Assembly (NCBI GenBank): GCA_002269645.1 | Contig: NIVC01000067.1 | Location: forward strand, 124,001-188,000 | From: Macrostomum lignano | Taxonomy: Eukaryota | Direction of reading: 5' to 3' | Length of the DNA: 64,000 nucleotides | In this document: one piece after another, positions 1 through 64,000 of the stretch | How the letters are laid out: every line of letters starts with the position of its first letter | Numbering within the stretch: the first letter of the stretch is position 1 | Translations under genes and position numbers: made by a program | The notes under the pieces: generated by a model | Told to the model about the DNA's origin: nothing | The model's input: only the letters and a program-made list of their open reading frames with translations | Databases searched by the model: none

Positions 1-584
1 CATGAAGGCGTGCTAGAAGAGGGCTGTGGTGCATGAAGGCGTGCTAGAAAAGGTCTGGGGTGCATGAGTCAATGTTTAGGTAAAATAATTTGTATCGTAA
101 TTTTTTTAAACACAAAAGCGAGTTCCGATTTGAAATTTATATTTTAATTATTGGCACCGGCAGGCCGCCCGCTTCAATCAAATATTGCCATTTTTGCAGT
201 TGAGCTCCACTCGCATGACTGACGGGGCAGAATTAATCAGAGATGCAGGAAGGATACGGTTAGGATTGACTGTGATCCCCCCATTGTTTGTGCATCCCAA
301 GCCAACTGCGCCCAAAAATTCAACACGGATGGACAGGTGAACTGTGGAACGAAATTCGACCAATTTTTATCAAGCACGCCTCGCTGCTTATTGGCCCTCT
401 GGGACACCGGCAAAGGCCAAGCATTGGAACAATGGCGCTTTGACAGATTCCCAATAAAACTTCCATTGTTTGGCAATCCGAAGTCATCAATAAATTTGCA
501 GAATTTCACAGCCCAAATGTCGGTCGATGCTGGCTGGCTTCGATACTTTTGATATTCAATTCGAAACTGGAACACATGCCAAGG

Positions 585-950
585 AAGTGCCATTAGATGT
601 GTTATAAGTGCCATTAGATGTGTTATAAGTGCCATTAGATGTGTTATAAGTGCCATTAGATGTGTTATAAGTGCCATTAGATGTGTTATAAGTGCCATTA
701 GATGTGTTATAAGTGCCATTAGATGTGTTATAAGTGCCATTAGATGTGTTATAAGTGCCATTAGATATGTTATAAGTGCCATTAGATGTGTCATAAGTGC
801 CATTAGATGTGTTATAAGTGCCATTAGATGTGTTGGAGGCGCCATTAGATGTGTTATAAGTGCCATTAGATGTGTTAGAGGCGCCATTAGATCTGTTAGA
901 GGCGCCATTAGATGTATTAGAGGCGTCATTAGATAAGTCGGAGGCGCCAT
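585..950. repeat. 21-bp minisatellite (AAGTGCCATTAGATGTGTTAT), ~17 copies
   Basis: Tandem unit read directly. It degenerates to GGCGCCATTAGAT at the right end and explains the MALITHL-repeat ORF 237..950. Confidence 0.95.
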
Positions 951-1766
951 TTACTGCACGATGGCATTAAGTGCGTCAGGAAGTGTTATTTTCAAACTCA
1001 ATGAACGCCATTTCATCTGCCAAGGACATTATTCAGGTGTTGAGTTGTCACCTAAGGTTGGTGTTATGATAATTAAGGTGCCGTCAGCAACATCATTTCA
1101 GGCAGCAAGACGTCATGCAATTCATTCGTCAAGGGAGCAGAGGGAGTCAGTCTCTTTGCTGTCAATAATATTTCAAACCCGCGGACAGACGGCACATTCA
1201 AACCCTGCCGATTTGCCACAGAAGCGGGCGATAAACTATAAAAAAATCAGCGACAAAAAATATGAGTAAGTGGGGAAGAAGCGGGCGATAAAGTTGGGAA
1301 CAGATCCCTAGACTTCGGGGCATTTCGGTGACTAAATTCGGCAATATAACGCCATAAGTGTTTTTTCGGTGTCAACCGCCATTCTTATCCGGCTCTTCTT
1401 CTATAAAAGCAACAGAAATATACTCGCTGCTAAAGGTTGGCATTCAATTTTCTGAAAAAGCCGCCAAAGAGAAGAGTATCGACAGCCACAAGGAATTTGG
1501 CGCTTAATTGAGGGAAGAAGGGTGTCAAATGGCGTCAAATATTTTATTGTCTTTCACGCTCACGCCAGCCTTTGGCCATTAAATTCTCCATGGAGTGCGG
1601 CAGCCCCCCTCACTTAAACACTGTAAAAATTAAAAGCAGGAGCTGCCGTCAGCGCCTTGTGGCGCATTCTTGGCGGCTTGCTTGCTTCTGCGAGAGTGAA
1701 AGCTGAAAAAGCAATCTCGCGTGTTAACCTATCACCTCATTCTGTTCTTCATGCCAGCTCTTCATG

Positions 1767-4054
1767 CACCCCTGCCCCATCTAGCACACGCAGACACAGC
1801 ACCTCTGTCCCATCTAGCACACACAGACACAGCACCTCTGTCCCCATCTAGCACACACAGACACAGCACCCATGTCCCATCTAGCACACACAGACACAGC
1901 ACCTCTGTCCCCATCTAGCACACACAGACACACAGCACCCCTGTCCCATCTAGCACACGCAGACACAGCACCTCTGTCCCATCTAGCACACACAGACACA
2001 GCACCCATGTCCCATCTAGCACACACAGACACAGCACCCATGTCCCATCTAGCACACACAGACACAGCACCTCTGTACCCATCTAGCACACACAGACACA
2101 CAGCACCCCTGTCCCATCTAGCACACGCAGACACAGCACCCCTGTCCCATCTAGCACACACAGACACAGCACCCCTGCCCCATCTAGCACACGCAGACAC
2201 AGCACCCCTGTCCCATCTAGCACACACAGACACAGCACCCCTGCCCCATCTAGCACACACAGACACAGCACCTCTGTCCCCATCTAGCACACACAGACAC
2301 AGAACCCATGTCCCATCTAGCACACACAGACACAGCACCTCTGTACCCATCTAGCACACACAGACACAGCACCCCTGTCCCATCTAGCACACACAGACAC
2401 AGCACCCCTGCCCCATCTAGCACACACAGACACAGCACCCCTGTCCCCATCTAGCACACGCAGACACAGCACCCCTGTCCCATCTAGCACACACAGACAC
2501 AGCACCCCTGTCCCCATCTAGCACACACAGACACAGCACCTCTGTCCCCATCTAGCACACACAGACACAGAACCCATGTCCCATCTAGCACACACAGACA
2601 CAGCACCTCTGTACCCATCTAGCACACACAGACACAGCACCCCTGTCCCATCTAGCACACACAGACACAGCACCCCTGCCCCATCTAGCACACACAGACA
2701 CAGCACCCCTGTCCCCATCTAGCACACACAGACACAGAACCTCTGTCCCCATCTAGCACACACAGACACAGCACCTCTGTCCCCATCTAGCACACACAGA
2801 CACAGAACCTCTGTCCCCATCTAGCACACACAGACACAACACCCCTGTCCCCATCTAGCACACACAGACACAGAACCTCTGTCCCCATCTAGCACACACA
2901 GACACAACACCCCTGTCCCCATCTAGCACACACAGACACAGCACCCCTGTCCCCATCTAGCACACACAGACACAGCACCTCTGTACCCATCTAGCACACA
3001 CAGACACAGCACCCCTGTCCCCATCTAGCACACACAGACACAGCACCCCTTTCCCCATCTAGCACACACAGACACAGCACCCCTGCCCCATCTAGCACAC
3101 ACAGACACAGCACCCCTGTCCCATCTAGCACACACAGACACAGCACCCCTGCCCCATCTAGCACACACAGACACAGCACCCCTGTCCCCATCTAGCACAC
3201 GCAGACACAGCACCCCTGTCCCATCTAGCACACACAGACACAGCACCCCTGCCCCATCTAGCACACACAGACACAGCACCTCTGTCCCCATCTAGCACAC
3301 ACAGACACAGAACCCATGTCCCATCTAGCACACACAGACACAGCACCTCTGTACCCATCTAGCACACACAGACACAGCACCCCTGTCCCATCTAGCACAC
3401 ACAGACACAGCACCCCTGCCCCATCTAGCACACACAGACACAGCACCCCTGTCCCCATCTAGCACACACAGACACAGAACCTCTGTCCCCATCTAGCACA
3501 CACAGACACAACACCCCTGTCCCCATCTAGCACACACAGACACAGAACCTCTGTCCCCATCTAGCACACACAGACACAACACCCCTGTCCCCATCTAGCA
3601 CACACAGACACAGAACCTCTGTCCCCATCTAGCACACACAGACACAACACCCCTGTCCCCATCTAGCACACACAGACACAGCACCCCTGTCCCCATCTAG
3701 CACACACAGACACAGCACCTCTGTACCCATCTAGCACACACAGACACAGCACCCCTGTCCCCATCTAGCACACACAGACACAGCACCCCTGTCCCCATCT
3801 AGCACACACAGACACAGCACCCCTGCCCCATCTAGCACACACAGACACAGCACCCCTGCCCCATCTAGCACACACAGACACAGCACCCCTGTCCCCATCT
3901 AGCACACACAGACACAGAACCTCTGTCCCCATCTAGCACACACAGACACAGCACCCCTGTCCCCATCTAGCACACACAGACACAGCACCCCTGTCCCCAT
4001 CTAGCACACACAGACACAGCACCCCTGTCCCCATCTAGCACACACAGACACAGC
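1767..4054. repeat. 33/34-bp minisatellite (CATCTAGCACACACAGACACAGCACCCCTGTCCC), roughly 68 copies
   Basis: Tandem unit read directly; source of the repetitive ORFs between 1721 and 3458. Confidence 0.95.
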
Positions 4055-4749
4055 ATTCTTCAGAATCCAAGTCACGCTGTAACTGCTAAACAGTGGATTC
4101 CTAAACAACGCATTCCTAAAAAGTGGATGATGAGGCAGTTATGCAATGCAAGAGACTTAAATAAGTTTCTTACAATCGCTCTGGCTTCAAAGTCGGCAGC
4201 GCATCCTGTTGCAGAAGCAGCAACACGCAGCAGAAGCAACAGTTACAGCTGAGGCAGCAGCTGTCTCCTCTTTCATTCGAATTTTTCTCTTTGTGCCACC
4301 AATATGGATACCGGAGCCTACCGCACCGGGGGCAATATTAAAATCTATAAGCCTCACAGACAGCCGCATTCCAGTACTTCATTTGCTGTGTAGCATCGCA
4401 CAATCACTGTATTGGAAGGTCACAATTGTTGGCAAAGATGACGCCCCGCTCGGGTTAAAATATGCATTGGCTGGCACGTCCGGTATTTTCATAATTATTT
4501 TTTCTATCTCTGTAAAGATAGGGATGCATTTTTTTGTATATCAACTCCCGATTTATAAATGGGATTTCAAGATGGAGTCTGGAGATCAAGTCATGCCGCA
4601 TCTTTGACTATTATAATAGCTGTGTGTGCGGGCGTCAGCTGACTTCGCTCCGCTCGACACCTCCGCTGTGAGGCTGTTGGGCTCCGTTATTGAAGGAGGC
4701 AGGTCTCTGCGCTATGATGACGCCGGGATGTTGCTGAAAGTCATCTGCG

Positions 4750-5472
4750 TATCATCTGTAGATTGTCTGTAGATATATCAGTAGATTTATATCTATCTAT
4801 GGATCACCTGTAGATCTATATCTATCTATGGATCACCTATAGATCTATATCTATCTATAGATCATCTGTAATCTATATCTATCTATGGATCACCTATAGA
4901 TCTATATCTATCTATAGATCATCTGTAATCTATATCTATCTATGGATCACCTATAGATAGATATCTATCTATGGATCACCTATAGATAGATATCTATCTA
5001 TGGATCATCTACAGATCTATATCTATCTATGGATCATCTGTAATCTATATCTATCTATGGATCACCTATAGATCTATATCTATCTATGGATCATCTGTAA
5101 TCTATATCTATCTATGGATCACCTGTAGATCTATATCTATCTATGGATCATCTGTAATCTATATCTATCTATGGATCACCTATAGATCTATATCTATCTA
5201 TGGATCATCTGTAATCTATATCTATCTATGGATCACCTATAGATCTATATCTATCTATGGATCATCTGTAATCTATATCTATCTATGGATCATCTATAGA
5301 TCTATATCTATCTATGGATCACCTATAGATCTATATCTATCTATGGATCATCTATAGATCTATATCTATCAATGGATCACCTGTAGATCTATATCTATCA
5401 ATGGATCACCTGTAGATCTATATCTATCAATGGATCACCTGTAGATCTATATCTATCTATGGATCATCTGTA
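4750..5472. repeat. 28/29-bp minisatellite (ATCTATATCTATCTATGGATCACCTGTAG)
   Basis: Tandem unit read directly; built from TATC units and AGATCT/GATC palindromes. Confidence 0.9.
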
Positions 5473-5559
5473 TAACTTTGAATATCGGTGAATCATTTGT
5501 AGACACTGGCACCCAAGCATCTAAAAACTTGCATAATTTCCGACAACAAAGCAGCGAAG

Positions 5560-5786
5560 CGTCAATCCGCAGTTTCTCCGGCAAAAACGGAATTTTTTAT
5601 TCCAGCCAATGACAGCCGGCCTGGGAGCTTCTCGGCCTGTGATTGGTCGGTCAATAGCGGTGGCTCCTTCAACCCGCCTCGGAGAGAGCAGTCTGAATAA
5701 AACTCTCTGCACCAGCAAAGCTCCGGCCATCGGATCGAAAGAAACTCCATAGACGAGTAAAAAGTTTGTCATTCAGCTTCATCGCT
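5560..5786 (+). promoter_or_regulatory. Putative proximal promoter/5' region of Nkx6
   Basis: CCAAT at 5606-5610 and reverse CCAAT (ATTGG) at 5642-5646, in unique GC-richer sequence just upstream of the ATG at 5787. The TSS is not determined. Confidence 0.35.
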
Positions 5787-17916
<12,130 letters not shown>

Positions 17917-18596
17917 AGAAGACATCGACTCGGACGGCGGTGCTCCAACGGACGGCCCGCCGCCGCGGCCGCCGCCACCGCCGCCCTGATGGCCGGGTTG
18001 GTGTTGTGGACCTCCGGCACCACGGCGGGTGACGTCTTCGTCGGGTGACGAGGATGAGGACGAGATGGAGGAGGAGGAGCGGAGGTCGCGCTGCTCAGCC
18101 CTGGAGATGTCCGCGGCGGCGAAGAAGCCGAGAATCAGTCACGACATTTGCTCTTGACGGAGTTCGATAGCGCAGATTTTCATTTTCAGTTTGTAAGCAA
18201 ACCTGAGGACCTAGAATTGAATTGCGCTCCACTTAGAAGGCTTCAAAAAAGGCACTCAATTTTTGCTTTATATTGCTACGTGCTTTTCATTGTTAGAATT
18301 GATTTTCTGTGCGAAAATTGCAACTGCACTATATCCATGAATCTCGTCTATGATTATGATTATCACAAACAACGAAGTTCCAAAATTTAAAAAATATAAA
18401 ACGACAAAGAATTTGCGGCATTAGAAAATCCTAGAACTGAGAACGTCCCATTCATCATCTCAAACCTTGAATTTCACAGCAAACAAAAAATAATTAAACC
18501 TTAAAAATATGAGTACTAATCTAAAACATAGACAATCTGAGGAGTAAGGCTTTGTGTAGTTTTTTGTGAAAATTTGAGACTCTGTTTTCTCGTCGG

Positions 18597-18852
18597 AGAT
18601 GAGAGAGAAGGAAATGAGAGAAGGAGATGGGAGAAAGTGATGAAAGAGGGAGATGAGAGAGGGATGAAGAGGGAGATAGAGAGGGAGATGAGAGAGGGAG
18701 ATGAGAGAGGGAGATGAGAGAGGGAGATGAGAGAGGGAGATGAGAGAGGGAGATGAGAGAGGGAGATGAGAGAGGGATGAGATGAGAGAGCAAGATGAGA
18801 GAGGGAGATGAGAGAGGGAGATGAGAGAGCAAGATGAGAGAGGGAGATGTGA
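18597..18852. repeat. 14-bp GA-rich minisatellite (GGGAGATGAGAGAG)
   Basis: Tandem unit read directly; follows the last detected ACE donor on the minus strand. Confidence 0.9.
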
Positions 18853-18872
18853 GGGAGAGGCAAACGGCTTAC

Positions 18873-21800
18873 AGGAACTTCTTTCCTGCCTTCTTGGACC
18901 GGTAGAAGTCGCACCGGTTCACCGGTCCCTTGTGCCCGCTGAGCTGGCACATCCTCCTGTGCAGCTGGAACTGCAAGATGAAGCTGAAATAATAGCGAAT
19001 ATAGCTGATGTCCTGGGCCACGTGGTATTTGGCTCCGGCGTCGAATCCTCCCGACGGCCGGTCCACCGGCGGGCAGATGCCGCCGTAGCGGGCGCGGAGG
19101 CCCCACCAGACCCGGTTGTAGGTGTCCGGACCGGCCGTCCCGTTGAACACCAGCCAGCGGAACACCCCGGTGGTGAGGGCGAAGGGCAGGAAGGCCACCT
19201 TCTCAAGAGCCATGGAGAACAGCCGGTTCAGCTCCGCGTCTGCGGTTGGTGCGAATGCGGATGTCTAGTGTGAATCACACTAGTAATGAATACGGGTCTA
19301 GTGTGAATGCAAGTCTAGTGTGAATGCGGGTCTAGTGTGAATGCAAGTCTAGTAATGAATGCGGGTCTAGTGTGAATGCAAGTCTAGTAATGAATGCGGG
19401 TCTAGTGTGAATGCAAGTCTAGTGTGAATACGGGTCTAGTGTGAATGCAAGTCTAGTAATGAATACGGGTCTAGTGTGAATGTAAGTCTAGTGTGAATGT
19501 GGGTCTACAAGCGTAGTGTGAATGGGGGCCTAGTGTTAATTGGCATCTAGCGTGGGTGTTTGTCTATGTTGTGAATGAGGGTCTAATGTGGATAGGTGTC
19601 TAGTGTGAATGTGGTCTAATGTAAACGTGGGTCTAGTGTGAGAGCCCTAGCTATTCACCCACACCGCATTGCACTGCAAATAGTGGCCCACCTGCAGCCT
19701 CTGTGCCGTTAGGCAGCATGCCCAGAGTGGCAAAGTGGGCCCTGGTGTTCACAGACAGAGACATTGTGTCACCAACGGCCTCGTGAAAGCCCGAATTGGC
19801 GCTGTTTCTGAACTCCCTCGGCTGGCGGCTGTAGGCCATGAAGTATTCGATGTGCCCCATCTCGTGGTGAATGACGTTGAAGTCCTCAGCCCGGACCCTG
19901 CCGCACATTTTTATTCGGAAATCTTTTCTGTTGGCGAACTCCCAGGCAGAGGCGTGGCAGTCCTTGACTATGGACGAGTTGGCTGGCTTGAAGAAGTCGC
20001 TGCGCTGCCAGAACTCCTTGGTCATGGCCGGCATCCCCAGCGACTTGTAGAAGCCTTCGGCGGCTCGCACCAACTCGGTGAAGTTGCCGAACTTTCTCAC
20101 CAGCAAGTCAGTGTAGTTCACGGCTGCCACGCGGCGCGGGAAATCCTCGGACTGGAGGCTCCACTGCTGAGCCCACTGGTCGTGGCCGAGGATGTGCGCC
20201 GGCAGGCAGCCGTCCGGCCGGAATTTCCCCGGGTACCGGCGCGACAGCCGGTGCCGCACGTAGGCCTGCAGCTGGGTGTACAGGTCGGACAGCTGGGCGT
20301 ACCAGGCCAGCACGTCCGAGTTGAAGCTGTCCGACTCGAAGTCCGAGCGCCAGTCGGCCTCGCCAAAGTCGCCATAGCCGATCTGGCGAGCGGACGAGTT
20401 GGCCAGGCGGACGTAGGCAGTGAAGTTGGTTGCCATGGCACCGGCGGCGGAGTCGTACCAGGAGCGCCAGACGCTCAGCTTGTAGTCGTAGCTGGCCGAG
20501 GCGTTGGCCAGGACGTCCGAGACGGCCTGCTCGCCGACTGGGAGGCAGCCTGCGGCGCTGTTGTTGCCGAGCTTCGGACAGGCGGCGATGTGCGAGTAGG
20601 AGTTTTGCAGACTCTGATGCAGCTCCGAGAGCTGGCTGTTGGATGGGGTGGGAGGTTGTCGAGAAATTGGGAAGCAGATTCACTATTTTCAATGATGACA
20701 GACAGATTAGACAGGTGGACACAGACAGATTAGACAGCTGGACACAGACAGATTAGACAGCTGGACACAGACAGATTAGACCAGTGGACACAGAAAGATT
20801 TAGACAGGTGGACACAGACAGATTAGACAGGTGGACACAGACAGATTAGACAGGTGGACACAGACAGATTAGACAGCTGGACACAGACAGATTAGACAGG
20901 TGGACACAGACAGATTAGACAGCTGGACACAGACAGATTAGACAGGTGGACACAGACAGATTAGACAGGTGGACACAGACAGATTAGACAGGTGGACACA
21001 GACAGATTAGACAGGTGGACACAGACAGATTAGACAGGTGGACACAGACAGATTAGACAGGTGGACACAGACAGATTAGACAGGTGGGACACAGACAGAT
21101 TAGACAGGTGGACACAGACAGATTAAACAGGTGGATATGCTCAAATCCCACTCACAGCCGGTCAGTCTCGTTCTCCAGCGTAGGGTCCAGCGTTAAAGCT
21201 TTAAATCGACGCCTCAGAGGGGCGTTTTGGAAGCTGCGCCATTGGAAACGCCTGGCGATGCGCAGGTTGCGCAGGCTCCACACCTCGACTCGATTCGATA
21301 GCGTCAGCAACTGCGGATGCGAAGGTTTTTTCGAGAGTTGGGGGCATTTTCACGTTGAACCGATTCACCAGCTTTCTGTCCTTCTGGGCTTCCAATGCGT
21401 TTCATTCATTGCAGGCTGACTGTTTTCCGTCACTCTACTGCCTGTCACTCTACTGCCTGTCACTCTACTGCCTGTCACTCTACTGCCTGTCACTCTACTG
21501 CCTGTCACTCTACTGCCTGTCACTCTACTGCCTGTCACTCTACTGCCTGTCACTCTACTGCCTGTCACTCTACTGCCTGTCACTCTACTGCCTGTCACTC
21601 TACTGCCTGTCACTCTACTGCCTGTCACTCTACTGCCTGTCACTCTACTGCCTGTCACTCTACTGCCTGTCACTCTACTGCCTGTCACTCTACTGCCTGT
21701 CACTCTACTGCCTGTCACTCTACTGCCTGTCACTCTACTGCCTGTCACTCTACTGCCTGTCACTCTACTGCCTGTCACTCTACTGCCTGTCACTCTACTG

Positions 21801-23601
21801 CCTGTCACTCTACTGCCTGTCACTCTACTGCCTGTCACTCTACTGCCTGTCACTCTACTGCCTGTCACTCTACTGCCTGTCACTCTACTGCCTGTCACTC
21901 TACTGCCTGTCACTCTACTGCCTGTCACTCTACTGCCTGTCACTCTACTGCCTGTCACTCTACTGCCTGTCACTCTACTGCCTGTCACTCTACTGCCTGT
22001 CACTCTACTGCCTGTCACTCTACTGCCTGTCACTCTACTGCCTGTCACTCTACTGCCTGTCACTCTACTGCCTGTCACTCTACTGCCTGTCACTCTACTG
22101 CCTGTCACTCTACTGCCTGTCACTCTACTGCCTGTCACTCTACTGCCTGTCACTCTACTGCCTGTCACTCTACTGCCTGTCACTCTACTGCCTGTCACTC
22201 CATTGCCTGTCACTCTACTCCATGTCTCTCTACTCCATGTCACTCTACTCCATGTCACACACTTGTCAGTCACTGTTCTACCAGTCACTCTACTGCCTGT
22301 CACTCTACTCCATGTCACTCTACTACATGTCACTCTACTCCATGTCACTCTACTCCATGTCACTCTACTCCATGTCTCTCTACTCCATGTCTCTCTACTC
22401 CATGTCACACACTTGTCAGTCACTCTTCTACCTGTCACTCCACTACCTGTCACTCCACTACCTGTCACTCTACTGCTTGTCACTCCACTCCAAATCTTAA
22501 CGTCACCTGAAGCCGATACTCTCCCCTGAACTCTTATGAATGTACCACTGTTGCGTGAAGTAAAAGCCCTCTCAGCCGTGAAAGTGCTTAAAAAATCAGA
22601 CTGTTCTCTCGCTCACCTGTTCAGAAAGTTTATCCTCCATTCGATTCGAGTAGGCAAAGTTGAACCGGTTGATAATGTTAGCGAAGTAGTCAGCCGATTT
22701 GCCGAACTTATCTATCCAAAGAGTGGCACAGGTTTCATTGTTGTTGCTGGTGCCTGCAGTAGTATTGGTTTCCGTTGTTGATTTTGTTGCTTCAGCGGTA
22801 TTGGGAAGACAAGCGGCTGGGAGTAGAGTAACAGAGAGTAGAGTGACAGAGAGTAGAGTGGCAGAGAGTAGAGTGACAGAGAGTAGAGTGACAGAGAGTA
22901 GAGTGACAGAGAGTAAAATGACAGAGAGTAGAGTGACAGAGAGTAGAGTGACAGGCAGTAAAGTGACATGGAGTAGAGTGACAGAGAGTAGAGTGACAGA
23001 GAGTAGAGTGACAGGGAGTAGAGTGACATGGAGTAGAGTGACAGGGAGTAGAGTGACAGAGAGTAGAGTGACAGAGAGTAGAGTGACAGGGCATGGAGTG
23101 ACAGGGCTTGGAGTGACAGGGCTTGGAGTGACAGGGCTTGGAGTGACAGGGCTTGGAGTGACAGGGCTTGGAGTGACAGGGCTTGGAGTGACAGGGCTTG
23201 GAGTGACAGGGCTTGGAGTGACAGGGCTTGGAGTGACAGGGCTTGGAGTGACAGGGCTTGGAGTGACAGGGCTTGGAGTGACAGGGCTTGGAGTGACAGG
23301 GCTTGGAGTGACAGGGCTTGGAGTGACAGGGCTTGGAGTGACAGGGCTTGGAGTGACAGGGCTTGGAGTGACAGGGCTTGGAGTGACAGGGCTTGGAGTG
23401 ACAGGGCTTGGAGTGACAGGGCTTGGAGTGACAGGGAAGGGCAGTGAAAAACCCGAACACGCCAGTGCCAGTCTCACAGAAGTCGATGGTCCTGTTTAGC
23501 CGTTTGGCCATCAAATTCTCGTCGTACTTTGGCGCAGCGGAGCCATGGACACCTACAGTGGAGCAACTGGCCGCTGTTAGCAGAAGCAGCAGGGCCAGCA
23601 T
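18873..23601 (-). CDS. ACE: Angiotensin-converting enzyme-like M2 zinc peptidase, single domain, 3' end not found; exons 23601-23478, 22816-22617, 21310-21156, 20635-19692, 19239-18873
   Basis: Signal peptide [20 protein letters not shown]. Zinc motif HHEMGH plus GFHEAVGD. Further ACE motifs: [60 protein letters not shown]. All GT-AG junctions are phase-consistent (1,0,2,1). Confidence 0.92.
19262..19640. repeat. ~17-bp minisatellite (TCTAGTGTGAATGCGGG) in ACE intron 4
   Basis: Tandem unit read directly; degenerates toward 19640. Confidence 0.88.
20697..21135. repeat. 23-bp minisatellite (GACAGATTAGACAGGTGGACACA) in ACE intron 3
   Basis: Tandem unit read directly. Confidence 0.93.
21430..22490 (+). 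repeat. 15-bp minisatellite (GTCACTCTACTGCCT and GTCACTCTACTCCAT variants) in ACE intron 2
   Basis: Tandem unit read directly; source of the SLYCL/CHSTA/RVTGS ORFs. Confidence 0.96.
22820..23436 (-). repeat. 15-bp minisatellite (GAGTAGAGTGACAGA, GAGTGACAGGGCTTG) in ACE intron 1, inverted relative to 21430-22490
   Basis: AGTGACATGGAGTAGAGTGAC here is the reverse complement of GTCACTCTACTCCATGTCACT in the intron 2 array. Confidence 0.93.
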
Positions 23602-24026
23602 AGTGTTTGAAAGCAGCAAGCAGTCTGGTACTACACACAACAGAGCTGGCTATTGCTGCATAAGCTGAGACGTTGGTTACTGCAAAATAGATTTCACTGT
23701 CTTACTGTGCGCGAGCAGCTGACTAAACTGTGAGCTGTCCTGCCCTTGCTTAATAAGAGTGTGGCTCTTGGCCGAGTGAGGGAGGAATTGAGGGCGCTGT
23801 GAGTGCAAGGCGTGGAGAAGGAGGTTCAGATATTGCAGAGAGACCATAGCTGTATCGATCTGTCATGGCATAATCGTAGTAGTTGGTCAGTGTTTGACTG
23901 TTGATTGGCTGTGGCTTACTAGTTTCGATGTTTCTTGGACCATTCTAAACAGCTCAGCCTAAACAGTTTTATTTTCATTTCCATTGACAGCGATTTGGGT
24001 TTAGTGCTGCCAAACGTCCTGTACAT

Positions 24027-24528
24027 GAAGGTCCCGAAGGTCCCGAAGGTCCCGAAGGTCCCGAAGGTCCCGAAGGTCCCGAAGGTCCCGAAGGTCCCGA
24101 AGGTCCCGAAGGTCCCGAAGGTCCCGAAGGTCCCGAAGGTCCCGAAGGTCCCGAAGGTCCCGAAGGTCCCGAAGGTCCCGAAGGTCCCGAAGGTCCCGAA
24201 GGTCCCGAAGGTCCCGAAGGTCCCGAAGGTCCCGAAGGTCCCGAAGGTCCCGAAGGTCCCGAAGGTCCCGAAGGTCCCGAAGGTCCCGAAGGTCCCGAAG
24301 GTCCCGAAGGTCCCGAAGGTCCCGAAGGTCCCGAAGGTCCCGAAGGTCCCGAAGGTCCCGAAGGTCCCGAAGGTCCCGAAGGTCCCGAAGGTCCCGAAGG
24401 TCCCGAAGGTCCCGAAGGTCCCGAAGGTCCCGAAGGTCCCGAAGGTCCCGAAGGTCCCGAAGGTCCCGAAGGTCCCGAAGGTCCCGAAGGTCCCGAAGGT
24501 CCCGAAGGTCCCGAAGGTCCCGAAGGTC
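24027..24528. repeat. Perfect 9-bp minisatellite (GAAGGTCCC), ~55 copies
   Basis: Read directly; explains the (KVP)n ORF 23935..24552. Confidence 0.97.
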
Positions 24529-25261
24529 TTTTTAGAATCTAGAAAATGCTGAGAACCAAAAAGACAAGTTAGAGTTCTAGTTTAAAGCTCTATAATAGTT
24601 AGCAAGCTAATAAATTATTGAAATTCCCAAGAAAATCTCTAGATAGTCTACAAGGTCTATAAGAATCTACAAAGGTGCAAGCAGAACAAAATTTAATATC
24701 CTGCCTTCAGGACGATCCACGGAATGAGAATGAGAGGATTTTTTCCCTTAATTTCCTGTCTGGAAACAAAGTTTCCTTGTTGAAGAACAAAACTCTCTGC
24801 CTAAGAGAAATTTAACTCCTAGCCTAAGTGAGCACAGAGCGTACGCCATTGCAGGCAGCTCTCAATGGTACTCAGCCATAAGGGTGCTCAGAATATCGAG
24901 GCCAAGAGTCTCCACGATTAGGGCACATGGGTTCGAATCTGGGCGACACTACAGAGTAATTTGTTCGTCCGTACACAAAAATTAGCCTGAGATTTTTCCT
25001 GCCGTTTTCGCCCATGAGTGCCAACCTCAAAGCACAGATACTAGAATAACTGGATGGGCCACTCAGCACATTAGCGTATAAACTACTTTCAGTTCAGTAG
25101 TAAGTTAAACAGAAGCATTTTAATGTACTTTTAAAGCCAAGGCTCAATTTATTGGCTCTTTACACCCAGCTTAAACCCTCCAACTGCGCCTTTCCGCACT
25201 ACCCCCCGCCCGCCCCGCCCCAATTTTTATTGCCTTTCTCGGACATCCAGCCTAAACTGCT

Positions 25262-25476
25262 ATGTACATTTCAGTGGACTGGCTAATGTACATTATTGCT
25301 GAACCAATTAGCAAGTTGTTTACGCCTGCAAGCTTGGGCTTCTAAACTTAACAGAGTAATTTCAGCTGCCTTTACGTAGCTTACGTATTCCTCTTTGCTA
25401 CTGAACTGAAAGTAGAAAGCTGTTTTACTAAGTATACATGCCTTAGTGGTCCATCTGTAGTTATTTTAGTATCTGT
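25262..25476 (+). repeat. Dispersed ~215-bp repeat, copy 1 (copy 2 at 53687-53905)
   Basis: ATGTACATTTCAGTGGACTGGCTAATGTACATTATTGCTGAACCAATTAGCAAGTTGTTTACGCCTGCAAGCTTGGGCTTCTAAAC is identical in both copies; the 3' halves are diverged but alignable. Confidence 0.85.
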
Positions 25477-26282
25477 ACCTCAAAGCAAAGAGCTGTACGA
25501 TTAGAACCGATAAATGTTTAGTTTGGGATTCCGTCTGCCTACTGCTAGTAGAAAGATATGTAAATTCAAATAACCAATGCACCTTTTTTATAAAATAAAA
25601 TAAAAATTTGTTCTTTGAAGTCCAGCAACCCCTCGGGGTCGGATGAGCAAAATGGTTGCGCAACCGGCCGTCATCCACTGCGCCGGTAATATGGGATCAC
25701 GTGACCACTGCTCACTTCGCCCCACGAATCCAAGTTCTCAAAGGCTAAGCCGCGCTCTTCAATTCGCACTCTCAACCGCCTCTCTCTCCTTGATTGCTTG
25801 AGGCATTGTTTGACTTACGTCTCAGTGCTCCAGCCCCAATAGCCCCGATCCCTTAGATGACGCACCCCAGCCCCCCCCCCTGATGATGACAGAGCGCCTC
25901 TCCGCCGACCCCCCAGGACTCATCGGGATCTGCCTGGCATAAAACAGTTTCCCAATTCAATCGCAAATTAAAATTTTCTTCCAGGATGCGCCCTTGGCAA
26001 GTCTTTGTTTCAGTTTTGAGTCTTCTTCCCTACTGCTTACATATTTCTACCCTCTCTCTCTCCCTACCTTTTTCTCGATTACGTAATGCAAAAATGTCTG
26101 TAGCGTGACGAATCGCTCCGGCATTCGTCAGATTTCTGTGACAGGCGAGCTTTCGAATCGATGCAGGCAACTGCTCTCTGGCTCATTGTCCACCACCCCA
26201 TCTGCGGCCTGGTTTTCGGCATAAATTATTCGAAACTCGGAGTACCTGGACCTGCCCACCTGCCTGCATGGCGATCTTGATT

Positions 26283-26782
26283 TGTCTGATGTCTCATTGT
26301 CTGTCTCAGTGTCTGTCTCAGTGTCTGTCTCAGTGTCTGTCTCACTGTCTGTCTCACTGTCTGTCTCACTGTCTGTCTCAGTGTCTGTCTCACTGTCTGT
26401 CTCACTGTCTGTCTCACTGTCTGTCTCAGTGTCTGTCTCACTGTCTGTCTCACTGTCTGTCTGTCTGTCTGTCTCACTGTCTGTCTCACTGTCTGTCTCA
26501 CTGTCTGTCTCACTGTCTGTCTCACTGTCTGTCTCACTGTCTGTCTCACTGTCTGTCTCACTGTCTGTCTCACTGTCTGTCTCAGTGTCTGTCTCAGTGC
26601 CTGTCTCACTGTCTGTCTCACTGTCTGTCTCACTGTCTGTCTCACTGTCTGTCTCACTGTCTGTCTCACTGTCTGTCTCACTGTCTCAGTGTCTGTCTCA
26701 GTGCCTGTCTCACTGTCTGTCTCACTGTCTGTCTCAGTGTCTGTCTCACTGTCTGTCTCACTGTCTGTCTCAGTGCCTGTCT
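26283..26782. repeat. 12-bp minisatellite (TGTCTGTCTCAC/G)
   Basis: Tandem unit read directly. Confidence 0.95.
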
Positions 26783-28074
26783 AACAATGTCTTTACCACA
26801 ATACCATAGATGTCCACCCAGGAAAACTACCTACCAATCTGACTCACGGTTACAAGTCTGTTACTAGGCACCATAGCAACATTCATATAATTGAGCTCCA
26901 TCATGAGCTTCAGTCTGGGGGGGGATGCAGCAGGGCAGACGGTGGGGATTCCGGGGATTTCTGGCACGCCATGCTGTTCCCATCAGCTGCCCACAGACCG
27001 GGAGAGGGGGAGTCAGCTCCATCAGACCTTGAGCAGTCCGCTCCAGAAAGAAGCCACGAGAGCTCCTCTCCTCTCTTCCTCTCCTACCGAAAATTACCTG
27101 ACCATTGGCCGGCGCTACTTAAGAATTATCAAACAAAAATCAATGGCCGAAGGCCTGCACAGCCGGCTGCGCGCCGGGCCTCGCCGCTTTCAAATCTGGT
27201 CTTGATTGATTGGAGAGGCTGGGGGGGGAGGGGAGCCGACTGGCTTTGGTCTCCGCTTCCCCTTTCTTGCCTCCGTTTCTGCCTCAGTGGCATCGATGAA
27301 GCTGGCTGGCGGGCCCCGCGGACTCGGCGGCCCCGCGGTGGTTGCTTGGGAGAAGCTGCGGCCGTGAGGGGGGTGGGTTGGGGAGTTTTTTGCGTGCACA
27401 CGAAATTGGGGAACCGGGGGATTTCAGGCTGAGGGAACTCGCCACTGGTCAATGGAATGAAAGCGGCTCTTCTGCTAGAAAAAAAAGGATGAAGCGAGAG
27501 AGAGAGAGAGAGAGAGGGGGGAAAAGTGCCCAGCCAGTCTCGCCTGGGACCTCCTCATTCACGCCTGCTCAGAGTCCTCACGCTCTTCTCCTCTCTCAAA
27601 GCTCGGGCCGCAGCGGCAGCGGATGCAGGAGAGGAGAGGGTAGGTGAGGGCTTTGGCCTGAAAGCAGAAATTCTCAGTCCAATACTATTTTACTTTCATT
27701 CTCTCCCTCGATCGCCCAGACGGAGTTGAGGCGACAGCGAATGGGGGGCGGTCGGGTGCACTTAAGCTGCACTCTCGGCCGCTGTCCGCACCTCTGTCTG
27801 TCAGTCTGCCTCCGGCTCGGTTGCATTGAGATGAATTTCCCGCCCAACTTGAAGGCTTTTGCCGAAGAGAAAGCAGCCAGAGTATTGAAATTCTCTATTC
27901 TCATTGAATGCACTTCACACTGCGAGCTGCTCCCGCCTTCCTTCCTGCCTTCCCATCGTGTCAATTAAAAATAAGATTTTCAATTGCGATTCACTGATGC
28001 AGTATCTACGAGTATGCACCACCTGTGCAGCTAAAATTTCACTCTTGTTCGAAGTAAAGATAACCTGCCCATAA

Positions 28075-29030
28075 ATTCCATAAAATAGCATCCCTCAAAT
28101 CCATAAAATGGCACCCCTCAAATCCATAACAGGGCATCCCTCAAATCCATAAAATGGCACCCCTCAAATCCATAAAATGGCACCCCTCAAATCCATAACA
28201 GGGCACCCCTCAAATCCATAAAATGGCACCCCTCAAATCCATAAAATGGCATCCCTCAAATCCATAAAATGGCATCCCTCAAATCCATAAAATGGCATCC
28301 CTCAAATCCATAAAATGGCATCCCTCAAATCCATAAAATGGCATCCCTCAAATCCATAAAATGGCATCCCTCAAATCCATAAAATGGCACCCCTCAAATC
28401 CATAACAGGGCATCCCTCAAATCCATAAAATGGCACCCCTCAAATCCATAAAATGGCACCCCTCAAATCCATAACAGGGCACCCCTCAAATCCATAAAAT
28501 GGCACCCCTCAAATCCATAAAATGGCATCCCTCAAATCCATAAAATGGCATCCCTCAAATCCATAAAATGGCATCCCTCAAATCCATAAAATGGCATCCC
28601 TCAAATCCATAAAATGGCATCCCTCAAATCCATAAAATGGCATCCCTCAAATCCATAAAATGGCATCCCTCAAATCCATAAAATGGCACCCCTCAAATCC
28701 ATAACAGGGCACCCTCAAATCCATAAAATGGCACCCCTCAAATCCATAACAGGGCATCCCTCAAATCCATAAAATGGCACCCCTCAAATCCATAAAATGG
28801 CACCCCTCAAATCCATAAAATGGCATCCCTCAAATCCATAAAATGGCATCCCTCAAATCCATAAAATGGCATCCCTCAAATCCATAAAATGGCATCCCTC
28901 AAATCCATAAAATGGCATCCCTCAAATCCATAAAATGGCACCCCTCAAATTCAAAGATGGCATCCCTCGAATTAAAAAATGGCATCTCTTGAACCTAAAA
29001 ATAGCGTCTCTCAAATCCAAAACTGGCACC
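28075..29030. repeat. 23-bp minisatellite (ATCCATAAAATGGCACCCCTCAA), ~38 copies plus degenerate edges
   Basis: Tandem unit read directly. Confidence 0.95.
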
Positions 29031-32000
29031 CTCGAATATTTACCTGAGCCAGTATCCATAAAGCTCCGCACCTCAGGATGACTCACTCACGCAAAATAGA
29101 TCTGTCAAGCATTTATGAGTTGATCGCCCAACCCGCATTATCAAATGGAAAATTTGAATATTATACGGATTCGATCTTTCTTTGTAACGTGACAGAACGA
29201 AAGGGCGGACATCAGTTTCGGTATTGTTGCAGAGATACGGCTCCCTGATCCCACAGATCTGTCTCTGTATGGCGCCTCTCTCGCCAGCGCATTCTGTCGC
29301 TGAATTATGGTCTTAGGTGATCCGTCATCCGATGGTTTGAAATTTCAAATAAAAACAGCGGGGACAATGAGCTGCCAAACCGCAACCCAATAGCCGCCAG
29401 CTCCTCCATGACAGTCTAGTTCGAAGTCCAGGTGGCCGGGAAACAGTTATGCATCGGTAACGCCAATTCACCCTCTGTTAGGTTGACTGTTAATGAAACT
29501 CTTAACTTCCAAAATTCTAGAGCGTTAAAGTGAAAAATAAGCACAAAAATTTAGTAAATTAATTAATTATTTTCGACTCAACTTATCGGAAAGTTGAAAT
29601 CTGTTGCGCAAACACAGCGTTCAAGCTGATTTATGAAGTCTTGAGTCATCAGGTAAAATATCGTGTCTCGTAAATTCCTGTTCTAAACTAGTTTTGTGTG
29701 TTCTGATTGATTTCGCTATACTCTATACTCCATGCTGACAGTTGCATGGCCTCAGACAGCGCTGAGACAATTCTCCCACAACCAGCGCTGAAACATAAGA
29801 TTTTTTATGGGGGAACTCCATGAGCTCCGGCCCGAGATTTGAGGCTGAGGAGTTGTAGCCGGTAGTTAGAGACTATCTCCAACGCGACTTTTATCCCCGA
29901 CACTCTGGCACGCAACCAGCTCGGGTAGGGGAAGCTCGGTTTAGTGAAGTGGAAAATGCCTCTAAGGTGATCTGCTGCGAGGCCCACCCCACTCCTTCCA
30001 TTCGGCTAGTAATCGAGGCTCCCCGGGCTTGCTGCCTTCTTCTGCAGCCGCGTGAATCTGCTGGCAGAGGGAAATAGAAGCAATTTGATATCCCTGCCGC
30101 CGTTGCTCAGATCCCGGAGACCTCCCCCCCCAACCATCCGCCCCGACAAAAATGCAAAAGTGATTTCCTTTCCAACCGTCTCTCCCTAACGGGCTCGCTC
30201 TCATATTCTACTCAACCGCGTGTGTGGCGTTATAGAGTGAAAAAGAATGGCTTTGGGCCGGAGGGGGGTGCATCAGATGTAATAAAAGAGCAGCCACATG
30301 GTCAGCCTCCGCGCCTCAGCAAAGTTGAGCGCCTATTGAGTTCTGCCGCTTCTGGTGGTGATCGATAAACCAGAAATTGCATCGGCTCCTGAAGTCGAAG
30401 AGGAGAAATGCTGTTTTCTGTCTCCGTATTTTTTACTACTTTTTTTCATTCTCTCTCCCTGCCTGCGTCCCACCGCTGCTTCGCTTTGCCGCACCACTCG
30501 CGGCTCGGTGCTTCAGTAAAAAAAGTCAATGGCAACTCTTGAGGGAGGGGACTGCAGGGTAAGCCACCAGACTCTGGGCCTCATCTCTCTCTCTTTCCTA
30601 TCCCTCCCGCCGCCGCTGCCACAGCCTCCCACGGTCCAGGCCGCATCTGTCCATGCTGTTAAACTGACTAAGCCAATATGGAAGTCCGTGATGGATTGAA
30701 GGCAAAAACTATAAAGCTGGCGAGTGTGCGTGAGACACCCCCCTCCCCTGAATCTTGCCCCGCGAGTCCAGATGCTCATAAATACGGCCTTATACATATT
30801 TTTTGCTTTTTTTATCCAAGCTTTGGATATCTCTATATTTACTGGGGGCAGCGAGAGAGAGAGAGAGAGAGATGGAGAGATGGCTGTCATAGCCAAGATA
30901 AATTGACAATATATTTTTTTAACCAAAGCATCCGAAAGCCAGTTATTATCCCAGTTGATTATGTACGAGCTGCCTGTGAAAAGCTTCTCTCAATCTCAAT
31001 TATAAAGAGAATAAAAAAGTGCAAAATTGCAAGAAGATTTTTTTTTCCGTCTTGAAAGCCGCACAGGTGCCGCTGGTACTCGGCCTGCGAGTGGAGGGAG
31101 AGGCGATGGGGAGGGGTGGCTGGGGGAAGAGAGAAGGGGAGCTGAGAGCTGGATGCAAATGCGGGAATTCGGCCCTCACTTGCTTCTCCCGCAGCTCATT
31201 AATGCATCATTTTTATGCAGCAGCAGCGGCGGCGCCCACCCCCCTCTGCACAGCTTGAACCCGGGGTGCCACGCAAGGTCTGGCAGCAGTTCAGGAGCGG
31301 AATTCAGAGATCGGGACTGAGGGCAGAGACGTGAGGAAAGGCGATCGGCAGCAAGGAGGTCCCCACCGCACCCCCCGAGCTGCCAAGAATCTTCCCCCAG
31401 CAGTTCGTTCTGTGAATCTCTCGCATCGGGGAGCACTTTGCCAGGAGAGAGAGAGAGAGAGAGTGCCCTGTGCCTGAGCTGAGCCGAAAGAAATGGCAGG
31501 AAATTCGCGCCCAGGCCAGAAATCACACACCCGCTTCCTCGTGCCGCTCCTTGCATTTCTAGCCGAGCTGAAAATTTCTTCAGCCCTCCCGACTTTTGCC
31601 AGCAACTCTTCAAATAGCCGGGAGTGTCTCATTTTTCTGGAGAGTTCCCGTCCCTCCCCTCCACCCCCACCAGCCTTCTCTGCCTCGCGCCCGACTCATA
31701 ATTCCCTCGAGGTCGCGGACGTTTTCATTTTCTACCTATAATATAGACTCCCCTTCTCTTTTTTGATTCCGCCTTATTGACCGGCGAATCCAGCCCGGCT
31801 GCTGCCGCATGGCTCAGGGAGATACTGACCTGAAATCTCATGCTAATCTTCTGGAGACCGGCCCAGAGGGTACCCCCCCCCCTCCTGCATCAGCTCTCAC
31901 GCACCTATATTTGCAGTAATTTCCCGCTGCTTTCCCCCAAATCTCTTACGTCTTTCCTCTTCCCTGTTTAGCCATCCATATTTTACCCTGATCTTCCTTT

Positions 32001-32139
32001 ACCTTCATTTGTTCTGCACCTCAGCTAAGCTGCTTCCTTTCCGCCCCCCTCTGTCCGCCCCTTTTCTAGTATAACACTTGCTTCCGCCCTCTAACGGCTT
32101 CTCCGCTCTCTCCTATCTCCCGTCAATCTCATCCGTTCT

Positions 32140-32402
32140 TCTGTTCCGCCTTCTCTGTTCCGCCCTCTCTGTTCCGCCCTCTCTGTTCTACCCTCTCTGT
32201 TCCGCCCTCTCTGTTCCGCCCTCTCTGTTCCGCCCTCTCTGTTCCGCCCTCTCTGTTCCGCCCTCTCTGTTCTACCCTCTCTGTTCCGCCCTCTCTGTTC
32301 CGCCCTCTCTGTTCCGCCCTCTCTGTTCCGCCCTCTCTGTTCCGCCCTCTCTGTTCCGCCCTCTCTGTTCCGCCCTCTGTTCCGCCCTCTCTGTTCCGCC
32401 CT
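32140..32402. repeat. 14-16-bp minisatellite (CTCTCTGTTCCGCC)
   Basis: Tandem unit read directly. Confidence 0.9.
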
Positions 32403-33139
32403 CCAGCTTTGCAGCCTACCCTTCTCAACTATTGCAGGTTTTCACTCCCCAATCATGGGAATATTATCCCAAGTAATTTTTCACCATTTTCAATAGATGC
32501 CACTCACACAATGGCATGAAAAAGGCCTCATCAAACAGCGGTTGCTATGCAAATTCAGTCAATGCCGAAAATTGGATCTCCCGACATTCAGGACAAAAAA
32601 CTGGGCCCAGCGACCAACCTATCAGTGGAAAAAGCGCCAAAGTGAGCTGCTCTCGTGCTCAACTACCTGCCTCAATCTATCGCATTCGTGCTGTGAACAA
32701 ACACAGTTCGATTGTTAAAAACTGAATCAAAAGGGGGATTGCTCACTGTGCTCAAATGCTCGCGAGTCTACGACCGATTGCGTTCGTTCTAAAACCGTTG
32801 AAACTGCGGAGGTCATGAAAGCCAGTGAAGCACCTTGATTGTTGAAAAAGAACTCTTTTCGGGACTATAGAGAACTCTGAAAGGAGAACAATGGGGGGGG
32901 GGCGCTGCAAAATCATCACAGAGTAAATGAGATGTGACAGACGGCTGTACTCGAGAGACTGAAGAGCGATTTTCAATTGGAGACTCTCGTTGAGACTCGA
33001 ACGGCTTCCAAGTTATTTTTGGCCTCGCAAATGCATGTTTTGGTTACGTAATTAAAGAGCTTTTTAGAGAATAGAAGACTGGAAAAATTGGTTTTCTGCT
33101 TGAGTGAATGGGCTGAGCGATGGTGCAAAATAAGGGCGC

Positions 33140-34035
33140 CGGTAGATGCGTCAGCAGATCCGATAAAACCAACCGAAGTGCCAGTAGATGTGATAAAGCC
33201 AACCTAAGTGCCAGTAGATGCGATAAAGCCAACCGAAGCGCCAGTAGATGCGATAAAGCCAACCGAAGCGCCAGTAGATGCGATAAAGCCAACCGAAGCG
33301 CCAGTAGATCCGATAAAGCCAACCTAAGCGCTAGTAGATGCGATAAAGCCAACCTAAGCGCCAGTAGATGCGATAAAGCCAACCTAATCGCCAGTAGATG
33401 CGATAAAGCCAACCTAAGCGCCAGTAGATGCGATAAAGCCAACCTAAGCGCCATTAGATGCGATAAAGCCAACCTAAGCGCCAGTAGATCCGAGAAAGCC
33501 AACCTAAGCGCCAGTAGATCCGAGAAAGCCAACCGAAGCGCCAGTAGATGCGATAAAGCCAACCTAAGCGCCAGTAGATGCGATAAAGCCAACCTAAGCG
33601 CCATTAGATGCGATAAAGCCAACCGAAGCGCCAGTAGATCCGAGAAAGCCAACCTAAGCGCCAGTAGATCCGAGAAAGCCAACCTAAGCGCCAGTAGATC
33701 CGAGAAAGCCAACCGAAGCGCCAGTAGATGCGATAAAGCCAACCTAAGCGCCAGTAGATGCGATAAAGCCAACCTAAGCGCCAGTAGATGCGATAAAGCC
33801 AACCGAAGCGCCAGCAGATGCGATAAAGCCAACCGAAGCGCCAGCAGATGCGAGAAAGCCAACCTAAGCGCCAGTAGATCCGAGAAAGCCAACCTAAGCG
33901 CCAGTAGATGCGATAAAGCCAACCGAAGCGCCAGCAGATGCGATAAAGCCAACCTAAGCGCCGGTAGATGCGTCAGCAGATCCGATAAAGCCAACCGAAG
34001 CGCCAGTAGATGCGATAAAGCCAACCGAAGCGCCC
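33140..34035. repeat. 30-bp minisatellite (GCCAACCTAAGCGCCAGTAGATGCGATAAA)
   Basis: Tandem unit read directly; unit length divisible by 3 explains the stop-free ORFs 33044..34138 and 33120..34160. Confidence 0.95.
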
Positions 34036-35611
34036 AAAGCATCACTGTTTTATTTAAAAAAGACACACTGGAGGAGAAGTCACTCAGATTGTTCGATGCC
34101 AAATATTGCTCAAAACTGTTCAGCATGAATCTTAGCAAACTTCATCGCAATACCTTCTAACACAAACAACCCCTATTTACTCGTCAATATACACCTGTCA
34201 CGCCTCGCTGATCTCAAATATTCCCTCGGAATTACGAGCTAATATTGGGACAAAGACTCAAAAATACCCCCTACCTGGCAGGGAAAATTGTCCCAATTTA
34301 CTTTGAAGTAAATTAGAATAGAAAATTGGGTTTGACCTCGGTTTGAGCACACGGCCACACAAGACAGTCCCCTGTGCACACACAAGACAACTTTATACTC
34401 CACCCCATCAATATCGAAGCATTTCGCACAAGTGGATCGATAGATTGCCTCTCGGCTGGAGGGGAGGGGGTCTCGAGTCTCCTTTGTCTAAACTGCGCGC
34501 ACACATACAGTGTTGGAGAGAGCAAATATGCCATGGGCAGAGTCTGACTGAATTCAATTATAGGTAACAAGCTGTATAGCATAATCTCTATATCATAGAA
34601 GCTAGTAAATGTACGGGTGAGAGAGACTTTAGACTTAAAAGAAATTTTATTTGTTCAAGCGTATAATAATAATAATAGGGCTTCGGCTCGTCTGCCACTC
34701 AGCTTTCTAAGTGTATTCGCACTGCAGTAATCATCTACAGTACCTAAATATTAACTAAGGGCAGAAAAGGACTCCACAGCCTTCCTGCAATTATTTTATA
34801 TGTTTTTTAAACTGAATGCAGACTTGCCCAATGCATGGCTTGCTTGACACGCTGGCAAGCACAATGCCAGCACAATAGTGTGGCTCGGTGCCTTCGGGTA
34901 GATTGGTTTGGTTGCGCAATCGCATCAGAAGTTGGCTCGTCTTTGCTGGAGTTGCGTCACAGACTGAGGCATAAGTGCCTCCCTCCAGGCAGCACCCTGT
35001 AGGGAAAAGCCAAGTGCCGCTGAGAGCGCAGCTTAAAAATTGTACCTTTGCCTGAAGCGCATGCTACGTCACACCCCAGTCTTGCCCAAGCGCAACTTTC
35101 TCCGCACTTAAACACGAAATCTGGCTTTGAAGCCAACTCTGCTTTTTTCAACATCGATTGCAACTGTTCTGCTTTAACAACTAAACAGACAGATTGAGAA
35201 GACATGGGCGAAAGCGAGATAGAGAAGGAGAGAGAGATTCAGAAAGTACTTTTACTATAAGCCCCACTCGAGCCCACGGAAGCGGAGTTCGAAATTCTGC
35301 ATAGAAACCGGCTGCGAGCAGCTGACGGCCGGTGCGCGCTGTGCGTGCTGCAAAAAAATTTGGGGTCTCCGCTGCTGCCGCTGCCCCACCAAGCAGTCCC
35401 CACCAATCCGTCCGGCAGCTCAATCGAATTCCGTTCCCGCAGCTTCGACCGGCTGGCCGCTCCCCTTCAATCTTCAGCAAATTCCCACCCACACTGCAGA
35501 AACCGCAGCTTTCATCCGCTCCCGCCAGCATTTTCGGCATCTTTTTACGTTGCTTTTTTCTATAAAGCGAACTTCATCGGGAATTGACTGTGGCTTGATT
35601 AGGGGAAAGGG

Positions 35612-36410
35612 AGAGGCAGGAGTAGAGGGGGGATAGGAGTAGAGGGGGGATAGGAGTAGAGGGGGGATAGGAGTAGAGGGGGGACAGGTGTAAAGGGGGG
35701 ACAGGAGTAGAGGGGGGCAGGTGTAGAGGGGGGGCAGGTGTAGAGGGGGGCAGGAGTAGAGGGGGACAGGAGTAGAGGGGGGCAGGAGTAGAGGGGGCAG
35801 GAGTAGAGGGGGCAGGAGTAGAGGGGGGACAGGAGTAGAGGGGGCAGGAGTAGAGGGTCAGGTGTAGAGGGGGACAGGAGTAGAGGGGGACAGGAGTAGA
35901 GGGGGGCAGGAGTAGAGGGGGCAGGAGTAGAGGGGGGCAGGAGTAGAGGGGGGACAGGAGTAGAGGGGGACAGGAGTAGAGGGGGACAGGAGTAGAGGGG
36001 GGACAGGAGTAGAGGGGGGCAGGAGTAGAGGGTCAGGTGTAGAGGGGGGACAGGAGTAGAGGGGGACAGGAGTAGAGGGGGACAGGAGTAGAGGGGGACA
36101 GGAGTAGAGGGGGGCAGGTGTAGAGGGGGGCAGGTGTAGAGGGGGACAGGAGTAGAGGGGGACAGGAGTAGAGGGGGACAGGTGCAGAGGGGGGACAGGA
36201 GTAGAGGGGGACAGGTGTAGAGGGGGGACAGGAGTAGAGGGGGACAGGTGTAGAGGGGGACAGGAGTAGAGGGGGACAGGAGTAGAGGGTCAGGTGTAGA
36301 GGGGGGACAGGAGTAGAGGGGGGCAGGAGTAGAGGGTCAGGTGTAGAGGGGGGACAGGTGTAGAGGGGGACAGGAGTAGAGGGGGACAGGTGTAGAGGGG
36401 GACAGGAATA
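35612..36410. repeat. G-rich 16/17-bp minisatellite (AGAGGGGGACAGGAGT)
   Basis: Tandem unit read directly; each unit has a G4-G6 run. Confidence 0.92.
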
Positions 36411-37617
36411 AAGGGAGGAGACAGGATTAGCAGATATACGAGTATTAGGAAGAGTTCTGATGCTAGTTGGACAAGTGTCAAAAGTCCATAGTCAAGAAAC
36501 GCCTCCTAAAAAAGAAACAGCTATTTGGCCCCAGCAAATAATTTGGCCCCTTTCGGCAAAGAAAGTATAGGAGACAGAAAAAAGCGCGCAGGAGAGAGAA
36601 AGTTGTTCTGCAAGTTGGCGATGAAAAAGAAGAAACCAATGACTAGAAAATGAAGAGAGCAAAGCGCGAAAAAGATTGAGATTGAGAAAGAGAGGAGAGG
36701 AGAGGAGCACGGGAACGCATGGGATTTTCAGCAAGGATTTGGCATTTGGTGGACGCTAAATTAGTAATTTAGCCGATCCGCCTGGTCTAATGCCATCCAT
36801 TCCTCCATCTCTCGCTCTGAGCTTTTTCCAAGCAGCAGCTCCTAAGGACTGCTTCCTTGTTCTCCTGGGCAAAGCTGGGCACACGCGCAGCAAAGTTGCT
36901 GCAGCTAGAAGAAGGCTGGCTATTGATTTTCGAACTGCTGGCAGTTGGCGAGCAGACCGGCATTCTTAGCGATGCTGGACCCACCAGTCGGAGGCCTTAT
37001 TGAGAGGAGGGGAGAGAGAAGTGGAAAGAGCCCAGAGAAAGAGAGCTTAGAGAACCCCTCTTACCAGCCTCCTTTAGTCCGTGAGAATGAATACATAATG
37101 ATGCCGAGGGACTTTCTGGCTTCTTGAGCTGGCTTTGGCCAGAAAAACTCTTTTCCGATATCGCATTCGATGCAGTTTTATGGCGCTCCATTTTGCGAGA
37201 CTGAATTCAGATTGATAACCGGCGAAATTGCACTATAGCACCAGTTGCAGGCAGTGAATTGCTGGGCTTTTTCTGCGACCAAAAACTGGGGCCTTTCGGC
37301 TTTTCTAGGAATTATAGATATCTGAAGAATCAGCAAGTTCGAACACCGGAACCGCCATAGGCGAAAGCGAAGGCAATCATCCTCGAGCTCGTGGGGATTC
37401 GAACTGATGGCGCCCGCGCACCAGATGCACTTGATCGCCTGCTGCCGGCCTTGAAAGATATTTTCGTTCTCACTGAAGCGTGTCGGAAAGTTATTAGCTG
37501 GATGGGGAGGCAGTCTTGAAAGAAGCTGTTTAGCTTGTGTCCTATGCAAAAGTAAGGCCGCTTTTTTGCTGTAGGCTAAATGGCTTTTGCATCGTTGAAA
37601 TCGAGAAGTAGCAGTGA

Positions 37618-38775
37618 GTCAAGTTTGAAGCATCAATTCCAAATCCGGCGCCTCAACAGTCAACTTTGAAGCATCAATTCCCAATCCGGCGCCTCAACAG
37701 TCAACTTTGAAGCATCAATTCCCAATACGGCGCTTCAACAGTCAACTTTGAAGCATCAATTCCCAATACGGCGCTTCAACAGTCAACTTTGAAGCATCAA
37801 TTCCCAATCCGGCGCCTCAACAGTCAACTTTGAAGCATCAATTCCCAATCCGGCGCCTCAACAGTCAACTTTGAAGCATCAATTCCCAACCCGGCGCCTC
37901 AACAGTCAACTTTGAAGCATCAATTCCCAATCCGGCGCTTCAACAGTCAACTTTGAAGCATCAATTCCCAATACGGCGCCTCAACAGTCAACTTTGAAGC
38001 ACCAATTCCCAACCCGGCGCCTCAACAGTCAACTTTGAAGCATCAATTCCCAATCCGGCGCTTCAACAGTCAACTTTGAAGCATCAATTCCCAATACGGC
38101 GCCTCAACAGTCAACTTTGAAGCATCAATTCCCAATACGGCGCCTCAACAGTCAACTTTGAAGCATCAATTCCCAATCCGGCGCCTCAACAGTCAACTTT
38201 GAAGCATCAATTCCCAATCCGGCGCCTCAACAGTCAACTTTGAAGCATCAATTCCCAATACGGCGCCTTAACAGTCAACTTTGAAGCATCAATTCCCAAT
38301 CCGGCGCCTCAACAGTCAACTTTGAAGCATCAATTCCCAATCCGGCGCCTCAACAGTCAACTTTGAAGCATCAATTCCCAATCCGGCGCCTCAACAGTCA
38401 ACTTTAAAGCATCAATTCCCAATCCGGCGCCTCAACAGTCAACTTTGAAGCATCAATTCCCAATCCGGCGCCTCAACAGTCAACTTTGAAGCATTAATTC
38501 CCAATACGGCGCCTCAACAGTCAACTTTGAAGCATCAATTCCCAATCCGGCGCTTCAACAGTCAACTTTGAAGCATCAATTCCCAATACGGCGCCTCAAC
38601 AGTCAACTTTGAAGCATCAATTCTCAATCCGGCGCCTCAACAGTCAACTTTGAAGCATCAATTCCCAATCCGGCGCCTTAACAGTCAAGTTTGAAGCATC
38701 AATTCCCAATCCGGCGCCTCAACAGTCAAGTTTGAAGCATCAATTCCCAATACGGCGCCTCAACAGTCAAGTTTG
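37618..38775. repeat. 41-bp minisatellite (TTTGAAGCATCAATTCCCAATCCGGCGCCTCAACAGTCAAC), ~28 copies
   Basis: Tandem unit read directly. Confidence 0.96.
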
Positions 38776-41700
38776 ACCATTTTGACACCACAATGCCTTT
38801 TTAGCACTCAAAGCACCTCTAACGCAGTTGATTCAAAAGACGAGGCACCAAGAAAGCACAATGTGTTTTTGGCTTGCACGATCGCATTGGACACAAACAA
38901 AGCGTTCAGATCGAAGCACCTTCTCGTTCTACAAAGTAAAGGTGACAGCTGTTAATTACGAACGTAAAAGCGCGAACTATGAGTTATAATTGCCTCAGCC
39001 AAGATGGGGGGGGGGCTTCAGTTAGCAATTGTTCTCCACACAGCTTTATGCCTATATTTCGAATTATAGGCGCTAATGAATATCCATTGTTCGAAAAACC
39101 GCGTGCGCAGTGGGTGGAACCGGGGGTCTCCGAAAATGAAAAATGGTTGGCCCCCAGCCAAGCGTTACTATGGCTCCAATATTTGCCATTCAGTCGACAA
39201 CGGGAAATTGAGCATCTAATTTTCATTCACCGGTCAGTCACTCCCCCCGTACCCATTCTCCGACGTCAACAACAAAGGGAAAAGTGAGGCCCGGGTGCAG
39301 ATGAGGCAGTTCGTCAATCTTCTCCGCGCATCGTCCCGCAATATTTTGTTGAAAAAGTCGCGATCGCAGAATTCTCATCCTGGCTCACCAACTGGCCATT
39401 CCACCGCCCCGTCCCCTCCGGGATATGATCGATGGATCGGGCGGCGGCCTTGGCGCTTGGTCTCTGGCTTTCCCAACAAAACTGAAAGCATACAGTAGCT
39501 CCCCATAGCTTCAATTAATAAAGCAGTGTAACTCTCCCACTCTGACGCAAGGACCCCATTTCTTTCCTTAAAAACCCCCGTTTTAGTACAGCGGACTGGT
39601 CAGCAGTTGTCGAACTGTGACGCCGGAGTCTTGGCGCAGAAGAAAACACACACAGTCCGCGAGCTCGCGAGTCCTGCTGCCATAAGCGACCTCCCCACCC
39701 AGCTTAGGAACTCTCCGGGGCTGCGCAAACAGAGCTGCCCTAAGCAAGGTAGCTTTAGTGACAGCACGGTGACTGATGATAAGCATCGGCGGGGGGGAGA
39801 AGCCATCTGGCGTTGAGTTTGAACTTCGCTGTCCCAGCGGCCACGCCACCCGCTCCCCGCCCACCCCGCAGTGAAATACGCTGCACTGAGCAGAGGCATC
39901 GGGGCTGAGCTGCATTCTAGGGAGGGGGGGGGGCTCTGCGCGATTTCCCAAACTGAACTGCCTCACTCTGCTCACTCCATTACCCAGTCGTGCCTTAAAA
40001 TAATTACCTTCTTTGTTCCAAGCGTCTGGGCTTTCTCGAACCCCAGAAAATTCCCTAAGCTCAGTTGAAAGAAGCAGAAAATATGATTTGCCAGTTTCTG
40101 CTTTAGAAGCGAAGAAGGTCTTTGTCCTCTGGCTGGTCCAAGCCTTTCGTACTCGACAGCAGCAGCGCAGAGGAGATAAAAAAGAAATTGAGTCAGAAAG
40201 GGGAAGCAGGACCTGGGAATCGAGCAAATCCCTGCTGCAGGCAGGCTCACGGATGAGGGGTGGTGGTTAAAGAATCCCAGTGCCTCCCTAATTTGCAAGG
40301 CCCAAGGTTGTAACCATAAAATCAGTTTCTTTTCGCATCTATAAATTAACAAAATTGGTGCGCTCTTCGTCTTAGTCAGTTCCCAATCCTTCTGCCGCCC
40401 TTTGTGGCCATAACTTGTCGGTAGTTCGCTTTGATTCCAAGGCAGACAGAGAATTGACGGAAACAGCCTGTCACGCAGCTTAGGTAAATTCCCGATAAAA
40501 TTCGCCTCATCATTTTAGATTTTTTTCTAACAAAAACCGATTGATTTAGACTTATCGTCGGCAAAAATCTCTTTGAAGTCCGTTTCATTCGAGCGAGAGC
40601 GTACTCGTAGGTTTCTGGGTGGAAGAAATCGCAGTCTCAGGCAACTCCGTGCTGGCTCAACTCCTAGTCCTTGCTTTCTTACGGTCAGCGTCTGATAGCC
40701 TGAAGGGCCTCTGCTTCCTCCATTGTTAAAAATGAAAGGAGGTATAGCGGCCTCGTAAGTGAGGAAAAATGAAAAATCCCCCCTCAGGTCGTTACAGTAC
40801 CTCCTTGCTCCTGTCAATATGTGCTGTGTCCGTTCAAGGCTACTCAAAAATCGCCTTTCCTCTGCATAGCATGCCTCTATAAGTTTCCTTTTCATGTGTT
40901 CTCGTGTCAAAATTTTGACTGCTTCTGACCTCAGTTTTCAGCTCTAAAATTCTCGCGACACCTTTTAAAGTATTGCCGTGTTTAGCCTACTTTACGCTAT
41001 CGATCAGCCTGTAACCCTTGGCCAGTGAATTCAGGATTTCAGGGTCGACAGGGGCGCCACTCTTTGGATGTCAGAGTCAGGGGGCGCCATGTTGGATGCC
41101 AGAGGCGCCATGTTGGATGCCAGAGGCGCCATGTTTGATGTCAGAGGCCGCCAAAAAGGCGCCTGTGACGCTAACCTGAGTCGTATACCTACCCAGAGGA
41201 TCGCGCATGCATTCCATTCGATGCACTAATTAGAAAAATAGACTTGCCGAAATTATAATAATGGGCTCCCAGTATTTTTGCAACGAGGCCAGCTAGGAAA
41301 TCTTTCTTCCTTATTTCTCCTCTTATCCGACTACTACAAGGCTTCCTAGACAGGCAAGGTCGAGCGGCTTCGCCATTTCCCAAATGCTAAAGCATTTCTG
41401 AAGCGCACAGCTTATGCCTGACTGGTCCAATAGGGTTATGTCATCGACTGAGATGCCGCTCGGCGTGCCGAACTGTGGAGCAGCGACAGCTCAGCAGTCT
41501 TTGTTCTCTGGCCTTGCTCAGCCAGAGACGAATGGAATAATGAGCCATTCGTTAGGGGAAAGGATCGAAATCGGTGGGATAGAGGAGGGAGTTCCGATGC
41601 CAGCTCGGCCAGGCTAAACTCCTCTTTCCATCTTTAGCGTCCCGCAACCCCCTCTTCTCTCCTCGATTTTAGTAAAGTGAACTCCCAGACACTGCGGTTC

Positions 41701-41977
41701 TCCTTAAACTCAAACTCTCTCTCTCTCTCCTCATCTCTTCTCCCTGTCTCCAAGCTTAAGGTGAGTAAGGGCCGATTGGAACGAGTTTGAAGAAACAGGA
41801 GAGGGGAGAGGATGGGGAAGATGGGGGGAGGTAGCTGCAGAACCAAAATGAAGGGAAGCGGAGCGAACTAGGGGGGGGGCTCAGGAAGATGCACTGGGCA
41901 GGAAAGTTGAGGCTGGCGCACCCTTCCCTTTTCCCCTCTGCTCATGGACCCCCCAGTCTCCAATACCACCTCCGGGC

Positions 41978-42046
41978 CAGGGACCTCTTAAGCTAGCACC
42001 GGGACACGCAAGGTTTTTTACCCCCCTGCAAGATGAGGCCGGTTTT
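41978..42046 (+). repeat. P-element 3' end: TIR 41978-42014, 9-bp spacer, internal inverted repeat 42024-42046
   Basis: CCCTGCAAGATGAGGCCGGTTTT is the exact reverse complement of 45898-45920. Confidence 0.9.
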
Positions 42047-42608
42047 GGCCAATTGTGTGTGGCTGTATTTTGCAGCAGTGATACGCACGCTAGTGGATAT
42101 TTATGCGGTTTTCTACAATATGCTTGCTTTTGCTTTCCAAAAATGATTATTTGGATAAATAGAAGTTTATTCACGTATATTTTAAAATCTCTTATTGATT
42201 TATTCAGTAAAATTTAGTTAGACAAAAACGTTTAAATTTCAGAGCAAGTAAGCAATTTTCAGTACATTTTATAGCAATTTTAATCGCAACGCAGTTTTCA
42301 TTTTATCAGCAAAAACATCATCTATCTATCCAGTAACTTTGTGGTAATTAAAATTTTAAACAGATTATTCAACGTTAGTTAAATTAGTAAATTAGTAAAA
42401 CAGCGCATTGAGAAGCATCAAAGTACGAGTATACGGTAATATAACGCATTGTGAAATATTGATGCATTCAGATATGTGCATAAGTGCCAAAAAGCATAAG
42501 ATAATTCCAGATGGCTTTTAATCTATGAGTTACATTTGACGACATAGTAATTGAGAACATGTCCATTAATACAGTTTCAATGAATATGAAGATGATATGA
42601 TCATTGCC

Positions 42609-45600
42609 TTACTTGTCAGTGCACAGGCTGGAAAGCTTCGCAACCTTCCTACTTCTTCTGGCAGCGGTGCTGGCTGCTGACAAGTCCTTCGACAGGTTCT
42701 TCATCATCGAGTTAAAGAAGAATCTGACAACGCCGCCCTTGATGCAGTGGCCTTGAGAACAGATAGTGCGACCAAAGAAGCTTTCCATGAAGATACCGTC
42801 CTCCATCAGCTCGTCCACGAGGTTGGAGAACAGCAGCATCTGGCTCGAAGCGCAGAGCAGCTGGCATCGCAGTGTTTCGCTCTGTCGAATCTCCTCAAAA
42901 ATTCTCCAACAGTGGCTTGCTAGATTGAAAACAACTGCAGCCGGCTTGGACAGCCCGCCGCGATTGATCTCGTCAATAAAAGTGGAGGCAGCGGACTGGA
43001 CCGGAGCATCTGCTTCAAGAGGAGGCAGAACATCTGATTCAAGCAGAAGCTCCCGGCAGGACTCGCAGCCACGCCTGTTCTGCAGAAGCTTCTTTGCGAT
43101 GCAGCCGCTCATGTAGTAGATGACAGTGCAGTCGGATTCTCCAGGCTGAAAAGTCATCTCCATTTTCGCTGCCATCTCCTGAGCCAGTTTCTTCATGTTG
43201 GACTCAACATCAGGAAAATAAGTCGACTCGGCGATTGCACGGTCAATATCGTGGAGCGAAAACTGCGAGAACTTGAGCAAACTGATAGCTGCAATCTTCC
43301 GGTTGTTCTCGGAGAGCTGCCTGGCCGAGATGAAATAGTTCGCTCCAGACATCTGGCGAAGCCAACCGAATCTGCGCTCGATGCTGTCAGACTGCAGGGC
43401 ACCGAGCAGGACGTAGGAAAAGTCTTCACGGTCCAGAAGGTGCCTCGCGCACGCAGCGATAGCTCGGCAGGTATGGCGACAAGCCAAGAAGGTCTCCCTG
43501 GACAAGCCGCGGCTGCCGGAAGTTTCCCAAGACTGAAATCATGTGTGTGAAATGGAAAAGAATTTAAGCTAAAGTAAACTAAATTATTTTAAACTAAGTT
43601 TTAAACTAAAGTTTAAAATAATTTTAAGATAGCTTTTCTTTTTCTTGTCGGATACTTTTACTATACTAACACGTCCGTTATTTAAAGTAAACTATACTAT
43701 ATACTCTACTCTACTGTACTTGGCCTATTTTGGTTGTACTGTAAGTACACTTATGTTCTCTTCTTTTCCTCACCTGAAGAAACTCGCTGAATTCCTCAAG
43801 ATACTGAAGCTTCCAGTCGAGAGATGACCGCACAGGATCCTGATCTATGTCGCGCTTTCGCCGGCCTTTCGATGCCGTCTTGACATTGAGAATTTTCCAG
43901 AGCTTAAGCACAGCGCCGATGAACTCTGCGGTGTCGGTCCAGTCCTTTCCTTCGTGATCGGAGTAATACTTGAGCGCGTCGCGTGTTGACTCGCAAAAAA
44001 CCGCCGCTGCCAACTTCGCGGATGATTTTTCAATGCTTCGCGGGCTGATTACAGTTGGACTCAACTTGTGGGCCAGTCGCACTGTTTTGCAGGCTTCGAT
44101 ATTGTACAGATCAGTGATGTGCTGAAACTGGGCCTCACAAGTGCGCAGCAAAACAGGTGGAAAGGCAGGACATTGGAAGTTTTTTCTGACTTGGAAATTG
44201 TTGTAGATGTTCTTGAGGTTGTGCACAGGATCGAAGAAAACGAACATCGGCTGACCCGTGGTTTTGTCGATTACCGAGGTCTTGAGCTCTCCATCGCAGA
44301 TGTAGTCAGTGGCGAATTTACGATTGACTGCAGCATTGTCAAGTGAGACGGCAATCACAGTAAAATTCAAAGCTCGCAGCAGTTCCATCACATCTTGAAA
44401 CCAAGTGTGAAGCTTCTTGGCTGTTAAGTTGGCTACAGCCTGCATTGCTACCATGTCCTTGTACTTCCCAGCAATGGACTTAATCATGAAGCAGCAGTAC
44501 GTGGTAGCAATCGCTCCGCATTCATCAACTCCGCGTACTTGCCCGGCACTGTATTCGATTCGGCTGGCTATGTAAATCTCATCCACCATTAGCAGCACCA
44601 CTTTCTCCATCTGAGTCAGCTTACTTGCTCGAAGGCGCAGGTAGCCGTGGCTACTCAATCCATCCCGTCCAACTCGTCTGGTGACATTTTGCAGCGTTCT
44701 CACTGACGGGAGGTGAAGAACTTCTTGCTCACGCAGAGCATTGTAAGCGGAGGTGCTGATGGAGTAAATCATATAGCTTAGAACTATTAGCTCTTGAGAG
44801 TAGACTCTTGCTGCCTTTTTAGTCCTACTGAGCTGTAGCTGCTCCAGGAGAAATGCCACAGATCTGTCTTCCTTCCGTTCGAGCACATTTGTTAGGCTAT
44901 CCTCTGCCAAGTCAAGGAAGCCGTTAGCCTGCTCGGGCGATTCAGACAGATTAGTGCTTTCCTTCCAGTTCTTTACCCTTGCCATAAGATTCAGCAGCCC
45001 ACTAATAGTAGAAATCATGCCTTCGTTACCAGCAAAATCGGTCACCTTGTCCTTCGACAGCGGGGAGCCGTTGATACCAATAGAAACTTTATGATCGGAG
45101 TCAATGCAGATGGAACAGGTGATCCGGCAGACTGGCTTCACATCCAGCATGTAAATACACAACTGGCCGTCGCAGATGCTGGTGTGAAATCCAGCAGGTC
45201 GGCTCTGCTCTGCATCGAGCAACTCCTGAATCTCCACGGGTGTGCGATCGAGAATTGAGTCTTCAACAAAAAAATCGTCGATCTCACTCTGAAGACGCAT
45301 ATTGTCCAAGTCGAGTCGAGCAGAGGATGTTGCTGCACACGTGCTTCGCGCTGGTTGTCGAGGCGTTGACAGATACTTTGGTGCATTGGGAAAAATCTTA
45401 GGCACAGCATCGGGCTTCAGATATCGCTTTTTAAGCGTGCTGCTGTCCCTCTTGCGCCAGGTGCCAAAGGAGTCCCGAGACGTTTCAACGAAATCTTGCT
45501 CCGAAAAGTGCAATGAGCAAATTCGCATGTACTTCGTTGGCTCCAAGTTTTGATTGGGAATCGATTTCTTCCACTTTTCTAGCAAGTCTGGGTCGCTCAG

Positions 45601-45687
45601 TGGAAAAGAATGGAATGTAACAGTTTCAGCAGTTGCAGAACTTGTGTATCCACTTTTGCAGCCGACTGCAGAGCACTTGTTGACCAT
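42609..45687 (-). CDS. P-element transposase with N-terminal THAP domain; exons 45687-43774 and 43532-42609, 945 aa
   Basis: THAP motif MVNKCSAVGC...FHSFP...W...RICSLHF. RNase H-fold catalytic motifs MVDEIYI, SLDNAAVN, FDPVHNLKNIYNNF, QSDSIERRFGWLRQ. C-terminal YYMSGC...C..C...RGGL. Phase-0 intron CAG|GTGAGG...TTTCAG|TCT joins FLQ|SWETSG. Confidence 0.93.
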
Positions 45688-45897
45688 GCTGCAAATTTAA
45701 TACTTTTTAATGCAAATATAAGTTCACTAAAAATATTATTTCCGTAAGGGCCACAAGCAAAATGAATACGGATCGAGGAAGTACTGAGAAAAATTTGCTG
45801 TTGAAAACTTGGAGGAAGCTCCAGTTCCTTCTAATATTCGAAGTATATAAGCAAGCAGACAAAGCAAGTCTGTGCATTTCCTCCCTGCCCCCTGTAA

Positions 45898-45977
45898 AAA
45901 ACCGGCCTCATCTTGCAGGGAAACCGTGACTCATGGCCATACCTTGCGTGTCCCGGTGCTAGCTTAAGAAGTCCCTG
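45898..45977 (-). repeat. P-element 5' end: internal inverted repeat 45898-45920, 20-bp spacer, TIR 45941-45977
   Basis: Read directly by comparing the two ends. Confidence 0.9.
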
Positions 45978-46746
45978 CTCCGGGCCTTCTCATTGCTTCC
46001 GTGTGCACCCCTGCAATCCCCAAGTCCTCTCTTCCTCATCTCCCCTTCAGGCCCGCGAGTGTGCGTGTGTGTGTGTGTGCTCACAACTCCGTGACAGCTG
46101 CCTCTCGGCCCAATAGGTGCCCGTCAATACCAAAGGCTCCAGGACCACGGCTCGGTGGGGGGGGGGGGCTTTCGCATACGCGGCACACCAATCACCCACC
46201 CCCAGGCTGGCCAAAACTTCACCGAGGGGGGTAAGGGAGTTTTGGGCCCCTTTAGTTCAAGCCACCCCCTTTACCTAGTCTCTTTTCCTTCGGCCAAGTC
46301 CCCGATCCCATCCAGCCAGACCCCTCACTCCCCTCTGCCCATCTCAGTCACCCACCCCATCCGGAGTCCGAAGAGGAGAACTAAATAAGCGGCAGGGCTT
46401 CGGGGGGTGGTGGCTTGAAGCGGAGAGATTTTTGGGGCTTTGGATTTTCTGTTAGTGGCATTAAAAACCGGGCCCCTTTGCCCTGCGCGCACGCAATACG
46501 GGCAGCTCGCACGCGAGCCTGAGCAGAAAAGCAGCCCAATTTTTTTCTCCTGCTGAAGTGCCGTTCTGAGCAGCGGTAGCAGCATTGCCAGCCCAGCCAT
46601 CCAGTCTCCATCTCTTCCTCCCCAGCCACTGCACCGCTGCTCGCAGAAAAGAGGAGAAGAGAAGCAACGAGCTGCGCTTCCTCATAAGAAGAATTCCCCA
46701 CACGAGGAAGTTGAGCTCCGGCTGAGCAACCAGAGCGATTTACTGA

Positions 46747-50803
<4,057 letters not shown>

Positions 50804-52783
50804 CTATTACCTCAATGCTAGTACTCTTCAACAGTAGTAGAGAATGTTCATTCTATACAGAGATTTTGGGCTACTGTAAAAAAACACAAAAATACTTTTT
50901 GCAAAATCCCTGTACTCTTGCAGGGTGGCATAGGGTACTTGCAGGTTAAATGGCCTAAAATTAGTTCCTGTAGTTGAATTTCTATATTAATCTTTCATAT
51001 TTATTAAAATCTTTAAGACTAAAGATTAGAGTTATTAGGATTTATTAAGATCTATATTGATCTTTGGATTGATTTTTAATTTAACAAAAATATTAGTTGG
51101 AAAAATAGTGATTTGAAAATATTGAAAATAAATTTAAATTTGAATACAAGGTGAGCTTAATTGAAATTAAGTAGCAAAAAATCAATGAAAAGCATTAGTT
51201 TATAAAAAAATAATGAACAAGTAATAAATAATTATTCCTGTTTACAAGCTATCATTCATAAGGTTGAACTAAAAGTTAAAAAGATAAAACGTGAATTAAA
51301 TTCAATATATTTTTCAAGGACAGCAAGCACAACCCGCTGCCACCTACCATTTGAGAGGCTGTTCACATGAAATTTTGAGGTCGAACCCTTTCCATACCTT
51401 TATATCCTACAGGTAATGAGCTTGATCTAGCCTAATTTTTTTGTTTGTTTCCTTATTGTAGAATGATCCACTTAGTTTTTCATTATGTAAGGAAAAATTT
51501 AGTAAGTCTAACCATCTGTCAGGGATGCCGAAAAAACTAAGGTTTAGTTGCTGATTTTTAGAGAATGAAATGTACCCTAGCTAAGCCATTGCGCCACTTC
51601 AAAACACTTAATCTCAATTTTCCCATTTATTCAGTGACAGTTTTTGCCTTTAGCGTCGCAATCAGCATACCTTTTTAGAATTTAAAGTTCATTTAATTTC
51701 TAATTAAAATAAAGTAACATAATATAATTTAAATGTAAGGCGCATTAGTAAGAATATAATTAGTATTATCAGTCAATGCTACTGTGAGTAGTGTTTTTAG
51801 TTTGGTAGTTTTTTAAATTAATGCACAAATTTGTTTAATTTTATGCTGTACCGGACCTCCGCCGAGTTCCTAATTTGTACATACTCAAACCCGGAATTGT
51901 TCGTTTATAGCCATTCGACTCGATAATTTAATTGTCCTCACCAATGTGAAGTGAACGTATCCGAATTGTGAAAAATACACTATTTTGTCGGCAAAGCCAT
52001 ATTCGTATTCGTGAGTCCTTGTCCTGTACTGAGCTTATCTTTGCCGCCTTCGTTATCATCATTCGTTGTTTTATTATTAATAATATTTTTGTGTGAGCCA
52101 ACCCAGTAGCACTTGCAAATCCCGCATCTTATATTTAACGTTTACGTTTGTCTTGACATGTGACACCATGCAATGATTGCTTAGCTGCAGACGCGTTTAG
52201 TTCTTGTTACTGTTAATTTGTTTCTCTCAATTATTATATTATATCTTGCAAGTTGCGCGGCTCAGTCTGCGTACACATAAGATTCGAATGAAAATCTGAT
52301 CCGATCTCTTAGGGATCTGTTGACCTTCATTACTTATTCGAATATCCATCGCTGCGCTCTCCAGGACCAGAACACTAGTTTAGGCAGCATACAAGTTTAG
52401 GGGTAAAAGCCGAATTTGAATGCAGGGAATGAATATAGGAAATTGCAATGATTTTTTATTTCTATTACTCATAAATTTATAAGTAACGGTCATAGAAAGA
52501 TTCGGTTTGCATCATTGAACGCAAAACATTCAAAACTTTATGATTCTCAAGTTAGAGCTGCATTATTCACAAAACTGTTGTTTCTTTAGTGCAAAATATA
52601 GATTTTGCAACCCTTTGTGTTGGACAGCTCGAACGCTAGTAGATCATGGAAGCCCCCGATGACATCACTTTCGAGGATTTTTTGTCTTTTCCTCTCAGCG
52701 TTTAGGTACGAGCCGTAGGATCGGTAGGAAAGGCAGGAAATGTAGAAAAGGAAAGGAACTGTTCCTCAGGAACAGTTTTGTTC

Positions 52784-53000
52784 AAGTAGGATGGCACATT
52801 TGGATGCTCAAGTAGGATGGCACATTTGGATGCTCAAGTAGGATGGCACATTTGGATGCTCAAGTAGGATGGCACATTTGGATGCTCAAGTAGGATGGCA
52901 CATTTGGATGCTCAAGTAGGATGGCACATTTGGATGCTCAAGTAGGATGGCACATTTGGATGCTCAAGTAGGATGGCACATTTGGATGCTCAATTAGGAT
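52784..53000. repeat. 26-bp minisatellite (CAAGTAGGATGGCACATTTGGATGCT), ~8 copies
   Basis: Tandem unit read directly. Confidence 0.93.
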
Positions 53001-53686
53001 GGCGCGCTTGGAAAGATGCTAGGTATGGCGTCAGAACTCAAGCGCCGATATTTTTCAGCTGCATTAGCAAATGCGGGCACTTACGGCTCAACTTGGAGTC
53101 CTGAGATTTGGTTACAAATAGCCTTTCTAAAAATGCAATGAGCAGATCCAGTAGTTTTGCTTTGGATCGCTGCGCAACTTCTCCAACTCTGCTGCTGTAC
53201 ACTTTCGTGGAATCGCGGGAGATCTATTTTTCCAGAAGCTCCGGCTGTGTAGATGGTGAAAATTTGTCCGTGGAGACTGCCGGACTGCCGAAAGCAGATT
53301 GGTGCAAAAGTGAAGATTGCGAGTGGTAATCGCGATTGGATTCCCACAGTTGGAATTGAATATCATGAATTATGTTTGCAGTCCTGGGCCCTTTATAGAC
53401 AAAGTACTTTGCACCTTGGCGTTCAAATGGTTATAGCATCAGCCCTGGTGCCGGATACACAGACCATCAGTATTCGAAAGTGGTTCAAATCTGGCGAGGC
53501 TCATCGGTCAGGTCTGCCCTTCATAGAGCTCACCATTCATCAATTCCGACGCATGGCCAGCTTGAAAGAGCGTTTGGAGGAATTCGCAATCTGATTCTAG
53601 AGCCTTCCCACAGGGCCCGTGCTGCAGTTGAGACATGCCATGCCGCTAGCTGTGGCAACACAGGCAATGGATAATGGAAAGCTGCC

Positions 53687-53905
53687 ATGTACATTTCAGT
53701 GGACTGGCTAATGTACATTATTGCTGAACCAATTAGCAAGTTGTTTACGCCTGCAAGCTTGGGCTTCTAAACCTCTTAAAGTCCTTTCAGCTATAAAATA
53801 GCTTATGTATTCTTCTTTGCTACTGAACTAAAAGTAGAAAGTTGTTTTACTAAGTATATGTGCCTGAGTGGCCCATCTGTAGTTACGTCGTATTTTAGTA
53901 TCTGT
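53687..53905 (+). repeat. Dispersed ~215-bp repeat, copy 2 (copy 1 at 25262-25476)
   Basis: See copy 1; same orientation. Confidence 0.85.
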
Positions 53906-55317
53906 GGACAGGGTTTACCTTTAACTGATATTAGTAGTTAGAATAGTTACTAGTTAGAATAATCTATTACACGTTAGAGTGGAAAGTTTTAGAAATCTGA
54001 GGGAAAATCTGGAATGTTGTATGGAATTTTCTAGAAAAGTTTGTGGTTCAAAAACTTAATAGTTATATCGTAGAAGTTCCTACTAGAAATTTATAAAATA
54101 CATACCTTCACTACACTAAACTTGGGCCCTTGCTGTTTGTGCAACTCTCGTTTTAATACCGGAAAGCACACTGGCCTCCTGCAGTCAAAATAAATACTTG
54201 GCAGGAGACTGGGAACTGTCTGTCTTTGTTTCATCTTTCTTTTCAATTATAGGTACAAAAGACATATTTCAATAGGGCTTTTTACTCTAACCTCTGCGAG
54301 TACATTGTCTCATTGTGTCAAAAATATTATTTTGAAAGTGCATTTTTCTCTCCTGCAGCAGCGTATTAAATCTTTTTATCTTATTAATGGGAGTGCAAAA
54401 CAATGTTTGTTTTAAATTTGCATACATAATAGTTGTTAAAATCACAAAAATGTGGCATGATTTTTATAGGTATTTACATATTTACGAAAAATTATATCAT
54501 TGAGGAAAATATTACTGTCGTATAGAAATTTATCCAAATATAACCAATCAAAAAGAGTGGCGACCGAGAGTGTGCAGATCATGCCGCTCACGGGCAATGC
54601 TCCTGGTCAGCCAACTCGAGACTAGGGATTATCGAACTATACTCGCTTTGGATTCAGATTTTAAGTCATTGTGAGAGCGAAAAAAGGCTGTTGGAGAAAA
54701 AAATAGCTAGTAGAGAGTTCGGTCAAGAAGAGTGGAAGAGTGGCACTGGCCGCTCCCAGCTGGTCCCCTTTGCATGGATTGAAAGCATTATCATGGAGCA
54801 TTTCTAGCTGCTGCCTAATGGGCCAGCGCTTCTCGATGGGTCATGGGTCTGATGGACCACTTTTGTCACTGTGGCTACCCCCGGGCTTTTGATAATCCCC
54901 GGGCTAATCCCCAGGTTCTTATGCACTTAGCGCATCCATTTTTACTGCCAGTCTGGACGAGGCTTTTTACTCGTAAGTCGAGACAGCTGAACTGGAAGCT
55001 GATCCCTGGTCTCAAACTATTGATGATTTTCTGTGCACCCTTAAAACAGCAAACAACATCAAGTATCGATTGCGAGATCATTAAAAGTGAGAGCAGGGCT
55101 GGCAGCAGGGTGTCCACATGCAGCGTCAGCAGCAGCACGTCCTGCGCCGGTTGTGAGCAGTACGACTCGGTGCGGATGAAGTTCCATCGGAGTCTGTACA
55201 TCGGGCATTTTTTGAATTGATGGATTTTATACTTTAAAACTGAATGAATTCCTCAGAACTCACAGAACAATGTAAGAATTAAAAATTAGAGAGCGCAATC
55301 CGCAAAGTTTAAAATAC

Positions 55318-55521
55318 GTGGTGAGTAGCGTTGCTACTCTGAGTTAGCGAACACGTCGGGGAGGGGCCGCCCCGGGCCTGTGTGGGCTCTCCGGTGTGCG
55401 TGCTCTGTCTGGCGGGGGGAGGGGTGGGTGCTTGAGTCCCCCCCGGCCCGGGGGGGTTTTTTAGGCCGCGCGGGGCTGCTCTGGCCCAGCTACCCTGTCT
55501 CGCGTTTGCAAGCTCAATTTT
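55318..55521 (+). repeat. Split direct repeat A1
   Basis: Starts GTGGTGAGTAGCGTTGCTACTC and ends GCAAGCTCAATTTT; duplicated at 59398-59603. Confidence 0.95.
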
Positions 55522-55562
55522 GCAATTTCTCAATTTCGCGTTTGTCAGCCAACTTGCTAAGC

Positions 55563-56603
55563 ATGAATCACAACAGCGAAGACACTGCTGAAAAGCGCCT
55601 AGAAAACTATACCGCACGTGAGTTAAGGCGCATGCTGGAACAACATGGTCTGTCCAGTTCTGGAAAGAAGGCAATCCTCATAGATCGCCTACGATCGGCA
55701 CGCCATGAGGACACCGATGAGACGCGAACATCTACGGCCAGCGAGAGAGCAGAGAGCGGCCCGGGAGGACGGCAGGCGGCGTCGGACCTGGATGTTCAAG
55801 CGGAAATCCAAGCTGCAGAGAGGCGCATCCGGCTGCTGGAACTCCAGGCAAAAGAGCGACAACTCAGAAGAGAGGCCCAAGCGTCGGAGGATCTCGAACC
55901 CCACCGGGCGGCACCTGAGAACCCGGAAGACCTTGGTGAGTTACTCAACGCTGTTAACAATGAGGCCACCCAGGACCAATGCTCGAAGCCCCAAATAGAC
56001 AGAGTTAGGCAACAGAGACAGGTGATGCTCGTCACGGACTTCCTCGGGGACGCATCCCGTTCGGCCGATGCCGTCCTGGCCCAGGGCGCTGAGGGCCAAC
56101 TTGTGCTCCGAGGAGCCAAAAGCAGCAACATGAAACCAGAGGCGGTGTCCGTCGGGCAGTGGATCATGGCAAACGCCCGGATCCTCGAGTATCTCCTCAA
56201 AACGAGACAACTCACGGATCAAACAGTCTCAGAATACTTGCAATACAACGTGCAAATCGGCGAGCTCCTCGACTGCGGCTATGAAACAGCTCGGGTGATG
56301 CGATTTGACGACAGCTTCCGACGCGCACAAGCCTCCACGGGGTGCTCTTGGGCCCAGCAGAACTTCTCACTCATCGCCCGGCATCTGGTAGCCCCGCAGG
56401 CAACAGCGACAAAGCAGCGCCCGCCAAAGCCACAGACAACTGCCAGGACAGCTCAGGGCATCCCCGTCTGCCGTGTCTTCAACCTACCAGCCGGCTGCCG
56501 TTTCCCAAACTGCAAGTATGCTCACGTGTGCCGCATATGCTTGCAGCCGGATCACACGGAGTCCCGGCACGGAACTGGCGGGATACCGACCACAAAAAAC
56601 TAG
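55563..56603 (+). CDS. gag: Ngaro Gag-like protein (346 aa): N-terminal SAP domain, coiled coil, C-terminal CCCH plus CCHH-type zinc knuckles
   Basis: ATG at 55563. YTARELRRMLEQHGLSSSGKKAILIDRL fits the SAP consensus. C-terminus has CRVFNLPAGCRFPNCKYAHVCRICLQPDH. Confidence 0.85.
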   Translation: MNHNSEDTAEKRLENYTARELRRMLEQHGLSSSGKKAILIDRLRSARHEDTDETRTSTASERAESGPGGRQAASDLDVQAEIQAAERRIRLLELQAKERQLRREAQASEDLEPHRAAPENPEDLGELLNAVNNEATQDQCSKPQIDRVRQQRQVMLVTDFLGDASRSADAVLAQGAEGQLVLRGAKSSNMKPEAVSVGQWIMANARILEYLLKTRQLTDQTVSEYLQYNVQIGELLDCGYETARVMRFDDSFRRAQASTGCSWAQQNFSLIARHLVAPQATATKQRPPKPQTTARTAQGIPVCRVFNLPAGCRFPNCKYAHVCRICLQPDHTESRHGTGGIPTTKN

Positions 56604-56631
56604 AGAGCGGCGGGGTTGCGAACCCCGCCGC
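56594..56631 (+). other. Predicted -1 programmed ribosomal frameshift signal
   Basis: Slippery heptamer A_AAA_AAC (56594-56600) in gag phase, immediately before the gag TAG. Then a 6-nt spacer and a perfect 11-bp hairpin GCGGCGGGGTT-GCG-AACCCCGCCGC. Pol is in the -1 frame. Confidence 0.8.
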
Positions 56632-59164
56632 GTGCGGCCCCACGCGGCCTCCTGCTGATTTTAACTCCACTTTTATCCCTGACGCTCTTCGCGGCAACAA
56701 CGCCGACATGAATCTAGCTGCTTGGTCTAGAGTTCTTCAAGAGGATGATGACCGCGAATTTCTTATGCAAGGCCTCCAAGAGGGGTTTCGCCTGACCACC
56801 GAGTACTCATTTCGCCAATCCGAGGTCGAGAACTACGGCTCATGCAAGCCGAACGAGAGTAAAGTCGAAAGGCAGCTTTACCGCGAGATCGAGTTAGGCC
56901 GCTACCGACGCGTCGCGAAGAGACCCACGAAAGTGTCTGCCATCGGCGCCATCGCCAAACCGGATGGAAATGTTCGGCTCATCCACGACTGTAGCGCTCC
57001 GGAAGGTAACAGCGTGAACTCCCATTTCACGGCTCCCTACAAGATCAAGTTTGAGACGATCAGTGACTTGACCTCGAAGCTGCAACCGGGGGCTTTCATC
57101 GCAAAGATTGATTTGAAGGAAGCGTACCGAGCCGTGCCCGTTCATCCGTCCAACTGGGACGTTCTCGGCCTGAAGTGGAAGTTCAGCGACAGCACGCAGC
57201 CAATCTACCTGGTGGACACCCGCCTGCCGTTCGGCGCCGCGGCGTCGGTGTACCACTTTAACCGGTTGTCGCAAGCAATCACCCGGGCGATGCAACGCAG
57301 CGGCTTCCATGGTATCTGCGGTTATCTCGACGACTGGGCCGTCACGGCCCCAACCAAGAGTGAGTGCTCTGCAGCATACGAGTGTCTGCTGACTCTGGTC
57401 CAGGAGCTCGGCTTTGAAGTCAACTGGCAAAAGGTCGTCCCACCCAGCCAACGCCTCATCTTCCTGGGTGTCGAGCTTGACACGCGCACAGGCAAGATGA
57501 ACCTGCCGGCCGACAAGCGCCTTGCCCTGACAGAGCTGATCGAGGACTGTAGCGCAAAAAGCGTCATCACCAGCAAGAAGCTACAACGACTGTGCGGCAA
57601 GCTCAGTTGGTTCTGCACCGTTGCTAGGCGCGCGCGCCCTTTCCTACGCGACCTGCTGAAGCTGTGCGACCAGCACGACGGAGGCCGTATTCCGGTATCC
57701 AACGGTCTTAGGCGCACCCTGAACTGGTGGAGACAAGCTGTTTCCACTCTCTTCAGCGCGCCCATCTGGCCGCATTTCCCCCGGCGGATTGTCATCGAGT
57801 CCGACTCCTGCCTCGAGGGCGCATGCTGCGTCATCCGGGAGAACGGCGGTGTCAATTGGCTGTACGTGAATTGGCAGCTGGACGCTGGAGCTGCTTTTAG
57901 CGGGCTGCACATCAACTTCAAAGAAGCGCTGGCCCCTTTGTTGTGCACCCTGCGCCAGCCGGACGCGTTTGAACACGCCAAGATTACCGTGTACACCGAC
58001 AGCAGTGCCGCGGCGGGCCTCATCAACCGGCTGTCCTCCGGCTGTCAGCAGGTCAACGAAGTCATGAAGACTGTTGCGCTCCTCTGCATGCGGCGTAACG
58101 TCGAGATTAGGGCTTTTCATGTCCCTGGCGCTTTCCAAGTGTTTAGTGACCCGGGTTCCAGACTCCATACTCGCGAAGGCCTCCTGAATTTTGCTTTTCG
58201 CATGTACGGCGGCCTCGAGAATTTCTCCGCCGCCGAATTTGCTTGTCATGCTGCCAGTTTCTGCTCTGCGCTTTTGCTTTTGTTTCAGGTCCGGCGCTGC
58301 CGCCTCACCGCGTCACCGGGCCGTTCCGCTCTCTGCTCCGCGCCGCTTGGGCTCCAAGAACGCGCGACGCATACCGACACGCCTTCTCACGCTGGGAGGG
58401 CTTCTGCAAACGACGGGGCACCTGCCCGTCAAACGCGCCTGGCCTTGAAGTTGCCGCCTTCGTGGGATTTCTGCACCACGACGGGCAGGTTGGCGACTCG
58501 GCAGTCCAGCACGCCCTGGCCGTCATCAGCTGGGCTCATCGACTGGCGAACCGGCCAGACCCGACCACCGGCGCTATCGTGCAACTGGCAGTGCGAGGTG
58601 CCAAACGCCAGCGAGCGGCAATACAGCAGTGCCGAACAGCGAAGCCGCTGTCCAAAGAGGTCCTATTGCGAATTTACCAAGCCTGCCAGCCACTCAGCCC
58701 AGCGCAACGCTGCTTCTGGGCCGCCCTGCTGTGTGGCTTCTTCGGCCTGCTCAGATGCGCCAACCTGTTCTCACCGCGCTCATGGGCCCGCGCAAGTGAC
58801 CTGCAGTGGAACACCGACGGAGCCCGGCTCCGCATCCGGGTGTCCAAAACCAATCAGCTGGGGCAACGGGACCAGTATGTCCAGCTGCCAAGACTGGCCA
58901 GAGGACATCCGCTCTGCCCGGTGGAGGCACTCTCTAAACACCTGTCGAGCAGCGGCATCTGCCCGACCACGACACCCGACTGGCCACTGTTCAGCTTCCG
59001 CTGTAGCCGCGGTCGGCGTGCCATGTCAGCTCCGGGTTTTAACCGAATGCTTCGCCGCTCCCTTGACGCCGCAGGGGTGCCATCCTGCCAGTTCTCCGGT
59101 CACTCGATGCGACGTGGCGGCGCCTGCCACGCGTTCGAGGCGGGCCTCTCGGTCGACGACGTAA
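56600..59164 (+). CDS. pol: Ngaro Pol: reverse transcriptase plus RNase H (predicted Gag-Pol fusion ~1200 aa)
   Basis: RT motifs KIDLKEAYRAVPV, LPFGAAAS, GYLDDW, IFLGVELDT. RNase H motifs IESDSCLEG, HINFKEALA, VYTDSSAA, HVPG...SDPGSR. The frame stays open across the recombinase ORF. Confidence 0.92.
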   Translation, partial: LESGGVANPAACGPTRPPADFNSTFIPDALRGNNADMNLAAWSRVLQEDDDREFLMQGLQEGFRLTTEYSFRQSEVENYGSCKPNESKVERQLYREIELGRYRRVAKRPTKVSAIGAIAKPDGNVRLIHDCSAPEGNSVNSHFTAPYKIKFETISDLTSKLQPGAFIAKIDLKEAYRAVPVHPSNWDVLGLKWKFSDSTQPIYLVDTRLPFGAAASVYHFNRLSQAITRAMQRSGFHGICGYLDDWAVTAPTKSECSAAYECLLTLVQELGFEVNWQKVVPPSQRLIFLGVELDTRTGKMNLPADKRLALTELIEDCSAKSVITSKKLQRLCGKLSWFCTVARRARPFLRDLLKLCDQHDGGRIPVSNGLRRTLNWWRQAVSTLFSAPIWPHFPRRIVIESDSCLEGACCVIRENGGVNWLYVNWQLDAGAAFSGLHINFKEALAPLLCTLRQPDAFEHAKITVYTDSSAAAGLINRLSSGCQQVNEVMKTVALLCMRRNVEIRAFHVPGAFQVFSDPGSRLHTREGLLNFAFRMYGGLENFSAAEFACHAASFCSALLLLFQVRRCRLTASPGRSALCSAPLGLQERATHTDTPSHAGRASANDGAPARQTRLALKLPPSWDFCTTTGRLATRQSSTPWPSSAGLIDWRTGQTRPPALSCNWQCEVPNASERQYSSAEQRSRCPKRSYCEFTKPASHSAQRNAASGPPCCVASSACSDAPTCSHRAHGPAQVTCSGTPTEPGSASGCPKPISWGNGTSMSSCQDWPEDIRSARWRHSLNTCRAAASARPRHPTGHCSASAVAAVGVPCQLRVLTECFAAPLTPQGCHPASSPVTRCDVAAPATRSRRASRSTT

Positions 59165-59268
59165 AGCAGCTCGGTGGCTGGCGCAGCAACGCCGTTCTGC
59201 GCTACCTGCCGCTCTCGGGCGGCTCTCGGCGTGTTGTGGGAGCTTTGGCGGCTGCCGCCGAAGCCTAA
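58289..59268 (+). CDS. Tyrosine recombinase (YR); predicted second exon joined to gag 55563-55935
   Basis: Catalytic set intact: GLLRCANL (R), RVSKTNQLG (K), GHSMRRGGA (HxxR), GGWRSNAVLRY (W,Y). There is no in-frame ATG between the stop at 58147-58149 and the catalytic core. A strong acceptor lies at 58287-58288. Confidence 0.9.
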
Positions 59269-59323
59269 TTTTCTGTTTTACTGACTGCTTCCCCCTCGCC
59301 TCCTCTCCTGTTGTTTGGTGTTT

Positions 59324-59603
59324 GGCCTGTTCCGCCCGGGTTCGTCTTCCTCGCCCGTGCCGTGCCTTTGCCTTCCTTCCTCGGCGTCGTTCGTTAAGTG
59401 GTGAGTAGCGTTGCTACTCTGAGTTAGCGAACACGTCGGGGAGGGGCCGCCCCGGGCCTGTGTGGGCTCTCCGGTGTGCGTGCTCTGTCTGGCGGGGGGA
59501 GGGGTGGGTGCTTGAGTCCCCCCCGGCCCGGGGGGGGGGGTTTTAGGCCGCGCGGGGCTGCTCTGGCCCAGCTACCCTGTCTCGCGTTTGCAAGCTCAAT
59601 TTT
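59324..59603 (+). repeat. Split direct repeats B1 (59324-59397) and A2 (59398-59603)
   Basis: Contiguous B1-A2 junction CGTTAA|GTGGTGAG. Confidence 0.95.
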
Positions 59604-59695
59604 TTATTCGATTTTATTTTCCCCCTTTAAAGCCACATTTGTCTTTTAATCGCGTTCGAACTGAGCTCACTAAAATATAATCGACCAATCACAAG

Positions 59696-59769
59696 GGCCT
59701 GTTCCGCCCGGGTTCGTCTTCCTCGCCCGTGCCGTGCCTTTGCCTTCCTTCCTCGGCGTCGTTCGTTAA
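59696..59769 (+). repeat. Split direct repeat B2
   Basis: 74-bp exact copy of B1 (GGCCTGTTCCGCCCGGG...GTTCGTTAA). Confidence 0.95.
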
Positions 59770-60102
59770 AGAGAAATATTTGTTCCTTGATAGCAGTGAC
59801 ATATTTGTGCAGGGTGCCAAATTTAATTTATTTGCCTATTTGCAATTTATCGGCCTAAAGTTGTAGCAAAATGGGCCCACGAGTCAGAGCTCCTGCTGCA
59901 TCACGGGATTTCTAAAGCTAAATGTCACTGTGTTTCAAGCAAATTCAGCATAAATTTTACAGCTCTTCTCTGTTTAGATCCACTGAATTGCACATACTCG
60001 AGGTACATCGAGCTCTAATCCTATCAAGTTAAGAGTTAAGATCCATTCAAAACTGTGCTGCTGTGCGTGTGCTTAGCTAATCAATAACATTTTTCGCTGC
60101 GT

Positions 60103-61618
<1,516 letters not shown>

Positions 61619-61640
61619 AATCTCACAGTGTCGGTCTTAC

Positions 61641-64000
61641 TGGAAGTCGATATTCGCGCCGAAGTATGCGTCCTCTGGGTACATGAATGCGACCGTGGCC
61701 GAGTTAAACATTTCGTCAGCAATGTACACCTTACTGCAGTTGGCTCGGGCCGCATACAGGAGAGCCGTGTAGTCCGTCAAGCAGGCTTCCTTCCCTTGGA
61801 ATGTCTGGAAATTCAAATGCATCAGGAAATAAATAATCGTTATGTAGATGAAGAGAAAAAAAGTTGAATGAAGAGCTGAATGAACCTGTTCAATGCACCC
61901 AGGGATAGTGTCTGAAATCTGTAGTTTGTCTGCAACTTGTCTATATACGCCGCCGGTGCTCGTAGTCAGCAGATTGTATAGATTTGTTCCTTCAGGTACC
62001 AGTGGCTTAACAGCAGACTGAGCCACCAGATCGCTTAGCGTTTTTATGGGCAAATCCGTGAAGCTGATCGTCAGATGGGCCGTCAGGTCGCCTGCAAGTG
62101 TAGCGAAATCAAGATCCAACCCGTGACATTTCTGAGTTCAACTTTCAGGTTTCCAAGGCCTTTAAAATAAAAATATTTGCACCCTCACCCGTGTAAGTTC
62201 CATAAATGATGACGGTGAACATCCACCAGAAGGCCAGCACAGCTCTTGGAGACATGGCAAACGGATAAAAGTCCTGACCCTGCTGCATGAAGCTGCCAAC
62301 TATACTCCAAATGTACTCCTGCAGCCAGATCTCATCAGCAAAGGCAAACTCCAGTCTCAGGTTGTAGGCAGTGAATGGAGAGAAATAAGCCAGCACCCAC
62401 GTGACTGCGGCGGAGACAAAGATGAAAATAATGACTAGAATCCACACATCGTAATTGAACGGAGTGAAAACATTCCACAGCTTGGACTTGGGCGGAGGCC
62501 GGGGCACCAGAATTCCGTACGCTTCTTGGAAAAGTGGCGTTGAGAAGTCGACTACGCCGTCGCGGGTGGTAGACTTGGTGAAGGTGGAACCTCCGATGGA
62601 AACAATCTGAAGGTTGTCAAACAATATGTGATTACTAATTGTTCCATATTTATTCCAATTATGATCAACTTCGCAGGAAAATACTCACTCCTCTCTGTAC
62701 TTCTCCGACGCATCCGGAGAAGTAGCTCTTTCCAGCCTGCGGCCCGCCCCACTGGCCATCGTCAGGCACCTTCACGCTGTACCTAAGATGACGATGAAGA
62801 TTCAGCGAATCGTAAACATTGGTTCAGCACCACCTAAAATAGGCGACAGATCTAACGAAATCATTCACTCACCGAAAGTCCAAGCGCGCTGCAAGGATAT
62901 CCAAGACATCCTTTAGCATTCCACCCACAATCACCGTCTTGTTAGGAAAGGTTTGTCGATATATTGTAAAAGGAAAAATCTGAAATTTCGAATACGAGAA
63001 ACTTTAAAATCTGCAAAGATTTGTTCAAAAACTGGATCAGAAGATAACAAATATTGACCAACTTCAGTGCTACAGATACGAATAGTTTCGTTCTTGAACC
63101 CCAGGAATGTGTTTGGGAACACGAGGCTCACGCCCTTCTCTCTGAACAAAACGCTTAGCGCTCCACTCTTGGTGTTGTACATTCCCGACTGAATGAACTG
63201 AATAGGTGATGACAGTTTCTGGTTGAAGCTTCCCACCACTTCGATGCCCTGCGAGTCGAAGTGACCGGTGGTCGAGTTGAACGAGATCACTCCTCGGTTC
63301 GAGTTGTAGCCGGACATCTGTTATTACATTTCAGTGGTCAGGAGAGTAAGTCTGCATTCGATAGTAGGCGTAAAAAGCAACTCCGATTTTTAAAGCACTC
63401 AACTCACGCTTGTCAGCTTCGAATAGACGGACGGCCCCGAGCTCCACACCTGCAGAGGATTGCAGGCAGCGTTGCTGACATTGAACGTCGACTCAGTGAC
63501 CGCATCGTTCAGTGCCTTCGCCAGAGCCTCGACTGCATCAACGAATCGAGTGTCCAGTGTCTGCAATTGTCAGAATTTTCAGAATTTCAGCGTTGCAGTT
63601 TTCACATCGACCATTTTCATAGCTTGCAGCTATGCTCAACCGTTTCACTGCTCACTCGGATCCAGTCTGTGTCGCAGCTGTCGAATACGTCTCGCACAGG
63701 AGCGGAACATGATCCGGGAACGTTGATTCCGGTTGTGCCTCCTCTGACGAGAGCGACATTCGAGTTCGAGATGATGTGGTGTCTTATCTGTCCTTTTGCG
63801 ATTCCCGTATCGATGATGAGCCAAAAGTAGTTCTGCTGCATCACCAGTGACGCGTTTGCGTGATCAAGAATTGCGAAGACGTTAGCTGGTTCGGCCAGCA
63901 CCAACATGTGGAACACCTTCTTCTTCAGAAGTCGAGTCATGTGAGCGTTGAGGTCCGTGACCAGAGCTCCGCTATTTGTGTCCACTTGGAATGTGAGCGA
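61641..64000 (-). CDS. Ionotropic glutamate receptor-family subunit, partial (5' end beyond window, M4 exon not securely found); exons >64000-63656, 63560-63408, 63317-63063, 62979-62873, 62782-62689, 62606-62189, 62091-61886, 61804-61641
   Basis: S1 motifs: ICSTE|IFPF, GMLKDVLDILAARLDF, DGQWG, TRDGVVDFSTP. M1: FTPFNYDVWILV. Pore: IVGSFMQQG. M3: RAVLAFWWMFTVIIYGTYTG|DLTAHL. An S2 region follows. All listed junctions are GT-AG and phase-consistent. Confidence 0.88.

What the first reader, a model, noticed from the sequence alone, without database searches (positions are those of the whole stretch)
55563..59268. Spliced SAP-domain/tyrosine-recombinase fusion: a hidden intron removes pol to express the integrating enzyme
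Seen: the YR frame has an in-frame stop at 58147-58149 and no AUG until ~260 codons in, past the catalytic R and K, so it cannot start on its own. Just where YR homology begins there is a strong acceptor, CTGCTCTGCGCTTTTGCTTTTGTTTCAG|GT (AG 58287-58288, phase 1). Inside gag there is a consensus donor, CTTG|GTGAGT (exon end 55935, phase 1). Joining them gives a stop-free 450-aa protein: Gag residues 1-124 (SAP DNA-binding domain plus coiled coil)-Gly-YR. The intron lies within the gag and pol coding frames. Established: retroviruses express env by splicing out gag-pol, and SAP domains bind AT-rich/structured DNA. I know of no description of this for Ngaro elements, but cannot search. Inference: the recombinase borrows a chromatin-tethering and particle-association module from Gag, which may steer target choice; this copy sits in AT-rich DNA.
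Basis: partly seen in the sequence, partly recalled or inferred. Interest (0 to 1): 0.88.

Follow-up and report, generated by a model that had tools for sequence, protein, structure and literature searches.

The report
Retrotransposon splices Gag onto its recombinase
This jumping gene keeps matching splice signals, conserved across many distant relatives, that likely join the DNA-binding front of its structural protein to its otherwise unstartable integrating enzyme, which would explain how this whole class of elements makes that enzyme.

Summary
Observation confirmed and much extended. The element is an intact Ngaro-type tyrosine-recombinase (YR) retrotransposon (55318-59769). The YR frame has no AUG before its catalytic Arg and Lys. 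A phase-1 donor (55935|55936) and a phase-1 acceptor (58288|58289) would give a 450-aa SAP-coiled-coil-YR protein. In the same genome, 16 of 17 YR families (median 34% identity) keep a phase-1 NCAG acceptor at the homologous spot. All 12 families with an ATG-started gag keep a phase-1 donor behind the coiled coil. In metagenome contigs, 41 of 51 related clusters keep the phase-1 acceptor. Public gene models from a flatworm, amphioxus, an acorn worm and a limpet have a gag-front/YR layout, but these are predictions. Against: four low-depth runs showed only unspliced contigs, so the junction was not seen in RNA. SAP occurs only in this genome's clade; other relatives carry SAM-like or coiled-coil fronts. 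Target steering by SAP is weakly supported at best. Ten literature searches found no description, but two key reviews were unavailable.

The parts
55318..55521 (+). Split direct repeat A1 (left end of the element)
   Evidence: 97.6% identical to A2; loose ends at 55318
55563..56603 (+). gag ORF, 346 aa: SAP (13-46), linker, coiled coil (72-110), core, C-terminal Cys/His fingers
55563..55935 (+). Predicted coding exon 1 (124 codons + 1 nt): SAP + coiled coil
55936..55941 (+). Predicted 5' splice site GTGAGT, phase 1
   Evidence: conserved in family copies and across families
55936..58288 (+). Predicted intron, 2353 nt, covering the gag core and RT/RNase H
   Evidence: inferred, no RNA joint seen
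56594..56635 (+). A AAA AAC heptamer at the gag end, stop, then a strong hairpin: likely -1 frameshift signal for Gag-Pol
   Evidence: heptamer in 9 of 12 families
56309..59164 (+). pol frame (-1 to gag): RT (PF00078) and RNase H-like region; the long tail overlapping YR is not conserved
58147..58149 (+). In-frame TGA closing the YR frame upstream
58262..58288 (+). Polypyrimidine tract and CAG: predicted 3' splice site, phase 1
58289..59268 (+). Predicted exon 2 coding part: complete core-binding plus catalytic YR (R155, K186, H271, R274, W297, Y305); first AUG at 59023
   Evidence: (Cre residues 34-338, E 1.6e-21)
59324..59397 (+). Split direct repeat B1
   Evidence: 100% identical to B2
59398..59603 (+). 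Split direct repeat A2
59696..59769 (+). Split direct repeat B2 (right end)

Best explanation
This is an intact Ngaro-type retrotransposon whose recombinase is likely made from a spliced RNA that would join the first 124 codons of gag (SAP domain and coiled coil) to the YR frame and drop the gag core and pol. Shown: the split repeats, the three frames, the lack of an AUG before the catalytic residues, and the conserved position and phase of both splice-like sites. Inferred: one promoter near the end of A1 gives an unspliced RNA (genome; Gag; Gag-Pol by a -1 frameshift at A AAA AAC) and a spliced RNA (gag front-YR). The fused front supplies the start codon. It likely adds non-specific DNA binding (SAP) and may tie YR to Gag through the shared coiled coil. 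The acceptor is a general feature of these YR frames in other hosts, where the front is SAM-like or coiled-coil instead of SAP.
For: Own genome: best acceptor within 320 nt is phase 1 at the YR start in 39 of 42 loci and in 16 of 17 families (median YR identity 34%). CAG in 16 of 16 representatives, position -4 free, T-rich tract. The tract exceeds all 20,000 synonymous shuffles of the overlapping pol frame (101 vs mean 61, max 84; 12 families). In family L082/L083/L088 the pol frame is shifted one base against the AG, yet YR phase 1 is kept. Donor: phase 1 behind the coiled coil in 12 of 12 ATG-started gags; 11 of 12 read GGT GAG against 3 of 22 other Gly-Glu pairs. Shuffles: phase 1 in 12/12 vs mean 7.8 (2 of 400 reach it); phase and place 11/12 vs 1.9 (0 of 400). 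Metagenome contigs: 41 of 51 clusters have a phase-1 acceptor within -25..+20 nt, controls 6/39, 2/44, 3/50; position -3 is C 30, T 11. Exon 2 is a whole Cre-like YR. Gene model P0135 (UniRef A0A1I8J2F9) joins exactly the two ends predicted for family L084. RefSeq models P0143/P0221, P0125 and P0095 have a pre-donor gag front on YR and no gag core.
Against: No spliced joint in 4 runs laid. Contigs in the three guessed-RNA runs cross the sites unspliced at depth 4-15: both sites in X1 and X5, the acceptor in X6 (contigs drop rare forms and may hold DNA). No precisely intron-less genomic copy in five families. Donors in metagenome gags are not significant against shuffles (20 of 24 vs mean 17.4; 57 of 400). 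22 of 51 metagenome clusters have an in-frame ATG before YR residue about 20, and 3 own-genome groups have one upstream. The CAG alone could be a pol Gln (p 0.064). Three other gene models from the same named species use other joins (P0075, P0225, P0226). The codon 100-150 window and my splice scores were set by hand, the window after seeing the data.
Confidence: 0.85

Rival explanations
1. YR is made from its own short RNA (internal promoter in pol) or by reinitiation, starting at a near-cognate codon or, in some families, an upstream AUG; the pyrimidine tract and AG are incidental or serve a non-coding 5' exon.
For: In-frame CTG/TTG codons at 58243, 58261, 58297, 58333; 22 of 51 metagenome clusters and 3 own-genome groups have an early ATG; no joint.
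Against: Does not explain why acceptor phase is fixed at 1 (a non-coding first exon needs no phase) nor the matching phase-1 donor in 12 of 12 gags.
Confidence: 0.07
2. YR is reached by a second ribosomal frameshift from pol, giving a Gag-Pol-YR polyprotein; the conserved motif reflects a Gln-containing pol tail.
For: YR is in the -1 frame of pol in most intact families and the frames overlap; the pol frame reads Gln at the CAG in 12 of 12 tested.
Against: No X XXY YYZ site in the window's overlap and none shared among families; one family has YR in the +1 frame. The tract is pyrimidine-richer than the pol protein needs. In metagenome clusters -3 is T in 11 of 41 and the YR frame is closed a median 28 nt upstream.
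Confidence: 0.04
3. The acceptor is used by spliced-leader trans-splicing, the leader supplying the AUG (flatworm leaders end in AUG: recalled, not from a call).
For: Closest named proteins come from a flatworm; strong stand-alone acceptor.
Against: A leader ending in AUG joins in phase 0, which here enters the pol frame, not YR; phase 1 is fixed across families; no leader-like loose end listed at 58289 (low depth).
Confidence: 0.03

Closest known systems
Ngaro YR retrotransposons (as described in PMC8547959, PMC9210276, PMC4157794, PMC3783388; passages read)
   Same: A1-[gag, RT/RH, YR]-B1-A2-B2 layout, YR downstream on the same strand, overlapping frames, no methyltransferase hit
   Different: Those passages describe three separate ORFs and no splice. 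Word searches found 0 'splic' in PMC9210276, PMC3783388, PMC8547959 and PMC3266345. SAP-bearing gag gave 0 papers.
Retroviral env expression by a spliced subgenomic RNA (established knowledge, recalled)
   Same: Downstream gene reached by removing gag-pol as an intron from the genomic RNA
   Different: Here the product is the integrating enzyme and it keeps 124 residues of Gag with two folded modules; retroviral integrase comes from the Pol polyprotein.
Ty1/copia spliced gag RNA (PMC5580714, PMC3735527; search listing and start of abstract only)
   Same: Splicing balances proteins from one retrotransposon RNA
   Different: As recalled, there the spliced RNA makes Gag alone; here it would make the recombinase fusion.
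Cafeteria Ngaro elements (Hackl et al., PMC8547959; passages read)
   Same: Ngaro layout; loss of ORF1 coincides with loss of preference for AT-rich virophage DNA, and the authors suggest Gag influences target choice
   Different: No mechanism or splice is proposed in the passages read; a gag-front/YR fusion would supply one. Not tested for those elements here.
Cre recombinase (PDB 1nzb and others)
   Same: Exon 2 aligns to Cre 34-338 with R-K-H-R-W-Y
   Different: Cre has no N-terminal SAP/coiled-coil module and is a single ORF.

Membership tests
Ngaro | Split direct repeats A1...B1 A2 B2 with internal repeats downstream of YR | tested here: met
   definition from PMC4157794 and PMC8547959
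Ngaro | gag, RT/RH, YR in that order on one strand | tested here: met
Ngaro | No methyltransferase domain | tested here: met
   Pfam on the pol frame gives only RVT_1; pol stops 24-300 nt after the acceptor in most families
Ngaro | RT/YR phylogeny places it in the Ngaro clade | not tested
   no named Ngaro reference sequence came back from the tools
PAT / DIRS group | Methyltransferase domain after RNase H | tested here: not met
DIRS1-like | Inverted terminal repeats and internal complementary region | tested here: not met
   self-comparison shows direct repeats only
Tyrosine recombinase | R-K-H-R-H/W-Y catalytic set with core-binding domain | tested here: met
   invariant in 19 of 19 aligned; Cre match E 1.6e-21
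SAP domain | PF02037 above cut-off; two-helix fold | tested here: met
   34.3 bits vs cut-off 23.9; 12 of 12 fronts match at E<=0.01; top fold matches are SAP domains but none at E<=0.001
SAP domain | Binds AT-rich or structured DNA | not testable with these tools
   inferred from family only
Spliceosomal GT-AG intron | Consensus 5' and 3' sites, frame-preserving, conserved | tested here: met
Spliceosomal GT-AG intron | Removed in RNA | tested here: inconclusive
   no joint; low-depth contigs of runs only guessed to be RNA

The most novel reading that the evidence does not exclude
Ngaro retrotransposons across animals express their recombinase from a spliced, retrovirus-env-like RNA as a fusion to the front of Gag. 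That front is a swappable module (SAP here, SAM-like or coiled-coil elsewhere) that recruits the recombinase to the particle and steers where the element inserts. This would explain the reported dependence of Ngaro target choice on ORF1.
Probability: 0.35. Interest if true: 0.88.

Novelty: new variant of a known kind. Interest (0 to 1): 0.74.

Why it matters
How YR retrotransposons make their third protein is not addressed in the papers I could read; they list three ORFs. A conserved splice means the real Ngaro integrase is about 120-250 residues longer than the annotated YR ORF, so biochemistry on the ORF alone would use a truncated enzyme. It gives a simple, testable link between Gag and target choice, and it makes host splicing a control point for these elements. 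It also explains a class of 'uncharacterized' animal gene models.

Tried and rejected
No RNA holder is on record in the run search; 13 holders are guessed RNA. Complex prediction of two copies of the coiled coil gave no answer (no evidence either way). The alternative donor at 55618 and the acceptor-like site at 55547 are not kept in related copies: rejected. Search for intron-less genomic copies in five families: two candidates followed up were ordinary deletions. Donor phase in metagenome gags was not significant. A search for longer proteins with the SAP front returned 5 hits, 4 of them gene models of one flatworm species. Earlier findings of this scan: none. Goodwin and Poulter 2004 and Poulter and Butler 2015 are not held. 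One search had a frame slip in my script and was redone. Output was partly cut; per-locus values come.

Full report
What is there. The window holds one element at 55318-59769 with split direct repeats A1 (55318-55521), B1 (59324-59397), A2 (59398-59603, 97.6% to A1) and B2 (59696-59769, 100% to B1). It has a gag frame (55563-56603, 346 aa, SAP PF02037 at 13-46), a pol frame in -1 (RT PF00078) and a YR frame (58150-59268). No methyltransferase was found. By the definitions in the passages read (PMC4157794, PMC8547959) this is the Ngaro layout; clade placement by tree was not tested.

The observation. All coordinates check. The YR frame is closed by TGA at 58147-58149. Its first AUG is at 59023, residue 245 after the acceptor, beyond R155 and K186. 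Donor and acceptor are both phase 1, so exon lengths add to 450 codons with a 2353-nt intron. Exon 2 aligns to Cre residues 34-338 (E 1.6e-21), so it is a whole recombinase that lacks only a start.

Conservation in the same genome. A protein search found 123 matches among 658 candidates (123 scored). I took 40 stretches chosen to cover the visible families plus two copies of the window's family. In 39 of 42 loci the best acceptor in a 320-nt window lies at the YR start in phase 1. The 38 loci with an intact YR frame fall into 16 families (median identity 34%); one more group has stops. Sixteen of these 17 keep the acceptor; the miss, L099, is a 5'-truncated copy. The 16 representatives read CAG at -3..-1, any of T/A/G at -4, and mostly T at -5 to -15. 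The site usually overlaps the pol tail, where CAG codes Gln, and that alone could keep the AG (p 0.064). But the tract is far more pyrimidine-rich than pol needs (101 vs mean 61, max 84 in 20,000 synonymous shuffles; 12 of the 16 had an open pol frame). In one family (3 loci) pol is shifted one base against the AG while YR phase 1 stays. All 12 families with an ATG-started gag have SAP, a coiled coil, and then a phase-1 donor at codon 105-147 in an otherwise unconserved linker. Eleven read GGT GAG, against 3 of 22 other Gly-Glu pairs and 52 of 292 other Gly codons. Codon shuffles reach 12/12 phase 1 in 2 of 400 trials, and 11/12 phase-and-place in 0 of 400 (the place window was set after seeing the data). 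Splice scores are my own simple weights, not a trained model.

Beyond this genome. A metagenome scan gave 112 relatives, of which the best 80 were kept; 65 had the YR start in view and form 51 clusters. In 41 of 51 the best acceptor is phase 1 within -25..+20 nt of the YR start, against 6/39, 2/44 and 3/50 in control windows. Position -3 is C or T (30, 11). Their hosts are not named; that they are animal DNA is an inference. In 24 gags the best donor is phase 1 in 19-20, often just before the core, but this is not significant against shuffles (57 of 400). None of 16 of these gags scanned has SAP; two have weak SAM hits. Among the best 150 profile hits, P0135, a Macrostomum lignano gene model, has SAP, coiled coil, Gly and YR with exactly the ends predicted for family L084. 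Three other models from that species use other joins, two of them the same acceptor. Of 11 long candidates, RefSeq models from Branchiostoma belcheri (2), Glandiceps talaboti and Patella vulgata match pre-donor gag profiles (E 1e-6 to 9e-4 at Z=1000) and none matches gag-core profiles. These are predictions; I could not see their exon tables or RNA support.

RNA. No holder is on record as RNA. I laid 4 of 24 listed runs. No GT-AG joint appeared. Contigs of X1 and X5 cross both sites unspliced and X6 crosses the acceptor, at depth 4-15; X1 also covers the flank, so DNA may be present. The joints seen are imprecise deletions, all present in the probable DNA run. This is the main result against the model, and it is weak because contigs drop minor forms. 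No precisely intron-less genomic copy was found in five families.

How it likely works. Unspliced RNA would serve as genome and give Gag and Gag-Pol: gag ends in A AAA AAC, stop, and an 11-bp hairpin (z -2.1). The heptamer is in 9 of 12 families; 2 others have an in-frame TGA-CT(A/G), a recalled readthrough context. Spliced RNA would give gag front-YR. The front supplies the AUG (follows from the sequence if splicing occurs), and likely DNA binding (inferred from the SAP family). Flanks of 18 complete copies have median GC 0.43 and 0.39 against 0.48 in ten arbitrary 5-kb stretches. This mild bias could also come from survival in non-coding DNA, so steering by SAP is not shown. Hackl et al. (PMC8547959, passages read) report that loss of ORF1 coincides with changed target choice in Cafeteria Ngaros, which a gag-front fusion would explain.

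Rivals. An internal start does not explain the fixed phase. A pol-to-YR frameshift has no shared slippery site and fails in the +1 family. A leader ending in AUG would enter the pol frame.

Novelty. Ten searches and word searches in ten papers (PMC4495291, PMC7192593, PMC9210276, PMC6681497, PMC8547959, PMC3783388, PMC4157794, PMC9341512, PMC3266345, PMC2632668; passages only, no supplements) found no spliced gag-YR RNA. The founding Ngaro paper, the 2015 review and Repbase notes could not be seen; from memory the 2004 work mentions introns in some YR elements, so prior mention is possible. Verdict: real, very likely a conserved splice-based expression route, a new variant of a known element type; interest 0.74.

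Noticed in passing
window 56594-56635; L063, L070, L072, L076, L079, L084, L087, L094 gag ends: Conserved A AAA AAC heptamer at the gag stop (9 of 12 families); L090 and L098 instead have an in-frame TGA followed by CT(A/G), so frameshift and readthrough seem to be exchanged between families.
   Followed up: partly
window 58289-59164: The pol frame stays open for about 290 codons over the YR exon; similar long overlaps in the L074-76, L082/88 and L096 families, but it stops within 24-300 nt in most others.
   Followed up: partly
L104, L108, L111, L113, L116, L122, L166 gag N-termini; P0095: A clade of relatives has a SAM-like front (weak Pfam hits in L111 and L122) where this clade has SAP.
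   Followed up: partly
L191 (G000:C462) 480-2146: Deleted copy in which repeat A abuts the pyrimidine tract 14 nt before the acceptor, leaving YR and all four repeats without gag or pol.
   Followed up: partly
L014, L016-L020, L022-L025, L030: Many solo A-B units of the window's family, as expected from recombination between the split repeats.
   Followed up: no
right ends of 18 complete copies: Most B repeats end in TAA or TTAA, a likely circle-junction and target motif.
   Followed up: no
window 62145-62684 (-): Exon of a ligand-gated ion channel gene (PF00060, E 1e-14), ending in a GTGAG donor like the element's.
   Followed up: partly
window 60104-61620 and about 12000-15000: Long (ATCT)n array next to the element; a stretch of matching composition at 12-15 kb.
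   Followed up: no
L071, L072: Two different Ngaro families lie head to tail within a few hundred bases, hinting at clustered insertion.
   Followed up: no

What the first reader, a model, noticed from the sequence alone, without database searches (positions are those of the whole stretch)
56594..56648. Textbook -1 ribosomal frameshift signal linking gag and pol in a DIRS-order element, with a competing second hairpin
Seen: A_AAA_AAC in the correct phase directly before the gag stop, a 6-nt spacer, and a perfect 11-bp GC-rich stem (56607-56617/56621-56631) with a 3-nt loop. Pol is exactly in the -1 frame, giving a ~1200-aa Gag-Pol. An alternative 8-bp stem, GCCGCGTG/CACGCGGC (56627-56634/56641-56648), overlaps the first and could act as a switch. 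Established: X_XXY_YYZ plus a structure 5-9 nt downstream is the retroviral -1 PRF signature, and AAAAAAC is a known efficient site. How DIRS/Ngaro elements translate their overlapping ORFs is poorly characterised. Alternatives seen: pol-frame AUGs at 56537 and 56708, and a weaker phase-1 acceptor at 56716-56717 that could also take the gag donor.
Basis: partly seen in the sequence, partly recalled or inferred. Interest (0 to 1): 0.8.

Follow-up and report, generated by a model that had tools for sequence, protein, structure and literature searches.

The report
Gag-pol frameshift signal in Ngaro retrotransposon
An intact tyrosine-recombinase (Ngaro-type) retrotransposon carries a classic ribosome-slipping signal at the end of its gag gene, and related elements keep a slippery site at the same spot, so its polymerase is probably made as a Gag-Pol fusion, as in retroviruses.

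Summary
A_AAA_AAC (56594-56600) lies in gag phase, directly before the gag stop. A 6-nt spacer follows, then a perfect 11-bp stem (56607-56617/56621-56631). The pol frame is -1 and open across the site.

The element (55315-59769) is an intact Ngaro-like retrotransposon: gag, RT/RNase H, tyrosine recombinase (YR) and split direct repeats.

I collected 83 distant relatives (29-37% Pol identity). In the 32 non-redundant ones with pol in -1, 23 have an in-phase canonical heptamer within 24 nt of the gag stop. Only 1 and 2 have one in the two wrong phases (binomial P = 7e-21). Sixteen elements carry this same heptamer.

Most relatives lack a pol-frame AUG and show no splice-acceptor signal at the pol start, so both rivals fail comparatively.

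The hairpin is the most stable local fold in the element. Relatives show no general downstream structure, and no close relative exists for a covariation test.

The "competing" stem is real but holds under 2% of the equilibrium ensemble.

Other relatives have a single leaky-context stop, a CGU_UUU_CGU +1 motif, or a fused ORF at this junction. YR appears to be made by splicing.

This is a known mechanism in an element order where I found no description of it.

The parts
55315..59769 (+). Whole Ngaro-like tyrosine-recombinase retrotransposon (4,455 bp). Gene order is gag, RT/RNase H, YR. No stop or frameshift interrupts any of the three genes as they stand.
   Evidence: Repeats; ORFs; Pfam SAP, RVT_1 and Phage_integrase
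55315..55523 (+). Split direct repeat A1 (5' terminal repeat). About 99% identical to A2, differing by a 2-nt length change in a G run.
55563..56603 (+). gag: 346 codons from the first ATG, plus TAG. It has an N-terminal SAP domain and a C-terminal CCCH+CCHH zinc-finger motif shared with relatives.
55618..55623 (+). Candidate 5' splice donor GTGAGT. The exon ends at 55617, after the first base of gag codon 19 (phase 1).
   Evidence: inference; best donor-like site in the first 100 gag codons
56504..56510 (+). Second in-phase canonical heptamer, C_CCA_AAC, inside the gag/pol overlap. It has no properly spaced or exceptional structure.
   Evidence: z = -0.33; hairpin starts 0-1 nt after it
56594..56600 (+). 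Slippery heptamer A_AAA_AAC in gag phase, ending on the last sense codon of gag.
56601..56606 (+). 6-nt spacer, beginning with the gag stop codon TAG (56601-56603).
56607..56631 (+). Perfect 11-bp G+C-rich stem with a 3-nt loop; the putative frameshift stimulator.
56627..56648 (+). Second perfect 8-bp stem, sharing 5 nt with the 3' arm of stem 1. It forms only once the base of stem 1 is opened.
56594..58290 (+). Homology-supported part of pol in the -1 frame: linker, reverse transcriptase and RNase H. The conserved N-terminal Trp motif starts near 56723.
58291..59164 (+). Pol-frame tail: 290 further open codons lying over the YR gene in another frame, with no homologue.
   Evidence: codon-order shuffle P = 0.003
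58267..58288 (+). Candidate 3' splice acceptor (polypyrimidine tract plus CAG). The exon starts at 58289, phase 1 in the YR frame.
58243..59268 (+). Tyrosine recombinase ORF. It is -1 relative to pol and has no ATG in its first 290 codons.
59324..59397 (+). Split direct repeat B1, 100% identical to B2.
59395..59605 (+). Split direct repeat A2.
59696..59769 (+). Split direct repeat B2 (3' end of the element). It is separated from A2 by about 90 unique nt.

Best explanation
The element at 55315-59769 is a young, intact Ngaro-like retrotransposon.

Proposed mechanism. Ribosomes translating gag from the unspliced RNA mostly stop at TAG 56601. A fraction slip back one base on A_AAA_AAC (56594-56600). 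The slip happens while the 11-bp hairpin, 6 nt downstream, sits at the mRNA entrance of the ribosome. Those ribosomes continue in the pol frame and make a Gag-Pol fusion. This sets a fixed excess of Gag over RT/RNase H, as in retroviruses.

What is shown:
- the signal, its phase and its geometry;
- conservation of an in-phase slippery heptamer at the same junction in distant relatives;
- the absence of a conserved pol start codon or splice acceptor.

What is inferred:
- that slipping actually occurs, and how often;
- that the hairpin is the stimulator;
- that the 8-bp second stem only forms as a follow-on barrier once the base of stem 1 is unwound.

The third gene, the tyrosine recombinase, is probably not reached by a second frameshift. 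It is more likely expressed from a spliced RNA. That RNA would join a phase-1 donor early in gag to a conserved phase-1 acceptor just upstream of the recombinase coding region.
For: Signal and geometry:
- searches confirm the heptamer, phase, spacer and stem.
- The definition in PMC3542737 is met: X_XXY_YYZ, YYY = AAA or UUU, Z not G, structure 5-9 nt downstream.
- PMC5009743 lists A_AAA_AAC among the most shift-prone heptamers on mammalian ribosomes.

Relatives:
- Of 68 loci with an upstream gag-like ORF, 37 have pol in -1; 32 remain after removing near-identical copies.
- In those 32, 23 carry an in-phase canonical heptamer ending within 24 nt of the gag stop. The two wrong phases have 1 and 2. 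The +1 class has 0 of 10 and the in-frame class 2 of 20.
- The background rate is 0.74% per gag codon, giving binomial P = 7e-21.
- Sixteen elements, counting the window, use A_AAA_AAC. In seven of them TAG follows directly, as here.
- Overlaps in relatives are often only 13-25 nt, so the heptamer is almost the only place to change frame.

No conserved pol start:
- Pol-frame ATGs before the conserved Pol N-terminus occur in only 8 of 27 (-1 class) and 3 of 16 (in-frame class). That is fewer than in the other two frames.

Hairpin rarity.

Homology and integrity:
- Gag is homologous across all classes.
- The element is intact and its terminal repeats are 99-100% identical.
Against: - There are no expression, footprint or peptide data. 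All evidence is comparative or thermodynamic.
- Relatives are only 29-37% identical in Pol, so the hairpin cannot be tested by covariation.
- As a class, relatives show no excess of nested downstream structure. Mean z is -0.14; the median percentile within the locus is 0.55, p = 0.26; only 6 of 30 fall in the top 10%. Pseudoknots were not assessed.
- The window copy does have a pol-frame ATG 5 codons before the conserved Pol N-terminus (56708).
- It also has a second canonical heptamer at 56504.
- The relatives come from metagenome contigs of unknown hosts and share ancestry, so the counts are not fully independent. The tree is unbootstrapped.
Confidence: 0.8

Rival explanations
1. Pol is translated on its own from a pol-frame AUG (56708, or 56537) by leaky scanning or reinitiation. 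The heptamer would then be incidental.
For: Both ATGs exist in the pol frame. ATG 56708 lies 5 codons before the conserved Pol N-terminal motif.
Against: - Such an ATG is absent from 19 of 27 relatives with pol in -1 and from 13 of 16 with pol in frame. Pol-frame ATGs are rarer there than in the other two frames.
- This model does not explain the phase-specific heptamers.
- It does not explain the single-stop arrangement in 21 loci.
- Scanning ribosomes would have to pass many upstream AUGs in about 1.1 kb of gag.
Confidence: 0.06
2. Pol is made from a spliced RNA that joins the phase-1 donor in gag (exon end 55617) to the AG at 56716-56717.
For: A good donor-like site exists at 55618.
Against: - The site has almost no polypyrimidine tract: acceptor score 6.2, against 10.9 for the site ahead of YR.
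- Across 45 relatives, the best acceptor-like site ahead of pol is no better than in control windows (median control fraction 0.47, p = 0.22).
- Its phase there is random: 16, 16 and 13.
- By contrast, the acceptor ahead of YR is in one phase in 34 of 35 loci.
Confidence: 0.03
3. The frame change is not ribosomal. The options are polymerase slippage on the run of six A's during transcription or reverse transcription, a one-base deletion, or an assembly error in a formerly fused gag-pol ORF.
For: Adding one A to the run would place gag and pol in one frame. Two relatives (L024, L026) do have gag and pol in a single ORF.
Against: - Slippage by a polymerase has no codon-phase requirement, yet the heptamers are in phase in 23 loci against 1 and 2 in the wrong phases.
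- The same A_AAA_AAC-plus-stop arrangement recurs in independent assemblies and in divergent branches.
- A strong hairpin at canonical spacing is unexplained by these models.
Confidence: 0.05
4. The main slip site is the upstream heptamer C_CCA_AAC (56504-56510) rather than 56594-56600.
For: It is canonical, in phase, and the pol frame is already open there.
Against: - The only local hairpin starts 0-1 nt after it, and the fold is unexceptional (z = -0.33).
- In relatives the pol frame usually opens only 13-25 nt before the gag stop, and the heptamer lies 0-21 nt from the stop. That matches 56594, not 56504.
- A shift at 56504 would remove the second half of the conserved gag zinc-finger motif from the fusion.
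Confidence: 0.05

Closest known systems
Gag-pol (gag-pro) -1 programmed frameshifting of retroviruses and animal LTR retrotransposons
   Same: - A heptamer of the X_XXY_YYZ class lies at the end of gag, pol is in -1, and a structure follows after 5-9 nt (PMC3542737).
[quoted passage not shown]
- That review reports a 2003 survey in which 28 of 51 animal LTR retroelements had pol in -1, many with classical heptamers.
   Different: - The host element is not an LTR element or a retrovirus. It has no protease and no DDE integrase. It has a tyrosine recombinase and split direct repeats instead of LTRs.
- Neither the review nor any paper found mentions frameshifting in DIRS or Ngaro elements.
Simple-hairpin frameshift stimulators (HIV-1 gag-pol; astrovirus ORF1a/1b). 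Named from my own knowledge; the sequences were not retrieved.
   Same: The stimulator is a plain stem-loop of about 11 bp rather than a pseudoknot, at canonical spacing. Astroviridae are listed as -1 frameshifters in PMC3542737.
   Different: - The 3-nt loop is very tight and the stem is almost wholly G-C.
- A second 8-bp stem can take over the freed 3' arm.
- No sequence relationship was detected, and there is no Rfam match.
Ngaro-like retrotransposons (order DIRS), e.g. DIRS-53_XT of Xenopus as described in PMC9210276
   Same: - The order gag, RT/RH, YR, with overlapping reading frames.
- Split direct repeats A1...B1-A2-B2. Xenopus has A of 236 bp and B of 152 bp. Here A is about 208 bp and B is 74 bp.
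   Different: - Pol is at most 40% identical to anything found (29-37% in the trimmed alignment).
- About 90 nt of unique sequence separates A2 from B2.
- There is no hydrolase ORF.
- Gag carries a SAP domain.
Influenza A PA-X type +1 frameshift cassette (UCC_UUU_CGU; PMC5009743). Relevant to relatives, not to the window.
   Same: Six relatives that form one clade have pol in +1. They share an in-phase CGU_UUU_CGU just before the gag stop.
   Different: - The codon before UUU is CGU, not UCC.
- The setting is a retrotransposon gag-pol junction, not an internal site in a viral polymerase gene.
- It is untested.
Gag-pol stop-codon readthrough (gammaretrovirus type III, UAG-G plus structure; type II, UGA-CUA or UGA-CGG; PMC3542737). 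Relevant to relatives.
   Same: - 21 relatives have gag and pol in one frame separated by exactly one stop.
- That stop is never TAA: 0 of 20, against 14 of 32 in the -1 class, Fisher p = 3e-4.
- The contexts are UGA-C (mostly CUA or CG) or UAG-G.
- There is a modest excess of downstream structure (p = 0.03).
   Different: The host elements are tyrosine-recombinase retrotransposons, and no specific pseudoknot was identified.

Membership tests
Canonical eukaryotic -1 programmed ribosomal frameshift signal (definition in PMC3542737) | Heptamer X_XXY_YYZ in the zero-frame phase, with YYY = AAA or UUU and Z = A, C or U | tested here: met
   A_AAA_AAC at 56594-56600; gag codons are ACA AAA AAC TAG
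Canonical eukaryotic -1 programmed ribosomal frameshift signal (definition in PMC3542737) | Downstream ORF in the -1 frame, open across the slip site, and encoding a real protein | tested here: met
   The pol ORF 56342-59164 is -1 to gag. RVT_1 scores E = 4e-12, and 49 homologues were found.
Canonical eukaryotic -1 programmed ribosomal frameshift signal (definition in PMC3542737) | Stable RNA structure starting 5-9 nt after the heptamer | tested here: met
   6-nt spacer and an 11-bp perfect stem at -23.4 kcal/mol. It ranks 1 of 1470 windows in the element.
Canonical eukaryotic -1 programmed ribosomal frameshift signal (definition in PMC3542737) | Slip site conserved in related elements | tested here: met
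   23 of 32 loci in phase, against 1 and 2 in the wrong phases; P = 7e-21
Canonical eukaryotic -1 programmed ribosomal frameshift signal (definition in PMC3542737) | Stimulatory structure conserved or covarying in related elements | tested here: inconclusive
   There is no general excess of nested structure in relatives. No relative is closer than 40% Pol identity, so covariation cannot be counted. Pseudoknots were not assessed.
Canonical eukaryotic -1 programmed ribosomal frameshift signal (definition in PMC3542737) | A transframe product is actually made | not testable with these tools
   No expression, footprint or peptide data are available for this unknown host.
Ngaro-like retrotransposon (order DIRS) | Reverse transcriptase and RNase H, with a tyrosine recombinase in place of a DDE integrase, and no protease | tested here: met
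   - RVT_1 is found.
- The RNase H acidic residues are invariant in the Pol alignment.
- The YR ORF hits Phage_integrase at E = 4e-5, 23.9 bits, just below Pfam's 27.1 cut-off.
- That ORF is homologous to the YR ORFs of about 40 relatives and ends with the H-x-x-R...Y motif.
- No protease or integrase domain is found.
Ngaro-like retrotransposon (order DIRS) | Gene order gag, RT/RH, YR, with no methyltransferase domain (present in DIRS1-like and PAT-like elements) | tested here: met
   ORF order. There is no methyltransferase hit, and no room for one between RNase H and YR.
Ngaro-like retrotransposon (order DIRS) | Split direct repeats A1 ... B1 A2 B2 rather than inverted repeats with an internal complementary region | tested here: met
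   A1/A2 and B1/B2 were found, and no inverted repeats. One departure: about 90 unique nt lie between A2 and B2.
Rfam frameshift-element families | Match to a curated covariance model | tested here: not met
   No match at E up to 1 in 55000-60100

The most novel reading that the evidence does not exclude
This Ngaro-like lineage may solve one problem in every known way. The problem is making a little Pol behind a lot of Gag, and the solutions all sit at one homologous junction:
- -1 frameshifting, mostly on A_AAA_AAC;
- readthrough of a single leaky stop;
- a +1 shift on an influenza PA-X-like CGU_UUU_CGU motif;
- outright fusion of gag and pol.

The lineage appears to have switched between these repeatedly. 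The recombinase would be made from a spliced RNA through a phase-1 acceptor conserved in 34 of 35 elements.

That would give tyrosine-recombinase retrotransposons a retrovirus-like three-tier expression plan: Gag, Gag-Pol by recoding, and a third gene by splicing. It would also be the first retroelement use of the UUU_CGU type of +1 site that I am aware of.

In the window's own copy, the two overlapping stems would act as successive barriers to the ribosome.
Probability: 0.45. Interest if true: 0.65.

Novelty: new member of a known kind. Interest (0 to 1): 0.5.

Why it matters
How DIRS-order elements translate their overlapping frames has been left open. Papers note only that the ORFs overlap or are 'frameshifted' (PMC3783388, PMC9210276). 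A comprehensive 2016 recoding review does not mention these elements.

The comparative data here turn that gap into a specific model that can be checked. Pol would be made by recoding at the end of gag, with the slip site predicted to the base. The recombinase would be made by splicing.

The model also improves annotation. Gene callers currently give these elements arbitrary non-AUG Pol starts.

For recoding research, the family offers a natural series in which -1, +1, readthrough and fused solutions replace one another at one junction.

For the window itself the result is ordinary in mechanism. It is a textbook retroviral-type signal.

Tried and rejected
- Close relatives for stem covariation: none found. 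The Pol search gave at most 40% identity. The gag search in the large database gave nothing. There is no other copy in the window.
- Host identification through the THAP9-like ORF: only 45-47% hits in marine metagenomes, with sea spiders as the only named species. The host remains unknown, apart from being an animal-like genome.
- Rfam scan of the element: no match.
- A second -1 frameshift from pol into YR: rejected. No in-phase heptamer lies near the pol stop in any pol/YR overlap, in the window or in relatives. The frame relation varies: 21 are -1, 13 are +1 and 2 are in frame.
- Mapping the splice donor by gag homology: failed. Only the C-terminal half of gag aligns with relatives. A crude donor scan was only suggestive.
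- Equilibrium 'switch' between the two stems: rejected on energies.
- Literature: no paper in the library links Ngaro or DIRS elements with ribosomal frameshifting or native splicing. Goodwin & Poulter 2004 is not held, so earlier remarks there cannot be excluded.
- The alignment tools print a consensus line by default. I did not use, save or reproduce it.

Full report
**1. The observation**

I read 56400-56800 and listed the ORFs.
- The gag-frame ORF ends with TAG at 56601-56603, preceded by ACA AAA AAC. A_AAA_AAC at 56594-56600 is therefore in the X_XXY_YYZ phase.
- The 940-codon ORF 56342-59164 is in the -1 frame and is already open at the site.
- Bases 56607-56617 pair perfectly with 56621-56631: 11 bp, a 3-nt loop and a 6-nt spacer.
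- RNAfold recovers this stem as both the MFE and the centroid structure (-30.5 kcal/mol for 67 nt, z = -2.4). The stem alone is worth -23.4 kcal/mol.
- It is the most stable 45-nt window of the whole element, rank 1 of 1470.
- It is one of only two distinct perfect hairpins of at least 10 bp in the 64-kb window.
- A stem this long arose in 1 of 300 Markov simulations of the element.

**2. What the element is**

- Pfam finds a SAP domain in the first ORF, RVT_1 in the second, and Phage_integrase in a third ORF, 58243-59268. The integrase hit is E = 4e-5, just under Pfam's cut-off.
- The real gag start is most likely ATG 55563, giving 346 codons.
- The repeats are of the split-direct type:
  - A1 at 55315-55523
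  - B1 at 59324-59397
  - A2 at 59395-59605
  - B2 at 59696-59769
  - The copies are 99-100% identical.
- There is no methyltransferase, protease or DDE integrase.

By the descriptions in PMC9210276 and PMC7192593, this is an Ngaro-like member of the DIRS order. None of its three genes is interrupted. With near-identical repeats, it looks like a recent insertion.

The surrounding window is an animal-type genome:
- a THAP9-like transposase ORF;
- a C2H2 zinc-finger ORF;
- long (TATC)n arrays.
- The species could not be identified.

**3. Relatives**

- A Pol query found only distant homologues, at most 40% identical. Most came from marine metagenomes, and two from the cnidarian Hydractinia.
- I fetched three contigs by identity and 80 more with a Pol alignment.
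- Their upstream ORFs are true gag homologues of the window's gag: E from 1e-26 to 1e-19 in a local search. They share a C-terminal CCCH+CCHH zinc-finger motif, and the junction lies 8-25 residues after it.

**4. The junction in relatives**

68 loci have an upstream ORF. They fall into these classes:

| Arrangement | Loci |
|---|---|
| pol in -1 | 37 |
| same frame as gag, exactly one stop between | 21 |
| pol in +1 | 10 |
| gag and pol fused in one ORF (two further loci) | 2 |

After removing near-identical copies, the -1 class has 32 loci.
- 23 of them have a canonical in-phase heptamer ending within 24 nt of the gag stop.
- Only 1 and 2 loci have one in the two wrong phases.
- The +1 class has 0 of 10 and the in-frame class 2 of 20.
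- The background in gag bodies is 0.74% per codon, giving binomial P = 7e-21.

The heptamers found are:

| Heptamer | Elements |
|---|---|
| A_AAA_AAC | 16 (including the window) |
| G_GGA_AAC | 2 |
| U_UUA_AAC | 2 |
| G_GGA_AAA | 1 |
| C_CCA_AAA | 1 |
| A_AAA_AAU | 1 |

- The first three are named among the most shift-prone on mammalian ribosomes in PMC5009743.
- In seven elements the A_AAA_AAC is followed directly by TAG, exactly as in the window.
- Many overlaps are only 13-25 nt long, so there is hardly anywhere else to change frame.
- Three loci have G_GAA_AAC. Its GGA P-site deviation is a tolerated type according to PMC3542737.
- Three non-redundant loci (seven contigs) share an unexplained C_CCC_CAA.

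The phase specificity argues for ribosomal rather than polymerase slippage. So does the use of heptamers with runs of only three or four identical bases.

**5. Rivals for Pol expression**

Own start codon. A pol-frame ATG between the opening of the pol frame and the conserved Pol N-terminal Trp motif occurs in only 8 of 27 -1 loci and 3 of 16 in-frame loci. That is fewer than in the other two frames. Pol has no conserved start of its own.

Splicing into pol.
- The best acceptor-like site ahead of pol is no better than control windows (median control fraction 0.47, p = 0.22).
- Its phase is random: 16, 16 and 13.
- The window's AG at 56716-56717 scores poorly, 6.2.

Upstream heptamer. C_CCA_AAC at 56504 has no properly spaced or unusual structure. 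It does not match the position of the conserved site.

**6. The hairpin and the second stem**

As a class, relatives show no excess of nested structure after the slip site.
- Mean z is -0.14.
- The median within-locus percentile is 0.55, p = 0.26.
- Only 6 of 30 fall in the top 10%, and the window is the extreme case.

The distance from the gag stop to the conserved Pol motif is 119 nt in the window, against a median of 46-48 nt in relatives. I infer that the hairpin region is a lineage-specific addition to the linker. Its role as stimulator rests on position and strength alone.

The second stem is not an equilibrium competitor. Its pair probabilities are at most 1.8%, against 97% or more for ten of stem 1's eleven pairs (0.67 for the loop-closing pair). 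When the first 5 nt of stem 1 are removed, as by an entering ribosome, the best fold changes. It becomes the upper 6 bp of stem 1 next to the 8-bp stem, at -24.4 kcal/mol.

Two of the element's three distinct perfect hairpin sequences of at least 8 bp lie within 42 nt of each other here. The Markov expectation is 0.64 per element. The second stem may therefore be a follow-on barrier, but that is speculation.

**7. Size of the product**

The frames as they stand give about 1,200 codons.
- Pol homology stops near 58290.
- In relatives the pol stop typically follows within a few dozen nucleotides.
- In the window the pol frame stays open for 290 more codons across the recombinase gene.
- Shuffling the codon order of that gene reproduces this in only 0.3% of trials, with a median open length of 36 codons.

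I cannot explain this.

**8. The recombinase gene**

- Pol to YR is -1 in the window, but across relatives the relation is mixed: 21 are -1, 13 are +1 and 2 are in frame.
- No in-phase heptamer lies near the pol stop in any of these overlaps; the four in-phase matches found lie 63 or more nt upstream of it.
- The YR ORF usually lacks an early ATG.

Instead, a polypyrimidine tract plus CAG lies 41-74 nt upstream of the start of YR homology.
- It is in the same phase (phase 1) in 34 of 35 loci, P = 1e-15.
- In 21 of 35 loci no control window in pol has an equally good site.
- In the window it is 58267-58288, with the exon starting at 58289.

On the donor side:
- A strong phase-1 donor-like site, CAC|GTGAGT, lies at gag codon 19, with the exon ending at 55617.
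- Good donor-like sites in the first 100 gag codons of relatives are phase 1 in 13 of 17 cases.
- Their positions cannot be aligned, because the gag N-termini are not conserved.

I conclude that YR is probably expressed from a spliced RNA.

**9. Other junction classes**

In-frame class:
- The single stop is never TAA: 0 of 20, against 14 of 32 in the -1 class, Fisher p = 3e-4.
- Its contexts are UGA-CUA, UGA-CG and other UGA-C, or UAG-G. These correspond to the type II and type III readthrough contexts of PMC3542737.
- Downstream structure is modestly enriched (p = 0.03).

+1 class:
- Six loci form one clade.
- They share an in-phase CGU_UUU_CGU. It resembles the influenza PA-X cassette UCC_UUU_CGU (PMC5009743).

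In an unbootstrapped NJ tree the classes interleave, with A_AAA_AAC scattered throughout.

**10. Comparison and novelty**

The mechanism proposed for the window is the textbook retroviral one.
- What seems new is its host: an element order for which I found no description of frameshifting.
- Goodwin & Poulter 2004 could not be read, so I cannot rule out an earlier remark there.
- I rate it a new member of a known kind, with interest 0.5.
- The family-wide picture is more interesting than the single signal. That picture is four recoding solutions at one junction, plus a spliced third gene.

Noticed in passing
window 58267-58289; L002-L078: A splice-acceptor-like site (polypyrimidine tract plus CAG) lies 41-74 nt upstream of the start of recombinase homology. 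It is in the same phase in 34 of 35 elements, whatever the pol-to-YR frame relation. This suggests the recombinase is made from a spliced RNA.
   Followed up: yes
window 55618-55623: There is a strong donor-like site, CAC|GTGAGT, at gag codon 19. It is phase 1 and compatible with the YR acceptor. In relatives, good donor-like sites early in gag are phase 1 in 13 of 17 cases, but they cannot be aligned.
   Followed up: partly
L007, L010, L012, L014, L015, L018, L025, L028, L034, L036, L037, L039, L049, L054, L055, L060, L064, L067, L071, L072: Gag and pol share a frame and are separated by exactly one stop codon. The stop is never TAA. The contexts (UGA-CUA, UGA-CG, UAG-G) match known readthrough types.
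   Followed up: partly
L004, L005, L008, L009, L016, L027: One clade has pol in +1 and a conserved in-phase CGU_UUU_CGU just before the gag stop. This resembles the influenza PA-X +1 shift cassette.
   Followed up: partly
L020/L022/L023/L080 and L043/L045/L047/L048; L069, L070, L078, L073: Some -1 junctions lack a canonical heptamer but carry conserved motifs. Two sister groups share C_CCC_CAA. A third group has G_GAA_AAC or G_GAU_UUU.
   Followed up: no
L024, L026: Gag (with its zinc-finger motif) and pol lie in one uninterrupted ORF. This is a fourth arrangement at the same junction.
   Followed up: no
window 58291-59164: The pol frame stays open for 290 codons over the recombinase gene. Codon-order shuffles reach this in 0.3% of trials, with a median of 36 codons. 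Relatives end pol shortly after the acceptor. This is unexplained.
   Followed up: partly
L001: The contig carries two tandem gag-pol units 3,656 nt apart and no recombinase ORF. It could be a tandem array, a YR-less derivative, or an assembly of a circular form.
   Followed up: no
window 55599-55700 (SAP); Gag starts with a SAP DNA-binding domain. Only the C-terminal half of gag (window residues ~145-340) is conserved in relatives.
   Followed up: partly
window 59606-59695; 55438-55456 and 59518-59536: About 90 unique nt separate repeat A2 from B2, which is unusual for split direct repeats. Each A repeat holds a perfect 8-bp C/G hairpin next to a G run whose length differs between the two copies.
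   Followed up: no
L002 564-1613; L003 469-2048: Some relatives carry extra upstream ORFs: a NADAR domain, and a GDSL/SGNH-type lipase as a weak hit. This recalls the hydrolase ORF reported for some Ngaro elements.
   Followed up: no
window 43711-45687 (-), 49145-50803 (+), 11781-15527 and 60100-61690: Three other features stand out in the window: an intact 657-codon THAP9-like (P-element type) transposase ORF, a C2H2 zinc-finger ORF, and two long arrays of the same (TATC)n-type microsatellite, one abutting the element's 3' side.
   Followed up: partly
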